Assembly (NCBI GenBank): GCA_011040095.1
Contig: DRDE01000314.1
Location: 1 to 43,991, forward strand
Length of the DNA stretch: 43,991 bases
DNA from: Nitrospirota bacterium
GTDB taxonomy: Bacteria > Nitrospirota > Thermodesulfovibrionia > UBA6902
Direction of reading: 5' to 3'
Positions 1 through 43,991 of the stretch are shown piece by piece. Positions within the stretch are counted from its first letter, which is position 1; each line of letters opens with the position of its first letter. A program made the translations under genes and the position numbers. The notes beneath the pieces were generated by a model. The model saw only the letters and a list, made by a program, of their open reading frames with translations. It searched no databases and was not told where the DNA came from.

Positions 1-2480
1 ATAATATGATCCTCTGTATCTATACCTTCAAATGTCAATTTGTATACAGCCCAGAATCCGCTTTTACCGAGGTAAGGCTCGATTTGAGAAACTTTATGCC
101 CGCCCTTTGTATAACATAATGTAATAGAATGAATACGTTCTGATGATTCGGTCTTTAAGTTGTTTATAATATCTTTCACCATTGGATGTCTGAGATGCAA
201 TCTCTCGGCGTCAATATCTTTATTGTGCCTGCCGACATAATAATATCCGCGGCTCATACTCTCTTTGCCCGAAATGCTGAATGATCCGGGCGCTGGATCA
301 ATCTTTAAGAGATAGCAGGCATTTGACAATTTGTATTCAGTCGGGCATAAGCTGCTTATTATTAATTTTGCAAGCATTATGTCCAAAGCACTCAAATCCT
401 GCTTTATTTTATTGTCAATTACTTTGAATCTTGCCCTGACCTCATCATCAAAGTTTTCAAGAAGCTTGGACCTTGTTTCTATTATTTTTTTATTGATCTG
501 TTCCGCAAGCTCTGCCTGGAGTTTATCGAATGCCTTATTGATTTCATCATCTGTGCGGCAGGACTGATATATGTCAAGAATGCGTTTCTCGAAATCAACG
601 CCCGAGCCTATAGAGCCAAGTATTTCATCCGAAGCGCCAAACAAGCCGCTGAAAAGTCTGAACTTCTGGTCAAGGAGTTCATATACCCTGCAGTCAGCGG
701 CAATTTTCCTGTTCAGGAAATTAAGAGCAATCACATCATATTTCTGCCCGTACCTATGGCATCGTCCTACTCTCTGCTCTATTCGCTGCGGGTTCCAGGG
801 GAGATCAAAATTTATAACAAGGTTGCAGAACTGAAGGTTAATGCCTTCTGCCCCGGCTTCAGTGGTAAGGAATATCCTGGTATGACGGTGAAATTCATGA
901 ATTAATGCGTCTCTGATCGCGACCGCCCTTGATATGTATCCTCCTGTTTCATGATGCGGTCTTTCTTTCACCCATCTGTCATAAGCCCTTTTGGCTGTTA
1001 CACCATTATTTGAGCCGTTAAAGACTGTTATCAACTCCTTATATCCATTGTCGGAAAGCAGATTGAAAAGATACTCCTGCGTCCTCCTTGACTCTGTAAA
1101 TATGACCGCTTTCTCATGCCATCCCATTTTCCTGCAGTGGGCAAAAGCCTTGTCCAGAGCAATAAGCAGTGCATCCCCCTTTGATGTCTTCTGAATGGAT
1201 TCGGCAAGGTTCCGCATATGAATCAATTCGCTTTTTTCAGCCTCCAGCTCTTCCTCTGTGAAAAATCTCCCGTTTGCGTTTTCAGTGTCTATATCTCCAG
1301 TTTCTACAGGTTCTGTATCCTCTCTTTTGGCGATTTCTTCGGATTCTTCTTCATAGCCGTCAACATCATCAAGCAATTCACTTATCTGAATGGTTTTTTG
1401 ATCGGATAACAACTTGTTAATATTGTTAATCAGCCCGTTAAGCGTTTTTGCAATCGCAAAACTTGAACTCGCAAGGATTTTCCAAAAAACCAATATTAAA
1501 AGGTGACGATATTTCGAGTTTATAGCTGCAACATCGGGCCTTCTCAAATACTCTGAAACAAGTTCATAAAGCTCGGCTTCATCATCAGTCGGCGTAAAAT
1601 CCTCTACCATTGACAAACGGTTTGTGTAGCGGACATATTCCTGAACCTGCCGCCTGAGAGTCCGCACCGCAATACCCGATATCCGTTCTTTTAAAGTCTC
1701 CTCATTTACAGACTCACGCCCGTTGTTGTCTGCCAGAAACATCTTTCTGAACGAATATTCAGAGCCAAAGGTCTTGTCTTCAATAAAACTCACCAGTCCA
1801 TACAGTTCCATCAGGGAATTTTGCAGCGGAGTTGCTGTCAGGAGAAGCTTGGGAATTCCGGCGAATAACTTTTTAAGCGTCCTGGCCTGCTTGCTGCCGG
1901 ACTTTTTATAAACATTCCTCAGGCGGTGCGCCTCATCTATTACCACCAGGTCCCATTTACCCACTGCCGCAATTTCAGCGCTTTTTGAATAAGCAAAGGG
2001 GATGGAAACAATAACGACTGCATTTCTTTTAAAGGGGTTTGTTTTTCCGTTTTTTTTAGACGCCCGATATTCGAATCCGTCAACTATAACACCCGGCACG
2101 TCAAACTTTTCGCGCAGCTCATTTTGCCACTGCTGACGTATGGGCGCCGGTACTACAGCGATAATCTTTCGTTTACCTTCCGCCCATAACTGGCTGATCA
2201 CCAGTCCCGCTTCAATAGTCTTTCCAAGGCCGACTTCATCGCAGAGTATTGCCCCGCGCGACATCGGAGATTTAAAGGCAAAGAGCGCCGCATCTACCTG
2301 ATGGGGATTCAGGTCAACCATTGCTGCTGAAAGAGGGGATTCCAGTTTCTTCAGATCATGCGCTGCCCGTTTGAGTGTGAGTTCATGGGCGGTTATGATT
2401 TGGTGGAAAAGGGGGAGTATCTTGAAATTATCACAATAATCGTCAAGTCCTTGGCGTGTACTGCCTGATGATTTCTTCAT
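1..2480 (-). CDS. SNF2-family (RapA/Rad54-like) helicase/ATPase, N-terminal >826 codons; ORF runs off the left edge of the window
   Basis: Absent from the ORF track because there is no stop inside the window. My own translation from the ATG at 2478-2480 stays open to position 1 (MKKSSGSTRQGLDDY...). Helicase motifs: I CDEVGLGKTIEAG, II VVIDEAHRLRN, III LLLTATPLQNSLMELY, V TTEAGAEGINLQ, VI DLPWNPQRIEQRVGRCHRYGQ. The short + strand ORFs at 331-1911 are its shadows. Confidence 0.85.
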   Translation of the reverse strand, partial: MKKSSGSTRQGLDDYCDNFKILPLFHQIITAHELTLKRAAHDLKKLESPLSAAMVDLNPHQVDAALFAFKSPMSRGAILCDEVGLGKTIEAGLVISQLWAEGKRKIIAVVPAPIRQQWQNELREKFDVPGVIVDGFEYRASKKNGKTNPFKRNAVVIVSIPFAYSKSAEIAAVGKWDLVVIDEAHRLRNVYKKSGSKQARTLKKLFAGIPKLLLTATPLQNSLMELYGLVSFIEDKTFGSEYSFRKMFLADNNGRESVNEETLKERISGIAVRTLRRQVQEYVRYTNRLSMVEDFTPTDDEAELYELVSEYLRRPDVAAINSKYRHLLILVFWKILASSSFAIAKTLNGLINNINKLLSDQKTIQISELLDDVDGYEEESEEIAKREDTEPVETGDIDTENANGRFFTEEELEAEKSELIHMRNLAESIQKTSKGDALLIALDKAFAHCRKMGWHEKAVIFTESRRTQEYLFNLLSDNGYKELITVFNGSNNGVTAKRAYDRWVKERPHHETGGYISRAVAIRDALIHEFHRHTRIFLTTEAGAEGINLQFCNLVINFDLPWNPQRIEQRVGRCHRYGQKYDVIALNFLNRKIAADCRVYELLDQKFRLFSGLFGASDEILGSIGSGVDFEKRILDIYQSCRTDDEINKAFDKLQAELAEQINKKIIETRSKLLENFDDEVRARFKVIDNKIKQDLSALDIMLAKLIISSLCPTEYKLSNACYLLKIDPAPGSFSISGKESMSRGYYYVGRHNKDIDAERLHLRHPMVKDIINNLKTESSERIHSITLCYTKGGHKVSQIEPYLGKSGFWAVYKLTFEGIDTEDHI

Positions 2481-2487
2481 GAGATAT

Positions 2488-4083
2488 TCACGCCCCGCTT
2501 TTTAGGTGATAGTTCTGTTTCATTATTAATATTTTTTCAAATAAATCCATGCACTTTTTATAGAGAAAAGAGTCTGTTGGGGTTATGCCTGTATCTGCTT
2601 GTAATTTATCCAAAGTTTCCTTCTGGGAATGACTTTCAATATTTTTCATTATTTCTGCTAAACCGATTCCGGCATATAGATACGGCTGGAGTTCTTCCAA
2701 CTCGTCTATAGATAAGATAATCCATGATGGGGAATTAATGTTATGCGTGTTATTAAGCAATTTATTTACATGCTTCTCAAACAAGAAAGAGTTTATGAGG
2801 TAAAACGACCCAAAAGAAACGAAAACAGATATGACTTTTGAACAATCATGAAATTCTTCAAGCCCTTTTGCCTTTGTAAGAATTGCATTTCTAAATTCAT
2901 GAAGTCCAACCAGCCCTTTTATAACCTGTTTTAAACTATTATTAATATCCTCTTCTGAGGCAGTTGTTAGAGCAACCCTTGAAAACTTTGTTGCCTTTAC
3001 TTGAAAAATAATGGCCGTATCCCCTTCGACTACAACCCAGTCAGGTAGTTTCCCTTTTTTGTATTTTCTCTTAATCATATCTTCAGAGTATATCTTGCAT
3101 CTATTTATTGAGTTTTCAAGAATTATCCCCACATACTCTTCAAATATAAGTCCGAACCATTGTGAAAACTCTTCTAAATAATTATTGAACATTTGATAAT
3201 AAATACCCGTTGATATTCTGTAGCATATAAGATTGGGAATGGGTGCAGTTAATCTGTCAGAATCCATTCCTAACAAGGGGCTGTCTTTCCATGGCCTTAT
3301 TATAGGATAGGAAAATAAAGGATTAAAATCGTATGCTCTGAATCGTCTGTCTCTGTTTTTGCGGTTTTCAAAAACTCCTCGGAACTGTGTAGGTGTGGCC
3401 GAAACATTATTTAAAATAGTTACGGTAGTGTCGTCATCAGGAAGTTTTAGCCCTTGTTGTCGGGCGACTTCAAAATAGCCTCTTGCAAATCCTGCTTTGC
3501 TTTGTGCGGCAGACCAGGCAACCAGTCCAATCGACAAAAAATCTTCAAGTGTTGCTCCGGTTATCTTTTGAAATTCAAAATGAAAATCAAACGCTGGGAC
3601 ATCTTTCCTTTTTTCAGCCCTTTTTATTGCTTCACCATAGAGAATCAGGGTTTGAGAGTAAGAAGCATAGGGATTGACGTTGTAGGAAAACTGGCTTGCT
3701 GAATGTCTCAGAGAAAGGAAGATCGGATTTTCTTCTTTGAATTTTTCAGCGAGTTCTTTATCAAAAGTAATTGGATCAGCTAACAGATAGTTTGTAACCA
3801 GCATTTCAAGCTGGGACAATGCATACAAGTCAAAGACCTTTCCATTTCTGTGAGGATTTGTAAAGCGAACAGCAAAAGAGGCGATACCAGCAGCAGTAAA
3901 AAATGGCAGACCCTTCGGAAGAAAGCGGTGGATATCAGAATTTGGATTTTCTAATTCTTTCAGTGCATTATTTACAGATATAAGAATATCATTTGATTTA
4001 AATTTTCTTATCTCATGTTTTATCCTGCTCTCAAGTTTATCTATATTTAGAGAGCCATTGCTATTAAAAAAAGTTTTATCCAA
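2488..4083 (-). CDS. Hypothetical 531-aa protein with a putative PD-(D/E)xK-like nuclease core (E...D...QxK)
   Basis: Long intact ORF. Its stop is 7 nt before the SNF2 start, and its start overlaps the PIN gene stop by 8 nt. Core pattern: FGLIFEEYVGIIL (helix with E), KLPDWVVVEG (D at a strand start), AIIFQVKATKF (QxK). The function is inferred from this pattern only. Confidence 0.6.
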   Translation of the reverse strand: MDKTFFNSNGSLNIDKLESRIKHEIRKFKSNDILISVNNALKELENPNSDIHRFLPKGLPFFTAAGIASFAVRFTNPHRNGKVFDLYALSQLEMLVTNYLLADPITFDKELAEKFKEENPIFLSLRHSASQFSYNVNPYASYSQTLILYGEAIKRAEKRKDVPAFDFHFEFQKITGATLEDFLSIGLVAWSAAQSKAGFARGYFEVARQQGLKLPDDDTTVTILNNVSATPTQFRGVFENRKNRDRRFRAYDFNPLFSYPIIRPWKDSPLLGMDSDRLTAPIPNLICYRISTGIYYQMFNNYLEEFSQWFGLIFEEYVGIILENSINRCKIYSEDMIKRKYKKGKLPDWVVVEGDTAIIFQVKATKFSRVALTTASEEDINNSLKQVIKGLVGLHEFRNAILTKAKGLEEFHDCSKVISVFVSFGSFYLINSFLFEKHVNKLLNNTHNINSPSWIILSIDELEELQPYLYAGIGLAEIMKNIESHSQKETLDKLQADTGITPTDSFLYKKCMDLFEKILIMKQNYHLKSGA

Positions 4084-4573
4084 TTTTTTTCAATCTCTTT
4101 AGAAACTCAATCAGAATTTCTTCTCTTATTCGATATCCCTTTTGCATTAAATCGAGTGATAATAATTCCGTAGTTTCCCGGTCAATCATACCGGACTTAA
4201 AAGAATCCCATAATATACCGAGAGTCCCCTTTGTTTTTAATCCCCTGAATCTGGCGACAGTCCTTGCTTTTGCTTCATCTATTAGAACTATGCCGATCTT
4301 ATTTCTGACAGCAAGACTTATAACAGCTCTTTCACCGGAGCCGAGAAAGTGCGGCAGGTTTTTTAAAAGAGGAGTTTTCACAGCCTCTATTTTTCTGCTA
4401 TCAAGATAGTGTATTATCTGTTGTGCATCTTCTTTTCGGAGCTTGAGACCTCTTGCAATTTCTGCTTCTACCTGTGATGGAACATAAAGTTTGAAATTAT
4501 CAAGAAGTTCGAGCCTGTTTATCTTTCCGAGAAATATCAGAGGGGAAGCATTGCAAACCACCCTATCAGGCAT
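4076..4573 (-). CDS. PIN-like DUF3368-family toxin, partner of the UPF0175 antitoxin
   Basis: The track ORF is 4076-4654. The likely true start is the internal ATG at 4571-4573 (MPDRVVCNASPLIFLGKINRLELL...), which overlaps the upstream stop as TAATG. Family-typical segments: NASPLIFL, GSGERAVISLA, VLIDEAKAR, KGTLGIL. Confidence 0.75.
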   Translation of the reverse strand: MPDRVVCNASPLIFLGKINRLELLDNFKLYVPSQVEAEIARGLKLRKEDAQQIIHYLDSRKIEAVKTPLLKNLPHFLGSGERAVISLAVRNKIGIVLIDEAKARTVARFRGLKTKGTLGILWDSFKSGMIDRETTELLSLDLMQKGYRIREEILIEFLKRLKKIG

Positions 4574-4854
4574 TATCTTATATCCTCTGCAAGCTCTTCC
4601 ATTGAATAGTCTATATGTATGTCCGCTTTCTTTATTTTCTCTATCATCTCCCATATGTCTATTGAAAGCATTCCAGCGGCTTTCTGAAGGGTTATCTTCC
4701 GGCTTCTGTAAAGTTGAAGGACATTTTTTTCATTTAAAACGAGAAGTCCCTGTTTTAACGCCTTTGGTATGATGTCCTGGACTTTTACACCATATGTTTT
4801 AGAGACTCGTTCAGCTTCTTTGTATAAATTTTCTTTTAGTTTTACAGACTTCAT
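4573..4854 (-). CDS. UPF0175-family antitoxin
   Basis: 93-aa ORF. The C-terminal LQLYRSRKITLQKAAGMLSIDIWEMIEKIKKADIHIDYSMEELAEDI matches the usual UPF0175 pattern (LY..g.iSlgkAAe....s..ef...l.k.gi......eel.eDl). It is coupled to the DUF3368 gene. Confidence 0.75.
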   Translation of the reverse strand: MKSVKLKENLYKEAERVSKTYGVKVQDIIPKALKQGLLVLNEKNVLQLYRSRKITLQKAAGMLSIDIWEMIEKIKKADIHIDYSMEELAEDIR

Positions 4855-4866
4855 TTTATCCCTCCA

Positions 4867-5118
4867 TTAATTGAGCTTCTTCTCGAAGCCAATCATTTCG
4901 TTTTCAGGCACTGCGTTTATTACATAGCCGCATTCTGAAAGATAATCATCAAGTGTCCCCATTTCTTTCATCTCGGCAAACTGTATTTTTACCACCTCAT
5001 CAAGGTTGGCTTTTGCCTCTTCAATAGTCCGCCCCTGAGCAATAAAATCCAGTTCAGGGATTTTGGCTATACACCATTCCCCTTTCTGCCATAACTCAAT
5101 CGTTGATTGTAATTTCAT
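4867..5118 (-). CDS. HicB-like (UPF0150) antitoxin-fold protein, with no adjacent HicA
   Basis: 83 aa. ELWQKGEWCIAKIPELDFIAQGRTIEEAKANLDEVVKIQFAEM fits the HicB N-terminal fold pattern (..g.w.A.vPel.g..tqG.TleEA..nl.eai). Confidence 0.65.
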   Translation of the reverse strand: MKLQSTIELWQKGEWCIAKIPELDFIAQGRTIEEAKANLDEVVKIQFAEMKEMGTLDDYLSECGYVINAVPENEMIGFEKKLN

Positions 5119-5181
5119 TTAAACCTCCCGACAGTTTTCCATTATGGCCGTTATCAAGCGCTTATTAATTATATCAAAGAG

Positions 5182-8100
5182 TTATGAATCTATCATTTCT
5201 CCGTTTTCGTTGTTGTCTAAATCACTTTGGACGAATGTATCCTTATATTTTTCAAAACCTGTACCCGCAGGGATTAACCGCCCCATAATGACATTTTCTT
5301 TTAATCCCTTCAGGTGATCAACATCTCCTTCAATAGCCGCCTCTGTTAATATCCTGGTTGTCTCTTGAAATGACGCTGCTGATATCCAGCTATTTGCTGA
5401 CAAAGCTGCTTTAGTGATTCCAAGCAACACTGGCTGACCAACTGCCTCTTTTCCACCATCTAATGAAACAACGACATTTTCTTCGAGAAATTTACGTCTT
5501 TCTGTAATTTCTCCCATCAGAAACATAGTGTCGCCTGGAGCTGTGATCTTTATTTTTTCAGTCATTTTTCTGATGATAATTTCAAAATGCTTATCATTAA
5601 TTTTGATATTATTCGCTTTATACGTTTTTTGAAGTTCGTTCAGGAGAAATAAATGAACTTCTCTTCCCCCTTTATCGTTAAGTATTTTATGTGGGTCTAT
5701 CAAAGTTTTGTCTTTCGGCCTTCTTGCCTCAAAAAGTTCGATAATTCTGAATAAATCAATGACGGGCATTTCATCTTCTGTCTCACATCTGCCTGATCTG
5801 CGGCTGTTCAAAACAAACTGTGTTCCGGGTTCTCCTATTGACTGGGCTGCCAGGATTCCGACAGCCGTGCCTGTTTCAACTGTCCTGCCGGTTGATAAGT
5901 CCCGACCATAACATCTTGCGCATACGCCGTTTTCGGAAAGGCATGTAAGAACAGACCTTGCTCTCACCTTTTTAATGCCGGCATCGGTTATTCGTCTGGC
6001 AACGCTATTAGTAATTTCTTCGTTTAATCCCAGTATAACTTCCCCTGTTTCAGGATTCCGTATCTCCTCGGCCGATATGCGTCCTGTTATTCTGTCATCA
6101 AGCTTATGAATAATTTTTTTATTTACAACTATTTCATCTAATGTAATTCCGTCTCCTGTGGCGCAGTCTTCTTTTTGAATAATAGTGTCCTGTACCACAT
6201 CTATAAGCCTTCTTGTTAACCATCCGGCATTTGCAGTCATCATCTCTGTATCAATAATACTGTTTCTCGCTCCGGTAGATAACATAAAATATTGAACAGG
6301 TGAAAGACCTTCCTTAAAATTTGCCGTAATAGGATACTCCATAAACTTTTCCGAAGGCTTCACTATATGTCCCGGCACCATTCCGGCAAGCCTTATTAAC
6401 AGGGCAGCAGAGTTTTTTGCGCCTGAGTTGATCATCATATGAATGTTGTTCCCTTTGTCCTTCTTAAGTTCTGTCACTATTTCATTGTTTATAATTCCGG
6501 CAGCTTTTTGCCAAGTCTCTGTAACAGCATCTCTTCGCTCTTCAGTGGAAATGGTTTCATCATCTTCACTTTCATTTGCATTTATGAACCCGTATACATG
6601 CTTCTGGGCATCTTCAACTACCGCCTGTTTACATGAGGGTACACGTATATCATCCATGCTTATAGATATGCCCGATCTTGTGGCATACTCAAATCCGATC
6701 CTCATGAGACGGTCAAGGACTTCGGCTGTGTCCTGTCTGCCGAAATCGTTATGCAGGAGCATCACAATTTCTTCAAGACAGTTTTGTGTCACTGTCCGGT
6801 TTACTTTTTCAAAAGGGAACCCGCATGGGAATATATCATACAAAATGACCTTGCCTGCGGTAGTATCATGAAGACTCTCCTGTATTCTAACTTTTATCTT
6901 TGAGTGCTCATTTATAAATCCTGAATCATAAGCGTGTCTTACTTCATCGGCGCTGGAAAATACGGATGGGCAGGTCTCAGCGTCAGGCATATCAGCCGTT
7001 AAATAATAGATACCGAGAAGCATGTCCTGTGTCGGCATTGCGGCAGGTTTGCCGTTTGCAGGGTTTAAAATAGTGTTAACAGACATCATCAGCGCCCTTG
7101 CCTCTACCTGCGCCTCTATTGATAAAGGAACATGGACAGCCATCTGGTCACCGTCAAAGTCAGCATTGAATCCCTTGCATACAAGCGGGTGCAGCTTTAT
7201 CGCCTTACCCTCAACAAGTACCGGGTCAAATGCCTGCATTCCGAGACAGTGAAGAGTCGGCATTCTGTTAAGAAGCACAGGATGTTCCCTGATGACTTCA
7301 TCAAGGCAGTCCCAAATGATATCCTCTCCACGTTCAACGACTTTCTTGGCAGCTTTGATCGTGGTGACAAATCCTTTTTCTTCAAGTTTGCTGAATATGT
7401 AAGGTTTAAACATTTCAATGGCCATTTTCTTCGGCAATCCACACTGATGAAGCCGTAGTGCCGGGTCCGGCACGATGACGGACCTGCCGGAGTAGTCAAC
7501 TCTTTTACCGAGAAGGTTCTGCCTGAAGCGGCCCTCTTTACCCTTTATCATGTCGCTTAAGGACTTAAGCGGCCTCTTGGTTACTGCCTTTAGTACACGG
7601 CTCCTCCTCCCGTTGTCAAAGAGTGCGTCAACAGCTTCCTGGAGCATCCTTTTTTCATTTCTGATAATGACACTGGGGGCATTCAGTGCCATCAGTCTTT
7701 TCAAGCTGATATTTCTATTTATAACCCGTCTATAAAGATCGTTTAAATCTGAAGTGGCAAACCGTCCGCCTTCAAGCGGTACCAACGGTCGAAGGTCAGG
7801 TGGCAACACGGGAATAACGTCCATAACCATCCACTCCGGTCTGTTCCCTGATCGTCTGAATGCCTCCACAACTTTTAATCTCTTTGCAAGTTTTTCTTTC
7901 GTGGTTTTGGCATTTGTCTGTCGTATCTTTGCTCTAATGTCTTTTGCCAGAGTATCAAGGTTAATCTTTTGCAGGAGTACTTTTACCGCTTCAGCGCCAA
8001 TACCTGCCTTGAATTTATCGCCGAACTCCTGGACCCTTTTTCTGTATTCCTCACCTGTCAGAAGTTCTTTTTCTTTTAACTTTGTTTCACCGGGGTCAAC

Positions 8101-8538
8101 GACTATATAACTTTCAAAGTAAAGCACCGTTTCAAGCTGGCGCATGGTCATGTCAAGCAGTGTACCGATAATATTTTGACGACCTTTCCAGTACCATATA
8201 TGGGCAACAGGTGTGCACAGCTCTATGTGACCGAGCCTTTCACGTCTTGCCTTTGCCTGTATGACCTCAACCCCGCATTTGTCACAGACAACCCCCCTGT
8301 GTTTCATTCTCTTATATTTGCCGCATATGCATTCCCAGTCTTTGACAGGACCAAATATTTTTGCACAGAAGAGCCCATCACGTTCAGGCTTGAAAGTTCT
8401 ATAGTTTATGGTTTCCGGATTTTTTACTTCTCCATAAGACCATTCCCTTATTTTTTCAGGAGAGGCGAGGCTTATCTTAACCGCATTAAATGTCGTTAGA
8501 TTTTTGGGCTTTTCAAATATTGAGTAGATATCTTCCAT
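5182..8538 (-). CDS. rpoC: RNA polymerase beta-prime subunit paralog: orphan (no rpoB adjacent) and divergent in the trigger loop, F-loop, bridge helix and jaw
   Basis: 1118-aa ORF. N-terminus FNAVKISLASPEKIREWSYGEVKNPETINYRTFKPERDGLFCAKIFGP; Zn ribbon CICGKYKRMKHRGVVCDKCGVEV; catalytic NADFDGDQMAVHVPLS; C-terminal FQETTRILTEAAIEG...KENVIMGRLIPAGTG. Divergences are listed in the findings. Confidence 0.9.
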   Translation of the reverse strand: MEDIYSIFEKPKNLTTFNAVKISLASPEKIREWSYGEVKNPETINYRTFKPERDGLFCAKIFGPVKDWECICGKYKRMKHRGVVCDKCGVEVIQAKARRERLGHIELCTPVAHIWYWKGRQNIIGTLLDMTMRQLETVLYFESYIVVDPGETKLKEKELLTGEEYRKRVQEFGDKFKAGIGAEAVKVLLQKINLDTLAKDIRAKIRQTNAKTTKEKLAKRLKVVEAFRRSGNRPEWMVMDVIPVLPPDLRPLVPLEGGRFATSDLNDLYRRVINRNISLKRLMALNAPSVIIRNEKRMLQEAVDALFDNGRRSRVLKAVTKRPLKSLSDMIKGKEGRFRQNLLGKRVDYSGRSVIVPDPALRLHQCGLPKKMAIEMFKPYIFSKLEEKGFVTTIKAAKKVVERGEDIIWDCLDEVIREHPVLLNRMPTLHCLGMQAFDPVLVEGKAIKLHPLVCKGFNADFDGDQMAVHVPLSIEAQVEARALMMSVNTILNPANGKPAAMPTQDMLLGIYYLTADMPDAETCPSVFSSADEVRHAYDSGFINEHSKIKVRIQESLHDTTAGKVILYDIFPCGFPFEKVNRTVTQNCLEEIVMLLHNDFGRQDTAEVLDRLMRIGFEYATRSGISISMDDIRVPSCKQAVVEDAQKHVYGFINANESEDDETISTEERRDAVTETWQKAAGIINNEIVTELKKDKGNNIHMMINSGAKNSAALLIRLAGMVPGHIVKPSEKFMEYPITANFKEGLSPVQYFMLSTGARNSIIDTEMMTANAGWLTRRLIDVVQDTIIQKEDCATGDGITLDEIVVNKKIIHKLDDRITGRISAEEIRNPETGEVILGLNEEITNSVARRITDAGIKKVRARSVLTCLSENGVCARCYGRDLSTGRTVETGTAVGILAAQSIGEPGTQFVLNSRRSGRCETEDEMPVIDLFRIIELFEARRPKDKTLIDPHKILNDKGGREVHLFLLNELQKTYKANNIKINDKHFEIIIRKMTEKIKITAPGDTMFLMGEITERRKFLEENVVVSLDGGKEAVGQPVLLGITKAALSANSWISAASFQETTRILTEAAIEGDVDHLKGLKENVIMGRLIPAGTGFEKYKDTFVQSDLDNNENGEMIDS

Positions 8539-8705
8539 TAATCATCCCCTTATTTGCAAGTATCCAGATTTTAACATAAAGAAGGTAATAGAAAGGAAGA
8601 AAAAGCTTTACATCCAGAGTTCCAATTTGCCTTGATTGTGTAACATATTGTATGTTTTCTTGAAGAGTACATAACAAGACTAAAGATATTTGGATTGCAA
8701 AACTT

Positions 8706-10331
8706 ATGAAGATCAACAATGCAAAAGACATTCATAAATATGTTGAGGCCCTTATTAACAACATGCCTTTGTTTAAAATGCCAAGATATGAAGCATTACT
8801 CCACGTCCTGCGAACGATGGAGGCGCTTTTTACACGTGGAAGTATATCTGAACGCTCGGAAGCAAATCTTATTATGGCTAACAGGGCTTTCCAGGATATA
8901 CTTCGTTATATGGTTTATTGGACTTACAGTATATGTCCTGAAGGAGGCAAGATTTTGTCAACGCCAGCTAACTGTAAAGAGATGATTAAAGAAACAATCG
9001 AGATTGCAGAAAGTTACAGTAAAGTTTTTGACTTTATAAAAGCGGAAGAAATGGGAGATGTGTCATTTAATATTAATAAGCACTCCAAAATTATAGGAAT
9101 TGAGTACTTGAATGAAGAAGCGGGTAGATCGTTTGGTCTTCATGAATTTTTTAAGGGGAAAGAGTTAGGTAATCAATCTAAAAATTTCTTTGGCAATGAA
9201 TCCGGAAACATGGAAAATATGTTAAAAGCTAAGGAAGAAATCGAAAAATCTATTAAAATCAAGAATAAGAAAGAATTCATTTATTCGCGAAGTAAGTTTG
9301 TTTTTAAGACATTTGAGGAATTATCTGAAAATATTATTTCACAGATGTTTTTGATGCCTGAAGGATGGTCATTGGGGTTTTATACAATTGGCAATTTTAA
9401 ACTTTTCTGGAAGCATCTCTTGAAAATCGCAATAATTCATCAAGTAGCCTTCATAAGTTATGTAGAGAAAATGATTAAAGGTAATAAAAACATATCATAT
9501 GATAATGCTGTACGCTGCGACAATAAAAAAGATTTAGTTAATCATATTCATATGTATTCCGGGCTGGAGAAAAAAGTTATTAATAACATCATACAAGACT
9601 TGATTTATGATAATGCAGTGAAATGGACTGATATCATGTTTCAGCCGCTTTTTCAAATTGAAAATAAAATTATTTTTTCTCCAAACGTAATTGTTGGGAG
9701 TAGAGCAGAGAGAAATATTAATGTCTTAATGAGTAAAATTAATCCAACAGCATATAATGATCTAACATCTAATAAAGAAGATGGGATGATTTCTGAATTC
9801 AGTAACACTTTGAGAGAGAACAGATATTTTTTCGAACCAAGAGTAAAACTAAAAGAGGATGATAAAGTTATTACAGACATAGATATTCTTGTGTGGGACG
9901 AGAAAAAAGAAAACATCTTATTAATGCAATTAAAGTGGCTTTATGGTGCTGATGCGACTCAGGAAATTTACAATCAAGATAAAGAATTTGCAGCAGGAAT
10001 TGCTCAAGTAAAAAAGTCTGTGAATTTTATTAAGAGAAATTCTTCATATCTATCAAGATTTGGACTACGCCCTAATAACGTTTTCGGTATTGTTATTAGT
10101 AAGCTTGGTCTTCCAAGCCCTTTTCTAAATAAAGAAAATGTCATATTGGTTGAATCCGAGCAAATAATAGAAAATCTTAAGGCTGTTCCCGGCAATATAA
10201 AAAAACTATATACCTTCCTCGAACAATCTTCATTACCCAAAAAGGAAATAGCTGAATGCACATTGAATGTTAAGGAAAAAATAATCGGTCAATACACTTT
10301 CCGATTACCTGTTGTTTCATGCAAGGTTTGA
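8706..10331 (+). CDS. Hypothetical 541-aa protein with a putative PD-(D/E)xK-like nuclease core; distant paralog of the 531-aa protein
   Basis: Long intact, very AT-rich ORF divergent from the rpoC paralog. Core pattern: GMISEFSNTL (E), VITDIDILVWD (D), ILLMQLKWLYG (QxK). It shares FxPLF and post-core motifs with ORF 2488-4083. Confidence 0.6.
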   Translation: MKINNAKDIHKYVEALINNMPLFKMPRYEALLHVLRTMEALFTRGSISERSEANLIMANRAFQDILRYMVYWTYSICPEGGKILSTPANCKEMIKETIEIAESYSKVFDFIKAEEMGDVSFNINKHSKIIGIEYLNEEAGRSFGLHEFFKGKELGNQSKNFFGNESGNMENMLKAKEEIEKSIKIKNKKEFIYSRSKFVFKTFEELSENIISQMFLMPEGWSLGFYTIGNFKLFWKHLLKIAIIHQVAFISYVEKMIKGNKNISYDNAVRCDNKKDLVNHIHMYSGLEKKVINNIIQDLIYDNAVKWTDIMFQPLFQIENKIIFSPNVIVGSRAERNINVLMSKINPTAYNDLTSNKEDGMISEFSNTLRENRYFFEPRVKLKEDDKVITDIDILVWDEKKENILLMQLKWLYGADATQEIYNQDKEFAAGIAQVKKSVNFIKRNSSYLSRFGLRPNNVFGIVISKLGLPSPFLNKENVILVESEQIIENLKAVPGNIKKLYTFLEQSSLPKKEIAECTLNVKEKIIGQYTFRLPVVSCKV

Positions 10332-10391
10332 ATTAATTTGTAAAATTATATAATATTCCCCCAAAACTGGAGGGAGTAATAAGGTGGAAAC

Positions 10392-10637
10392 TTAGCCTGT
10401 CAAAACCCGAAGGAGGAAAGACAGGATGAAAAACATACGAAATATAGTGCATAAGGCAAAGGGATCAGGATTGATTTTGGGGAGATCTATGGGGAGTTTT
10501 ATTTTACCCTTTACAGCCCGTTTGGCGCCGGGGCAGATCAAGACATGATGAGAGCCTTGTTTCCGTTTATATTTGCAGCCGTATAGCTCAAATATCTTTA
10601 ACTGTATTTTCCAGTCCGTAGGGAATATTCTCGGCAT
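10392..10637 (-). CDS. HicA-like toxin with an atypical, possibly degenerate C-terminal half
   Basis: The N-terminal KIFELYGCKYKRKQGSHHVLICPGAKR matches the HicA/YcfA pattern (..L...Gf...rqkGSHhvl..pg..r). The remainder (KGKIKLPIDLPKINPDPFALC...) does not look like HicA. The ATG directly abuts the TAA of the HicB relic. Confidence 0.45.
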   Translation of the reverse strand: MPRIFPTDWKIQLKIFELYGCKYKRKQGSHHVLICPGAKRAVKGKIKLPIDLPKINPDPFALCTIFRMFFILSFLLRVLTG

Positions 10638-10905
10638 TTACGCAACCTGAACCAATTTCTTCTCGAACCCGATCATTTCGTTTTCAGGCACTGCGGTATC
10701 GTCTTTAATTACATAACCGCATTCTGAAAGATAATCATCAAGTCCCCATCTCTTTCATCTCGGCAAACTGTATCTTTACCACCTCATTAAGATTAGCTTT
10801 TGCCTCATCAATAGTCCGCCCCTGAGCAACAAAATCCAGTTCCGGAATTTTGGCTATGCACCATTTCCCCTTTTGCCATAACTCAATAGTTGCCTGTAAT
10901 TTCAT
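10638..10905 (-). pseudogene. Frameshifted second copy of the HicB-like gene
   Basis: Nucleotide-level copy of 4867-5118. It has a 2-nt deletion (catcaag--tcccca versus catcaagtgtcccca) that creates ...AEMKEMGT-stop, and a 9-nt in-frame insertion near the 3' end. Confidence 0.7.
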
Positions 10906-10981
10906 TATAAGCCTCCTTAAATTTATATATTCTGATTATACAAAAATTATCGAGCGCGTCACTCTTTCTTTTTGCCATACA

Positions 10982-11348
10982 CTATACGATATCCTCTGAA
11001 AGGTCTTCCATTGAATAGTCTATATGTATATCAGCTTTCTTTATTGCGTAGCCCGGGTTTAATACCCCGCCCCTTGGGGCGTTCATTGCTTTTAAAGATA
11101 CCCCGTCCGCTTGCGGCGGGGTAGTTCATTTTATCTATCATCTCCCATATGTCTATCGAAAGCATTTCAGCGGCTTTTTGAAGGGTTATCTTCCGGCTTC
11201 TGTAAAGTTGAAGGACATTTTTTTCATTTAAAACGAGAAGTCCCTGTTTTAACGCCTTTGGTATGATGTCCTGGACTTTTACACCATATGTTTTAGAGAC
11301 TCGTTCAGCTTCTTTGTATAAATTTTCTTTTAGTTTTACAGACTTCAT
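10982..11348 (-). pseudogene. Second copy of the UPF0175 antitoxin gene, interrupted by an 85-bp palindromic element; no PIN partner
   Basis: The first 60 codons are identical to 4573-4854 and only 2 of the first 73 differ. The track ORF 11031-11348 reads through into the insert. After the insert the original frame resumes (KKADIHIDYSMEDLSEDIV-stop at 10982-10984). Confidence 0.75.
11046..11130. repeat. REP/MITE-like insertion made of two GC-rich hairpin units
   Basis: Present in copy 2 of the UPF0175 gene and absent from copy 1 at the homologous point (ctttatt|ttctctatcatc). Units: ataccccgccccttggggcgttcatt and ataccccgtccgcttgcggcggggtagttcatt. Confidence 0.65.
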
Positions 11349-11431
11349 TTTATCCCTCCCGATGGAATAAAAGATGAGGTTTTAGGAGAAGAGAGAGGGA
11401 GTTCAGATAGGCGCTTATCCGATTAGCTTTT

Positions 11432-11707
11432 TTATACTACTTTAACTTTTAATTGTCTTCCAAGGGCTTGAGCAAATTTCTCTAATGTTGATAGACGAAT
11501 ATCTTCAGAGTGATTTTCAATTCTGGAAATTGCAGACTTCTTTGTACGCAGTTTTTTTGCTAATTCTTCTTGTGTGATTCCTGCCTTTTCTCTTGCCATC
11601 TTAAGGGTCACTCCTATTTTAAAATCTTGATATCCAGCTTCAAAATCCTTTGTAAATTTCCGGCTTTTCTTTTTCCGTTTACTTATGTATTTTTCAAGAT
11701 CATCCAT
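11432..11707 (-). CDS. XRE-family HTH antitoxin (HigA-like), partner of the Gp49/RelE-type toxin
   Basis: 91 aa. MAREKAGITQEELAKKLRTKKSAISRIENHSEDIRLSTLEKFAQALG is a classic Cro/C1-type HTH. Confidence 0.8.
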   Translation of the reverse strand: MDDLEKYISKRKKKSRKFTKDFEAGYQDFKIGVTLKMAREKAGITQEELAKKLRTKKSAISRIENHSEDIRLSTLEKFAQALGRQLKVKVV

Positions 11708-11754
11708 TATTTTTCCTCCTGTTTATATAATCACGCTTTCGTATTTCCGCAAGC

Positions 11755-12057
11755 TCAATTTCTTTTTTTTGGTGTTTTCCGAGACTTCTTTTGAAATCCA
11801 TGTGTTAGAATAATTAAATTAGCCCCATCATTAAAACCGAGAAACCTGTAGATATTATTTCCAACCTGCACTCTAACCTCCCAAATGCCATCTGTATTAA
11901 TCAGTTTCTTAAAATATGACCTTGGAACATCATCAAAATCTCTTATTATTCGTAACACCCATGCAACTTTTTTTACTATTTTGTCAGGCAAAGTATCCAG
12001 GAAATTTTCAACAGGACACTTGCCGGATACCGTTTTATAAAATACAATTTTACGCAT
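11755..12057 (-). CDS. Gp49-like (DUF891) RelE/HigB-superfamily toxin; C-terminus apparently truncated by a frameshift in an A8 run
   Basis: [43 protein letters not shown] fits the family pattern (lwElR......yRil.f.....ivllhgF.KKtqktPkk). With one fewer A, the -1 frame continues as [20 protein letters not shown] and ends in an ATGGATGA overlap with the antitoxin start. Confidence 0.75.
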
Positions 12058-12061
12058 TTAT

Positions 12062-12091
12062 AATGTTAACACTAATGTGAACATTTATCAA
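12062..12091 (-). promoter_or_regulatory. Possible promoter/operator of the Gp49-XRE cassette
   Basis: On the minus strand: TTGATA (12091-12086), a 17-nt spacer, TAACAT (12068-12063), then ATG 5 nt later. No SD is visible, so the mRNA may be leaderless. An inverted repeat aatgttaac-N6-gtgaacatt (12062-12085) overlaps the spacer and -10. Confidence 0.3.
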
Positions 12092-12126
12092 GGGAAAATA
12101 TTTTGAAAGATAAGGATATCTATTCG

Positions 12127-12285
12127 ATAATGGCCGTTATCAAGCGCTTATTAATTATATCAAAGAGTTATAAATCTATCATTTCTCCGTTTTCGTTGTT
12201 GTCTGAATCGCTTTGAACGAATGTATCCTTATATTTCTCAAAACCTGTACCCGCAGGGATCAACCGCATATGTCCCGGCACCATT
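12127..12285 (-). pseudogene. Deletion remnant of a second copy of the rpoC paralog (3' end plus downstream spacer)
   Basis: 12127-12267 is a near-identical copy (a few mismatches) of 5141-5281. It is followed directly by 18 nt (12268-12285) identical to 6365-6382. The junction is in frame: MVPGHM-RLIPAGTGFEKYKDTFVQSDSDNNENGEMIDL-stop. Confidence 0.8.
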
Positions 12286-12450
12286 TTATAGCATTCATAG
12301 ACAACATGCTAAATTAATGAGCACAGTGTTCAAATGTTGACCGTTTTTTGTTATTGCCACCCCTGAAACCGGAGTTTTTTAAAGGGTTTTTTCGTTTTTT
12401 CTTCGGCATGGATATTGCATTTTCCATCTTTGCTACAACTAATAAAGTTT

Positions 12451-12975
12451 ATGAGTAAAAAGGCTTACAACTCGCTGATCAACCGCCGCCTTGTCCTTAA
12501 GATCATAGGATTCGGCTCTTTTTTTATTACACTCGGGATAGCCGTTATCGGGTCAATCAGGTTTTTATACCCGCGGGTGCTTTTTGAACAACCGCCTACA
12601 TTTAAAATCGGTTCCCCCGCTGAATTCAAAATTGAAGCAGAACCCGATAAAAATGGAATATTGCGCGTATATGAAGCATGGAAAAAAGAACATTCGGTAT
12701 GGATAGTAAGGGGAAAAAGCCGCATATACGCGCTGCATTCAAAATGCACTCATTTAGGCTGCACCCCGAACTGGTTTGCAGACCAAGGGGTGTTTAAATG
12801 CCCGTGTCACGGCAGCCGGTTTTACAGCAACGGGGTTAATTTTGCAGGCCCTGCTCCAAGGCCCCTTGACAGATTCAGGATTTATGTAAACGGGGAAGGC
12901 ATTATTACTATAGATAAAAGCATGGTGTATACCTATAAAGATTTCGATAAGACGGGAGCTTACCTGGAGGTTTGA
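12451..12975 (+). CDS. Rieske [2Fe-2S] subunit of a cytochrome bc-type complex
   Basis: CTHLGC...CPCHGS Rieske boxes. The N-terminal NRRLVLK followed by a hydrophobic stretch looks like a Tat signal/anchor. The track ORF begins at TTG 12415; ATG 12451 is preferred. Confidence 0.85.
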   Translation: MSKKAYNSLINRRLVLKIIGFGSFFITLGIAVIGSIRFLYPRVLFEQPPTFKIGSPAEFKIEAEPDKNGILRVYEAWKKEHSVWIVRGKSRIYALHSKCTHLGCTPNWFADQGVFKCPCHGSRFYSNGVNFAGPAPRPLDRFRIYVNGEGIITIDKSMVYTYKDFDKTGAYLEV

Positions 12976-13019
12976 AAATGAGGGACAGAGCGCATTGAAT
13001 CAAGGGATTGATCGAATAA

Positions 13020-13091
13020 CTCCCCCGGACCCTCTTAACCTAAGAGGGGAGTACTTCTCCTCCCCTTAAGTTAAGGGGAGGTCGGGAGGGG
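13020..13091. repeat. Nested GC-rich palindromic (REP-like) element between the Rieske and cytochrome b genes
   Basis: Outer arms ctcccccggacc / ggtcgggagggg enclose two hairpins: ccctcttaacctaagaggg and ccccttaagttaagggg. Confidence 0.45.
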
Positions 13092-13121
13092 TTGCTTTGC
13101 GCCTGCTCATGAGAGATAACA

Positions 13122-13883
13122 TTGAGTAAAAAAAAGAGTCTCTGGAAGAGGATAAGGCATTCCCGGGTCTGGAAATCCGTTTTCCGGCATGGATATGAAG
13201 ATACAAAGAGAAACAGGATTCTCCAGATAAGGTCGAATATATTTCTTCACATCCATCCTGCCGAAATTCCGTCCCGGGCAGGGAAAATCCGTTTTACATG
13301 GTGTATGGGAGGAATAACTTTTTTTTTATTTATCGTGGAAGTGGTTACAGGGATGCTCCTTATGTTTTACTACCGCCCTGTCACCGAATATGCCTATCTC
13401 GACATGAAGTATCTGGAATTTGATGTGCCTTTCGGGCTTATCCTGAGAAACATCCACAGGTGGGCGGCCCATTTAATGGTAGCGACCATTATGCTCCATA
13501 TGCTGCGTGTTTTTCTTACAGGCTCTTACAAACCTCCGAGGGAGTTTAACTGGGTTATCGGCGTAACCTTATTGGTTCTTACTTTCTTGCTGAGTTTTAC
13601 CGGCTATCTGCTTCCCTGGGATCAACTGGCATACTGGGCAATAACCGTAGGCGCTAATATGATAAGGGCCATGCCCTTTATAGGACATGAGGGCCCCTTT
13701 GCATTTGTCGACAAGTATAATGATATCAGGTTTATGCTCCTCGGTGGAACCGGGATAGGCGCCAATGCACTTTTGAGATTCTATGTTCTGCACATCATGG
13801 TTTTACCGGCAACTGCAATTATTTTTATAGGCGTGCATTTCTGGAGGATAAGAAAAGACGGCGGGATATCGAGACCGCTGTAA
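13122..13883 (+). CDS. Cytochrome b, N-terminal four-helix (b6-like) subunit
   Basis: His ligand pairs in [12 protein letters not shown] and YVLHIMVLP...GVHFWRI. Conserved [11 protein letters not shown] segment. TTG start. Confidence 0.85.
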
Positions 13884-13938
13884 AAATTTAATGCGGAGGG
13901 AAAAAACCAGAGAATGAAAGCCATTGCAAAAAAGATCC

Positions 13939-14055
13939 GTAACTATTCAGGCAGGCACAAAGGCACAAAGTGAAAAAAAGAATGAAAAAGTTTTCTTGTA
14001 TTTCTGTAACCCTTTGTGCCTATGTGCCTTTGCCACTTTGCACCTGAGTAGTTAC
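13939..14055. mobile_element. MITE family A, copy 1 (117 bp, 13-bp terminal inverted repeats)
   Basis: gtaactattcagg...cctgagtagttac. The interior is a long imperfect palindrome rich in ggcacaaag units. A reverse-oriented copy lies at 40792-40900. Confidence 0.8.
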
Positions 14056-14081
14056 AAAGATTCAGATAAAGAGGACCTGTT

Positions 14082-14777
14082 ATGAGAAAAGAAAAAGAGA
14101 AAAACATATATGTCTGGCCCGACCTGGCAATTATGGAATTCCTGACAGCCATAGCATTAACAATCATCCTCTTAGTATGGGCCCTGCTTATAAATGCCCC
14201 TTTATTAGAGATAGCCAACCCCGGGATCTCTGAAAATCCATCTAAGGCCCCGTGGTATTTTGTCGGCCTGCAGGAACTCCTGGTATATTTTGATCCGTGG
14301 ATAGCCGGGGTAATGATCCCGGCTATTATCATAGTATGCCTGATGATTATTCCATATATAGACAATAATCCTGCGGGCAGGGGGGAATACACTTTTTCCG
14401 CCAGAAAATTCGCCCTGATAAATTTCAATATAGGATTCTCAATGTGGCTCATCCTGATATTCACGGGATATTTTCTCAGGGGGCCGAACTGGCAGTTTTA
14501 CTGGCCGTGGGAGTCATGGGAAACCGCCAAACAGGTTGAAGAGAATCTATGGAGCCTTGATCCCGTGTACGGACTGGCGGGTCTGGCAGCTTATTTCGGG
14601 GCGGGCCTGGCAATACCGCGTTTGGCATGGCCCGGATTTTATAGCAAATGCGGTTTCAAAAGATATGTAATTGTGATGACTTCAATTCTTTTAATGTATG
14701 CCGTGCCGATAAAGATTTTTCTGAGACTGGTATTTAACATCAAATATATATTGGTGACTCCCTGGTTTAATATATAA
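14082..14777 (+). CDS. Cytochrome b C-terminal part / subunit IV-like protein
   Basis: SKAPWYFVGLQELL corresponds to the PEWY Qo-site motif region. Several predicted TM helices. It sits directly after the cytochrome b gene. Confidence 0.75.
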   Translation: MRKEKEKNIYVWPDLAIMEFLTAIALTIILLVWALLINAPLLEIANPGISENPSKAPWYFVGLQELLVYFDPWIAGVMIPAIIIVCLMIIPYIDNNPAGRGEYTFSARKFALINFNIGFSMWLILIFTGYFLRGPNWQFYWPWESWETAKQVEENLWSLDPVYGLAGLAAYFGAGLAIPRLAWPGFYSKCGFKRYVIVMTSILLMYAVPIKIFLRLVFNIKYILVTPWFNI

Positions 14778-14788
14778 ACCTGCCGGGA

Positions 14789-16918
14789 GTGGCAGGAGTC
14801 CCCGCCCCTACTATTATGAAATTAACGCGCATGCAACTTGTATTTAATGCAGTCTTCTGCCTGACGCTCCTCGGCGCGGCTCTCTGGGCCCTCTATGCCG
14901 AATATAATCGTCCGTGGAAACAATATCAAAAGACATTTAACAGGATGGAGTACGGATATACCGCGAAACTGTATCAAACGATGCTGCTTCAAAAAGATGG
15001 CGTTTCTGAAAAAGATTTATTAACTCTGAAAAACAAACTTTCCCTGATACAAAACCGGGGCAAGAAAATAAAACAGCTGTGGCTTCGGGACCTCGGGGAA
15101 ACAGACAGATGCATTACATGCCATCAGGCAGTCAATAAACCGGGATTTGAAAATATATCTCACCCTTTCCGCACCCATTCCGGGGATTATCTCAAACACC
15201 ACCCGGTTGAAAGGTTCGGGTGTGTTATATGCCATGAAGGACAGGGCGTGGCGCTGACAGTTAAGGCTGCCCACGGATACACAAAAAACTGGACAAAGCC
15301 GATTCTTAATGGCGCCTATATTCAATCCTCCTGCAGTAAGTGCCACTTCATGGACCAGGGCCTCCCTTTCACCGCTGAACTGACCGGAGCGCCTGTATTT
15401 ACAAAAGGCCGGAAAATATTTATGCAGAACAACTGCCTCGGGTGCCATAAGCTCACAGGTTATAAAAAACCGGACCGTGTTGCCCCTTCCCTCACTTATA
15501 CAGGCGATAAGATTAACCGGGACTGGCTGATAAAGTGGCTGAGAAATCCCAAAGACTATCTCCCGAAAACCAGGATGCCCCGCTTTGATCTCAGTGATAA
15601 AGAAATCGGATATGTTGCCGATTATCTTATGAGTCTTGACTCCGTACCGGGATTCCGGGGGCATGCAGGGGGATTTAAAAATAATTCTTTAGTAGAAGAA
15701 GGAGAGAATCTGTTCAATACCCTCGGCTGTCCGGGCTGCCATAAAATAAACGGAAAAGGCAATGATTTCGGCCCCGGCCTTTCCAATATAGGCGGCAAGG
15801 TAAAAAGCGACTGGCTCTATGAGTTTTTGAAGAAACCAAAATCATATGATCCAAAGACCATTGCGCCCGACTTCAGGATGCCGGAAAAAGAAATTCCGGC
15901 CCTGGCGGCATATCTCATGAGCCTGAAAAAAAATGAAAAACCTGTCCCCCTCACCCCATCCCCTGACAAGAGAGGGAGGATATTTGAAGGAGTGGAGAAA
16001 GGCAAAAAGATAGTCAGAGATTACGGCTGTACAGGCTGTCACGAGATTGAAACACTTCCTTTCCAATACAATGCCCCTGAACTCGATGGCATCGGCGACA
16101 AAAGGGTTGACGAACTTGTTTTTAATAACCTGAATGACGCTGAAAAAACACTCACAGGCTGGCTGGAAGTCAAGGTCAGGGAGCCCGGAAGATTTGCCAC
16201 GGACAGGATAGTGACCAGGATGCCGGATTATAATTTTAATGAAGAGCAGACAAAGGCGCTTGTTGTCTTTCTTTTAAGCATAAAAGACAAACCGGTATCT
16301 CTGAAATACCGGAAGACATTGGTTGACCCTGACAGGGCTGAAATGAGAGGCGGGAAAATCCTTGAAAAATATAATTGTACCGGCTGTCACAAGATTAGCG
16401 GCAAAGGCGTGGATATCGGCCCTGAGTTAACGTATGAAGGGAAAAAAAGCAGGCCGGAATGGTTGTTCGCTTTCCTGAAAAGGCCGCATAAAATAAGGCC
16501 GGAGCCCATCCTTAAAGCAGGTATGCCGGATTTTAATTTATCAGATGAAGAAGTCAACACAATTATTGAATATCTGTCCTTTATTTCCGGGGAATCCTAT
16601 CCATACGATCCGGAGCCCAAAAAAGAGATATACCCCGAAGAGATCCCGAGCGGAGAGAAACTGTACCAGGAGGTGTTTGCATGCAGCGGCTGTCATACTG
16701 TAAACGGAACCGGGGGGGAGATAGGCCCTGACCATACGGACATAGCAAGCCGCCTGAAAAGGGAATGGATTGAGCAGTGGCTGAAAAATCCCCTGGCTGT
16801 AAAGCCGGGTGTGCGGATGCCGAGGTTTAAATTCAGGGACTGGGAGTTTGAGGCATTAACAGATTACCTGATGACACTTGGGCAGTACAGGTTTGTTCAA
16901 GTCAAAGGCGCAGATTAA
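14789..16918 (+). CDS. Membrane-anchored octahaem c-type cytochrome (N-terminal trihaem part plus five class-I-like monohaem modules)
   Basis: Eight CxxCH motifs: CITCH, CVICH, CSKCH, CLGCH, CPGCH, CTGCH, CTGCH, CSGCH. The last five each sit in a repeated module G..(I/L)....C.GCH......GP.L.......W...(L/F)(K/R).P........MP.F......E.......YL. N-terminal TM segment. An alternative start is ATG 14816. Confidence 0.85.
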   Translation: MAGVPAPTIMKLTRMQLVFNAVFCLTLLGAALWALYAEYNRPWKQYQKTFNRMEYGYTAKLYQTMLLQKDGVSEKDLLTLKNKLSLIQNRGKKIKQLWLRDLGETDRCITCHQAVNKPGFENISHPFRTHSGDYLKHHPVERFGCVICHEGQGVALTVKAAHGYTKNWTKPILNGAYIQSSCSKCHFMDQGLPFTAELTGAPVFTKGRKIFMQNNCLGCHKLTGYKKPDRVAPSLTYTGDKINRDWLIKWLRNPKDYLPKTRMPRFDLSDKEIGYVADYLMSLDSVPGFRGHAGGFKNNSLVEEGENLFNTLGCPGCHKINGKGNDFGPGLSNIGGKVKSDWLYEFLKKPKSYDPKTIAPDFRMPEKEIPALAAYLMSLKKNEKPVPLTPSPDKRGRIFEGVEKGKKIVRDYGCTGCHEIETLPFQYNAPELDGIGDKRVDELVFNNLNDAEKTLTGWLEVKVREPGRFATDRIVTRMPDYNFNEEQTKALVVFLLSIKDKPVSLKYRKTLVDPDRAEMRGGKILEKYNCTGCHKISGKGVDIGPELTYEGKKSRPEWLFAFLKRPHKIRPEPILKAGMPDFNLSDEEVNTIIEYLSFISGESYPYDPEPKKEIYPEEIPSGEKLYQEVFACSGCHTVNGTGGEIGPDHTDIASRLKREWIEQWLKNPLAVKPGVRMPRFKFRDWEFEALTDYLMTLGQYRFVQVKGAD

Positions 16919-17160
16919 CTCTGAAACCGCAGGGCAAATTTACTATTGTTGTATTTCAGGACTCCTTTACACTCCTTTTTCAAATTTCTTTAAAAAAGGC
17001 TAAAGTTTTTTCCGTAAAGAATCGATATGAATTTATATCATGTCAGAAGAGCAGGGCTTGATTAATTATATGTTTTCAAAACATAGACAAAATATTGTTG
17101 AGAACTTTAATTATTACCTACTAATATTCTCATAGGTAATATACCAAGAGAGGCGTGACT

Positions 17161-19251
17161 ATGAGAAAAGGCGGAAGTATCAAAACAAAATTTACTTTTA
17201 TCCTCATCGGGGTTATGTCTTTAGCTGTCACTGCGGTTTTTATATACCATATATATACCCAGATATTTGTAGCCGGCAGGGAATTAGCGGCAGCTATGAT
17301 ATATGAACAGCGCATGACCGTAACAATGGAGGCCCCAAAGGTGCGGAATATTTTAATTGCAAGGGATATCGATAAACTAAACTCTTTTGTCCGGAAAATA
17401 AGGGAATCCTCGCCCGGTGAATTTGCAATAATATACAGTAGTATCAGGGATTCACAAGGCGCAATACTTGCTCATTCTTTTGATGGCCCTATGCCGGATG
17501 CATTAAGAGATATAGGCATCATGAAGGCGGATGTCATGAAGACGGATGTCATGAAGACGGATGCCATGAAGACGGATGCCATGAAGACGGATGCCATGAA
17601 GACGGATGCCATGAAGACGGATGTCATGAAGACGGATGTCATGAAGACGGATGTCATGAAGACGGATGTCATGAAGACGGATGCCATGAAGACGGATGTC
17701 ATGAAGACGGATGCTATGAAGACGGATGTCAGGAAGGCGGAAGTCATGAAGACGGATGCTATGGGAATGGGTGACATGAAGATGGGTGATATGGAAAATG
17801 TTAAAATGCAAGTAAAGAAAGTTGTAGTTGAGCCATATGGGGAAATACTGAATATCAGCCATCAGATAGGAACATATGGAACTCTTACCGTGGGCTTCCA
17901 GGGATATGATCCGATGGTTATATTGAAAAAAGAGGGTTTGAATTTCCTGATTATTTATTTTATTTGCATCTCTCTTGGAATCTTAATCTCCTTGGTCCTT
18001 TCAGCAAGAATGATGGCTCCATTACAGCCTATCATGGAAGGTATAAAAGAAATCGGCAGTGGGAGATTCGTTGAAATATCCGTTACATCATCAGATGAGC
18101 TTGGTGAGATAGCAATGGTGTTTAACGAAACAGCGAGTAAATTAAGGGGTTACATCCAGACTGATGAAGAGAGGAAAATGACTCAGGAGAATGTTATCAA
18201 CTTCCTGAAAGTTGTCAGTGATGCTTCAGAAGGAGATTTCAGCAGTCGGGCTCCGGTTACCGTTGATGTCTTTGGCTCAATAGCAGATGCATATAACCTG
18301 ATGATGGACGAACTTTCATCGCTCTTAATAGATGTTAAGTCCACTGCCCAGGGAGTTGGAGAGGATAGTCTCAAAACCCTTGAAATACTTAAGAAGATGT
18401 CAGAGGATGCTGAGACGCAGATGGTGCAGATGAAAGATGCTGCGGATGCAATTAATGAGGCTGCAGAGGCTACCGCAACGACTACAGAAAAGACCAAGGA
18501 TGCAACAGAGTTATCTATTAAGGCTGTTGATGCCTCTCAAAAGGGTGAACAACTTGTTGCTCAGAGTATTGAGGGTATGCAGCTTATAAGGGCTTCAGTG
18601 CAGATAATTAATAAAAAGATGAAAATGTTTTCAGAGAAGGTTTTAGAGATCGGCACAATCTCGGGTATGATTGCAGATATTTCTTCAAGGACGAATCTTC
18701 TGTCAATGAATGCCTCCATTGAGGCGGCAAGGGCAGGAGAGGCAGGCAAAGGTTTTGTTGTTATTGCCGAGGAGATCAGAAGCCTGGCAGACAAGTCCGC
18801 TGAGGCTACCAGGGATATAACGGGTATTATCCGTTCGATTCAAACCGAGGCAGGTGAAATAACCGGCTCACTTGAAGAAGAGACGGAAATAGTTGAAAAA
18901 CAATCAGGCCTGGCCTCAGAGACTAAATTTTCTTTTGCCGAGATTACAAGCGCTATTGATAAATCAAAAAGTATTGTTGCAGAAATATTGCCTTTATCGC
19001 AGACACAGAAAAAGATGACCGACAATGTTGTTCTTTCGATGAAAGAAGTCAACCGCATCTCCCTCGAACTCCTGAAACTGATTCGGGAATCTGAAGACAT
19101 GGCTGAAAAGTTCTCTGATTCATCCAAGGAACTGCTTTCATCTGTTGAGAAATTCAAATTATCAGAACCCGGGGAATTAAAAACTGTTGAACCGGTCCCT
19201 GGAAAGTTGAACCCTTCATGGTCGGAAACCGAGAAGGAGATGACTGCATAG
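17161..19251 (+). CDS. Methyl-accepting chemotaxis protein (2 TM, periplasmic domain with a Met-rich pentapeptide repeat, HAMP, MA domain)
   Basis: Signalling hairpin [40 protein letters not shown]1 [19 protein letters not shown]2 [18 protein letters not shown] followed by HAMP. The track ORF starts at GTG 17155; ATG 17161 has better SD spacing (agagagg). Confidence 0.9.
17521..17805 (+). repeat. 15-bp in-frame tandem repeat, 16 near-identical units plus about 3 degenerate units
   Basis: The unit atgaagacggatgYc is repeated head to tail from 17521 to 17760, then degenerates (atgggaatgggtgac, atgaagatgggtgat, atggaaaatgttaaa). It encodes (MKTD[V/A])n. Confidence 0.95.
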
Positions 19252-19443
19252 TGTCGACGGAATATTTATTTGCACATGTCATTCAAGCGCTGCAGAAACA
19301 GTAGTCTATTCAGAATTTGGATTTTCTTAATCAATTGCAACAGATGAAGTTATCGACGAATTTACTTGAGACTTTCATTGGTAGGGGGAAACCCCTTGCT
19401 CCCCTAATTTCAAGGGCTTCCCCGGCTATTCCAATTTCAGGGC

Positions 19444-19476
19444 TAAAAAAATAGGCCAACCCTGTCAAGGATTGGC
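19444..19476 (-). terminator. Rho-independent terminator downstream of cheA
   Basis: The minus strand reads gccaatcc-ttgaca-gggttggc (8-bp stem with one G-U pair) followed by cTATTTTTTT. It lies 46 nt after the cheA stop. Confidence 0.6.
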
Positions 19477-19521
19477 TTGCCGTATATTATCAACTGAGAA
19501 TATTACCTTGATAAACCATAC

Positions 19522-21876
19522 TTATTCAGCCGGTATGATAATCCCGCCTTTTATATGCTTTCTAATGGTTTCTATAAGGGATGCTTCATGAAAGGGCTTT
19601 ACAATATAGTCCTTTGCCCCAAGCAGCCTTGCTTTCTCCTTGTGTTTTTCATTGCTCCTTGAAGTTAATACTACGGTAGGAATAACCTCTAAGAGACCTC
19701 TCCTCTTTAATTCTCTTAAAAGCTCGTATCCATGCATGACAGGCATTTCAAGGTCTGTAAGGATAAGGTCAACATTATCTTCGTCAATTACAGTGAGCGC
19801 CTCAAGTCCATTAGATGCTGCCAGGACATTGTAGCCGTTATGTTCAAGGATCATACTTGCAAACTTACGAACACTTAATGAATCATCAACTATAAGAATG
19901 TTATTTTTGAGTTCTTTCACTTCCTTTTCTTGCAGTATTTCCACCTGTTCGGTCCGGGTCTCAAGCAGCCCGATAGGATTTATAACAGGCGACAGCCGGG
20001 CATCTGCAGAAATACTGAAACCGGAGTAACATTTAAGGCCTTCTAAAAACCCTCCTAACGGTTTTATGACCGTATCTTCCTGCCCTGTAATTTCATCCAC
20101 TAAAAGGGCGGTTTCTCTCCCTGACAATAGATTGAAGACAATAACGGGTATTTTTTTACCTGACCTCTCAGTGTTTAGTTTAAGAAGATTACAGAGGTCT
20201 TTAACGGGCGTTTCCACGTCTCTCAGTTTGATGGAATTCTTTTCTCTATCATATTCTTCCGCACTGATATCCATTAACTCATGAACCAAGCTTGAAGGAA
20301 CGGAAAATTCAAGTCCTCCTGCCCTGAACTTTACTGTATTGACAACAATAAGGGTGAGTGGAAGCGTGATTCTGAAAGTCGTTCCTTTCCCTTCTTCCGA
20401 GGCAATGCCGAGGGTCCCGTTTATTTCGGAAATAATCTGCCTTACTGCATCAAGTCCCACCCCCCTGCCTGAAGTCATGTCTATCTCATCGTTTGTTGAG
20501 AAGCCGGGCATGAAGAGTATATTGTGCAGCCGGGCCTCCGAGACGTTTTCTCTGTTTTTAATAATTCCCATTTTTGCTGCTTTTTGATATACCTTCTTCA
20601 GGTCTATTCCTTTTCCGTCATCCTGTATGTCGATCACAACTGAATTGCCGTCCCTCCTTGCAGAGAGCACAATACTGCCCTCTTCGGGTTTATTGCCTGC
20701 ACGACGGTCTTCCGGTGATTCTATCCCGTGTGAAAAAGCGTTGCGGACCAGATGCAACAGCGGAGTGAAGAGGCGTTCATAAAGTATCCTGTCAATTCTG
20801 GTATTACTTCCTCTTACGATAAACCTCACCTGTTTTCCTGACTGGTCACTAAGGTCCCTCACTATACGCATAAATCTCTGGAACAGCTTTCCTGTCTCTA
20901 CCATTCTTGATGCGGAAATTATGTCACGGAATTCCATGTTAAGTTTGTCTAACCGGGTTGTATGTGTTAAGAACTGGTCAAAGAAGCCGGAGATGCTCTT
21001 TACCGCCACGTTTACATCTCTCATGATCTCCTTGATACTGTTTGCAAACAGATCAATGCCGTCATACCTGTCAAACTCAAGTTCCCGGAAATCCTCAAGG
21101 AGCGAATCCACAAAGGACATTTTCCCCGGAGTAGAATTAGCGTATCTGCCGTCAAATTCGTCTATTTCTTTTAAAAGTCTTTTGCATGCATATTCAATTT
21201 CATTTCTTAAGTTATTTGCCCCTTCTGTTTCTGATATAAAAAAGTTTTTAAGGATCGTAAGTTCACCTACAAGCCCCATCATTTTGTCCAGATTGTCAAC
21301 GTGAACCTTTACGAAGGCTGAAGTTGTATCCAGGTCTTCTTCCCGTCTTGTGAGGGACCTTCGCTCTTCCAGTTGCTGTTTATCGAATTGCGCATTTTCT
21401 TTTTCAGGAGATGTTTCGCTGTTTATGCCGGTCGCTTCTTCATCGGTCGTTGAGTCAGCGATTTCTTCCCGGTTTTCAATATGCTTTCCGGCCTTCTCCG
21501 GAAGTACATGCCGAAGGGTGTTGGATATTTCATCAAGCAGCTCAACTTTTTCAGGGCGTCCGTTTACGGTCTCTGCAACCAGAAACTTAATGGAGTCAAG
21601 GGAATTAAGAAGCCAGTCTGCGATCTCTTTGGTGACAGTGAGTTGAGAGTCCCTTACAGATTCGAGTATATCTTCCATCTTATGGGCAATTCCACTAAGG
21701 GTTTTTAATTTAACCAGCGAGGCGGCGCCCTTTAACGTATGGGCCGTCCTGAAGAGTTCATTGATGTCTGTGGTATCGGAAGGGTTCTGTTCCAGTTCGA
21801 GAAAGCCTTTTTCGAGCTGGACTATATGTTCCTCTGCTTCTGTCAGAAAAAATTCTAAAAGTTCTTTTTCATGCAT
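19522..21876 (-). CDS. cheA: CheA histidine kinase with a C-terminal receiver domain (CheA-REC hybrid)
   Basis: HPt FRTAHTLKGAASLVKL; HATPase region HLVRNAFSHGIE...DDGKGID...GRGVGLD; CheW-like domain; C-terminal REC ILIVDDSLSVRK...DLILTDLEMPVMHG...KPF. Confidence 0.9.
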   Translation of the reverse strand: MHEKELLEFFLTEAEEHIVQLEKGFLELEQNPSDTTDINELFRTAHTLKGAASLVKLKTLSGIAHKMEDILESVRDSQLTVTKEIADWLLNSLDSIKFLVAETVNGRPEKVELLDEISNTLRHVLPEKAGKHIENREEIADSTTDEEATGINSETSPEKENAQFDKQQLEERRSLTRREEDLDTTSAFVKVHVDNLDKMMGLVGELTILKNFFISETEGANNLRNEIEYACKRLLKEIDEFDGRYANSTPGKMSFVDSLLEDFRELEFDRYDGIDLFANSIKEIMRDVNVAVKSISGFFDQFLTHTTRLDKLNMEFRDIISASRMVETGKLFQRFMRIVRDLSDQSGKQVRFIVRGSNTRIDRILYERLFTPLLHLVRNAFSHGIESPEDRRAGNKPEEGSIVLSARRDGNSVVIDIQDDGKGIDLKKVYQKAAKMGIIKNRENVSEARLHNILFMPGFSTNDEIDMTSGRGVGLDAVRQIISEINGTLGIASEEGKGTTFRITLPLTLIVVNTVKFRAGGLEFSVPSSLVHELMDISAEEYDREKNSIKLRDVETPVKDLCNLLKLNTERSGKKIPVIVFNLLSGRETALLVDEITGQEDTVIKPLGGFLEGLKCYSGFSISADARLSPVINPIGLLETRTEQVEILQEKEVKELKNNILIVDDSLSVRKFASMILEHNGYNVLAASNGLEALTVIDEDNVDLILTDLEMPVMHGYELLRELKRRGLLEVIPTVVLTSRSNEKHKEKARLLGAKDYIVKPFHEASLIETIRKHIKGGIIIPAE

Positions 21877-22277
21877 TACGCTATTCTGTATTGGTTGTAA
21901 AAATTTTTAACGTTAATCAATTCCCCCAAAAACTCTGCGTTGAGATCCGGCATTTCATTGACGGCAATACCAAATATGTCACTTTCTGAATCAAGGATTA
22001 TCAATTGTCTGACTTTTTTCTGTTCTTCCATAATATTCTTTATCTTGCCAATATTTATGACAGGTATGGCAAGGCCCCTGAGATGGACTATCCCATCCAC
22101 GTATGGAGGGGCCAGGGGAAGCGGGAATATTTCGGAAACCTCCGTTATCTCCTTAACATATTGCAGGGGAATTGAAAATGTCCGGCCTCCCACGTTGAAT
22201 GTGCATGCATTTAATTGTGGAATGCCGGATTTTCTTGGCTTGACATTGGCCATATATTCTGGTTCCCGGTGGTTCAT
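21876..22277 (-). CDS. cheW: CheW-like coupling protein
   Basis: FNVGGRTFSIPLQYVKEITEV...VDGIVHLRGLAIPVINIG is the typical CheW pattern. Its stop overlaps the cheA start (TAATG). An alternative start is at 22253. Confidence 0.8.
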   Translation of the reverse strand: MNHREPEYMANVKPRKSGIPQLNACTFNVGGRTFSIPLQYVKEITEVSEIFPLPLAPPYVDGIVHLRGLAIPVINIGKIKNIMEEQKKVRQLIILDSESDIFGIAVNEMPDLNAEFLGELINVKNFYNQYRIA

Positions 22278-22346
22278 TCCTATCGATTTCCTTATATTAC
22301 TGCTCTTAAAATAAAATAAATATCGCCGATATCAATCAATATCCAT

Positions 22347-22712
22347 TTAACCTCCCACGTATTTCTTGACGGCATGGACGAGGGCTACCTGCTCAAAAGG
22401 CTTTGTTATGTATTCGTCGGCCCCCTGTTTTTGTCCCCAGAATTTATCACTTTCCTGTGTCTTTGATGTAAGAATAATTATAGGAATTCTCTTGAAGTTT
22501 TCGTCCTGCTTCAATGCCCTGCAAACCTGGAAACCGTTTTTTTTGGGCATTATAACATCAAGAATAATCACGTCAAAGTTCCCTTCCTTTACTTTCCGCT
22601 CTGCTTCTTCTCCGTCCGAGGCAGTTGTTAAGTCAAAACCTGTATCCTTGAATGAATCCAATATAAACTTCATGTCCGTGTCGCTGTCTTCAGCAACTAA
22701 AATTTTTATCAT
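22347..22712 (-). CDS. Single-domain response regulator (CheY-like receiver)
   Basis: 121 aa. ILVAEDSDTD...DVIILDVIMPKKNG...ILTSK...KPF receiver signature. Confidence 0.85.
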   Translation of the reverse strand: MIKILVAEDSDTDMKFILDSFKDTGFDLTTASDGEEAERKVKEGNFDVIILDVIMPKKNGFQVCRALKQDENFKRIPIIILTSKTQESDKFWGQKQGADEYITKPFEQVALVHAVKKYVGG

Positions 22713-22792
22713 GGTATATTTCCTCCTTTTTTTAATTTTTTCACTGTATTATATTTAAGTCCATTTTCCACCGGAAAAAAACATATATACTT

Positions 22793-24373
22793 TTACCCCC
22801 TTGCCTCGTTTGCAGGTATCTTCAACTTTATATCCTGGATTTCTCTTGGCAAAGGCACATCCTCAATATAGAAGTGGCCTGAGGTTGCCGAGAGTGTTTG
22901 CTTAACAGCATCCTCGGACAAATGTCTGTAACAATCCGTCAACTCCTCTTCATTTATCAGTCCTCTGTCAAGGAGAATATCTCCGGCCGTGAGATTGTTG
23001 CCGCCTGCTTCGGAAAGCGCTGAGAGTATTTCACCTCTCCGTGGGTCCCCGTCTTTTAAAATAAGCTCTTCAAGGCATATTCCGCAGTCGTGTCTGCTGA
23101 TGGAAGCAAAGGCAATCTGCCCGCTTTCAAGGTAAATCTCCGAGTTGAAACTATCAGTCAGAACAGATAATTTCCCTGAAAGGCTGGACATGCTGATAAA
23201 CTTCATAACGTCGTCAATAGATATATACACTATTTCACCGGAGAGGATACGCCTTGAAGACCGGACAAGGTCTGTTTCCTTTAATGACTGAATCATTGTA
23301 TTCTTAAGCAGTACTGTTAGTTCCCGGCCAAAATAATGCCTGAATTCTTTTTTGATATTTTCCTGTAAAGCAGCGTAAACAGCAGGTTCGTTTTCTATAG
23401 AGGGAGTTTCTGCCGGAACAGTATCAGCATGCTCAGGGAGAGCCTCCGTGGCATGATCTTCTGCATTACCGGTTTCCGTCGGCATGATTTCTACAAAAGA
23501 AGAATCTTCCGGTGCGGCATTTGTCTGCAGAGGCGCTTGTGAATCTGTCTCCACTTCAGCAGCGGCATGTTCAGTAACTTCTTCATCAGCGACCCCGGAT
23601 TCCTCTTCCCTGTTTGCCGGGGTCTCCTCAGGGAGCGCCTCCTCGGCATGATCTTCTGCATTAGCGGTTTCCGTCGGCGTGATTTCTACAAAAGAAGAAT
23701 CTTCCGGTGCGGCATACGTCTGCAGAGGCATTTGTGAATCTGTCTCCACTTCAGCAACGGCATGTTCAGTAACTTCTTCATCAGCGACCCCTGGTTCCTC
23801 TTCCCTGTTTGCCGGGGTCTCCTCAGGGAGCGCCTCCTCGGCATGATCTTCTGCATTAGCGGTTTCCGTCGGCGTGATTTCTACAAAAGAAGAATCTTCC
23901 GGTGCGGCATACGTCTGCAGAGGCATTTGTGAATCTGTCTCCACTTCAGCAGCGGCATGTTCAGCGATTACTTCATCAGCGGCCCCTGGTTCCTCTTCCC
24001 TGTTTGCCAGGGCCTCCTTTACTGTTGTTATAAGAGTTTCAGCCTCAAATGGTTTTTGCAGATACTGGACAATGTCGAACTTCTTATCAAAGCCCTGTCC
24101 AACGTCTTTTCCCTTGGATGTTATTAATACAATTGGAATGTTATTGAGAACAGAGTCTGATCTGATGATCTTGCAAAAATCGTAGCCGTTCATTTTAGGC
24201 ATGATAAAATCAACAATTATAACTGAAGGTGTTTCTTTTTTTGCAAGTTTAAGTCCATCCTCTCCATCCTCTGATGTGTATACATCATATCCTTCCTGTG
24301 AAAGGACTAATTCAGCCAGTCTCCTTACTGTTGGAGAATCATCTATTACGAGGATAGACTGTTTATTTTCCAT
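22793..24373 (-). CDS. Response-regulator receiver, 3 x 65-aa acidic repeats, C-terminal DUF4388 (PatA-N/PATAN-like) domain
   Basis: REC ILVIDDSPTVRR...VIIVDFIMPKMNG...ITSKG...KPF. Three copies of ANREEEPG.ADE...ETDSQMPLQTYAAPEDSSFVEITPTETANAEDHAEEALPEETP. C-terminal GKLSVLTDSFNSEIYLESGQIAFASI matches the DUF4388 pattern. Confidence 0.8.
   Translation of the reverse strand: MENKQSILVIDDSPTVRRLAELVLSQEGYDVYTSEDGEDGLKLAKKETPSVIIVDFIMPKMNGYDFCKIIRSDSVLNNIPIVLITSKGKDVGQGFDKKFDIVQYLQKPFEAETLITTVKEALANREEEPGAADEVIAEHAAAEVETDSQMPLQTYAAPEDSSFVEITPTETANAEDHAEEALPEETPANREEEPGVADEEVTEHAVAEVETDSQMPLQTYAAPEDSSFVEITPTETANAEDHAEEALPEETPANREEESGVADEEVTEHAAAEVETDSQAPLQTNAAPEDSSFVEIMPTETGNAEDHATEALPEHADTVPAETPSIENEPAVYAALQENIKKEFRHYFGRELTVLLKNTMIQSLKETDLVRSSRRILSGEIVYISIDDVMKFISMSSLSGKLSVLTDSFNSEIYLESGQIAFASISRHDCGICLEELILKDGDPRRGEILSALSEAGGNNLTAGDILLDRGLINEEELTDCYRHLSEDAVKQTLSATSGHFYIEDVPLPREIQDIKLKIPANEARG
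23423..24007 (-). repeat. 3 x 195-bp near-identical tandem repeat inside the REC-DUF4388 gene
   Basis: Repeat starts (minus strand) fall at 24007, 23812 and 23617, each beginning GCAAACAGGGAAGAGGAA. The third unit diverges at its end. Confidence 0.9.
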
Positions 24374-24762
24374 GGGTCCTCCATAACCTTCATAAAACCC
24401 TTCTATATTAAACGTCTCAAACTACTCTTCGGAAGAATGTCCCGTTTTCTTTAATTGTTTTCTTGTAATGGTTCAGCTCCCTCATCCTTTGCATTACCCA
24501 CAAGACTGAACAGAACCTCCCCCCTCGCCCTCCCTTTTCCAAAGAGGGGGGGGGTGCGCGCTGAACTATTACAAAAACCCAAGTTTAAAGTTTTTATTAT
24601 TTTTTACCGTTTATATATATGATTTGGCATCTGTTATTGAAGATGAATTTGGATATGGTTGACGGGTGATTATAAAAACAGAATGAAATCATAATAGAGG
24701 GGACGAGTTTCGAGAATATTGAAATCGATTAAGTGGATTTTTTCCAATAGCAGGATTTGAGA

Positions 24763-26592
24763 ATGGATGATAGAAGACACTTTATAAGATACAGCTGCAG
24801 AGATGTCTGTGAGATCAGAATTAATAACGAAGTTTATAAAGGCGTTGTAGTGAATCGCTCAGATGGCCTGGGCGTCATCATTGGAAAAGCCCCTCTTTTT
24901 AAGAAAGGCTCATTAGCAGAAATCAGGCTTATCAACTTAAACACAGAAATGGAAGGGCAGGTAGCATGGGCAAAGGAAATCGGCGAAGACGTCAGGGTCG
25001 GCTTCAATAGAGTCGGCGGTCTGAAGGGAAACCTGAAAAATTTTAAACTTGCCGATCTGTTCATCGGGATACAAAGGGGAACCAAAACAGGTGTTCTTGA
25101 GATCGTGAACGGTTCAATTATTAAACAGGTCTACATAAGAAATGGTGATATAATATTTGCTGATTCAAGTTTTCAAGGCGACCGTTTCGGCGAAATGCTT
25201 GTGCGGGAAGGAAAGATCACGATCGAAGAGTTCAACCTGGCATCCGAGCGCCTGCTTGAGACCGGAGAGGAATTGGGGAAAATTCTCGTTGACATGTCCT
25301 GCATGACCCCGAGAGAGCTTTATCATGCAGTACAGCGCCAGGTTGAGGAGATTATTCTCGGTCTTTTCGCTATTACGGATGCTGAATTTGAATTCAAGGA
25401 GGGGCCTTTGCCTTCAAATGAACTCTCAACTTTCATAATCAACGCGGCAAACATTATATATCGTGGCATAAAGAGAATCCAAAGCTTAACTTTCGTAAAA
25501 GAGATGTCTCCTCCCCCTGAAGCTGTCCTGGACTTATCACGGGACCCTATGGATATTTTTCAATCCATCTCCCTTGACCCCGCTGATAAAGAGATTCTTT
25601 ACTTAATTGATGGAAGTTATATCTTAGAAGAAATATTGTCACTTTCTCCGTTAACTGATGTTGAAATCCTCAAAACCATTAGCGCTTTATTCAGAATCGG
25701 CATCATTACAATAAAGAAAGGGGACGAGGCATCTGAAATGATCTCAGCCCGTGATTTACTCGAAGGGCATGTTGATGAAAATGGAGATGAATTTTTAACA
25801 AAAGTGGAAGAATTGTATGCTCAATGTGAATCTGCTGATTATTATAATTTTTTCGGCATAGACAGTAAAGCAACAGGGGAAGAAATACAGAAGGCATATT
25901 ACAGGATTTCAAAGCAATTTCACCCTGATCAACATTTTATCTTTCCGAAACATGATGTCAAAGGCAAATTAATTAAGATATTCACATATGCAACAGAAGC
26001 GAATACCATACTTTCAGATCCTGAAAAAAGATATATATATGATGAAGCGCTCCTTCTGAAGGCTCAAAATATATCGAATGGAGAAGAAACCGGTCAGGCA
26101 TCACATGAAAACGCAGGCGCCACGAAGGAAGAGCCGTTACAGAAAGTCGATTCTAACAGCATGGATAGTGTTATAAGCGATTTCAAGGAAGGCAATGAGG
26201 AGCCGGAAAGTTTCGAAACCCACTATGAACTGGGCTTAGCTTACATTGAGATGGGGCTTGTGGAAGATGCCATAAAAGAGTTTCGGATCACATCAAATGA
26301 CCCTTTAAGAAAAATCAAGAGCTGCAAAGTGATTGCCGAATGTTATATGAATAAAGGAGATTATCAGAATGCGATAGAAGAGTTAAAGAAACTTATGTCA
26401 GAGTTGTCTGATGATCAAGAAGAATATCAGGACGTGAAATACACCCTGGCGGATGTTTATAAAAAGAACGGCGAATATGACAATGCCCTTAAATTGTACA
26501 ATGAAATTCAGTCACAGGATGCAGGATACAGGGATGTTGCCAAGCAGGTTGAGGCCCTGTCGGATATTCCTGAGACATCTTCATTCGACTAA
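24763..26592 (+). CDS. Multidomain PilZ-like / DUF4388 / DnaJ J-domain / TPR protein
   Basis: N-terminal RRHFIR...NRSDGLG (PilZ RxxxR and approximately (D/N)xSxxG). LADLFIGIQRGTKTGVLEIVNGSIIKQVYIRNGDIIFADS (DUF4388). DYYNFFGIDSKATGEEIQKAYYRISKQFHPDQ (J domain with HPD). C-terminal TPR-like helices. The track ORF starts at TTG 24757; ATG 24763 has an AGGA 7 nt upstream. Confidence 0.8.
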   Translation: MDDRRHFIRYSCRDVCEIRINNEVYKGVVVNRSDGLGVIIGKAPLFKKGSLAEIRLINLNTEMEGQVAWAKEIGEDVRVGFNRVGGLKGNLKNFKLADLFIGIQRGTKTGVLEIVNGSIIKQVYIRNGDIIFADSSFQGDRFGEMLVREGKITIEEFNLASERLLETGEELGKILVDMSCMTPRELYHAVQRQVEEIILGLFAITDAEFEFKEGPLPSNELSTFIINAANIIYRGIKRIQSLTFVKEMSPPPEAVLDLSRDPMDIFQSISLDPADKEILYLIDGSYILEEILSLSPLTDVEILKTISALFRIGIITIKKGDEASEMISARDLLEGHVDENGDEFLTKVEELYAQCESADYYNFFGIDSKATGEEIQKAYYRISKQFHPDQHFIFPKHDVKGKLIKIFTYATEANTILSDPEKRYIYDEALLLKAQNISNGEETGQASHENAGATKEEPLQKVDSNSMDSVISDFKEGNEEPESFETHYELGLAYIEMGLVEDAIKEFRITSNDPLRKIKSCKVIAECYMNKGDYQNAIEELKKLMSELSDDQEEYQDVKYTLADVYKKNGEYDNALKLYNEIQSQDAGYRDVAKQVEALSDIPETSSFD

Positions 26593-26845
26593 AGCTCTTT
26601 GATTTTTTTGATGATATCCGTTGTAGAAATCCCTTCAACAAAGAAAATCATTCGCCGGCAAGCTGTAGAGCTTTTTGTACCCGAATCTTTCCGCTACCCT
26701 TTCAATAGATTGCTTTTCAATGACAACTGCCCGGACTGCCTCATATTGCTTTTGTCCCTGTATAACAGGATGTTTGAAATACTCCTGCAAGTCAATGTTG
26801 TTATTTGTCCTGGTGTTATTATGACGATTTCACTTTGTGTGAAAA

Positions 26846-27763
26846 TCAGTGTTTAAAGTTCTTCCGTGCTCTTTTTATCAGTCCGTACAGATGTCCGGCT
26901 CCGGGATTAAGGCTCAGGGCCTCAAGCATAAGTTTTTCAAAACCTTCACAATCCGCTTTTGATTCATATATCCTGTAGAGGGCTGAATAAAGAAAGTGGT
27001 CCCCGGGGGATTCCATGAAAATATCTTTCAGGTAAACAACAGCTTTTTCATAATCCCCGTTTTTATAGTATGCGTATCCGAGCATCCTCCTGGCGAATTT
27101 ATTATCCCTCAGTTTAAGGAGATATTCATAAATTTCTATGGCCCTGTCGTATTTACCCGTTTTTTTATAAAGCTCCGCTAAATACAGGTGCAGCTCATAG
27201 TCGCTGCTGTATCCTGGGAGCCCCCTGATGCCCTCGATCTCGGCAATTGCCTCTGCAGTCTTTTTGCCTTTGAATTTTTCCTTGTAGTTTTTATACCGGG
27301 TAAAATTGTCTGTCTGCTTCTGTGCAGCAGCCTGTTTTAATTCACGGCTTTCAGGGAAAAGGGCCTCTGCCTTGCCGAGGATGTCCTGTGCCCTTTCATT
27401 TGAAAAAACCCTGCCCGCGAGTTTTGAAAGAAAGATATAAAACTTCTCATCACCGATCCTGAGTGGGAATATGAACCCCTCGATCATCCTTTCTATATCG
27501 CCTGCTGCCTTCTCCTTTTCAAGGATGGAAAGGTATGTCCTGAGAAAGAAAAGATCATTTTTCAGGACATCAAACCCCTCTTCAGCCTTATCCCTCGCCT
27601 CTTTTACCCTGTTTAACCTGAAGAGGATAAAGATTTCATTCGTCAGGAAAAAGGACGCGGAAGGATAAACAGTGAGCGCTTCACTGACCGTATTATATGC
27701 CGCCTGAAAATTTTTCTCTTTAATGAGAGCTATAATTCTTGACCTGTAATCAACCCGGTTCAC
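26846..27763 (-). CDS. TPR-repeat protein
   Basis: 305 aa with repeated ..A...Y...L...P.......LA..Y...G.Y..A......L-type helical hairpins, for example YLAELYKKTGKYDRAIEIYEYLLKL and GYAYYKNGDYEKAVVYLKDI. Confidence 0.75.
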   Translation of the reverse strand: MNRVDYRSRIIALIKEKNFQAAYNTVSEALTVYPSASFFLTNEIFILFRLNRVKEARDKAEEGFDVLKNDLFFLRTYLSILEKEKAAGDIERMIEGFIFPLRIGDEKFYIFLSKLAGRVFSNERAQDILGKAEALFPESRELKQAAAQKQTDNFTRYKNYKEKFKGKKTAEAIAEIEGIRGLPGYSSDYELHLYLAELYKKTGKYDRAIEIYEYLLKLRDNKFARRMLGYAYYKNGDYEKAVVYLKDIFMESPGDHFLYSALYRIYESKADCEGFEKLMLEALSLNPGAGHLYGLIKRARKNFKH

Positions 27764-28060
27764 TTTGCATATGCCTTTCAGTTGCGTTAAATTATCAATA
27801 GGCGGACAGAACCCGCCATGTTTATGCTTTGTCCGTCATTTTCCGACTCTGCCTTGAATGCTGAGATATTGTCAAGCATTTGTCTTAAATATCTCTCAAA
27901 TCCAGCAAGTTGATGGCCCTTGCAGGGAAAACCCCGGCCGTCAATTGTGGTAAGGCAGGCCGCGCATTGAGATTGCTCCGCTCGCAATGACATAGCGTAT
28001 GTGAAGAGGGAACTCACAAAGAAGCGCCAAACGCTCTCCTGTCAAAGCTATGATGAATTT

Positions 28061-28321
28061 TTAATCCCTCTTCTCTATCGATCCCCTTAATTTTTTATCC
28101 GCTTCAATAATTTTCTTTGCGTCATCACCACTCAGTTCCCACGAATAATTTCCTTTTGCATTTCGCTTTAATTTTATCTTCACGGGTCTTTGCGGCTTGA
28201 TCTCTGCAATCTCCGGCGCCCGTTTAAAAACGGTTTCTTCCTGATTGCCTTCTGAATTATTGCATGCATGGAGGAATAAAAGCAGCGCTGATAATGCAAC
28301 AAGAAATCTGATTTTGGCCAT
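28061..28321 (-). CDS. Small lipoprotein
   Basis: Internal ATG at 28319-28321 with a GAGGGGA SD. MAKIRFLVALSALLLFLHAC carries a lipobox (LHAC). The longer track ORF (to 28435) would read through a MITE. Confidence 0.6.
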   Translation of the reverse strand: MAKIRFLVALSALLLFLHACNNSEGNQEETVFKRAPEIAEIKPQRPVKIKLKRNAKGNYSWELSGDDAKKIIEADKKLRGSIEKRD

Positions 28322-28337
28322 GCTATCCCCTCTACTT

Positions 28338-28483
28338 AGTGTCTGTTTATAAATTGCCGTTTTTTTGTTTTTGTCATACCCGAAGTCTGTAATCGGGTAT
28401 CCAGAAGTCTTTAAAAACACTGGATTCCCGCCCAAAGGACCGCGGGAATGACAGCTTAATTATTGAGTTTATGGACAGACTCT
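28338..28483. mobile_element. MITE family B, copy 1
   Basis: Terminal inverted repeats agtgtctgtttataaa / tttatggacagact. Internal hairpins: cccgaagtctgtaatcggg and ggattcccgc...gcgggaatgaca. Related copy at 37974-38114. Confidence 0.65.
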
Positions 28484-28541
28484 ATTTAATATGTTACGAA
28501 TTATTATCTTAATTCCCTTTTCGCCAAACAGGAACGAATAA

Positions 28542-30272
28542 CTAATAACTCCTGTATTTGTTCGTTATCGGAAATCGCCTGTCTTTTCCGAATGCCCTCG
28601 GGGTTATCTTTATGCCCGGAGGGGCCTGGCGCCTTTTATACTCCGCATGATCTATCATTGTTATCACTCTTTGCGCGCACTCAATCTCACAACCCATTTT
28701 CATTATCTCATCAAAACCGCGATCCTCTTCTATATATGCCTTTAATATGGGATCAAGCAAAGGATAAGGTGGCAGGGAATCCGTATCTCTCTGGTCCGGC
28801 TTCAGCTCCGCAGTCGGCTCCTTCCATAAAATCCTTTCAGGGATCATATCTTTGCCGGCCTTTTCATTTCTCCATTCACAGAGCTTATACACAAGGGTCT
28901 TCGGCACATCCCTGATAACGGCAAAGCCTCCGGCCATATCACCGTATAATGTGGCATACCCGACACTCATTTCAGACTTGTTGCCGGTTGTAAGCACAAG
29001 CCAGCCGAATTTATTGGAGAAAGCCATTAATATATTGCCCCTTACCCTTGCCTGAAGATTTTCCTCTGTAATGTCCGGCTTCATGCCTTTAAAAGGCTTT
29101 GATAAAATTTCCATATATGATTTGAATATACTGTCAATTGGAATGGTCAAAATCTTTATTCCAAGATTCCCGCCGTGGCTGCAGGCATCCTCACGGCTCT
29201 CTTTTGATGTGTAAATGGAAGGCATAAACAGGCCGTGAACATTCTCTTTGCCAATGGCATCAACGGCAATTGTGGCGACCAATGCAGAATCCACACCCCC
29301 GCTCATTCCTATCACAACTCCTTTAAATCCGTTCTTATGCACATAATCCTTTGTTCCGAGTAAAAGCGCATTATAAACCTCTTCCTGTTCCGGGAGCTTT
29401 CTGAATTTCTTTTTTCTGTACGCGGGTTTCTGTCTTTGCGCCGGAGCGGAAGGAATTGTTATTTTCTCAATACGCTCATTTCTCTCTAAAAGCGTTTTTA
29501 ATTCTCTTTTATCTTTCCGGGTCAGCTCTTTCTCCGTTCCCCGGACTTCGAGGTCAACTGTAAGCAATTCCTCCCTGAACCGGCTCCCCTCCGCAACAAG
29601 ATTTCCCCTGCTGTCGATAACAATACTGCCCCCGTCAAACACAAGCTCGTCCTGCCCGCCGACCATATTCACGTAAACGATTATTGCGTCGCATTCCAGC
29701 GCCCGTGAAGTAATAAGATTCTCCCTGAACAATGCCTTTCCCATATGATACGGCGAGGCGTTGATATTAATGATGACTTCCGCCCCGGACAGCGCCTGAA
29801 TCTTTGCAGGACCTTTTTCTATCCATATGTCTTCACAAACATTAACCCCGATATTAATTCCCCTTAGCTTATATACAGGATATCTCCCACCGGATTTGAA
29901 ATAGCGGTATTCATCGAACACTCCATAATTAGGCAGGTGTTTTTTGTGATACACATCAATAAGCCGGTTGTTTGATATGACGGCTGCTGCATTGTATATT
30001 CCGTCATTCCCGTCAACAAAGCCTGCGATAACGGTAATGTCCTTTGAGGCCGCCTTTATTTTATGAAGGGCATCAATATTGTCCTGTATGAACTGTGGTT
30101 TCAGCAAAAGGTCTTCAGGGGGATAGCCGGTAACTGCAAGTTCGGGAAAAGCCACGATATCCGCCTTTAACTTCCTTGCCCTCTTAATGCAGGAGATTAT
30201 TTTTCTCATATTTCCCCGGAGGTCGCCTACCGTGGGATTTATCTGTGCAAGAACTGTCCTGATTTTCTTCAA
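28542..30272 (-). CDS. nadE: Glutamine-dependent NAD+ synthetase (CN-hydrolase plus NAD synthase domains)
   Basis: N-terminal nitrilase-like FPELAVTGYPPEDL...VCEDIW. C-terminal GMSGGVDSA P-loop and NKSEMSVGYATLYGDMAGGF. Start placed at TTG 30272 (AGGAG 7 nt upstream). The track ORF extends to ATG 30362. Confidence 0.9.
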   Translation of the reverse strand: MKKIRTVLAQINPTVGDLRGNMRKIISCIKRARKLKADIVAFPELAVTGYPPEDLLLKPQFIQDNIDALHKIKAASKDITVIAGFVDGNDGIYNAAAVISNNRLIDVYHKKHLPNYGVFDEYRYFKSGGRYPVYKLRGINIGVNVCEDIWIEKGPAKIQALSGAEVIININASPYHMGKALFRENLITSRALECDAIIVYVNMVGGQDELVFDGGSIVIDSRGNLVAEGSRFREELLTVDLEVRGTEKELTRKDKRELKTLLERNERIEKITIPSAPAQRQKPAYRKKKFRKLPEQEEVYNALLLGTKDYVHKNGFKGVVIGMSGGVDSALVATIAVDAIGKENVHGLFMPSIYTSKESREDACSHGGNLGIKILTIPIDSIFKSYMEILSKPFKGMKPDITEENLQARVRGNILMAFSNKFGWLVLTTGNKSEMSVGYATLYGDMAGGFAVIRDVPKTLVYKLCEWRNEKAGKDMIPERILWKEPTAELKPDQRDTDSLPPYPLLDPILKAYIEEDRGFDEIMKMGCEIECAQRVITMIDHAEYKRRQAPPGIKITPRAFGKDRRFPITNKYRSY

Positions 30273-30424
30273 TGGAGGTCTCCTGATGAAAGCTTCTTTG
30301 GCATGAATAATAATAATTGAAGAGTTGATGTTTGTAAACCCCGCTTTATTGACTACGCACATTTTTAAAAGATATAATCTTATCTGGCACTCTATAATAA
30401 ATCATCAAGGCATGAGGAGATAAA

Positions 30425-31909
30425 ATGTTATTCAATAAAGTTAAATATTGCCGCGCAATCTTCGTTTTTTCCATAGCGCTGTTATCAAGCGCTGCCGCAC
30501 CTGCTCTCGCCGGCTATCAGTCCGGTATGGATATATACAAAGAAAAACCGAAAGCATCCAGGGAAGCTGTTGATTTTCTCACTAAAACAGGACAGGCGAT
30601 GGCTGAAGTGGCTGAAGCCGCAAAGCCGGCAATAGTTAATATCTCAACTGTCAGAACAGAGAAAATCACGGGAAGTCCATTTTCTCCGTTTTATGACGAC
30701 CCCTTCTTCAGAAAATTTTTCGGAGATCAATTCAGACAGCAGGGAAAACCGAGAGAGCGCAAATCAGCGAGCCTCGGCTCAGGCGTAATTGTTTCCCCGG
30801 ACGGGTACATTCTGACAAGCAATCATGTCGTCAAAAATGCGGATAAAATAAAAGTCCTGCTCCCGGACAAAAGAGAATTTGTCGGCAGAATAATAGGCAG
30901 TGATCCCAAAACGGATTTGTCCGTCATCAAAATAGATGCCGACAATCTCTCTACACTGTCATTAGGAAATTCCGATGCCTTAAGAGTAGGAGAATTAGTG
31001 CTGGCAATCGGAAGCCCTTATGGGTTAAACCAGACTGTTACCATGGGCATTGTCAGTGCGGTAGGAAGGGCGAATGTCGGGATTGCCGAATATGAAGATT
31101 TTATTCAAACAGATGCCGCAATTAACCCCGGGAATTCCGGCGGCGCCCTGGTTAACGTAAAAGGAGAACTCGTGGGAATAAATACCGCTATATTCAGTAC
31201 TTCCGGAGGATATCAGGGAATCGGTTTTGCAATACCGAGCAATATGGCAAAGACTGTTATGGAGAGCCTTATTGAAAAAGGGAAAGTCATCAGGGGATGG
31301 CTCGGGGTCTCAATACAGGCAATCACCCCTGAGCTTGCCCGGCAGTTCCGGCTGGAAAAAGATTACGGGACACTTGTGGCTGATGTTGTTGAAGGCAGCC
31401 CTGCAGAAAAAGCAGGACTGATGCGCGGAGATGTAATAATTGAATTTAACGGCAAAAAAGTTGATGAACCGTATATCCTGAGAAACATTGTCGCAGACAC
31501 CCCGCCCGGAACCGAGGCGGAAATGAAGGTAATAAGAGACGGCAAGGTCGAATCACTTACAGTCACAATCACTGAAATCCCTGCCAAGGCGGAAAAGACC
31601 CCGACTGTTTTCCGGAATGCGCTTAAAGGAGTGAGCGTACAGGACTTAACTCCTGATATTTACAGGCAGTTAAATCTTCCCGAAAAAATAAGAGGTGTTG
31701 TAATCACGGATGTTGAAAGTGAAAGCCCTGCCGAGACAAGACTTATGCCTGGAGATGTCATCCTGGAAATTAACAGAAGGGCTATATCGAATATAGAAGA
31801 TTACGAGGCCATAGCATCAAAAATAAAGCCTGATGTGGAGGTGCTGCTGCTTGTCTTTCGACGGGGCTCAACTATTTTTGTGACAATCAGCGGGGAGCAG
31901 GAAGACTAA
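30425..31909 (+). CDS. htrA: HtrA/DegP/DegQ-family periplasmic serine protease with two PDZ domains
   Basis: Signal peptide; catalytic triad contexts TSNHVV, DLSVIKI, GNSGGALVN; two PDZ-like segments. Confidence 0.9.
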   Translation: MLFNKVKYCRAIFVFSIALLSSAAAPALAGYQSGMDIYKEKPKASREAVDFLTKTGQAMAEVAEAAKPAIVNISTVRTEKITGSPFSPFYDDPFFRKFFGDQFRQQGKPRERKSASLGSGVIVSPDGYILTSNHVVKNADKIKVLLPDKREFVGRIIGSDPKTDLSVIKIDADNLSTLSLGNSDALRVGELVLAIGSPYGLNQTVTMGIVSAVGRANVGIAEYEDFIQTDAAINPGNSGGALVNVKGELVGINTAIFSTSGGYQGIGFAIPSNMAKTVMESLIEKGKVIRGWLGVSIQAITPELARQFRLEKDYGTLVADVVEGSPAEKAGLMRGDVIIEFNGKKVDEPYILRNIVADTPPGTEAEMKVIRDGKVESLTVTITEIPAKAEKTPTVFRNALKGVSVQDLTPDIYRQLNLPEKIRGVVITDVESESPAETRLMPGDVILEINRRAISNIEDYEAIASKIKPDVEVLLLVFRRGSTIFVTISGEQED

Positions 31910-31935
31910 GCCGGAAGCCGGATTTACAAAAGCGA

Positions 31936-33105
31936 CTACAGGCCGCCGGCAACTGTCTTTATTACTTCTATCAAAGGGATATTAAATTTTTTTGCGATTT
32001 TTTTGCAATCCTCATATTCGGGAGATGCCTTTTGTATTTCCTTGCCGAGCCGTGATGTCTTGACCCGTACCCTGCCGTATTCGGTGTTTTTTGATTTGAT
32101 GCCGCGCTGAAGAATTTTCCTGTCCGCCCTGTAAAATCTGACCCCTATGCTTGTGGTTTCTTTCAGCACGATATTAACCAGGTTGTCTTTCTTGTCTTCG
32201 CTGCAGAGTATCGTAATTTTAATGCCCGGTCTTCCTTTCTTCATGATAATCTGTGTCAGAAAAACATCAAGGGCGCCTGCTTCAAACATCTTTTCCAGAA
32301 CATATTCATAAACCTGGGGATTCATGTCATCGATATTCGTTTCGATAATCGTAACACCATCCAATGTCCGTGTTCCGTGCATGTCACTGCCTGTCAATAA
32401 TCTCAGTATATTCGGCTGTTCCTTAAAATTTTTATTGCCCGCGCCGGTTCCTGTCGCTGAGATATTCATATGCGGCACGGAACCGAATCCGACAGCAAGA
32501 GAAGAAATCAGCGCTGCGCCGGTCGGAGTGGTAAGTTCAAACGGAACCCCCGACGAATAAACGGGAATCCCCTTCAACAATTCAACTGTAGCCGGCGCAG
32601 GCACAGGCAAGAGTCCATGCCCGGTCTTTACAGTCCCGCTCCCGAGGTTTAATGCAGATGAATACACAGAATCAATCCCGAGAATATCAAGACCGATCAG
32701 CGCCCCGAATATATCGACAATGCAATCAACGGCGCCAAGCTCATGCAAATGAATCCTGTCATGCCTTCCGCCGTGCACTTCAGCCTCGGCCTCAAAGAGT
32801 CTTTTGAAAATGGATAAACCTTTTTGCCTGACCGGTTCTGACAGCGAAGATATTTTGATTAACTTCTCAATATCTTTCCACTTTCTTAACTCCTGCCCCC
32901 TGCCCCCTGCCCCCTGTATTTCAACATCAACCTTTGTTGCACTAAACCCCGCTCTTTTTACTTTCCCGACATTAAGCTTATATCCTTTAACCGGTAAGCG
33001 TAACAATTCTTTTCCGAGCTTTTCAGGAGGCACACCTGCATCAACCAGCGCACCTAAGATCATATCACCGCTAATACCGGAAAAACAGTCAAAATATGCA
33101 ATCAT
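31936..33105 (-). CDS. larC: LarC-family nickel insertion protein (nickel-pincer cofactor biosynthesis)
   Basis: MIAYFDCFSGISGDMILGALVDAG N-terminus, characteristic of DUF111/LarC. Confidence 0.8.
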   Translation of the reverse strand: MIAYFDCFSGISGDMILGALVDAGVPPEKLGKELLRLPVKGYKLNVGKVKRAGFSATKVDVEIQGAGGRGQELRKWKDIEKLIKISSLSEPVRQKGLSIFKRLFEAEAEVHGGRHDRIHLHELGAVDCIVDIFGALIGLDILGIDSVYSSALNLGSGTVKTGHGLLPVPAPATVELLKGIPVYSSGVPFELTTPTGAALISSLAVGFGSVPHMNISATGTGAGNKNFKEQPNILRLLTGSDMHGTRTLDGVTIIETNIDDMNPQVYEYVLEKMFEAGALDVFLTQIIMKKGRPGIKITILCSEDKKDNLVNIVLKETTSIGVRFYRADRKILQRGIKSKNTEYGRVRVKTSRLGKEIQKASPEYEDCKKIAKKFNIPLIEVIKTVAGGL

Positions 33106-33171
33106 TTCTCAGCCCTATATATTTCCCCCCTTTAGCAAAGGGGGAGACCTTAAAAAAATATCGAATAACGG

Positions 33172-33936
33172 TCAACGGTCAACGGTTAACGAATTAATTT
33201 TATGCGCCAGAACCCCTGCGCCAAACCCATTGTCAATATTCATTACGGCAATACCGGGCACGCAGGAGTTTAGCATGGCAAAAAGGGCGGTAATCCCGCC
33301 GAGGCTTGTGCCGTAACCCACGGATGTCGGAACTGCAATAATCGGTTTATCCGTCATACCGCCGATCACCGAAGGAAGGGCGCCCTCCATGCCGGCCGCA
33401 ACAACCAGTACATTTGCGTCCGACAATAGTTTTTTGGCATCAGCGATCCTGTGCAGGCCGGCAACCCCGACATCATTTACGACCTCTACCTTACTGCCGA
33501 GGAAACCGGCTGTAGCCAGAGTTTCCTCTGCAACAGGCATATCCGAAGTGCCTGCACAGAGCACTGCCACCAGCCCTGTCTTTTTCCTGCTCTCCCCGGC
33601 CATAATTACGCCCGACCTGTCATAATATTTCGCTTTTCTGTTATATTGCCTGCAAAGGGCGCTGATGTCTTCGTATATCGGCTTCGTTGCCCTGGTAATC
33701 AAAAGCCTTCCGCTTTTCTTAAGCATTGAATCGGCGATTGCCTTAATATCCCTGCGCTCCTTGCCCCCGGCAAATATTACTTCAGGGATACCGTGCCTGA
33801 GTTCTCTATGGTGATCAACCCTTGCAACACCGATATCCTCATAGGGCAAATGCTTCAATTGACTGAAGGCGTCTTTTACGGATACCGCGCCTTCCTCAAC
33901 CGATTTCAGAATCTGTTTTATTTTTTTATTATCCAT
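33172..33936 (-). CDS. larB: LarB-family (AIR-carboxylase-like) nickel-pincer cofactor biosynthesis protein
   Basis: VDHHRELRHGIPEVIFAGGK..., GLVAVLCAGTSDMPVAEE..., VVAAGMEGALPSVIGG...PIIAVPTSVGYG. Confidence 0.8.
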   Translation of the reverse strand: MDNKKIKQILKSVEEGAVSVKDAFSQLKHLPYEDIGVARVDHHRELRHGIPEVIFAGGKERRDIKAIADSMLKKSGRLLITRATKPIYEDISALCRQYNRKAKYYDRSGVIMAGESRKKTGLVAVLCAGTSDMPVAEETLATAGFLGSKVEVVNDVGVAGLHRIADAKKLLSDANVLVVAAGMEGALPSVIGGMTDKPIIAVPTSVGYGTSLGGITALFAMLNSCVPGIAVMNIDNGFGAGVLAHKINSLTVDR

Positions 33937-33955
33937 AACATTTCCGGCCGGTCTC

Positions 33956-34945
33956 TCAATACTCCGCCTTCAGACTTCTTGCCATCAGCTCTTTTACGGC
34001 ATCAACAGGTTTCTTCTCTTCGTTAATCACTTTATATATCTGCTCTATGATAGGCATCTCCACATTGTGCTTCTTCGATAGTTCATATGCCGATTTTGAC
34101 GTGGCAACACCTTCAGCAACCATTTTCATGTTTGAGAGTATGCCGGTCAACTTTTCTCCCCGTCCAAGTTTATACCCGACCGTATAATTTCTTGAAAGCG
34201 TGCCTGTGCAGGTCAGCACAAGGTCTCCGAGCCCGCTCAATCCCCCGAATGTCTTTTCCCTGCCGCCTATCGCCACACCGAGCCGGATCATCTCCGCCAG
34301 TCCCCTCGTTATAAGCGCCGCCCTTGTGCTTGCGCCAAGGCCGAGACCGTCGGAAATGCCGGAAGCGATAGCCATCACGTTTTTAAGCGCCCCTCCCAGC
34401 TCAACACCCGGCACATCGGTATTGGTGTAAACCCTGAAATAATCCGTATTGAATAAGTCCTGAAGAAGCAAACCCGTATCATTATCCTCCGAGGCGATTG
34501 TTACTGCAGTGGGAAGTCTTTTTATCACCTCTTCCGCAAAACTCGGCCCGGATAAAACAGAAATCCGCCGGCCGGTCAACCCTTTAAGAATTGCCGATAC
34601 AGTCATCAGGGTGCCGTGCTCAATACCTTTTGAAGCGCTGACTATTTCAGCAGCATCAGCAATAAAGCCCGCTGCCTCACTGAACACAGAGCGTGTAAAC
34701 TGGGTCGGCACAACATTCAATATGTATTGTACATCCTTAACGGCATCCGGCAGGCTGTGAGTGGCTTTTAAATTATTGGATAAAGGAATTCCGGGGAGAT
34801 ATACGCTGTTGATGTTTGTGCGGTTTATTTCGTCTGCAAGTTTTTGTTCATATGTCCAGAGGGACACATCATTTCCCTTTTCAGCAAGAAGATTTGCAAG
34901 TGTCGTTCCCCAGCTCCCGGCCCCTATAACGGCAATGTAACTCAT
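33956..34945 (-). CDS. gpsA: NAD(P)H-dependent glycerol-3-phosphate dehydrogenase
   Basis: IAVIGAGSWGTTLANLL Rossmann motif; SGPSFAEEV; GALKNVMAIASG; GLGDLVLTCT...SRN. Confidence 0.9.
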   Translation of the reverse strand: MSYIAVIGAGSWGTTLANLLAEKGNDVSLWTYEQKLADEINRTNINSVYLPGIPLSNNLKATHSLPDAVKDVQYILNVVPTQFTRSVFSEAAGFIADAAEIVSASKGIEHGTLMTVSAILKGLTGRRISVLSGPSFAEEVIKRLPTAVTIASEDNDTGLLLQDLFNTDYFRVYTNTDVPGVELGGALKNVMAIASGISDGLGLGASTRAALITRGLAEMIRLGVAIGGREKTFGGLSGLGDLVLTCTGTLSRNYTVGYKLGRGEKLTGILSNMKMVAEGVATSKSAYELSKKHNVEMPIIEQIYKVINEEKKPVDAVKELMARSLKAEY

Positions 34946-35137
34946 AATATTGTCCTCATAATGTCCTTTAATGATAAGACAGTTGATTTATTCAGGCGTA
35001 AGAAATGATAACAAAAAAACATGGCAATTACAAAGCAATTCCAATTTCTCCGGCAATGCGCAACATATACCGGGGATTACGAAAACATACATAGGCGGTC
35101 GCCGGCAAGGTTGAGAGGGGGTGAGGTTTTTGATGCA

Positions 35138-35992
35138 TTACGATAGACAGGTCATAAAACCCCGCTTTATCCCGTCGGCTATCTTCGCCACTCCGGCCAT
35201 TTCCTTTACGTCATGCACCCTGATGATGTTTGCTCCATTGAATATCCCGATGGCCGCTGCCGCCGCCGTACCCTCAAGTCTTTCTGAAACAGGGATATCC
35301 CCGAGCGCCCTGCCGATAAATGATTTCCTTGAATGGCCTAAGAGCACCGGTTTTTCAAATCCCGTAAATTCATTCAGCCGTTTAATGATCTCAAGATTAT
35401 GTCCAACGGTTTTTCCGAAACCGATTCCCGGATCAATGATGATCATGTTATCGGGAATTCCCGCGTCTCCTGCAATCCTGATCCCCTCGTGCAAATAATC
35501 AATTATCTCGGGGATAAGGGCTTTATAAACCGGGTTTTTCTGCATGTTCTTCGGCGCGCCTTTGATATGCATTATTACGACAGGGACTTTGTTTCCCGCT
35601 GCAATTTCCGGCATCTCAGGATCAAACCGCAAGCCGCTTATGTCATTGATGATTGAAGCGCCCGCCTGAATAGCCGCCTCTGCAACACCCGCCTTGTAAG
35701 TATCGATTGAAATCGGGACCTTTACTTTCCCTGCAAGCGCTTCAATTACAGGCACAACACGATTAATTTCTTCTTTAACGGAAATTTTCCCTGCGCCCGG
35801 TCTTGTGGATTCCCCGCCGACATCTATAATATCAGCGCCTTCGTCCTGCATTCTCAGCGCCTGTTCAACAGCGCTGTCCTTATTGAAATATGCTCCCCCG
35901 TCGGAAAAGGAGTCAGGGGTGACATTAAGAATACCCATGACATAGGTTCTCTGCGAAAAGTCGAAATGGAAGTTTCTCCAGGCGAGTTTCAT
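35138..35992 (-). CDS. folP: Dihydropteroate synthase
   Basis: VMGILNVTPDSFSDGG, DIIDVGGESTRPG, SIDT, NDISG, GIGFGK. Classic ftsH-folP synteny. Confidence 0.9.
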   Translation of the reverse strand: MKLAWRNFHFDFSQRTYVMGILNVTPDSFSDGGAYFNKDSAVEQALRMQDEGADIIDVGGESTRPGAGKISVKEEINRVVPVIEALAGKVKVPISIDTYKAGVAEAAIQAGASIINDISGLRFDPEMPEIAAGNKVPVVIMHIKGAPKNMQKNPVYKALIPEIIDYLHEGIRIAGDAGIPDNMIIIDPGIGFGKTVGHNLEIIKRLNEFTGFEKPVLLGHSRKSFIGRALGDIPVSERLEGTAAAAAIGIFNGANIIRVHDVKEMAGVAKIADGIKRGFMTCLS

Positions 35993-36029
35993 CCGGCGTG
36001 TGTTACGGGATATACTTTCAATCTGAAAA

Positions 36030-37910
36030 TTATGCCGTTGATTCGGAAGTTGTGCTTATATCCTTTTCAGGGTTAATTTCTTCTTCTGCGGCCGGAGCCG
36101 GACCGTCCTTTGCTTCAGGCCCTGCAGAACTGTTTTTGCCTTCCACAATTGCATCTATTTCAGCAGCATCCATGGTTTCTTTATCAAGCAGCGCCTTGGC
36201 AAGGCTGAGAAGCAATTTCTTGTTATCAATCAGGAGATGCTTTGCATATTCATATCTCTCGCCGACAATCGTTCTGATCTCACCGTCAATTTCTTCCGCC
36301 GTCTTTTCAGAGTAGTCTTTCTGCTTTGAAAACTCCTTGCCGAGGAATATCTGTTCTTCACGCTTCCCAAAGGTCAATGGGCCTAATTTATCACTCATCC
36401 CCCATTCGCAGACCATTTGCTTTGCAAGGTCGGTGGCCCTATGAAGGTCGTTGCCCGCGCCCGTGGTGAGATGTCCAAGGGCGATCTCTTCCGCGGCCCT
36501 TCCGCCCATCAGAACCGCAAGTGTATTTAAAATATGTTCTTTTGAATACGTATACCTGTCATCTATCGGCAGCTGCTGCGTAATGCCGAGCGCCATTCCC
36601 CTCGGGATTATGCTGACCTTGTGAATGGGGTCGGTCCCGGGAGTCAGTTTTGCGACAAGTGCGTGGCCTGCTTCATGGTGTGCCGTATTGTTCTTTTCTT
36701 CTTCGGATATTATCATGCTTTTTCTTTCCTTGCCCATCATGACCTTGTCTTTTGAATCCTCGAAATCTATCATTTCAACCTTTGTCCTGGAGCGTCTCGC
36801 TGCCAGCAGGGCAGCTTCATTTGTAAGATTGGCAAGGTCTGCTCCTGAAAATCCCGGTGTTCCCCTCGCAAGGGTTTCAAGATTTACATCATCGTGGAGA
36901 GGGATATCTTTGCTGTGGACCTTTATTATCTCATGCCTGCCTTTTACATCCGGAAGAGGGACGATAACCTGTCTGTCAAATCTGCCCGGCCTTAAAAGCG
37001 CTGGGTCAAGTACATCAGGCCTGTTGGTTGCCGCAATCACAATAATTCCCTCGTTCGGGTTAAAACCGTCAAGCTCCACCAGAAGCTGGTTCAGTGTCTG
37101 TTCACGTTCGTCATGCCCACCTCCAAGCCCCGCTCCCCTGTGGCGTCCTACGGCGTCTATCTCGTCTATGAATATAATGCACGGGTTGCTCTTCTTTGCC
37201 TGTTCAAAGAGGTCCCTGACCCTCGAAGCGCCTACACCGACAAACATCTCTACAAAATCAGAGCCGCTTATGGAAAAAAACGGCACGCCCGCTTCGCCTG
37301 CTATGGCCTTTGCCAGCAAAGTTTTGCCTGCGCCCGGAGGTCCCACAAGCAGGATACCCTTCGGGATTTTCCCGCCTAACTTCTGGAATTTCTGAGGATC
37401 CTTCAGGAATTCGATGATTTCCTGCACTTCCTCTTTAGCCTCTTCAATGCCCGCAACATCGGAAAAAGTAACCTTTATCCCTTTTTCAGAGATGAGCTTT
37501 GCCTTGCTTCTGCCGAATGAGAGCGCCTTGTTGCCGCCGGCCTGCATCTGCCTCATAAAAAATACCCAGAGAAATACAAGCAGAATTATCGGTCCGAAAT
37601 TAAAGAGCACATTCATATACCACGGTGTATGATCCGGCTTTGCGCTGATTCTTATGCCTTTGCTTTGCAGGTCCTTTACCAGGTCGGGATAGTCCGGCGC
37701 ATAGGTTTTGAAATTCAGGCCGTTCTTCAAGGTGCCGATGATCATGTTTTCAGGTTTTTTTATCGTTACCTCTTCTACGTTATTTTGCCGTAATTCAGAC
37801 ATGAAATCCGAAAAAATCATTTCTTCCTGCGGTTTGGATGTCTCGAGAAGATTGAAAACCAGGATCATCATCAAACCGAACAAGACCCATATGATGATAC
37901 TTTTATACAA
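36030..37910 (-). CDS. ftsH: ATP-dependent zinc metalloprotease FtsH
   Basis: [13 protein letters not shown] Walker A, IIFIDEID Walker B, SRH region [27 protein letters not shown] zinc site. Confidence 0.95.
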
Positions 37911-37973
37911 AATAGTTATCTCCCATCCCTAAAGAATAACATATTTCTTTGTTGTATTGCCAACGTTCTGAAT

Positions 37974-38114
37974 TCTGTGTATAAACTCAGATAGTTGTTG
38001 TTTTTCCGTCATTCCGGCTTGTCCGGAATCGTTTCTTTAAGAAGGATTCCCGGCGCGCTTCGCTTGCGGGAATGACATGCTTTTGAGTATTTGTGTTATT
38101 TATACACAGACACT
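37974..38114. mobile_element. MITE family B, copy 2
   Basis: tctgtgtataaa...tttatacacagacact termini. Internal hairpins: cattccggcttgtccggaatc and ggattcccggcgcgcttcgcttgcgggaatgaca. Its last 2 bp (38113-38114) fall within the EamA stop codon (38113-38115). Confidence 0.6.
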
Positions 38115-38976
38115 ATTTGCTAAAAACAATCAATATAAATCCCGATAACATAATCACGCTTCCGATCGCTTTACCGGCAATTCTTTCTTCGTTAAACAAA
38201 AAACATCCGTAAAGGATACTGAAAAGGAGGCTTGTTCTTTTAACGGAGATCATATACGCAACATTGACAAGATTCATTGCAAGCATATGGAAGATAATCA
38301 TCAATGAATAGGTAACCCCGATAGACGCAAGGGGAATGATATCCTTTTTTGCAATAATGATTCCCCCCCTGTTTTTCATAACAGCAATCGGTGTAAATAA
38401 AAGAAACACGAGTATAAAGTAAAATGCCCCGAAAAAAACGGGTGATGAATGTTCAATAGCCATTTTCCCCAGTGAAGACGTAAAACTGAAAATAAAGGCA
38501 ACTGCAATCATCATAACCGATCCCTTTTCCCTGAATATCGCCTTTACGGGCTCCAGTAAGGATTTTTTTATTTTGTGAATGTTGAGCAGGTAACTTCCTG
38601 CAGCCATGAGGATAATCCCGGCGGCTCCCTCCTTTGAAACACGCTCTCCCAGGATGAGGTATGACATTAAAATTAAAAACACCGGGGTTAATGCAAGAAA
38701 GGGCATTGTCAGGCTCAGGGGAGAGGACTTTAATGCCTTTGTATATAAGATGATAGCTGTTATCTCCAATGGAAGCGCGCATAATGTAGCCAGCCAGAAG
38801 GTTTTATCAAGAGGGGGAAATTCTATAAATAACAGGCTTATCAAAAGAACGGGCAGGGCAAATAACAATCGCTCCCATGCTATAAAATACTCATCCCCGG
38901 AGGAAAGCGCGCGTTTTGTCAAGGCATCGCTTGTAGCAAGGGAAAACGCGGTTAAAAGGGAATAGACAATCCACAA
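38113..38976 (-). CDS. EamA/DMT-superfamily transporter
   Basis: 287 aa, about 10 hydrophobic helices, two-fold internal EamA-like organisation. Confidence 0.75.
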   Translation of the reverse strand: MWIVYSLLTAFSLATSDALTKRALSSGDEYFIAWERLLFALPVLLISLLFIEFPPLDKTFWLATLCALPLEITAIILYTKALKSSPLSLTMPFLALTPVFLILMSYLILGERVSKEGAAGIILMAAGSYLLNIHKIKKSLLEPVKAIFREKGSVMMIAVAFIFSFTSSLGKMAIEHSSPVFFGAFYFILVFLLFTPIAVMKNRGGIIIAKKDIIPLASIGVTYSLMIIFHMLAMNLVNVAYMISVKRTSLLFSILYGCFLFNEERIAGKAIGSVIMLSGFILIVFSK

Positions 38977-38980
38977 AATA

Positions 38981-40351
38981 TCAGCTTTCTATTTTATAAT
39001 CCTTGATTTTAGTCAGTAAAGTCTTGTAGCTGACCTTAAGTATCTCTGCGGCTTTGGTTTTATTTCCGTGGGTATCTTCAAGAGCCCTTTTTATCCTTCG
39101 GGACTCTGCGACTTTAAGGGCCGCCTTTGCAACTTCGTCAAGTGTTCCGTCCAATGCGGGCTCCCATGATGTTCCGCCTGGATAGCCGGCGGAAGCCAGC
39201 CTGAAATCCTTTTTTGTTATTACATTTCCATCGCAAAGAATAAGCGCCCTTTCTATGACGTTTTCAAGCTCTCTCACATTGCCCTTCCATGAATAGTTTT
39301 TCAATATTTCTATTGCATCCGGGGCTATATCTTTGTGTGTGATATTCATCTCCGCCGAATACTTGGAAATAAAGTGTTCAACCAGCGCGGGTATGTCATC
39401 TTTTCTCTGCCTTAAAGGAGGGATCATAATCGGGAAGACACTCAACCTGTAATAAAGGTCCTCCCTGAAAGCATTGTCCGCGACCGCCGCCTCAAGATTC
39501 CGGTTGCTTGCAGCAAGGATTCTTATATCCACCTTGATGCATTTTGTGCCTCCGACCCTGTCTATTTCTCCTTCCTGCAGGGTTCTTAACAGCTTTGCCT
39601 GCAGGGCAATATCCAGTTCGCCTATTTCGTCAAGGAAAACCGTGCCCCTGTCCGCAAGTTCAAGCTTCCCGAGTTTTCTTTCCCCGGCCCCGGTAAATGC
39701 CCCCTTCTCATGGCCGAACAGTTCGGATTCAAGGAGTTCTCCGGGTATTGCCGCGCAGTTTATCGGGACGAACGGGTGATCTTTCCTTGGACTTAAATCA
39801 TGGATTGCCCTTGCAAAGAGTTCTTTGCCTGTGCCCGATTCTCCAAGGATCAATACGGTTGTTTTTGCGGGGGCCACCTTGCGTATATTCTCAGCCACTT
39901 CAAGCATCCCCCTGCTTTTGCCGATAATATTCGGCATGCCGACGCTATGTGACAATGCATCTTTGAGGAGGAGATTTTCAGTGATGAGTCTCTGGTTTTT
40001 AAGCGATCTTTTTATGAGAATTTGCAGGTAATCGGTGTCTAACGGTTTTGTTATGAAATCATATGCGCCTAATTTCATGGCATTAACGGCAGTCTCAATA
40101 GACCCGTAGGCAGTCATAACGATTACAGGGGTTAAAGGGTTTTCATCTTTTGATGCCTTAAGCACTTCAAGACCGTTTTTTCCGGGCAGCTTAAGGTCCG
40201 TAAGCACCAGGTCCACATTACTCTCTCTTACCTTCTTAATCCCCTCGGCGCCGTCTTTTGCAATCACCACCTTATAACCTTCTGTCTCCAGGGTCTCCTT
40301 AAGCATCCTGGCCATGGATTCCTTGTCTTCTACGATGAGTATTTTTTCCAT
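38981..40351 (-). CDS. Sigma-54-dependent response regulator (NtrC/AtoC family: REC, AAA+, Fis-type HTH)
   Basis: REC ILIVEDKESM...DLVLTDLKLPGKNG. AAA+ GESGTGKELFARAIH, ESELFGHEKGAFTGA (GAFTGA), DEIGEL. C-terminal GNKTKAAEILKVSYKTLLTKIK. Confidence 0.9.
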   Translation of the reverse strand: MEKILIVEDKESMARMLKETLETEGYKVVIAKDGAEGIKKVRESNVDLVLTDLKLPGKNGLEVLKASKDENPLTPVIVMTAYGSIETAVNAMKLGAYDFITKPLDTDYLQILIKRSLKNQRLITENLLLKDALSHSVGMPNIIGKSRGMLEVAENIRKVAPAKTTVLILGESGTGKELFARAIHDLSPRKDHPFVPINCAAIPGELLESELFGHEKGAFTGAGERKLGKLELADRGTVFLDEIGELDIALQAKLLRTLQEGEIDRVGGTKCIKVDIRILAASNRNLEAAVADNAFREDLYYRLSVFPIMIPPLRQRKDDIPALVEHFISKYSAEMNITHKDIAPDAIEILKNYSWKGNVRELENVIERALILCDGNVITKKDFRLASAGYPGGTSWEPALDGTLDEVAKAALKVAESRRIKRALEDTHGNKTKAAEILKVSYKTLLTKIKDYKIES

Positions 40352-40791
40352 TGTAAAATCTTTCCGTTCTAATGTTAATATCCGACTCCCCGCAATGACC
40401 GAGGAATGAATAATAATATCATTACTGTCTTAATAGACTCAAATAATATTTTGAGATATCATCTGAGTTCTTAACACATTTGACTATCGCGTTTACAATA
40501 TTGAGCGGCCATGCGCTTTTGACATCAAGACTGCCATTGAAATGCTCCTGAAGAAACAGTTTATTGTCGGACAGATTCCTGAATATCTAAAAGCATCCCC
40601 ATGATGATTTAATTATAACATGTCAGGTTAATCCTAAAACAAACGAGGTTTTATTACAAACTCTTTAGCATGTCATCATAGCCATTTCCAGTCATAAATT
40701 TTGAGCTATTCATCTATTTTAGCACCGATTTTCAGGCTGTTAATATCGATTGTACCGATGAAAACCTGAAACACCATTTTACAGAGTTTAA

Positions 40792-40900
40792 GTAACTACT
40801 CAGGTACAAAGTGGCAAAGGCACATAGGCACTTAGGGTTACAGAAATACAAGAAAAGTTTTTCATTCTTTTTTTCACTTTGTGCCTACCTGAATAGTTAC
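40792..40900. mobile_element. MITE family A, copy 2 (opposite orientation to copy 1)
   Basis: The reverse complement aligns along its length with 13939-14055, including both termini (gtaactactcagg...cctgaatagttac). Confidence 0.8.
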
Positions 40901-41049
40901 GATTCAATAAGAAAGAATAGGGGTAATATATAGATGGAGTTATTAATGAAAAAGGCTTTTATTAAGGAAACATATCAAGCCTCAATAAATCCCTTTAAAT
41001 AATAATTATATTCCTGTATAATAATTATCACATTAAATATATAATTCAG

Positions 41050-41078
41050 TTGACAAGTTAACAAGCAATGATTATAAT
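41050..41078 (+). promoter_or_regulatory. Consensus sigma-70 promoter of the higB / higA-immA operon
   Basis: TTGACA (41050-41055), exactly 17 nt of spacer, TATAAT (41073-41078). GGAG SD at 41083-41086, 8 nt before the GTG start at 41095. Confidence 0.65.
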
Positions 41079-41094
41079 AACTGGAGAATGATTA

Positions 41095-41394
41095 GTGAGA
41101 TATAGATTTGACGATTTCAGGCTTGAAAAGCTTTATTTGTACGGAACCGGAAGCGAACGATATCCTCAGGGCATAGTGGATGTTTTCATAAGGCGGGTAA
41201 GGACTATTGAAGGAGTCCTGGATGAGCGGAATTTAAGAGCTTTAAAAAGCCTGCACTTTGAAAAGTTGAGAGGAGAAAGGAATAAATATTCCATAAGGCT
41301 TAATAAGGGATGGAGACTAATATTAACAATTGAAAAAGATAAAGATGGGAAGACTTTGGTGTTAATAGAAATTAATAACCATTATGGAGATTAA
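41095..41394 (+). CDS. higB: HigB-type (plasmid maintenance system killer) toxin
   Basis: 99 aa, GTG start. LRALKSLHFEKLRGERNKYSIRLNKGWRLILTIE...LIEINNHYGD matches the HigB/RelE-fold pattern (..lh.LkG.r.g.ySirin.qwRlvF.....). Confidence 0.75.
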   Translation: MRYRFDDFRLEKLYLYGTGSERYPQGIVDVFIRRVRTIEGVLDERNLRALKSLHFEKLRGERNKYSIRLNKGWRLILTIEKDKDGKTLVLIEINNHYGD

Positions 41395-41395
41395 A

Positions 41396-42481
41396 ATGGA
41401 AGATAAAAAAAGGCCGTTTCGGCCAATACCGCCGGGCGAAATAATAAAGGAAGAACTGGATGCGCGCGGCTGGACCCAGGGAGACTTTGCAGAAATTACC
41501 GGTAAGCCTTTACAGGCGATTAACGCAATAATAGCAGGAAAAAGGGCAATTATTCCGGAAACTGCCATTCTCTTTTCTAAAGCATTTAAGACTTCCCCGG
41601 AATTCTGGTTGAATCTTGAATCAGCTTATCGGCTGGACATGCTGCATCAGGGGCAGCATAAGGTGGATATTGTTTCACGAAAAGCAAAACTGTACGGTAT
41701 TGCTCCGGTAAAAGAATTGATAAAGCGCGGCTGGATAAAGGCGTCAGAATCAATCAGCCGGTTGGAAGCAGAAGTTATGGACTTCTTTGGTATTTCTGAT
41801 ATAGAGACCCCTCCTTCAATAGCAACAAATTTTCGTAGAATTATTGATACCCCGGCACTCATGGCATGGGTGAGAAAGGCAGAAATAGAGGCAAGGAAAA
41901 TGTCCTGTTCTAAATTTGATCCGAATAAATTTAAGCAATCTATTAAACAATTGCCCGGATTCTCAGCGAGTGATACATTGACCGGTCAAATTCCCCAAAA
42001 ACTCTGTAAATTAGGAATCCGCATTGTATTTATACCGCATTTACCTCAGACTCGTGTAGACGGGGCTGCGTTTTGGCTTGACAATAAGATGCCGGTTGTT
42101 GCTATATCTCTGAGAATGGACAGAGCTGATAATTACTGGTTTACCTTGATGCATGAACTTGCTCATTTATTAGAAAGCTACAGGAATAATGTTAGCTACA
42201 TCGACAACGATATAGCTGGTGAGCCGGAAAACAAAATTGAAGAAAAAGCCAACAATACTGCACATGACATGCTGATCCCGCCGGATAGTTTTAAGCTTTT
42301 TGTGAAGCAGAATAAACCATATTTTTCCAGAAATGTCGTTATCTCATTTGCACAGGAACTCGGTATACATCCTGCAATTGTTGTTGGCAGGTTACAGTAT
42401 GAAGAGTTGATTCCATATACACATCTACGCAATTTGATAAGCAAGGTACGCCCTGTATTGAGTGAATATGTTAAGGCTTAG
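41396..42481 (+). CDS. HigA-like XRE HTH antitoxin fused to an ImmA/IrrE (COG2856) zinc-metallopeptidase domain
   Basis: N-terminal PPGEIIKEELDARGWTQGDFAEITGKPLQAINAIIAGKRAIIPETAILFSKAF..SPEFWLNLESAY (HigA). C-terminal YWFTLMHELAHLL (HExxH). The track ORF begins at 41384; ATG 41396 follows the higB stop by 1 nt and has a GGAG SD. Confidence 0.75.
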   Translation: MEDKKRPFRPIPPGEIIKEELDARGWTQGDFAEITGKPLQAINAIIAGKRAIIPETAILFSKAFKTSPEFWLNLESAYRLDMLHQGQHKVDIVSRKAKLYGIAPVKELIKRGWIKASESISRLEAEVMDFFGISDIETPPSIATNFRRIIDTPALMAWVRKAEIEARKMSCSKFDPNKFKQSIKQLPGFSASDTLTGQIPQKLCKLGIRIVFIPHLPQTRVDGAAFWLDNKMPVVAISLRMDRADNYWFTLMHELAHLLESYRNNVSYIDNDIAGEPENKIEEKANNTAHDMLIPPDSFKLFVKQNKPYFSRNVVISFAQELGIHPAIVVGRLQYEELIPYTHLRNLISKVRPVLSEYVKA

Positions 42482-42511
42482 GTATATGATGCCTGAGAAA
42501 AGAGTATAAAA

Positions 42512-42787
42512 ATGGCAAAGGGAAAAGTTACAAAAATCATCGATGGAGATACTTTTAAAATTCAAGGCGGAAAGTCAGTTCGTCTTGCTAATGTAAGAGC
42601 TCCGGAAATTGGAACAAAAGGCGGTGCCAAGGCAAGAAACGACTTGAGTAATCTGATTGAAGGAAAAACTGTCAGCTATGATGAAAAGGGTACGTCTTAT
42701 AACAGAACTGTTGCAAATGTTAAAGTTGCCGGAAAATTTGTTAATCAGGTTATGAGAAATAAAGGATATACAGATAAAGGTAACTAA
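42512..42787 (+). CDS. Short staphylococcal-nuclease (SNase)-like protein, C-terminally short and with an altered metal site
   Basis: VTKIIDGDTFKI...VRLANVRAPE...YNRTVANV...VNQVMRNKGY follows the thermonuclease pattern (v.DGDT....g...iRL.giDaPE....YgR.va.v...g..vn..lv..G.A). The usual Asp of the DAPE motif is Arg. Confidence 0.55.
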   Translation: MAKGKVTKIIDGDTFKIQGGKSVRLANVRAPEIGTKGGAKARNDLSNLIEGKTVSYDEKGTSYNRTVANVKVAGKFVNQVMRNKGYTDKGN

Positions 42788-42806
42788 TACTTTCCATAGC
42801 TGGGTG

Positions 42807-42870
42807 GTGGGTGGTGTCGTGTCTACGCATTACAGATAATTCTGAAGAGCGTAGACACGACACCACCCAC
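42807..42870. repeat. Perfect 22-bp inverted repeat with a 20-nt loop
   Basis: gtgggtggtgtcgtgtctacgc (42807-42828) and gcgtagacacgacaccacccac (42849-42870). Confidence 0.9.
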
Positions 42871-42914
42871 TAAGCTGAAAATTTCCTACCAGAGTGTGAA
42901 GTTTAAGAATATAT

Positions 42915-43892
42915 TTAAAAGTAGGGTTTATCCAGCAGTTTAAAGCGTTCTTTGCGGGATTTTTTGTATTGCTGCATGGGTCGGTCATTATAAAGTTCCA
43001 ATGCTTCCCATACTGCCTGGTTAAGCTCCGCAAGGTTGAAGAACGTGTGATTACGAAGACGACCGAAGATGAATCGCTGAAGATGAAGGATATTGCTCTC
43101 CACTACCGGTTTGTCCCGGGGTTTGCGTACCCGGGCAGGCAGAATTACTGTATCGTAATGTTGGGCAAATTTTCCATATAATGCATTGATTTCCGGCTCA
43201 TAGAAGTTTGCCTTTGTTACGGTGCTTTTTAAATTATCAGGGACAAATGCCTTCGGCACACACCCGAAATACTCCACTGCCCGTATATGGGACTTTACCC
43301 AGTCCTGACCACTCCGACTGGCTGTGCATTCGGCGTATGTGTGGCTGCTGGCTCCCCAACTGCCTACAAAAAACCCTGCCTCTTCCCACTTGCCCTCTTC
43401 CCACTTGCCCTCTTCCCGGTTGAAATATCTCAACCCATCTCCACTATAATCTACAAAGACTTTCTCCCCTCCCTTATGGATTACTTTCATGCTGATTGAC
43501 AGGCCCTTACGGTATTTCTGATAATGCCGGTAAAAACTGCTCCTGCTCAGCCCCTCCGGATTGTCCTGTGCATATTCTTTCCATAAAAGCTCCAGGGTCA
43601 TATGCGGTCGTGTCAGTTCTTCCTGTATATACTGAACATCCGGCAGTATGTCTTCTTTTCCCTTTAAGGGTTTTTCGCTTTATATGCCCTCTTGAAGTTC
43701 TGTGTCCGGCATGTCTTCAGGAATCGGCCATGTCAGCTCCGACTCTTTAAATCTGCTTAGACTGTTATATACGTTTGTCTTTGACATTTGCAGCGCATCC
43801 GCTATCTGCCGGTTGCTTGATTTGCTGTCAAAATGCAGCCTTAAAATTTCTCTTATCTTTCGCATTGCTGTCCTCTTCTTCTTTTTGGCCAC
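42915..43892 (-). mobile_element. IS21-family istA transposase relic: in-frame TAA stop, 3' truncation, no istB
   Basis: The HTH part MRKIREILRLHFDSKSSNRQIADALQMSKTNVYN (43680-43892) and the catalytic part HMTLELLWKEYA...VFVDYSGD...SHTYAECT (42915-43601) are in the same frame, separated by one TAA at 43680-43682. The ORF ends at about 325 codons at LDKPYF, where IstA proteins normally continue. Confidence 0.7.
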
Positions 43893-43991
43893 TGTGTATC
43901 CTCCTTGATTTAGTTGTTTGGAGGTCTACAATAACCTATACGTTTGTGTCGAATTACGGCTCTTAAATGGAATTCCTGTTTTCATCGAAAA

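Follow-up and report, generated by a model that had tools for sequence, protein, structure and literature searches.

Described systems closest to the locus

Rifampicin-resistant second rpoB copies are found in actinomycetes, and Francisella carries two rpoA genes (PMC3294249). Of a bacterial beta' paralog, no report was found in the literature searched. In plants, the largest-subunit paralogs of RNA polymerases IV and V keep the metal-A DFDGD motif with a trigger loop that is modified or lost; together with the SNF2 ATPases CLSY and DRD1, these polymerases silence transposons (PMC7714444). Among bacterial defence systems, GAPS1 acts against phages as a single protein (bioRxiv 10.1101/2023.03.28.534373).

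Here we discuss the left 8.5 kb of a 43,991-nt stretch of a Nitrospirota genome (contig DRDE01000314.1 of assembly GCA_011040095.1; the whole stretch is called the window), in which six minus-strand genes are packed together: a beta' paralog, here beta'*, three toxin–antitoxin (TA)-like genes, a nuclease-like gene and a SNF2 ATPase gene. The initial annotation knew of no described system with such a composition, and the literature we searched held no description of one, nor of a pairing of beta'* with SNF2.

Gene order and transcription signals

Re-derivation of the open reading frames returned the positions and spacing first given for the six genes. The leader of the beta' paralog (8539-8705, minus strand, as are all features of the block) has a T-rich stretch and TAAAAT as a -10-like element, probably the promoter; GGGGA precedes the ATG by 7 nt as ribosome-binding site. 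The leader was aligned with those of five related loci (L008, L098, L011, L009 and L010); over a 52-nt segment L098 and L011 show 90% identity, and in L011 the leader is still present although the beta' gene is deleted. The gene for the 1118-aa paralog itself spans 5182-8538. A 63-nt junction (5119-5181) separates it from the gene of a HicB-like antitoxin (4867-5118), which is followed after 12 nt by that of an UPF0175 antitoxin-like protein (4573-4854). The latter overlaps in TAATG with the gene of a DUF3368 PIN-like toxin, its partner (4076-4573), which in turn shares 8 nt with the ORF of a 531-aa protein of the GapS1 (PD-(D/E)xK) family (2488-4083). Only 7 nt further on starts the DrmD-like SNF2 gene (1-2480), which runs past base 1, so that the window holds the first 826 of 1003 aa.

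No terminator-like site was seen on the minus strand in any junction of the six genes, in agreement with the earlier reading that hairpins with T-runs are missing there; the sole minus-strand match within 1-8538 is weak and lies inside the beta' ORF. An extended -10 promoter-like site, TGATATAAT, occupies 5196-5168 at the beta'/hicB junction and reaches into the beta' 3' end, so that one long transcript, as had been proposed, is possible but internal starts are likely.

At 10657-12267 the window contains TA cassettes that have been duplicated and shuffled adjoining a copy of the beta' 3' end. The segment, also on the minus strand, comprises a remnant with a 94% copy of this 3' end and the promoter-like site downstream of it (12123-12267), a second UPF0175 copy (10980-11359, 88-98% identical) and a second, frameshifted hicB copy (10657-10906, 90-95% identical). 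A Gp49/HigB-like toxin and HTH antitoxin pair (11432-12057; PF05973 and HTH_3 family) sits between the remnant and the duplicated TA genes.

The beta' paralog

At 1468 bits the beta' paralog scores well above the TIGR02386 cut-off of 963.5, and in locus L105 a canonical-looking rpoB (TIGR02013, 1852 bits) stops 1 nt ahead of the beta'* start. These observations would suit a reading in which the gene is the normal rpoC that has drifted from rpoB, or the gene set a chance pile-up of island cargo, with no special module. We consider this reading very improbable, as beta'* forms one clade apart from 20 canonical Nitrospirota beta' sequences in 200/200 bootstraps and has lost trigger-loop residues, the jaw and an insertion, while L011 shows a clean deletion of the gene and L098 a frameshifted version split into three ORFs. 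In addition, a canonical 1360-aa beta' (MBI4848881) belongs to the same run of NCBI accessions as the paralog (MBI4847957) and SNF2 (MBI4847961) of L008, and the chance pile-up is contradicted by synteny in 10 loci with unrelated flanks. Judged by its sequence, the gene is a true paralog. All members were assembled from metagenomes of uncultured organisms, in which the accession numbering and the dispensability of beta' in L011 and L098 point to a canonical rpoC in the same genome. The rpoB directly 5' of beta'* in L105 points to a partnership with beta.

The paralog had been described as catalytically eroded, which is wrong for the Mg site: NADFDGDQMAVH is intact, and NADFDGD is kept in all members read, as SADFDGD in one. 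Both Zn sites and the clamp and sigma-binding N-terminal half are likewise retained. The changes are found instead in the trigger loop, whose catalytic residues are lost or rewritten (MRTFH to LNSRR), the F-loop, which is replaced by an acidic insert, the rim helices, whose tip is shortened, and the jaw, which is deleted together with the SI3-like trigger-loop insertion; in some members the bridge helix is changed as well. Identity to the canonical consensus ranges from 69-85% in residues 1-560 to 36-56% in residues 561-930, and of residues 931-1200 88% are deleted. Divergence within the clade is 2.5 times that of canonical beta' (p-distance 0.40 versus 0.16), with the catalytic triad and both Zn sites invariant, and a dN/dS of 0.15-0.20 indicates purifying selection. 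As far as its motifs tell, beta'* retains what RNA polymerase assembly and Mg binding require, and the trigger-loop changes could leave any polymerase containing it nearly inactive.

These features bear on the idea, raised in the initial annotation, of a beta' decoy. A non-transcribing beta'* would bait phage proteins that target the host's polymerase, and their binding would free the SNF2 protein, the toxins or the effector, following the pattern of the PrrC anticodon nuclease held by the EcoprrI restriction enzyme. The strong conservation of the N-terminal clamp/Zn/sigma-binding half, a target of some phage inhibitors, fits such a guard. However, the jaw, the trigger-loop insertion and the rim-helix tip are classic docking sites, the jaw being bound by T7 Gp2, and a bait would be expected to keep what beta'* has deleted or shortened. 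A pure bait also needs neither the catalytic triad nor the Zn sites, which are invariant despite the p-distance of 0.40.

Pairing of beta'* and SNF2 across loci

Of 12 distinct loci with the closest SNF2 relatives, ten (the window, L008, L009, L010, L098, L099, L100, L103, L105 and L108) have a paralog-type beta' gene upstream in the same orientation, with SNF2 proteins 55-68% identical to that of the window; the distance between the two genes is 51 nt in L108. The remaining two are L011, with its clean deletion, and L101, which has no beta', and they indicate that SNF2 can persist alone. In the broader SNF2 family (40-45% identical), none of 79 loci has a beta' gene. Identities of beta'* and SNF2 are correlated (Mantel r = 0.64, p = 0.001), and SNF2 is also under purifying selection (dN/dS 0.10-0.15).

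L008 and L098 have flanking genes in common and carry the block at different chromosomal sites: one has it between an ABC ATPase gene and an FtsX gene, the other behind an adh_short gene. At the DNA level, identity is 85% for their SNF2 genes, compared with 70-79% for the flanks, and dS is lower in SNF2 than in the flanks. The block is rare and patchy, with only 3 clusters at 50% identity among 1.84 billion representatives. Beta'* and SNF2 co-occur, co-diverge, are held by purifying selection and move together, which supports the view that they are a conserved, co-inherited unit. The earlier suggestion of a module, and not a random juxtaposition, is borne out for this pair by the gene-neighbourhood search; it does not extend to the TA and nuclease-like genes, which are swappable.

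The SNF2 ATPase

The window SNF2 matches PF00176 and PF00271 and has intact GLGKT, DEAH and QRxGRxHRxGQ motifs. Its top profile matches are DrmD models (658 bits in PADLOC and 656 bits for NCBIfam NF038318, E about 1e-197), the score lying below the DrmD equivalog cut-off of 950. At least 584 relatives at 40-45% identity are spread over many phyla and have the full-length architecture of this SNF2. In 60 of 80 loci of this broader family SNF2 is upstream of a type III-like methylase, often together with a type III REase; the family sits with MTase_III/REase_III or DrmMI, and cargo of the Abi, ATPase or nuclease kind lies between SNF2 and Mod/Res. By its profile matches and relatives, the window protein is a member of this broad DrmD-like family, usually found alongside type III restriction-modification genes.

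Given these matches and the neighbours of the family, the window might show only part of a known SNF2-containing system, either class 1 DISARM or type III restriction-modification with an accessory SNF2, and cut off its remaining genes. Leftward extension of the contig, as the initial annotation had proposed, makes this highly unlikely: SNF2 ends at 1003 aa and a TA pair is next, in place of a methylase or drmABC. Unrelated or opposite-strand genes follow SNF2 in L008, L009, L098, L099, L103 and L105, and the DrmD score stays under its cut-off.

The earlier comparison with RapA/HepA holds in terms of structure. No solved structure is nearer than RapA, either by sequence (E 7e-33) or by fold (about 1060 columns, TM 0.43-0.54, an alignment reaching past the ATPase core, versus about 580 columns for eukaryotic remodellers), in a ranking made without DrmD, of which the PDB has no structure. 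As an orthologue RapA was rejected, the SNF2 scoring 161 bits against a RapA family cut-off of 576 and being DrmD-like. The best RapA match is N-terminally truncated, and the SNF2 contains no counterpart of the N-terminal RNAP-binding domain of RapA. Since its architecture is that of relatives working with restriction-modification genes and this domain is absent, nothing in the SNF2 is visibly polymerase-adapted. Residues specific to the beta'*-linked subclade cluster in the C-terminal helix.

Cargo between the framework genes

The HicB-like protein matches Pfam weakly (UPF0150, E 1e-3) and shares 77% identity with the HicB of L008, where HicA follows; in the window it has no HicA partner. UPF0175 is supported by PF03683 (E 1e-11), and DUF3368 and UPF0175 match the PADLOC candidate PDC-S70 (E 4e-31 and 2e-07, respectively). 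UPF0175 homologues are found at the same position in L009, L092, L100 and L105, and UPF0175/PIN is the most frequent TA pair among the cargo. Directly upstream of SNF2, in a variable effector slot, the 531-aa protein matches the GapS1 family model NF047931 over residues 166-466 (E 4e-27, 95 bits, below the cut-off of 320); a 54%-identical homologue occupies the same slot in L105. Across the loci the cargo consists of GapS1-like, DUF4238, TIR-like and RES or PDC-S60/S35-like proteins plus TA pairs. Its content changes at nearly every locus, and in L108 a separate TA or effector gene is missing. From this distribution the TA and nuclease-like genes are swappable cargo and not core, and the six genes are not one fixed system.

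Effectors and toxins embedded between beta'* and SNF2 would suit a guard, and one X protein, separate in L101, is fused to SNF2 in L108, so that at least one effector-slot family has a physical tie to SNF2. The turnover of cargo and its absence as separate genes from L108 speak against a guard, and together with the missing docking surfaces and the retained triad they weaken the decoy idea, which we regard as distinctly unlikely.

Alternatively, the block may be an insertion hotspot, in which beta'* and SNF2 do an ordinary job, such as stress transcription or the rescue of stalled polymerases, and TA and defence genes merely accumulate. The cargo is indeed swappable and able to stand alone, as GAPS1 and DUF4238 each form a system of one gene and TA pairs are autonomous. 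TA cassettes have been shuffled beside the beta' 3'-end copy, tyrosine recombinases occur beside or fused to SNF2 in L011 and L103, and the broad SNF2 family likewise embeds cargo. An ordinary job is, however, hard to reconcile with a block that is mobile, rare and patchy as a whole, framework genes included, with a beta' that can be lost (L011), and with SNF2 relatives that are all tied to restriction-modification or DISARM-type genes, unlike housekeeping proteins. We find this explanation unlikely.

A possible variant polymerase in genome conflict

Our best guess, by analogy with Pol IV/V and CLSY/DRD1, is that the left 8.5 kb is one copy of a conserved, horizontally mobile Nitrospirota-type module in which a variant polymerase and a dedicated motor serve in defence. 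We give this reading a probability of about one half. At its 5' end the module would have beta'*, preceded by a promoter of its own, at its 3' end the DrmD-like SNF2 and, between them, a slot for interchangeable TA pairs and single-gene defence effectors. Beta'* may take the place of beta' in part of the cell's RNA polymerase; the resulting enzyme would be slow and unresponsive both to secondary-channel regulators and to inhibitors docking on the deleted parts. SNF2 could be the dedicated DNA-translocase partner of this polymerase, in the way that RapA serves bacterial RNAP and CLSY/DRD1 serve Pol IV/V. From neighbours and family ties, the pair may have its role in conflicts with phages or mobile DNA. 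It might, for example, keep the module and its cargo transcribed while the normal polymerase is shut off, or act on foreign DNA during such a shut-off. The embedded genes would be hitch-hikers, or effectors restrained by beta'* and SNF2. The other possibility named at the outset, an island-borne module for accessory transcription or RNAP remodelling, fits better than the decoy.

Comparison with known systems

The beta'*–SNF2 module is neither DISARM nor RapA. It resembles class 1 DISARM and type III restriction-modification SNF2 helicases in that the best profile matches of its SNF2 are DrmD models, but the beta'*-linked subclade has no methylase, Res or drmA/B/C, and its conserved partner is an upstream polymerase subunit paralog. 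With RapA/HepA of E. coli it has in common a bacterial SNF2 protein linked to RNA polymerase, physically or genetically; RapA, however, is a lone housekeeping gene unpaired with a beta' paralog, and its RNAP-binding domain is absent here.

Similarly, GAPS1 and PDC-S70 are matched by the 531-aa protein (95 bits against the cut-off of 320) and by the UPF0175/PIN pair, but as cargo of the module and not as its core, the slot elsewhere holding DUF4238, TIR-like, RES or unknown proteins. Bacterial rpoB and rpoA paralogs are also extra core subunit genes, presumably assembling with the remaining host subunits, yet they have full catalytic quality and are unlinked to a SNF2 gene or cargo slot.

The likeness to Pol IV/V with CLSY1-4/DRD1 is a functional analogy only. 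The beta'* duplication is independent and in another domain of life, and there is no sign here of small RNAs, DNA methylation or chromatin. Nonetheless, beta'* too keeps the triad and has a rewritten trigger loop, and a SNF2 gene is co-inherited with it in a defence-type neighbourhood; the pair may represent a variant polymerase with a role in genome conflict.

Linkage of the beta' paralog and the SNF2 ATPase

The beta' paralog encoded at 5182-8538 (minus strand, 1118 aa) and the SNF2 ATPase gene that runs from 2480 to beyond base 1 on the same strand form a mobile framework whose two genes are inherited together and evolve under purifying selection, and which carries a variable slot for toxin-antitoxin (TA) and defence genes. 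Used as a protein query, the full SNF2 retrieved about 40 clusters at 53-68% identity, a clearly delimited subclade beyond which matches drop to 48-42%. A paralog-type beta' gene lies upstream on the same strand in 10 of the 12 distinct subclade loci examined, namely the window and the loci L008, L009, L010, L098, L099, L100, L103, L105 and L108 from other genomes and metagenomes. In L011 the beta' gene is deleted. L101 has the SNF2 accompanied by the gene of a slot protein (X) only and no beta', and L107, at 53% identity, already shows the arrangement of the broad family of DrmD-like SNF2s, with a DrmMI-like methylase. No beta' gene occurs in any of the 79 broad-family loci from GTDB genomes. 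A further locus, L092, carries beta', UPF0175 and PIN genes and then reaches the contig end, and a pattern scan of JGI metagenomes gave seven matches, five of which are paralog loci, mostly truncated. Pairwise identities of the SNF2 and of the beta' paralog correlate (Mantel r = 0.64, p = 0.001).

The initial annotation had proposed a functional module and named synteny in other genomes as its check. The linkage of paralog and SNF2 does recur, in the 10 of 12 subclade loci, and chance juxtaposition is rejected on the strength of this synteny and of the different positions that the block occupies in L008 and L098. The 531-aa protein and the TA genes, which had been taken as members, turned out to be contents of a slot that vary from locus to locus.

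The slot and its contents

All six minus-strand open reading frames of the window have the coordinates and junctions described initially (63 nt, 12 nt, TAATG, 8-nt overlap, 7 nt), and the 1-nt UPF0175/PIN overlap can be read directly as TAATG. Terminator-like sites are absent from all junctions, as had been claimed; an extended -10 promoter-like site is present at the beta'/hicB junction (5196-5168). The HicB-like protein (4867-5118) has a weak profile match and no HicA toxin beside it in the window, and does not constitute a HicAB pair there; its homologue in L008 is accompanied by HicA. UPF0175 (4573-4854) and DUF3368/PIN (4076-4573) match their HMMs (E 3.6e-31 and 2.3e-07) and are adjacent, which corresponds to the PADLOC candidate system PDC-S70. 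The 531-aa protein (2488-4083), a putative PD-(D/E)xK protein, matches the GapS1 family NF047931 clearly but below threshold (E 4e-27, 95 bits, cut-off 320), and its single-sequence AF2 model has a pLDDT of 34, too low for use. GAPS1 itself is a single-protein anti-phage system, as shown experimentally (bioRxiv 10.1101/2023.03.28.534373).

Between the two framework genes, the window thus holds HicB, UPF0175, PIN and GapS1-like genes. UPF0175 and PIN are followed by a GapS1-like protein 54% identical to that of the window in L105, by DUF4238 in L009 and by a TIR-like protein in L100. The slot contains a small ORF and DUF3368 in L010; an antitoxin, PemK, a PIN remnant and a PDC-S60/S35-like gene in L098; HicB, HicA and a 137-aa protein in L008; an antitoxin, PIN and a 250-aa protein in L099; an IS200-type transposase and RES in L103; and no separate gene in L108. 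Such turnover would suit a mere insertion hotspot between two conserved genes, a reading to be weighed against the movement of these genes as one block, and one that we consider rather unlikely. Even the least exciting reading makes the locus a new integration slot, conserved in Nitrospirota and open to TA and defence genes.

Slot and SNF2 can also be joined. The first 285 residues of the L108 SNF2 (10001-10855) share 36% identity with the free 423-aa X protein encoded upstream of the SNF2 in L101 (8736-10007), the outcome of a gene fusion or fission that connects a slot protein with the SNF2; in both loci a SprT-like gene lies on the opposite side. The window also contains direct repeats of the beta' 3' end with its promoter-like site (12123-12267, 94%), of hicB (10657-10906, 90-95%, frameshifted) and of UPF0175 (10980-11359, 88-98%). 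These copies precede the intact module in altered gene order, and look like what is left of a second or older module or like the result of cassette exchange. A Gp49/HigB-like toxin with an HTH antitoxin (11432-12057, minus strand) separates the beta' remnant from the duplicated TA genes, and a second HigB/HigA pair with a VapC-like remnant is found just past the left edge of the window (5322-6295 of L002, the extended contig).

An extra and remodelled copy of beta'

The paralog matches the rpoC equivalog TIGR02386 over the whole protein (1468 bits, cut-off 963.5) and retains the metal motif FNADFDGDQMAVH and both zinc sites (CxC...CxxC and C...CxxxxxxCxxC). Across all members NADFDGD (SADFDGD in one) and both zinc sites are kept. 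The protein lacks the canonical trigger loop (MRTFH with the TGGLPRV second helix), the F-loop and the jaw that would mark it as RpoC. The derived characters, defined as those common to the aligned short beta' proteins relative to canonical proteins, are extensive: MRTFH reads LNSRR in the window protein and is of xDxRH type in relatives, the F-loop GLITxGERYNKV is replaced by an acidic insert and VIVVGPE by VIVPDP, about 57 jaw residues and the trigger-loop insertion of about 190 aa are missing, and the rim-helix tip is shortened by some 15 residues. Some members also have a degenerate bridge helix. Helical insertions of about 95-170 aa after residue ~418, between AKKxVE and xWxxLxEV, occur in the paralogs of L008, L010, L092, L093 and L105 and are missing at that site from the window paralog and canonical beta'; the L093 paralog has a long acidic insertion where the jaw would be.

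The nearest relatives are canonical Nitrospirota beta' proteins of about 1365 aa, with 66% identity across the first 82% of the protein. Conservation tracks domains, since identity to the canonical consensus is 69-85% for residues 1-560 and 36-56% for 561-930, and 88% of residues 931-1200 are deleted. In a neighbour-joining tree, 8 paralogs and 20 canonical sequences formed separate groups in each of 200 bootstraps. Members of the family diverge among themselves 2.5 times more than the canonical proteins do, and despite this high divergence their dN/dS is 0.15-0.20: the paralog is under purifying selection. The family is small, with only three 50%-identity clusters standing out among 1.84 billion representatives.

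The full-length TIGR02386 match could suggest a housekeeping rpoC that has drifted. This is largely excluded by three observations: the gene is cleanly deleted with its leader kept in L011, L098 has it broken up into three ORFs, and the accession run that contains the L008 paralog (MBI4847957) and its SNF2 four genes later (MBI4847961) also includes a canonical 1360-aa beta' (MBI4848881). Judged from these observations, the protein is an extra copy of beta', and thereby a true paralog, of an unusual type. No rpoB lies within the 44-kb window, and the paralog does not occupy an rpoBC-operon position there. It is preceded by its own promoter in most other loci, the exception being L105 (1-7504, genome GCA_021847795.1), where a canonical-looking rpoB (TIGR02013, 1852 bits) ends 1 nt before the paralog-type beta', which is followed by UPF0175, PIN, GapS1-like and SNF2 genes. 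This junction may have arisen by recombination with the normal rpoC; the N-terminal part of the L105 paralog offers few columns diagnostic of canonical or paralog origin.

Mobility of the block

L008 and L098 share the flanking genes MacA, ABC, FtsX, FtsX, NfeD, radical SAM, aminotransferase and adh_short, in this order. DNA identity is 70-79% for these flanks and higher, at 85%, for the SNF2 genes. The block is located between ABC and FtsX in L008 and after adh_short in L098, and its limits coincide within about 30 nt with the leader of the paralog, which carries a conserved promoter-like segment and a GGGGA ribosome-binding site, and with the SNF2 stop codon. No terminal repeats of the block were found, the only duplications seen being those inside the window, which is also free of tRNA and Rfam matches. 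A tyrosine recombinase is encoded directly upstream of the SNF2 in L011 (5440-7785), and the N-terminus of the L103 SNF2 (10001-11170) carries an in-frame fusion to an integrase-like sequence 28% identical to that recombinase.

Outside the module, the window has the content of an ordinary chromosome, including cytochromes, chemotaxis genes, FtsH, NadE and DegP. Given this chromosomal setting and the 0 matches to a paralog-specific DNA pattern in IMG/VR, we reject carriage by a phage. Divergent from the paralog promoter lies a 541-aa ORF (8706-10331, plus strand) with 30% G+C in a neighbourhood of about 40-45%, which has no match in Pfam, NCBIfam or PADLOC and was not seen in the other loci. 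Far from the module, an HTH_3 and Peptidase_M78 (ImmA/IrrE-type) protein is encoded at 41384-42481 (plus strand), a type typical of mobile-element or prophage regulation.

The SNF2 ATPase and its relatives

Leftward extension of the contig (L002), suggested initially as a check, revealed the end of the SNF2, a protein of 1003 aa followed by a TA pair and by neither a methylase nor drmABC. Its ATPase motifs are intact. The best profile matches are DrmD models (E about 1e-196), and NF038318 (DrmD) scores 656.5 bits, below its cut-off of 950, with only the helicase core matching (profile positions 22-672 of 868). Class 1 DISARM is defined by an adjacent drmMI methylase and drmA, drmB (DUF1998) and drmC (PLD) (bioRxiv 10.1101/2021.12.28.474362). 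None of these genes is found downstream in L002, L008, L009, L098, L099, L103 or L105, and Mod (MTase_III) and Res (REase_III) are absent from every paralog-linked locus. A DISARM or type III system truncated by the window edge, which the DrmD-like profile would suggest, is largely excluded by the contig extension and seven related loci.

At least 584 genomic matches, spread over many phyla, belong to the broad SNF2 family. Its operons open with the SNF2 gene, close with a type III methylase (60 of 80 loci) and a restriction helicase (40 of 80), and enclose Abi, SMC-like, HerA, DUF2130 or YhcG cargo; whereas this family has Mod/Res, the paralog-linked loci have neither. Among L012-L090, from GTDB genomes of many phyla, it is widespread for SNF2, variable cargo (AIPR, SMC-like ATPase, DUF2130, HerA, YhcG nuclease), type III methylase and type III restriction helicase to share one operon, an arrangement that we did not find named as a system.

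An AF2 model of the SNF2 (67 sequences, pLDDT 81) predicts a long coiled coil at the C-terminus and, besides the ATPase core, a beta-rich domain at 715-855. Positions whose conservation is restricted to the paralog-linked subclade are concentrated at 100-150 and along the C-terminal helix (935-1002), include charge reversals and mark a candidate partner surface.

A possible specialised polymerase and its known counterparts

In the textbook view, bacteria possess one core RNA polymerase and diversify it by sigma factors alone, a rule that would be broken by a second beta' kept under purifying selection. The paralog would assemble with host beta, alpha and omega, as suggested by its conserved assembly, sigma-binding and catalytic-centre parts and by the translational coupling to rpoB in L105. 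The resulting polymerase would lack the jaw and be changed around its active site and in its secondary channel, with the SNF2 as its dedicated motor, and the pair may act against phages or mobile DNA. A decoy or guard in which the paralog serves as bait is at odds with the loss of the jaw, the trigger-loop insertion and the rim-helix tip and with the retained catalytic triad and zinc sites; we regard it as unlikely. The family also offers a natural experiment on which elements of beta' (trigger-loop residues, jaw, rim helices, F-loop) are dispensable.

We know of no precedent in bacteria for linkage between a beta' paralog and an SNF2 gene. Literature searches on rpoC paralogs or duplications, on RNA polymerase decoys with SNF2 and on anti-phage rpoC paralogs yielded nothing relevant, papers on BREX diversity and on rpoA in Francisella included, and PADLOC v2 and NCBIfam hold no model of such a paralog as a defence component. 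Within these literature and model searches, the association is undescribed.

RapA is the nearest solved structure to the SNF2 by sequence and fold, in an alignment spanning nearly the whole chain and with no DrmD structure existing for comparison. The RapA/HepA family model PRK04914 gives the SNF2 160.7 bits against a cut-off of 576. The N-terminal RNAP-binding domain of RapA is missing, homology begins at about RapA residue 145, and the best fold match is an N-terminally truncated RapA. What ties the SNF2 to RNA polymerase is, at the level of gene order, its genetic linkage to the beta' paralog.

The closest functional precedent for the pair is provided by plant Pol IV and Pol V with CLSY and DRD1. 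These polymerases keep the metal site, have a modified or lost trigger loop, work with the SNF2 partners CLSY and DRD1 and act in transposon silencing (PMC7714444). With a probability of roughly one in four, the module may be a bacterial counterpart: a specialised polymerase with its own SNF2 translocase, used in genome defence or conflict and carried as a mobile module that recruits swappable effectors. Should the pair serve immunity, prokaryotic defence would gain a branch based on a transcription machine, in striking convergence with plant Pol IV/V.

Follow-up and report, generated by a model that had tools for sequence, protein, structure and literature searches.

A jawless β′ paralogue on a defence island that varies between strains of marine Nitrospirota

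Defence islands recruit enzymes from housekeeping pathways, but we know of no paralogue of a multisubunit RNA polymerase (RNAP) catalytic subunit described in one, and our literature searches found no RNAP-subunit paralogue or decoy in anti-phage defence. RapA, an RNAP-associated SWI2/SNF2 ATPase, is a core, housekeeping protein. The described systems closest to the locus presented here each match one part of it. GAPS1 is a single-protein anti-phage system from GMT islands that is triggered by the T7 Gp10 capsid and has a C-terminal PD-(D/E)xK phosphodiesterase-like site at D313/K328 (Hör et al., bioRxiv 10.1101/2023.03.28.534373). The helicase DrmD acts together with DrmA, DrmB, DrmC, and DrmMI (class 1 DISARM paper). 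For β′, jaw-deleted E. coli RNAP is resistant to T7 Gp2 and has destabilised open complexes, and the deletion leads to less pausing, less intrinsic termination, and faster elongation (PMC3778932).

Gene layout and transcription signals

We analysed a 43,991-nt stretch (the window; contig DRDE01000314.1 of assembly GCA_011040095.1, here C314) from a marine Nitrospirota bacterium whose own genome (G000) is a 354-contig metagenome-assembled genome (MAG). The following features were assigned:

1–2480 (ORF 3–2480, running beyond the window edge), minus strand: DISARM DrmD-like SNF2 helicase (Pfam SNF2/Helicase_C; PADLOC DrmD)
2488–4083, minus strand: putative GAPS1-family single-protein anti-phage nuclease, 531 aa, TTG start (NCBIfam antiphage_GapS1; motif)
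4076–4654 (in-frame alternative start 4573), minus strand: DUF3368 PIN-like toxin (Pfam DUF3368, E 3.3e-4; PADLOC PDC-S70, E 3.6e-31)
4573–4854, minus strand: UPF0175 antitoxin, partner of the PIN toxin (Pfam UPF0175, E 1.3e-11; PADLOC PDC-S70)
4867–5118, minus strand: orphan HicB-like antitoxin (88% identical to its orthologue in the congener G001)
5137–5281, minus strand: 145-nt repeat, copy 1, comprising the last 33 codons of the paralogue and 45 nt downstream, with a TG-extended −10-like element
5182–8538, minus strand: β′ (rpoC) paralogue, 1118 aa (Pfam Rpb1_1-5; rpoC_TIGR, 1468 bits against a cutoff of 963)
8539–8705, no strand: upstream/promoter region of the paralogue, common to the divergent 541-aa gene (blastn)
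8706–10331, plus strand: 541-aa protein (leads from structure and features point to the NERD, Hjc, and Upx-like clusters, PD-(D/E)xK-type)
10657–10906, minus strand: partial HicB-like copy, cassette A (repeat search; tblastn)
11031–11348, minus strand: UPF0175 copy, with a REP-like palindrome of 91 nt recoding its C-terminus
11432–11707, minus strand: HigA/HipB-like HTH antitoxin (NCBIfam HipB/couple_hipB; PHROGs)
11755–12057, minus strand: Gp49/DUF891 RelE/HigB-like toxin, forming a toxin-first pair with 11432–11707 (Pfam Gp49, E 6.9e-18)
12123–12267, minus strand: 145-nt repeat, copy 2, where part of the paralogue's 3′ end recurs on the island edge beside the core Rieske/cytochrome bc operon

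Rechecking of the ORF coordinates confirmed the six closely spaced minus-strand genes in positions 1–8538, in the order and with the coordinates given by the initial annotation (paralogue, HicB-like, UPF0175, 531-aa, and SNF2 start), including the 63-nt gap between the paralogue and the HicB-like gene, the 12-nt gap between the latter and UPF0175, and the overlaps at the UPF0175/PIN and PIN/531-aa junctions. The PIN start had been placed at 4573, which is an in-frame start, but the longest ORF begins at 4654. No hairpin plus T-run terminator was found at the cluster junctions, as had been proposed, in a promoter/terminator scan whose promoter- and terminator-like sites were overall at chance level. 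The same scan found a TG-extended −10-like element in the 3′ end of the paralogue (5196–5168), repeated in the partial copy (12182–12154), so a putative internal promoter serving the genes downstream of the paralogue is possible. Extending the locus leftward, as the initial annotation had suggested, completed the SNF2 gene on contig C335 (positions 1–759; ~1004 aa in total), which shares a 225-bp exact overlap with C314 and also carries a HigBA pair outside the window (Pfam HigB, E 9.6e-21; TIGR02607 HigA, 110 bits).

Known kinds of defence module on a variable island

Like GAPS1, the 531-aa protein is a single protein whose C-terminal part has a PD-(D/E)xK phosphodiesterase-like site (P347-D348 ... 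E353/D355 ... Q361-x-K363), at roughly the location of GAPS1 D313/K328. It would nevertheless be a distant member of the family (antiphage_GapS1, E 4.4e-27, 95 bits against a cutoff of 320); it has a QxK variant of the motif and comes from a marine Nitrospirota bacterium rather than Vibrio or Klebsiella. The 541-aa protein had no Pfam or PADLOC match, and neither of these two proteins matched PHROGs.

The SNF2 protein has the helicase core of class 1 DISARM DrmD (E 1.6e-196 and 9.3e-195; PADLOC, E 9.7e-196), with its DEAH box (position 182) and GLGKT motif (position 84) intact. We rejected its assignment to DISARM, since it falls below the DISARM_DrmD_b cutoff even at full length (655 and 649 bits against 950) and the partner genes are absent: no DrmA, DrmB (DUF1998), DrmC (PLD), or DrmMI methylase was found among the island ORFs. 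It also differs from DrmD in its C-terminal domain, an SNF2/RapA_C-like accessory domain (a RapA_C-like lead) and not a nuclease. A link to RapA and RNAP had been raised for this gene; in its favour are the RapA_C-like C-terminal clusters and a weak match to the RapA model PRK04914 that stays below cutoff (166/161 bits against 576), but the protein is far nearer DrmD than RapA/HepA. We found no SNF2 relative among viral contigs.

The remaining cargo includes toxin-antitoxin (TA) genes. The adjacent UPF0175 and DUF3368 genes form a TA-like pair (PADLOC PDC-S70), and the order of HigB toxin then HigA antitoxin is found both in the C335 pair and in the window pair at 11432–12057. No HicA gene was found beside the HicB-like gene in G000, whereas the G001 orthologue is paired with a HicA toxin. 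Repeats are also present: the REP-like element at 11040–11131 (91 nt, palindromic) has six identical copies in the genome, and the two 145-nt copies recombine, as seen in contig joints 12176->5210 and 11360->12123 from a sediment run.

Together these modules (the GAPS1-family protein, the DrmD-like SNF2, the UPF0175–PIN pair, the orphan HicB, two HigBA-type pairs, and the Upx/NERD-like protein) lie on an island that spans ~1–2045 of C335 and 1–~12476 of the window, flanked by two operons, one for a molybdopterin oxidoreductase and one for Rieske/cytochrome bc. In G001 this site is empty, the two operons directly adjoining each other, and the paralogue lies at another site with different TA/defence cargo; between paralogue and SNF2, G001 has neither PIN nor GAPS1 but an unrelated 478-aa protein and an added HicA. 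The 541-aa gene is likewise absent from G001, and by read depth the dominant strains in marine metagenomes lack both the GAPS1 and 541-aa genes while retaining SNF2 and the paralogue. SNF2 was exchanged between the G000 and G001 lineages far more recently than the paralogue, its dS being 0.09 against 0.30–0.37 for the paralogue and a baseline of ~0.35. Pfam, PADLOC, and PHROGs searches of island ORFs gave no integrase domain, and the junctions showed no direct repeats of the att type; we infer movement of the island from a single observation, its different sites in the two genomes.

Our best reading of the region is a defence island that moves and varies between strains, made up of several modules that are each self-contained and of a known kind. 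The proposal that the six genes form one undescribed system did not hold, as its members are known kinds of part on a variable island; the composition also differs between genomes. The independent TA/defence modules, strain-variable content, low GC3 (0.22–0.31 for island genes against 0.45–0.53 for core genes), and edge repeats are all shared with defence-island hotspots; here, however, the stable element travelling alongside these modules is a paralogue of RNAP β′, which is not known to us from any hotspot described so far.

An orphan β′ paralogue without a jaw

The rpoC copy is a true orphan paralogue, as the initial annotation had claimed, because the genome has one canonical rpoB–rpoC operon elsewhere; no rpoB lies near the paralogue, the only one in the genome adjoining the housekeeping rpoC. 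It carries the full β′ domain set, with Rpb1 domains 1–5, an intact NADFDGD Mg-binding motif (residues 458–464), and Zn-binding Cys motifs at 85 and 873. Residues 1–500 are 80–92% identical to housekeeping β′, against 31–57% for residues 501–1000. This divergent half contains a rewritten trigger loop (residues 908–917, FVLNSRRSGR), where 117 of 119 homologues have the canonical LTMRTFHIGG, and each of the equivalents of E. coli trigger-loop residues M932, R933, and H936 is substituted, as is the TL C-helix motif. The jaw is missing as well: the FEAR->NDKH spacing is 45 aa, compared with 100–119 aa in all 91 measurable homologues, and the segment equivalent to E. coli 1149–1213 is a gap relative to solved β′ structures. 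Also absent is the SI3-like insertion present in the bacterium's own housekeeping β′. An earlier description of this β′ as catalytically eroded thus fits the trigger loop, jaw, and SI3 but not the intact Mg-binding motif. The paralogue naturally resembles E. coli β′ Δ1149–1190 in lacking the jaw segment, but it is without SI3 too, its trigger loop is rewritten and its central region divergent, and it is a natural second subunit gene on a mobile island rather than a laboratory mutant of the housekeeping gene.

Homologue searches restricted the paralogue to one genus, which allows no comparison across lineages of how regularly it accompanies defence genes; for its divergent half, they returned only an identical-sequence record (P0007). 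Apparent paralogues in six related genomes (72–88% identity) proved to be housekeeping rpoC N-termini, only 31–57% identical in the central region. The sole β′ match on viral contigs (L015), considered as a second reshaped case, was rejected, as it has a canonical trigger loop (LTLRTFHVGG) and SI3.

Between G000 and G001, paralogue dN/dS is 0.12/0.34/0.21, the 0.34 being the central region, compared with 0.07–0.2 for core genes; the values indicate overall purifying selection with a less constrained central region. That region is hypervariable among marine strains in metagenomes, and such a variable, weakly constrained region would fit relaxed selection or decay and an arms race equally well. 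The altered trigger loop, on the other hand, is identical in G001 and on the contig of the dominant marine strain, the loss of jaw and SI3 is common to G000 and G001, and the upstream region (8539–8705) is 96.5% conserved in G001 (blastn). The G000 paralogue is an intact full-length ORF, whereas in G001 its orthologue is interrupted by a premature TAG (codon 537) and has lost 1 nt at codon 869; if real, the stop would make the paralogue dispensable there, and if a MAG error it has no bearing. Paralogue GC3 is below that of the housekeeping rpoC. Of the public sequencing runs listed as carrying the sequence, none was an RNA run, a blank that weighs neither for nor against expression.

Possible roles of the paralogue

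Since the clamp and active-centre half is conserved, the paralogue most likely still joins host α2ββ′ω, and we consider it most likely to be an assembly-competent, catalytically altered RNAP subunit, possibly, judging from its anatomy, a dominant-negative effector. Our leading account of the region, to which we give about an even chance, is a variable defence island whose stable anchor is this altered RNAP subunit, with dominant negativity as a guess. A polymerase that took up the paralogue through the conserved half would be slow or otherwise altered, having no jaw, no SI3-like insert, and a non-canonical trigger loop; when expressed, the paralogue would compete with housekeeping β′ and arrest transcription during infection, and the outcome would be abortive infection or dormancy akin to that of GAPS1. 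That it is a dedicated anti-phage component, either a "poison" subunit that shuts down transcription or part of an RNAP insensitive to phage inhibitors, we suggest only tentatively. If so, it would be the first case of prokaryotic immunity drawing on a paralogue of an RNAP subunit. Should the jawless β′ with its rewritten trigger loop join host RNAP, it would offer a test of whether bacteria counter phages by changing or poisoning the cell's own transcription machinery, and a probe of how much trigger-loop and jaw change is tolerated while assembly is kept.

Clearly less probable than our leading account is that the paralogue is a decaying hitchhiker, an old duplicate captured by a defence hotspot, with no role in defence and with changes that reflect relaxed constraint. 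The premature stop and frameshift in G001, the raised dN/dS and hypervariability of the central region, the lower GC3, and the confinement to one genus are all consistent with decay. The intact G000 ORF, overall purifying selection with dS at the ~0.35 baseline, the shared trigger loop and jaw/SI3 losses, and the conserved promoter region argue against this view. Even as a hitchhiker, it would clearly exemplify a duplicated core gene that moves together with defence cargo.

We consider it rather unlikely that the paralogue builds an active backup RNAP, devoid of the surfaces used by phage or antibiotic inhibitors such as a jaw-binding Gp2-like protein or secondary-channel binders, that sustains transcription, including that of defence genes, during infection. 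The missing jaw recalls the Gp2 resistance of the E. coli deletion (PMC3778932). The alterations in the trigger loop and the divergence of the central region also count in its favour, and the active-site motif and Zn sites are conserved in a gene located on a defence island. Against such a backup, replacement of the canonical trigger-loop residues and TL C-helix motif predicts poor catalysis and GC3 suggests modest expression; moreover, we know of no Gp2-like protein for Nitrospirota phages.

The integrated system envisaged by the initial annotation, in which a β′ decoy or sensor of phage RNAP-binding proteins licenses the SNF2 helicase and a nuclease, now appears very improbable. An altered paralogue is indeed tightly packed and co-directional with a nuclease gene and a weakly RapA-related SNF2. 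However, cargo differs in G001 and among metagenome strains, some without GAPS1, SNF2 has been exchanged independently of the paralogue, and no linkage is conserved outside the genus. The parts also point to independent action, as GAPS1 works as a single protein (10.1101/2023.03.28.534373), each TA pair is complete in itself, and the SNF2 resembles DrmD, while a jawless β′ would lack the best-known phage-protein binding site, that of T7 Gp2. Finally, a metagenomic misjoin or contaminant behind the paralogue or its island context is hardly credible, despite the 354-contig MAG and an island on two contigs joined by a 225-bp overlap, as the paralogue and TA arrangement occurs independently in G001, the window contig also bears core genes of the bc operon, the orthologues of which border the empty site in G001, and marine metagenome contigs show the same paralogue and neighbours.

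Layout and insertion of the island

Gene calls in the window, contig C314 of a Nitrospirota MAG (G000; 354 contigs, 2.76 Mb, 78.8% complete), bore out the minus-strand row of six genes positioned by the initial annotation. The features of the island are as follows.

Features of the island in the window
5182-8538, minus strand: β' (rpoC) paralogue P0001, 1118 aa, ATG start
4867-5118, minus strand: HicB-like protein P0002, 83 aa
4573-4854, minus strand: UPF0175 protein (Pfam E 1.3e-11)
4076-4654, minus strand: DUF3368/PIN protein (PADLOC PDC-S70 E 3.6e-31)
2488-4083, minus strand: GAPS1-like 531-aa protein, TTG start (NCBIfam antiphage_GapS1 E 4.4e-27)
from 2480 off the left end, minus strand: SNF2 helicase (PADLOC DISARM DrmD-like E 9.7e-196)
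8706-10331, plus strand: 541-aa protein, divergent from the paralogue, no match in Pfam
10657-12267: cassette A, a toxin–antitoxin (TA) group with a Gp49/DUF891 RelE-type toxin, a HipB/HigA-like HTH antitoxin and partial UPF0175 and HicB copies

The DUF3368/PIN gene has two candidate starts, ATG 4654 (193 aa) and an in-frame M at 4573 that overlaps the UPF0175 stop (TAATG). The SNF2 3' end lies in a 225-bp exact overlap at the start of another G000 contig, C335, giving a full protein of ~1004 aa, and is followed there by a HigB–HigA TA pair, a 120-aa ORF and core genes (Mo-oxidoreductase, Rieske, cytochrome c, DsbD). A strong terminator-like palindrome lies at ~1800-2050 of C335, past the HigA antitoxin at the far edge of the island and before the Mo-oxidoreductase operon. 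On the other side, the window continues into core genes for Rieske, cytochrome b, diheme cytochrome c, MCP, CheA, NAD synthase, HtrA, LarBC, GpsA, FolP and FtsH. The best relatives of its cytochrome b are from Nitrospirota and Thermodesulfovibrionia, and the window sequence is present in marine and marine-sediment metagenomes.

In a congeneric genome, G001, the orthologues of the flanking core genes sit together on one contig, with the Mo-oxidoreductase operon and the Rieske/cytochrome bc operon separated by ~129 nt; the ~14.5-kb G000 island is therefore an insertion. We found neither an integrase for the island nor att-like repeats at its junctions, and its structure is cassette-like. GC3 is 0.22-0.31 in the cargo genes and 0.45-0.51 in core genes.

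Several repeats mark the locus. A 145-nt repeat, comprising the paralogue 3' end plus 45 nt, has a second copy at the Rieske-side edge of the island, before cassette A; both copies contain a TG-extended -10-like element, and metagenome contigs carry joints between the copies as well as other rearrangements. Within cassette A, a 91-nt palindromic REP/MITE-like element (11040-11131) recodes the C-terminus of the UPF0175 copy and supplies a terminator-like hairpin (11099-11123) there. This is a recently active repeat, with six copies genome-wide at 100% identity, the other five on contigs C58, C245, C209, C30 and C114. A second family (in the core region at ~13900-14100, between the cytochrome b gene and the next gene) occurs ~73 times in the genome, with 83-100% identity, and metagenome depth exceeds 1000 over it (13885-14418); it lies outside the island and is probably of the REP/BIME type.

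A second β' with a rewritten trigger loop

P0001 is a genuine second β' of the genome. The canonical rpoC (1364-1371 aa) lies on contig C104, adjoining the genome's only rpoB and then birA and coaX, and the family model classes P0001 as a full β' (rpoC_TIGR, 1468 bits). Residues 1-500 share 80-92% identity with housekeeping β' from the same and other genera, and residues 501-1000 just 31-57%. Among 5.8 billion proteins, we found no close relative of the divergent half save one identical-sequence record; the remaining matches were all housekeeping β' at 42-46% identity. NADFDGD is preserved at 458-464, as are the two Zn-binding Cys motifs. In the trigger loop (TL), however, QSIGEPGTQ is followed by FVLNSRRSGR rather than the LTMRTFHIGG found in 117 of 119 homologues; all four equivalents of E. 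coli M932, R933, F935 and H936 are altered, and the TL C-helix reads DLFRI in place of GLPRV. From the C-helix to the downstream NDKH there are 45 aa, compared with 100-119 aa in each of the 91 homologues that could be measured, and comparison with solved β' chains shows that a block of ~50-56 aa directly after the TL is missing. This block corresponds, we infer, to the jaw (E. coli 1149-1213). P0001 also lacks the SI3-like insert (~265 aa) found in the housekeeping β'. It is a member of the β' family that departs from it in two defining features, the canonical TL and the jaw, and is also without the rpoBC-operon context.

Between G000 and G001, the paralogue is under purifying selection, with dN/dS of 0.12 (N-terminal), 0.34 (central) and 0.21 (C-terminal), core genes giving 0.07-0.2. 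Its dS (0.30-0.37) equals the core-gene baseline (0.29-0.43), its promoter region is 96.5% conserved and the TL is exactly the same in both copies. GC3 is 0.41, versus 0.53 for housekeeping rpoC. Marine metagenome contigs match the paralogue ends closely and also match its TL nucleotides; its centre (window ~6216-7421) is uncovered at 90% identity in the dominant marine strains, and is therefore hypervariable there.

A defence hotspot of independent modules

The initial annotation had proposed that the rpoC paralogue, the TA-like genes, the nuclease-like protein and SNF2 form one undescribed system. This integration was not upheld, because strains and genomes carry different cargo and SNF2 has moved independently of the paralogue. 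In G001 the paralogue is on a different contig (C47), flanked by MTase/IMPase/MoCF/HD and DUF362/AAA_14-DUF4143 genes, and is accompanied by UPF0175, HicB with HicA, a 478-aa protein of unknown function and SNF2. SNF2 was exchanged recently between the two lineages (dS 0.09), and the two SNF2 loci share a 37-nt conserved 3' end, after which the flanks diverge. Metagenome depth is ~250-600 over SNF2, the paralogue and cassette A, ~3-16 over GAPS1 and ~0-13 over the 541-aa gene; the latter two are missing from the dominant marine strains, and the 541-aa gene is not present in G001. Independent modules, each self-sufficient in known systems, make up this defence hotspot, which holds members or distant members of the GAPS1, UPF0175–PIN, HigBA and HicB families.

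SNF2 is DrmD-like, but we do not count it as a DISARM system because its partners are missing and its score is under the cutoff: DISARM_DrmD_b (NCBIfam) gave 649-655 bits against a cutoff of 950, the complete 992-aa G001 orthologue is likewise below, and none of DrmA, DrmB, DrmC and DrmMI, which class 1 DISARM also requires (class 1 DISARM paper), accompanies it here. Its C-terminal ~300 aa, in which we found no nuclease, form an accessory domain of the SNF2 kind, for which there is a faint RapA_C-like lead.

The 531-aa protein falls below the 320-bit cutoff of antiphage_GapS1 (NCBIfam). Its E-D-QxK motif, picked out in the initial annotation, corresponds to a PD-(D/E)xK-like site (P347-D348 ... 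E353/D355 ... Q361-x-K363). GAPS1 itself has been validated as an anti-phage system that consists of one protein, with a PD-(D/E)xK domain in which D313/K328 are needed; it is triggered by the T7 capsid protein Gp10, and the outcome is dormancy (10.1101/2023.03.28.534373). Atlas neighbours of the 541-aa protein fall in NERD, Hjc and Upx-like nuclease clusters, a lead towards a PD-(D/E)xK-fold defence nuclease and a candidate unrecognised defence protein. By sequence, UPF0175 and DUF3368 PIN represent a known TA-like pair. P0002, a HicB-like antitoxin, is an orphan in G000, and its G001 orthologue adjoins a HicA toxin. G000 contig C70 carries another defence/TA-like cluster, made up of a HicB copy that shares 91% identity with P0002, a PIN toxin, a Phd/YefM–ParE pair, a 1566-aa DUF6079 protein and a DDE-transposase fragment.

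Possible roles of the β' paralogue

Defence islands are an already known kind of locus; the β' paralogue is possibly a new component, as our literature search turned up no account of one that carries an RNAP β' paralogue. Since the half that contacts β, α and σ is conserved and evolves under purifying selection, we infer with moderate confidence that P0001 would join host α2ββ'ω as the β' subunit. With lower confidence, the rewritten TL and the loss of the jaw suggest that the resulting RNAP would be slow or altered. The most plausible defence role is that of a dominant-negative subunit which, when produced, would halt transcription, an abortive-infection or dormancy mechanism.

That the paralogue is instead a decaying hitchhiker is a real possibility, suggested by its hypervariable centre and by the broken G001 copy (8752-12104 of locus L005 on C47). 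In that copy, codon 537 is an in-frame TAG and codon 869 has lost 1 nt, changes that are either real or MAG errors. A further rival to the dominant-negative subunit is an inhibitor-insensitive backup RNAP; in E. coli the jaw is the binding site of T7 Gp2, and its deletion gives Gp2 resistance, destabilises open complexes and lowers pausing and termination (PMC3778932).

A β' gene also opens an IMG/VR 'viral' contig (UViG_3300045988_080285), where it is canonical (TL LTLRTFHVGG, SI3 present) and is followed by an amidase and then weak phage-scaffold matches; this contig likely spans the boundary between host and prophage, or is host DNA labelled in error.

Follow-up and report, generated by a model that had tools for sequence, protein, structure and literature searches.

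A mobile cassette pairing an RNA polymerase beta-prime paralog with an SNF2 ATPase in Thermodesulfovibrionia-type Nitrospirota

The window studied here, the 43,991 nucleotides of contig DRDE01000314.1 from a Nitrospirota bacterium (genome G000), contains six co-oriented ORFs on the minus strand that together make up a single copy of a mobile cassette some 8-9 kb long. This cassette consists of two invariant end genes, a paralog of the RNA polymerase (RNAP) beta-prime subunit at the 5' end and an SNF2 ATPase at the 3' end, and an exchangeable middle of toxin-antitoxin (TA) pairs, often with a stand-alone nuclease-type gene. The most likely reading, to which we give about an even chance, is that it constitutes a new conflict or defence cassette, a role suggested by its neighbours. 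A preliminary description of this DNA had already proposed a functional module; the pairing of the paralog with the SNF2 gene survives as a conserved unit, but a 531-aa protein does not belong to the core, and the SNF2 protein is not RapA.

Organisation and conservation of the cassette

From 5' to 3' on the minus strand, the set comprises the 1118-aa beta-prime paralog (5182..8538), a HicB-like antitoxin (4867..5118; weak UPF0150 match, E 1e-3), a UPF0175 antitoxin-like gene (4573..4854; Pfam UPF0175 E 1e-11, PADLOC PDC-S70) with its partner, a DUF3368/PIN-like toxin candidate (4076..4573), a 531-aa protein with a TTG start (2488..4083), and the N-terminal 826 of the 1003 aa of the SNF2 ATPase (3..2480), which continues past the contig edge. 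The longest ORF of the DUF3368 gene is 4076..4654, yet matches in PADLOC (PDC-S70, E 4e-31) and, weakly, in Pfam (DUF3368, E 3e-4) begin at residue 28-31, making the ATG at 4573 (Met28) the likely start. Gaps of 63, 12 and 7 nt separate the paralog from the HicB-like gene, the HicB-like gene from UPF0175 and the 531-aa ORF from the SNF2 gene, while UPF0175 overlaps DUF3368 by 1 nt (TAATG) and DUF3368 overlaps the 531-aa ORF by 8 nt. These coordinates, strands, gaps and overlaps are all as first described, and a minus-strand scan likewise agrees with the earlier statement that no terminator-like hairpin is found in any junction of the six-gene set. A promoter-like site ahead of the HicB-like gene, overlapping the paralog stop codon (5196-5168, minus strand; ATGATA-17-TATAAT with TG), is a consensus match only, such matches occurring overall at chance level (36 found, 34 expected). 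A look for RNA runs containing the stretch found none. Upstream of the paralog, a region shared with the sister species G001 (8539..8709, minus strand) extends to 8709, where similarity ends; window 5231-8709 aligns by blastn with G001:C47 34797-38273 at 90% identity, and the 166 nt upstream of the paralog are 97% identical.

At all 13 loci with enough downstream DNA (G000, G001, G378/L040, G110/L025, G383, L041, L042, L070, L147, L148, L149, L180 and an ERZ27247924 contig), the paralog is followed by at least one TA pair, then by zero to three variable genes and finally by the SNF2 gene. These loci span at least three genera and two families of one Nitrospirota class. Although there is turnover among the genes in the middle, the end genes stay together at all 13, in at least five flanking contexts. 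Within a wider SNF2 family of 80 metagenome loci, the paralog is present only where SNF2 identity is at least 67%. The trees of the paralog C-terminal half and of the cassette SNF2 proteins branch similarly, with G000 and G001 basal in both, and the two genes have co-diversified; chance does not account for their linkage. Synteny elsewhere, on which the preliminary description had staked its proposed module, is found at each of these 13 loci, together with similar trees. Part of it could nevertheless reflect shared descent, because a single bacterial class supplied all the loci. The paralog has a rare and patchy distribution, being present in 5 of 390 genomes and 3 of 164 genera of this class, and the cassette has been seen so far only in Thermodesulfovibrionia-type Nitrospirota. 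As the preliminary description had supposed, no described system of this composition was found in PADLOC, NCBIfam or a literature search.

The two invariant genes

The product of the 5' gene matches all five Rpb1 Pfam domains and scores 1468 bits against the NCBIfam equivalog rpoC_TIGR (cut-off 963.5). Because the canonical rplKAJL-rpoB-rpoC cluster of G000, with a beta-prime of 1364 aa, lies on another contig (C104), this gene is a true beta-prime paralog, as had been claimed. It is a second copy which, unlike housekeeping rpoC, is not linked to rpoB in G000 and invariably has TA genes and an SNF2 gene downstream. Missing from it are two elements of the lineage's own beta-prime, SI3 (an insert of about 230 aa) and the jaw (about 55 aa), and the trigger loop of the G000 copy reads TQFVLNSRR as against TQLTMRTFH in the genuine subunit. 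All paralogs share these two deletions and have Asp or Asn in place of the trigger-loop Arg; the bridge helix has also diversified. In common with housekeeping RpoC, both zinc sites with their cysteine sets and the Mg-binding NADFDGD motif are intact in G000, the latter being invariant across paralogs except in G001, where N has become H. Also retained are switch 2, the clamp coiled-coil region and the C-terminal region H, which takes part in core assembly in housekeeping beta-prime. The earlier wording 'catalytically eroded' therefore suits the lost SI3 and jaw and the substituted trigger loop, but not the intact Mg-binding motif. The trigger-loop His is retained in most family members and lost in the genus of G000, so this particular copy may be heading to decay.

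The history of the paralog appears to be mosaic, with a C-terminal half belonging to one old clade and about 500 N-terminal residues that track the beta-prime of each host. In G000, identity to the resident beta-prime is about 87-90% over residues 1-505 and 35-56% over the remainder. The C-terminal half is monophyletic with those of eight other paralogs (SH-aLRT 100). In the tree of the N-terminal half, the paralog of genome G041 groups with that genome's genuine beta-prime (support 99) and those of G000, G001 and L040 are nested inside the genuine clade of their family (support 95-96), although N-half monophyly of the paralogs is not formally rejected by the AU test (p = 0.076). Patches of 100% nucleotide identity between the two genes of G041 represent conversion tracts. 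Comparing the G000 copy with that of the congeneric G001, dN/dS is 0.12 for the N-terminal and 0.27 for the C-terminal half at a dS of about 0.33, which points to purifying selection on both. Eight copies are intact ORFs of 1118-1232 aa, despite C-terminal halves that are merely 45-57% identical; among the copies whole enough to judge, four (G001, G383, L147 and L149) are split or broken. The G001 frameshift holds up at about 500x depth, and an intact 536-aa N-terminal ORF precedes its first stop.

The 3' gene encodes DEAH and QRxGRxxRxGQ motifs and has matches to SNF2-rel_dom and Helicase_C. Leftward extension, as had been suggested, recovered its missing 3' end on contig C335, which has an exact 227-nt overlap with window 1-227 and carries the remainder at 228-759. 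The best PADLOC model is DrmD (PDLC02619, E 1e-196), and the match to NCBIfam DISARM_DrmD_b (E 9e-195) reaches 649 bits, under the equivalog cut-off of 950. Cassette-linked SNF2 proteins form one clade (SH-aLRT 99), being 61-88% identical among themselves and 37-49% identical to other SNF2 proteins, and represent a dedicated lineage, sister to DISARM-type DrmD. In class 1 DISARM, the DrmD SNF2 protein is found with DrmMI, DrmA, DrmB and DrmC, and more distant SNF2 relatives in sister genomes adjoin large N6_N4 methyltransferases; by contrast, no DrmA, DrmB, DrmC or methyltransferase gene is in or beside any complete cassette. RapA/HepA of E. coli, an RNAP-associated SNF2 protein, is the source of the idea of remodelling or recycling stalled polymerases; the cassette likewise couples an SNF2 ATPase, by gene linkage, to a large subunit of RNAP. 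The cassette protein is not RapA, however: its score against the RapA equivalog is 161 bits with a cut-off of 576 and the match spans the ATPase core only; the C-terminal part of the cassette SNF2 is instead an alpha/beta domain with a long coiled-coil hairpin.

Exchangeable genes and genomic surroundings

TA genes follow the paralog at all 13 loci, as the proposed module would have it, but their type is exchangeable: UPF0175/DUF3368, HicAB and VapC-type PIN genes are all observed. The UPF0175/DUF3368 pair of the window also occurs after the paralog in L025, L041, L042, L146 and L180. The HicB-like gene of G000 has no HicA partner, whereas HicB is followed by HicA in the G001 and L040 cassettes.

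The 531-aa protein had no match in Pfam or PADLOC, and scored 95 bits (E 4e-27) against the NCBIfam GapS1 subfamily, far under the cut-off of 320. Its structure model (pLDDT 92.9) matches the folds of N.BspD6I (Z 10.7), Upx (9wuf, Z 10.6) and FokI (Z 8.3), suggesting a distant GapS1/Upx-like relative with a predicted PD-(D/E)xK nuclease fold. Both GapS1 (bioRxiv 10.1101/2023.03.28.534373) and Upx (PMC13099982) are single-protein PD-(D/E)xK anti-phage nucleases, and Upx has two nuclease domains. The PD...ExK core is common to these and the 531-aa protein, which differs in having one nuclease domain and, in G000, a Gln for the catalytic Glu (ExK motif, E361Q). Across the family D348 and K363 do not vary, and position 361 is Glu in 41 of 43 relatives. 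This family is present in only 4 cassette loci, being replaced elsewhere by unrelated proteins or by none, and its members also stand alone, away from any paralog or SNF2 gene. Hence the co-occurrence anticipated for the paralog extends to the SNF2 gene in 13 of 13 loci but not to the 531-aa family, which is rejected as a core component and is better regarded as optional cargo.

Between the complete cassette and a degenerate second one lies a 541-aa ORF of low GC (0.30) on the plus strand (8706..10331). It has no match in Pfam, PADLOC or NCBIfam, and profile comparison reveals no similarity between it and the 531-aa family. Language model and structure comparisons suggest a Upx-like or NERD-like nuclease, the atlas look-alikes (0.94-0.98) including some with Upx-like, NERD or Hjc domains, and the TM score to a Upx-like cluster being 0.57. 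The degenerate cassette (10392-12267, minus strand) is related to 4571-5281 by direct repeats of 88-98% identity, which include an identical copy of the promoter-like site at 12182-12154. It retains a 3' fragment of the paralog (12123-12267; protein 97% identical to residues 1087-1117), Gp49/HigB-like toxin and HTH_3 genes identified by Pfam (11755-12057 and 11432-11707), copies of UPF0175 (11031-11348) and HicB (10657-10906), and a HicA-like gene (10392-10637), all on the minus strand and in the order of the G001 cassette.

Both cassettes belong to a 14.3-kb island, running from window position 12476 through position 1 to nucleotide 2046 of C335, whose insertion site lies between a Mo-oxidoreductase gene and Rieske/cytochrome b genes. 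In the sister species the site is unoccupied, its flanks being about 130 nt apart (G001:C63, 4708-7412 and 7543-8836). At the flanks of the G001 cassette, G000 instead has SIR2-STAND genes, an N6_N4 methyltransferase with a BstXI endonuclease, and a GmrSD fragment. Cassette flanks vary by locus, and in L040 the cassette separates an ABC ATPase gene from its FtsX permease genes. There is no tRNA in the window and no recombinase family among the island ORFs scanned, and neither a recombinase nor a target-site repeat accounts for the mobility. The cassette is mobile, with different insertion sites, and resident in defence hot spots, a context from which the defence interpretation of the preliminary description gains. 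Type I restriction-modification and BREX loci are defence islands in which genes are embedded between the partners of a system. The cassette resembles such islands in having constant outer genes around a changing middle, with GapS1/Upx-like nucleases and DUF4238 in the cargo beside the TA genes, and in occupying a slot that holds restriction-modification genes in another species. It is unlike them in that one outer gene duplicates a subunit essential for transcription, and no system including such a copy is described in PADLOC, NCBIfam or the literature searched.

Alternative explanations and a possible mechanism

It is possible, but unlikely, that the cassette is an accessory transcription module with no part in immunity, in which the alternative beta-prime changes how RNAP behaves under some condition, for instance by altering its pausing or by making it insensitive to inhibitors that depend on the jaw, SI3 or trigger loop. 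The SNF2 protein would then be a RapA-like recycling or remodelling factor, and the TA and nuclease genes would be passengers of a mobile island. The paralog's score above the rpoC cut-off, its catalytic Asp triad, zinc sites and region H, the trigger-loop His of most family members, the purifying selection on both halves and the activity of RapA, itself an SNF2 protein, on RNAP are consistent with this. However, the cassette SNF2 falls far under the RapA cut-off and groups with DrmD-like defence proteins, the universal loss of the trigger-loop Arg and the diversified bridge helix argue against efficient catalysis, and rarity, patchiness, frequent breakage and location in defence hot spots better fit dispensable conflict genes. 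Close to the idea of the preliminary description, and less probable again, is a pure decoy or guard that does not work in RNAP, whose N-terminal half baits RNAP-binding phage proteins and thereby licenses the SNF2 protein and the toxins or nucleases. The lineage-specific likeness of this half to the resident beta-prime, the conversion tracts of G041, the fast evolution of the C-terminal half and the N-terminal ORF left in G001 would all suit a bait. Yet a bait has no need of a constrained C-terminal half, a second zinc site or region H, NADFDGD is conserved in all but the G001 copy, and neither a known phage ligand nor a link from sensor to effector came to light.

The least likely of these explanations is that an rpoC segment landed beside a DrmD-like SNF2 gene in an ancestor and is a decaying duplicate, the two travelling together only through their shared island. 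Decay is evident in the four broken or split copies, in the loss of both trigger-loop Arg and His in G000, in the E361Q change of the neighbouring nuclease and in the truncated cassette adjoining the complete one; confinement to one class is also as expected. Against this, the low dN/dS over appreciable synonymous divergence, the eight intact ORFs with such divergent C-terminal halves, the identical SI3 and jaw deletions and Arg-to-Asp/Asn change kept in all copies, and the inseparability of the end genes despite turnover between them are difficult to reconcile with mere decay.

In the favoured reading as a conflict or defence cassette, the paralog would replace beta-prime in a proportion of the core RNAP in the cell. 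This would explain why its N-terminal half, in which most contacts with beta and sigma are assumed to lie, stays close to the resident subunit. Such a variant polymerase may be slow or prone to stalling, and would lack SI3 as well as the adjacent jaw, to which T7 Gp2-type phage inhibitors are known to bind. The motor protein, SNF2, could work on this polymerase or its DNA, much as RapA or Mfd does on stalled RNAP. The embedded toxins and nucleases may be independent or downstream effectors, and the paralog-containing polymerase and the SNF2 protein would jointly sense or resist the takeover of transcription by phages or plasmids.

A second beta-prime subunit gene

The window, which is the entire 44-kb contig C314 of a 2.76 Mb metagenome-assembled genome (G000, 79% complete), carries six minus-strand ORFs at 1-8538, recovered with the same coordinates, gaps and overlaps as in the preliminary description. 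Likewise, no terminator-like hairpin was seen at any of the junctions between them; a promoter-like site is present 5' of the HicB gene. A search for RNA runs containing window positions 1-8700 listed none. Searches of Pfam, PADLOC and NCBIfam identify five of the products as a beta-prime subunit, a weak HicB-like protein, UPF0175, a DUF3368/PIN-like protein (PADLOC PDC-S70) and an SNF2 ATPase, while the 531-aa protein (2488-4083) has no Pfam or PADLOC family. The UPF0175 and DUF3368 genes overlap by 1 nt and both match PDC-S70, and as two small neighbouring genes, one for an antitoxin and one for a toxin of matching family, they have the make-up of a type II toxin-antitoxin (TA) pair. HicB stands without HicA in this complete cassette; HicA is present in a degenerate second copy and in the cassette of a sister species, G001. 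The leftward extension that had been suggested for the truncated SNF2 gene (3-2480) proved possible: its 3' end lies on contig C335, which overlaps window positions 1-227 exactly, and the complete protein has 1003 residues.

The 1118-aa beta-prime copy (5182-8538) is, as had been proposed, a real paralog, because a canonical rplKAJL-rpoB-rpoC cluster, with a 1364-aa beta-prime and the single rpoB match in the assembly, stands on contig C104 of the same genome. Like housekeeping RpoC, it matches all five Pfam Rpb1 domains and scores 1468 bits against TIGR02386, in two stretches, compared with an equivalog cut-off of 963.5. The motif NADFDGD is found in all paralogs, as HADFDGD in G001, and the zinc cysteines (C70/C72/C85/C88-type and C792/C866/C873/C876), switch 2 and the C-terminal region H are retained; the bridge helix is diversified. 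Residues 1-505 (the N-half) are about 87-90% identical to the genome's own beta-prime, and the remainder (the C-half) 35-56%. Unlike housekeeping RpoC, the gene neither directly follows rpoB nor encodes the sole beta-prime of the cell, and its trigger loop lacks the catalytic Met-Arg...His arrangement, TQLTMRTFH in the genuine subunit being replaced by TQFVLNSRR. The protein lacks approximately 230 residues of SI3, an insert within the trigger loop, together with ~55 residues of the jaw. The idea that the trigger loop itself had been deleted was dropped, since against beta-prime chains lacking SI3 the loop is altered but of normal length, and only SI3 and the jaw are missing.

A search with the C-half of the paralog returned nine further proteins with 47-53% identity and end-to-end coverage; genuine beta-primes in the same search reached 42-46% identity with coverage of only 66-75%. 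Going by the names of its beta-prime relatives, G000 belongs to Nitrospirota, order Thermodesulfovibrionales. All family members share the SI3 and jaw deletions and the replacement of the trigger-loop Arg by Asp or Asn (9/9 paralogs). The trigger-loop His is kept in 7/9, being lost in G000 and G001, which represent one genus only. An insertion of around 100 residues after paralog residue ~404, just before the active-site domain, was also observed in most paralogs (the copy at locus L025, 3416-7072; P0102, P0105, P0108 and P0110), and is found neither in the copies of G000, G001 and L041 nor in any genuine beta-prime.

Conserved ends around a variable middle

The order of genes is invariant in the loci read: the paralog, an antitoxin/toxin pair, zero to three variable genes, and an SNF2 ATPase of ~1000-1180 aa. 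The gene-neighbourhood comparison called for in the preliminary description bears out the link between the two ends, paralog and SNF2 being syntenic in 13/13 loci with sufficient downstream DNA; two further paralog contigs, which end too early to show whether SNF2 is present, are outside this count. The TA pair varies between UPF0175/DUF3368, HicB/HicA, and a small ORF with a VapC-type PIN gene. The SNF2 ATPases linked to cassettes share 61-88% identity and form one clade (SH-aLRT 99). In relatives without the paralog, SNF2 homologs have 37-49% identity, and their neighbours are either large DNA methyltransferases or unrelated genes. The wider SNF2 family was sampled at 80 metagenome loci, of which only those with at least 67% identity carry the paralog. 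The end genes are a conserved, co-diversifying and selectively maintained pair, around a middle that turns over.

The 531-aa protein, which the preliminary description took as part of a possible functional module, belongs to this exchangeable middle. It is found in four loci (the window, L025, L070 and ERZ27247924); elsewhere its slot holds unrelated proteins, namely a 478-aa protein (in the sister species), a DUF4238 protein or unknown proteins of 137-312 aa, and in L148 the slot is empty. BLASTP detected no similarity of the 531-aa protein to its 478-aa counterpart in the G001 slot, and profile comparison with the latter and with a 541-aa ORF of the window also revealed none. As a marker for the cassette the 531-aa family was rejected, because a search with this query did not find it in 40 relatives and the family also occurs alone, apart from the cassette. 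Its structural model (pLDDT 92.9) consists of a helical N-domain and a PD-(D/E)xK nuclease domain, with fold matches to N.BspD6I (Z 10.7), Upx (Z 10.6) and FokI (Z 8.3). The NCBIfam GapS1 subfamily is matched with an E-value of 4e-27, at 95 bits relative to a cut-off of 320, which suggests a distant relative of that subfamily. Both Upx (PMC13099982) and GAPS1 (bioRxiv 10.1101/2023.03.28.534373) are published single-protein anti-phage nucleases. Residues D348 and K363 of the motif are present, while codon 361, which specifies the catalytic Glu of ExK in 41/43 relatives, encodes Gln in G000; this may possibly be an inactive copy. The 541-aa ORF (8706-10331, plus strand) has a GC content of 30% and no family match; its look-alikes in the Atlas include Upx-like, NERD and Hjc-bearing clusters, and it probably represents a further defence gene of nuclease type that was acquired recently.

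The closest PADLOC model to the cassette SNF2 is DrmD, yet the scores are well short of the equivalog cut-offs (NF038318, 649 bits against 950; NF038317, 264 against 610). Furthermore, neither DrmA, DrmB, DrmC nor a methyltransferase could be found in the complete cassettes and flanks of G001, L040, L041, L025, L147, L149 and L180. Membership of DISARM was rejected on these two grounds, and what the cassette shares with that system is SNF2 kinship only. Membership of the RapA family was similarly rejected on score (NF003426, 161 bits against 576), the match being limited to residues 36-211 and a second ATPase stretch, and the resemblance to RapA/HepA is one of analogy only. The C-terminal third of the ATPase is modelled as an alpha/beta domain with a coiled-coil hairpin of ~115 residues; a fold search with the model of the C-terminal 353 aa (pLDDT 81) returned only generic coiled-coil hairpins, and was uninformative as to partners. 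Complex prediction for paralog residues 506-1118 with SNF2 residues 640-992 scored 0.00, and is used neither for nor against an interaction.

Insertion sites and mosaic history

The cassettes of G000 and G001 are similar from 171 nt upstream of the paralog to ~40 nt past the SNF2 stop codon; their flanks are unrelated. In G000 a Mo-oxidoreductase gene lies on one side and Rieske/cytochrome b genes on the other; in G001 these two flanks stand ~130 nt apart, which delimits a 14.3-kb island in G000. Besides the cassette, this island contains a HigB/HTH pair after SNF2 (on C335), the 541-aa ORF and a degenerate second cassette, made up of a paralog 3' fragment, a Gp49/HTH pair, UPF0175, HicB and a HicA-like gene. 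Conversely, the site occupied by the cassette in G001 corresponds in G000 to contig C171 (locus L179, 450-9170), where a GmrSD_N fragment, KilA-N, a SIR2-STAND-TPR protein of 1033 aa and an N6_N4 methyltransferase with a BstXI endonuclease are found; at this defence hot spot the cargo is exchangeable. Other loci have other neighbours, such as an ABC ATPase gene with its FtsX permease genes (L040) or GAF/response-regulator genes (L148), and a Peptidase_M24 gene flanks the cassette on one side in L041/L042 and on the other in L149. The upstream regions of different cassettes have no conserved sequence in common. The paralog was detected in only 5/390 genomes of the class, representing 3/164 genera and 2/22 families. 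The cassette has several insertion sites, is rare and patchy, and resides in defence hot spots.

No recombinase family was found among the island ORFs scanned, the window has no tRNA, and the island junctions show no convincing direct repeat, att-like core or target-site repeat. A dispersed repeat of ~117 nt lies at window positions 13939-14055, about 28348-28488 and 40792-40902, with related pieces elsewhere in the window and on C335 and over 40 copies spread through the G001 contigs; it looks like a REP- or MITE-like element.

The two halves of the paralog give different trees. In that of the C-half, all nine paralogs group together with support 100, and the genuine beta-primes of the class are their sister group. 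The tree of residues 40-400 instead splits them: the paralog of the genome G041 pairs with that genome's own beta-prime (99), and those of G000, G001 and L040 nest within the genuine clade of their family (95-96). An AU test of paralog monophyly over these residues gave p = 0.076, so the break-up of the N-half has strong local support, but monophyly is not formally rejected. A 110-nt exact stretch and further patches of 100% identity between the G041 paralog and the genuine gene match the pattern expected from gene conversion. In G000 the two genes show 77% DNA identity over their N-halves, with 52% at third codon positions; any conversion there would therefore be old. Between G000 and G001, dS is 0.086 for SNF2 (window 1-2417) against 0.33 for the paralog (5182-8538), and the SNF2 end seems to have been exchanged recently between these lineages. 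By this last comparison, the cassette is itself a recombinational mosaic.

In G041 (contig C135) and ERZ27247924, rpoB is joined directly to the paralog, with a 110-nt exact repeat at the join. This was not relied on as a real arrangement because of that repeat, because the first 40 codons after rpoB look canonical, and because a further beta-prime start, preceded by an upstream region of its own, is available on contig C14; in G041 (contigs C135, C108 and C14), the genuine beta-prime begins a separate contig at codon 40. The join in G041 is probably a mis-join caused by the paralog. A third full-length beta-prime in that bin (C195, 1946-5824) is only 48% identical and is probably on a contig from another organism. 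The bin of G001 (Bacterium BMS3Abin06, 92% complete) yielded the broken paralog and no genuine rpoC, the housekeeping gene being presumably missing from the bin.

Selection and possible roles

The dN/dS ratio between the G000 and G001 paralogs is 0.12 for the N-half and 0.27 for the C-half, at a dS of ~0.33, which indicates that both halves have been under purifying selection. Four copies are nevertheless split or broken. In that of G001, codon 537 is changed from TAT to TAG and one nucleotide is deleted at codon 869; the deletion is also present in an independent run at ~500x depth. The others are found in G383, L147 and L149, the last two both split near residue 440; the four occupy L147 1-2599, L149 451-3295, L019 10752-14104 and L172 11194-14506. 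They may represent either decay or tolerated split subunits, and split beta-primes do work in cyanobacteria and archaea. Signs of erosion in the G000 copy are the loss of the trigger-loop His and, in the neighbouring nuclease, E361Q. One reading of the paralog is a decaying duplicate that travels with a defence SNF2 ATPase, and it is against this reading that the data argue most clearly.

Three other readings are not separated by the data: the one preferred here, a variant polymerase subunit within a conflict system, and two rivals, namely an accessory transcription module and a pure decoy. Entry of the paralog into the RNA polymerase core would explain the host-matched N-half and the retention of the zinc sites, region H and the Asp triad. 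The resulting enzyme, without jaw and SI3, would be slow, and the SNF2 ATPase might act on it or on its DNA within a conflict system. During takeover by phages, RNA polymerase is among the prime targets. It is possible, though at present doubtful, that the paralog is a remodelled copy of the catalytic subunit dedicated to immunity: a sentinel polymerase or look-alike, kept host-matched by gene conversion, that with its own SNF2 motor detects or withstands phage or plasmid interference with transcription, as a guard or decoy of RNA polymerase on a mobile cassette.

The preliminary description held that no described system is known to have such a composition, and PADLOC, NCBIfam and the literature indeed gave none with an RNA polymerase core-subunit paralog; literature searches on rpoC paralogs, or on RNA polymerase-subunit paralogs in defence, gave nothing relevant. 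To our knowledge, no described defence or regulatory system contains one. The pair of beta-prime paralog and SNF2 is rated as a putative new kind of system; the nearest known things, namely DISARM, RapA and gene-embedding defence islands, each fail a defining test.

As it scores above the rpoC equivalog cut-off, the paralog will be annotated as rpoC, and can then confuse marker-gene phylogenies and completeness estimates; it may also cause mis-joins between rpoB and rpoC in assemblies. The mosaic, with its old C-half clade and host-following N-halves, offers a clear example of an accessory gene of which one part has been kept in step with an essential gene. The cassette would also provide a natural experiment in the form of a polymerase with neither SI3 nor jaw and with an altered trigger loop, and a conserved, mobile pair of a beta-prime variant and a dedicated SNF2 ATPase would extend bacterial conflict systems by a new kind of component.

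Follow-up and report, generated by a model that had tools for sequence, protein, structure and literature searches.

The window, i.e., the whole stretch of 43,991 nucleotides that was analysed, carries near its left end a β′ (rpoC-like) gene flanked by the genes of two proteins, A (co-directional, downstream) and B (divergent, upstream), on which the original prediction was centred. Both open reading frames were found at the coordinates and on the strands given there, and the features of the locus are as follows.

3..2480, minus strand: DrmD (DISARM)-type SNF2 helicase, an open frame that runs off the left end of the window
2488..4083, minus strand: protein A, open reading frame of 531 aa
2815..3174, minus strand: nuclease core of A, residues 304-423, from the secondary structure of the model
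4076 to about 4573, minus strand: DUF3368/PIN-like toxin (Pfam DUF3368 E = 3.3e-4, below threshold)
4573-4854, minus strand: UPF0175 antitoxin (Pfam E = 1.3e-11), between the β′ gene and A
5182..8538, minus strand: β′ (rpoC-like) gene, 1118 aa, Pfam Rpb1 domains 1-5
8706..10331, plus strand: protein B, open reading frame of 541 aa
9744..10100, plus strand: nuclease core of B, residues 347-465, from the secondary structure of the model
10742..12267, no strand: repeats, scrambled second copies of the sequence downstream of rpoC
10742-10906: repeat copy matching ~4955-5119 (90%)
10980-11045: repeat copy matching ~4571-4636 (88%)
11125-11359: repeat copy matching ~4631-4865 (98%)
12123-12267: repeat copy matching ~5137-5281 (94%), including ~100 nt at the 3' end of the rpoC ORF

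The β′ gene scores 1468 bits against the NCBIfam model rpoC_TIGR (cut-off 963.5). The stop codon of the toxin overlaps the start codon of A, the SNF2 helicase gene begins 7 nt past the stop codon of A, and the helicase and A probably form one operon. The helicase resembles DrmD of the DISARM system, as the NCBIfam model DISARM_DrmD_b (E = 1.6e-196, 655 bits) and PADLOC DrmD (E = 1e-195) both match it, with E of about 1e-196 over ~650 residues for the DrmD_b models; however, it stays under the equivalog cut-off (655-661 vs 950 bits), and the flanks in the related genome L009 contain no drmA, drmB, drmC or methylase gene. On the other side of the locus, rpoC and B are enclosed between the first and the second copies of the repeats, and in the strain-variant contigs L002 and L003 the sequence is joined differently across these repeats.

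The structure models of A and B are confident (pLDDT 91.9 and 94.6, respectively), and in both a helical N-terminal part, which in A is an all-helical domain of ~residues 1-250, precedes a C-terminal PD-(D/E)xK domain with an α-β-β-β-α-β core at the D…(Q)xK residues singled out in the original prediction. The core of A consists of a helix with E315 (conserved in 43/49 family members), strands 330-333 and 349-353, the latter preceded by P347-D348, strand 356-363 with Q361-V-K363, helix 377-402 and strand 416-423. That of B consists of helix 347-371 with E358 (60/63), strand 375-384, strand 387-397 with D391-I-D393 (D391 in 60/63), strand 403-410 with Q408-L-K410, helix 418-444 with E420 and Q434, and strand 458-465. 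D348 and K363 are invariant in the family of A (49/49 each), as are D393 and K410 in that of B (63/63 each). Structural matches of both proteins are dominated by PD-(D/E)xK nucleases, for A the BspD6I small subunit (prob 0.99) and FokI (0.96), followed by Can2, McrC, the R2 RLE domain and Hjc, and sub-threshold Pfam matches all belong to models of the same clan (DUF234, NERD, Hjc, HSDR_N_2, SduA_C). FokI/BspD6I-type cleavage domains and the other nucleases, among them Bax1, have the αβββαβ core and the acidic/acidic/Lys catalytic arrangement in common with A and B, and rank first among the structural matches of A and second to Upx among those of B, but the match is limited to the core of ~120-150 residues (E of at least 4.5e-3), no recognition domains are shared and no methyltransferase adjoins. 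Going by the models, the nuclease matches and the invariant Asp and Lys, both proteins carry a PD-(D/E)xK nuclease fold, and this part of the original prediction stands.

The original prediction went further and read A and B as distant paralogs of one family with a Gln-variant active site. A BLASTP comparison of the two found nothing significant (best E = 8), and a full-length profile comparison with hhalign gave a probability of 2.4% (E = 0.02). The C-terminal halves scored 28.0 (P = 0.0023, probability 12.5%), above reversed and mismatched alignments (10.9-20.5) and above all 100 block-shuffled ones (maximum 22.7), while the N-terminal halves scored 17.3, which is the control level. Judged from these profiles, A and B thus show a weak but genuine similarity, which is colinear and limited to their nuclease halves. 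In the models the order of secondary-structure elements also agrees, starting ~50 residues ahead of the core helix and ending with the fourth strand. Most of the proposed motif pairings agree with the best profile-profile alignment, which sets A D348, Q361 and K363 against B D393, Q408 and K410, APIPNLI against FSPNVIV and strand KVISVFVSF against NVFGIVISK; the spacings from D to Q and from D to K are also as predicted (13 and 15 residues in A, 15 and 17 in B). Other pairings are shifted: FNPLF and FQPLF are not set against each other, A G390/Q393 rather than A Q386 falls opposite B G431/Q434 (position 393 is Gly in the window copy of A), and the conserved Glu of the B helix is E358, not E364 (35/63) of the proposed motif. 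Both window copies read QxK, yet this Gln is not a conserved trait, as position 361 is E in 48/49 members of the A family and Q in the window copy alone, and position 408 of the B family is E in 33, Q in 14 and S in 14 of the 63 members.

Protein A, for which 92 homologues were found, is by sequence a distant relative of GapS1. The NCBIfam model NF047931 matches residues 166-466 (E = 4.4e-27), although the score of 95 bits is far below the cut-off of 320 bits, and it matches every one of the 49 aligned relatives of A (best E = 9e-36) and none of the 63 relatives of B. GapS1 (GAPS1) defends against phage as a single protein; its PD-(D/E)xK domain is needed for this defence, and D313 and K328 are both essential (bioRxiv 10.1101/2023.03.28.534373). 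The Vibrio parahaemolyticus protein (WP_005477165.1) and A are significantly homologous over ~300 residues, which take in the nuclease domain and some of the helical region, and the two families agree in the PD…ExK motif with a D-to-K spacing of 15, in size class (a 455-position model vs ~510-530 aa) and in genes that mostly stand alone and are patchily distributed, as would fit horizontal transfer. Family A is nevertheless a separate, deeper branch, found mainly in Cyanobacteria, Nitrospirota, Acidobacteriota and Desulfobacterota and not in Gammaproteobacteria, and in the lineage of the window it is paired with the DrmD-like helicase. Its members lie amid an MmeI-type RM gene, a transposase, a NERD-UvrD gene and an integrase, on cyanobacterial plasmids and next to ABC/AbiEii-like ATPases. 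The window copy, unlike GapS1, carries Q where the ExK motif has Glu, and it deviates from its family at four almost invariant positions that lie within the ExK strand region or shortly beyond it; the near-invariant polar residues lost from it are the catalytic Glu (E361Q) and those changed by Q393G and E425G. These substitutions have probably weakened or repurposed it catalytically, and without the canonical Glu it may not be a working nuclease.

Protein B comes from an extensive family that carries no annotation (781 representative clusters at E <= 1e-3), and no Pfam, PADLOC or NCBIfam family matches it above threshold; the PADLOC models do not match A either. Its top Foldseek match is Upx of Salmonella enterica (SeUpx, PDB 9wuf; E = 1.2e-5, prob 1.00, 590 aligned columns), an experimentally demonstrated single-protein defence system that acts as an anti-phage nuclease and terminase sensor (PMC13099982, PMC13601566). 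The whole B model aligns with Upx, although the TM-score is only 0.38 when normalised to B, and the matching part is probably the Upx C-terminal domain (715-1272), which at ~560 residues is close in length to B. The catalytic residues D1161, E1176 and K1178 (PMC13099982) align with D393, Q408 and K410, and the B profile 'DiDLliwd..lelKWl' aligns with Upx 1149-1194 'GDIDLLAWR..VIECKDL', a marginal match at the sequence level (E about 0.06-0.2). Differences from Upx are the lack of the N-terminal sensor (1-515) and the middle domain (516-714), an N-terminal SEC-C zinc motif in about a quarter of the B relatives, and the E/Q/S variation at position 408, whereas E1176A abolishes Upx function (PMC13099982, PMC13601566). 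Neighbours of B relatives include PIN toxin-antitoxin pairs, Fic, DUF5677, UvrD, a caspase-like peptidase, integrases, Type ISP RM and a SIR2-like gene. Upx is absent from the top 50 structural matches of A; A and B are thus two different families of phage-defence-like proteins that have only the superfamily catalytic fold in common.

A adjoins rpoC only in the two or three nearest Nitrospirota-type relatives (L007/L008, L009), where it lies in an islet downstream of an ordinary rplKAJL-rpoB-rpoC operon. The window β′ is 55% identical to that of L007 and 50% (C-terminal part) to 72% (N-terminal part) identical to that of L009; both of the latter genes come after rpoB, and the trigger loops are divergent in all three genomes. 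Between rpoC and A stand the UPF0175 and toxin pair in L009 and UPF0175 in L007, and the SNF2 helicase gene follows A in both. The order of rpoC, toxin-antitoxin, A and SNF2 is kept across the three genomes with proteins only 55-65% identical, which could mean that the linkage to rpoC is under selection and has not simply been inherited. Outside this lineage, rpoC is missing from the surroundings of all ~20 A loci and all 11 independent B loci examined, so neither family is generally linked to it, against the original expectation that they belong with the β′ paralog.

The strongest alternative, which we nonetheless regard as unlikely, is that A is the nuclease partner of the DrmD-like helicase in a two-gene module, a split analogue of ZorD-type SNF2-nuclease fusions, and that the module has been kept next to rpoBC because transcription complexes are what it acts on, or because it detects interference by phages with the polymerase. 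The 7-nt spacing, the adjacency of A and SNF2 in three genomes at 54-65% protein identity, always after rpoC and a UPF0175 gene, the divergent trigger loops and the weaker similarity of the helicase to RapA, an RNA-polymerase-associated ATPase, are consistent with it, but RapA scores only 166 bits against 655 for DrmD, descent alone can explain synteny within one lineage, the catalytic Glu is gone from the window's A, and about 20 other A loci have neither SNF2 nor any conserved neighbour.

Still less probable is a role outside defence, in which A would be what is left of a degenerating gene and B a selfish nuclease of toxin type, persisting by addiction or by hitch-hiking with the toxin-antitoxin cassettes around it. 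The substitutions in A, the toxin-antitoxin genes and repeats with variant joins that crowd the locus, and the toxin-antitoxin genes, Fic or integrases that often adjoin B relatives all point this way, but A is full length with only 6/76 conserved positions changed (rank 8 of 49) and not generally decayed, B retains 13/13, and the nearest characterised relatives of both are defence proteins. Both families are also large and conserved over their whole length, and therefore selection is indicated. The original view of A and B as Gln-variant paralogs tied functionally to β′ is very improbable and largely refuted here, even though the β′ gene adjoins B on all contigs of this population that reach that far.

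We consider it probable that A and B are separate sensor-plus-nuclease genes, the cargo of bacterial defence islands, and not functionally tied to β′, although neither family was found on viral contigs. Beyond the observed folds, conserved residues, family relationships and gene neighbourhoods, we infer by analogy a defence role, a trigger and a substrate: the helical N-terminal part would keep an Mg2+-dependent nuclease inactive, a phage-derived cue or partner protein would free it, and the freed nuclease would cut nucleic acid, so that growth stops or the infection aborts. A and the DrmD-like helicase may function jointly. In this Nitrospirota-type lineage, A lies in a small islet downstream of rpoC made up of the UPF0175/PIN toxin-antitoxin, A and the helicase, and B in a stretch upstream of rpoC that is prone to rearrangement and has repeats of toxin-antitoxin genes and of the rpoC 3' end at its borders, so that adjacency to rpoC would mark a site where accessory genes accumulate and not a function shared with β′.

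The two large proteins that flank the rpoC-like gene carry the same nuclease fold and appear to represent two different families of it. Both open reading frames were confirmed with the coordinates, strands and lengths originally described, and they are listed here with the genes beside them.

3-2480, minus strand: SNF2 helicase, DrmD-like, an 826-codon frame that starts 7 nt after the stop codon of A
2488-4083, minus strand: protein A, a 531-aa ORF flanking the β′ gene
5182-8538, minus strand: the β′ (rpoC-like) gene, 1118 aa, with Rpb1 domains 1-5
8706-10331, plus strand: protein B, a 541-aa ORF flanking the β′ gene

The AlphaFold2 models built with the family alignments were confident for both A (pLDDT 91.9, pTM 0.91) and B (pLDDT 94.6, pTM 0.93), and in each a mostly helical N-terminal half is followed by an α-β-β-β-α-β unit assigned by DSSP, at residues 304-423 of A and 347-465 of B.

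Core of A in the model: helix 304-325 (E315); strands 330-333, 349-353 (D348) and 356-363 (Q361, K363); helix 377-402; strand 416-423
Core of B in the model: helix 347-371 (E358); strands 375-384, 387-397 (D391, D393) and 403-410 (Q408, K410); helix 418-444; strand 458-465

The conserved E/D/Q/K residues thus occupy the expected core positions in both models, and Foldseek returned solved nucleases for both. For A these were Nt.BspD6I and the small subunit (prob 0.99) and FokI (prob 0.96), followed by Can2, McrC, the R2 RLE domain, Hjc, Bax1 and Mus81, all at E >= 4.5e-3, values that are weak because the match covers the C-terminal domain only. The superfamily residues, i.e., the strand-2 acid, the strand-3 (D/E)xK and the first-helix Glu, are present at the family level in A and B, and the (D/E) position is Q in both window copies. 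The models confirm the PD-(D/E)xK fold proposed in the original prediction, and nuclease activity is predicted for both proteins.

The ordered motifs shared by the C-terminal halves had been read as the mark of distant paralogs of one family; the motifs themselves are largely borne out, but the one-family reading drawn from them is not. BLASTP of A against B found nothing (best E = 8), and the full-length hhalign comparison of the two families picked out the catalytic region with a probability of 2.4% and E = 0.02, pairing D348 with D393, Q361 with Q408 and K363 with K410. Greedy alignment of the C-terminal halves, in which APIPNLI falls opposite FSPNVIV and E315 opposite E358 as well, spans 190 columns with a score of 28.0 (P = 0.0023, probability 12.5%), against 10.9-17.3 for mismatched halves, 18.6-20.5 for reversed alignments and 15.5 ± 2.4 (maximum 22.7) for 100 block-shuffled alignments, while the N-terminal halves score 17.3, which is the control level. 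Judged by these profile comparisons, the colinear similarity is real in the nuclease half only and about as strong as would be expected for separate families within a fold superfamily. The NCBIfam model NF047931 "GapS1 family" matches all 49 aligned A relatives at E <= 1e-3 (best E = 9e-36) and none of the 63 aligned members of family B, and Upx, the best structural match of B, is absent from the top 50 structural matches of A; A and B are thus assigned to two families.

The Gln variant that the two proteins were thought to have in common also has a different standing in each. At position 361 of family A, Q occurs only in the window copy among 49 sequences, and at position 408 of family B, 33 of the 63 sequences have E, 14 have Q and 14 have S, with Q or S in all nearest relatives. 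In these alignments, Gln is a one-off in family A and a tolerated subfamily state in family B, thus no shared hallmark.

Pfam and PADLOC gave no family at threshold for protein A, and a word-indexed search found 92 homologues, mostly of about 500-530 aa. In the 49-sequence alignment the motif of the family is a textbook PD…ExK, with P347 in 45, D348 in 49, E361 in 48 and K363 in 49 sequences and the Glu of the preceding helix, E315, in 43. The conservation of the motif residues foreseen by the original prediction was therefore found at D348 and K363, as it was at the corresponding residues of family B. Besides E361Q, the window copy carries C362V, Q393G (Q in 48/49) and E425G (E in 46/49). It deviates at 6 of 76 highly conserved columns, where the family median is 3, and ranks 8 of 49, which argues that it is not generally decayed and is altered specifically around the catalytic strands; its catalysis is probably weakened.

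The GapS1 model matches A itself over residues 166-466 at E = 4.4e-27, with 95.1 bits against the curated cut-off of 320 bits. Since A falls this far short, the profile evidence places it as homologous to GapS1 and outside the curated family, so that family A is a distant sister of GapS1 and not a member. GAPS1, from a mobile island of Vibrio, defends against phages as a single protein, and its activation leads to dormancy; its D313A and K328A mutants lose defence, and T7 phages that escape it carry mutations in the capsid protein (bioRxiv 10.1101/2023.03.28.534373). The spacing from D313 to K328 of GAPS1 (residues from bioRxiv 10.1101/2023.03.28.534373) equals that from D348 to K363 of A, 15 residues in each. 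GapS1 is a stand-alone gene, and most family-A loci likewise have no conserved neighbour, but in the lineage of the window a DrmD-like helicase adjoins A. NERD (Pfam PF08378), the name given by one source to an A relative, was rejected: it matches only 2 of the 49 members, short of the Pfam gathering score (best E = 0.012), and window A does not match it at E <= 1. Searches of PDB sequences with the profiles of families A and B returned nothing significant.

Protein B is without a family model at threshold in Pfam, NCBIfam and PADLOC, and the word-indexed homologue search, run with the single sequence and with the profile, returned only B itself. An exhaustive HMMER search recovered at least 781 representative clusters at 50% identity, of which 340 reach E <= 1e-10, mostly at full length, and the relatives are of 530-600 aa. 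P314, D393 and K410 are invariant in the 63 aligned sequences, and Q313, E335-R336-N337, E358 (60/63), D391, W411 and E420 are nearly so. The only models matched by B relatives are SEC-C/SWIM, via an N-terminal extension in about a quarter of them; this SEC-C/SWIM-type zinc-binding motif was seen in 15 of the 63 aligned relatives (for example in P0096, encoded at 10001-11806 of locus L015) and is absent from window B.

The clear best Foldseek match of B in the PDB is 9wuf, "Upx" (E = 1.2e-5, prob 1.00, 590 aligned columns; TM 0.38, normalised to B), followed by the R2 RLE domain, Bax1, Can2, NucS, XisH, MunI, Shedu and DdmD; a fold search of viral models in BFVD gave matches at the level of the nuclease core only. 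The B profile matches the 9wuf sequence marginally, with an overall E of 0.06 and an E of 0.2 in the catalytic stretch, where "DiDLliwd…lelKWl" of B is aligned with "GDIDLLAWR…VIECKDL" of Upx. Upx is a 1272-aa single-protein defence nuclease whose C-terminal domain (715-1272) holds the core residues D1161, E1176 and K1178, and no protection was seen with the inactivated control, in which E1176A and K1178A are combined (PMC13099982); elsewhere, E1176A alone abolished defence. The N-terminal region of Upx senses phage large terminases (PMC13601566). Upx has three domains in about 1270 aa (N-terminal sensor, middle and C-terminal nuclease), whereas B is without the sensor and middle domains, and the C-terminal domain, similar in size to the 541 aa of B, is the sole part of Upx with a counterpart in it. 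In the model, B would share the fold of this domain and its D1161/E1176/K1178 geometry, with Q in window B at the position of the Glu. We are confident of the modelled Upx-like fold of family B, and its counterpart is most probably the C-terminal domain of Upx.

The original prediction also tied the nucleases to the β′ paralog, and here the wider neighbourhoods speak against it. The two nearest relatives of A (61% and 55% identity), one of them from a Nitrospirae MAG, lie in the string rplK-rplA-rplJ-rplL-rpoB-rpoC-UPF0175-(DUF3368/PIN)-A-SNF2, from rpoC on the window is arranged alike, and its PIN gene has a stop codon that overlaps the start codon of A. At about 20 family-A loci from other genomes, with flanks of up to 10 kb, rpoC, SNF2 and the toxin-antitoxin genes of the window are all absent, and clustering of the neighbours at 23 family-A loci found no family-wide partner. 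Relatives of A adjoin an MmeI-type RM gene, a transposase, NERD-UvrD and an integrase, and others lie beside a VapB antitoxin, beside ABC/AbiEii-like ATPases or on cyanobacterial plasmids. Only the population of the window itself (seven near-identical contigs) has B beside the β′ gene. At 11 independent B loci rpoC, SNF2 and A are all missing, and the genes nearby are PIN toxin-antitoxin pairs, Fic, UvrD, a caspase-like peptidase, a SIR2-like gene, integrases and Type ISP RM. Neither family was found on viral contigs, and family B was not found on plasmids. A DUF5677 gene occurs at or near B genes in 3 of about 11 independent loci (L014:611-2101, L051:2798-4120 and L015:16654-17535) and may be a partner of family B; none lies next to window B. 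A promoter and terminator scan was uninformative, since sites were no more numerous than in shuffled sequence.

The SNF2 helicase scores 655-661 bits against the DrmD equivalog model, with a cut-off of 950, and matches DrmD of PADLOC at E = 1e-195. Its identification as RapA, which would make rpoC…SNF2 a housekeeping pair, was rejected because the DrmD-type models score about four times higher than RapA (166 bits). A DISARM system at A was rejected as well: the helicase is short of 950 bits, and the partner genes are absent, with no drmA, drmB, drmC or methylase near the SNF2 gene (the flanks at L009, a locus of a nearest relative, are a tRNA synthetase, a peptidase and a P-type ATPase). A solitary DrmD-like helicase lies directly downstream of A also in L009 and in L007, the locus of the other nearest relative, where it is broken into 155 + 693 aa. 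The neighbouring SNF2 helicase may be a working partner of A.

The β′ proteins themselves vary. In the window protein the trigger loop (residues ~895-945) is divergent, reading 'GEPGTQFVLNSRRSG' vs 'GEPGTQLTMRTFHQGG' in mycobacterial β′, with N and R at the conserved Arg and His positions, and about 70 residues are missing after 'ELFEAR'. The operon-borne β′ of L007 (5869-9567) and L009 (5416-9072) also have divergent trigger loops, with the His kept, and carry an insertion of about 100 aa after residue 404 that is absent in window β′; that of L007 reads NADFDGDTMA. The mutual identity of the three proteins is only 50-58%.

The setting of B is repetitive. The sequence just downstream of rpoC (4571-5281) is repeated in scrambled order at 10742-12267, and contig L003 of the same population is exactly the recombination product across a 235-nt repeat, joining window 8555-11359 to 4631-7770; a tandem duplication of 6494 bp, a circle or a chimeric assembly could each account for it. 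Contig L002 has a second, more diverged rpoC 3' end on the right-hand side of B, 88.8% identical to window 5231-5472. The repeats and recombinant joins put B, flanked by repeats, within rearrangement-prone accessory DNA, which fits cargo and not a β′ partner.

Further features were observed in the window and its variants. The region downstream of rpoC recurs as four families of direct repeats; the 145-nt repeat copy at 12123-12267 contains the final ~100 nt of the rpoC reading frame and adjoins the Rieske/cytochrome b genes, and the repeat sites in the variant contigs are L002:5893-6549 and L003:2571-2805. Toxin-antitoxin-type genes are dense at 4076-5118 and 10392-12057, both on the minus strand, and comprise an 83-aa HicB/UPF0150-like gene, two UPF0175 genes, a DUF3368/PIN-like gene and an HTH/Gp49 (HigA/HigB-like) pair at 11432-12057. 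Self-matches at multiples of 15 nt mark a tandem repeat with a period of 15 nt (five codons) at 17519-17793 on the plus strand, inside a chemoreceptor-like ORF (17155-19251, HAMP/MCP-signal), and a 95-nt inverted repeat of ~96% identity links 13961-14055 with 40792-40886, 27 kb apart. Contig L001 (NODE_443) is 99.989% identical to the window and begins at its position 1709, so the window is 1.7 kb longer leftward.

A bolder joint reading, to which we give very little credence, holds that a Nitrospirota-type lineage with divergent β′ trigger loops would keep rpoC, UPF0175/PIN, the GapS1-like nuclease and the DrmD-like SNF2 helicase as a functional unit, in which helicase and nuclease would work as a pair that surveys RNA polymerase or transcription complexes or acts on them. 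In the same reading, window A (E361Q, Q393G, E425G) would be a former cutter turned into a binding or sensor subunit, and family B a widespread, unrecognised stand-alone defence protein of the Upx C-terminal-domain type, possibly with DUF5677 partners.

From homology and context, A and B are most likely phage-defence or abortive-infection nucleases. A nuclease family dedicated to the β′ paralog was a tempting story, which our results remove as unsupported and replace with a simpler one, two different defence-type nucleases in accessory DNA around rpoC. What is new is that family A forms a deep branch in the GapS1 lineage and that family B, which lacks annotation, looks like a free-standing C-terminal domain of Upx. 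Family A carries the GapS1 lineage well beyond Gammaproteobacteria and, in one lineage, pairs it with a solitary DrmD-like helicase; both that pairing and the E-to-Q change that occurs naturally in the active site lend themselves to direct tests. Family B is a candidate new single-gene defence family and could reveal what the Upx nuclease module does without the terminase-sensing N-terminus.
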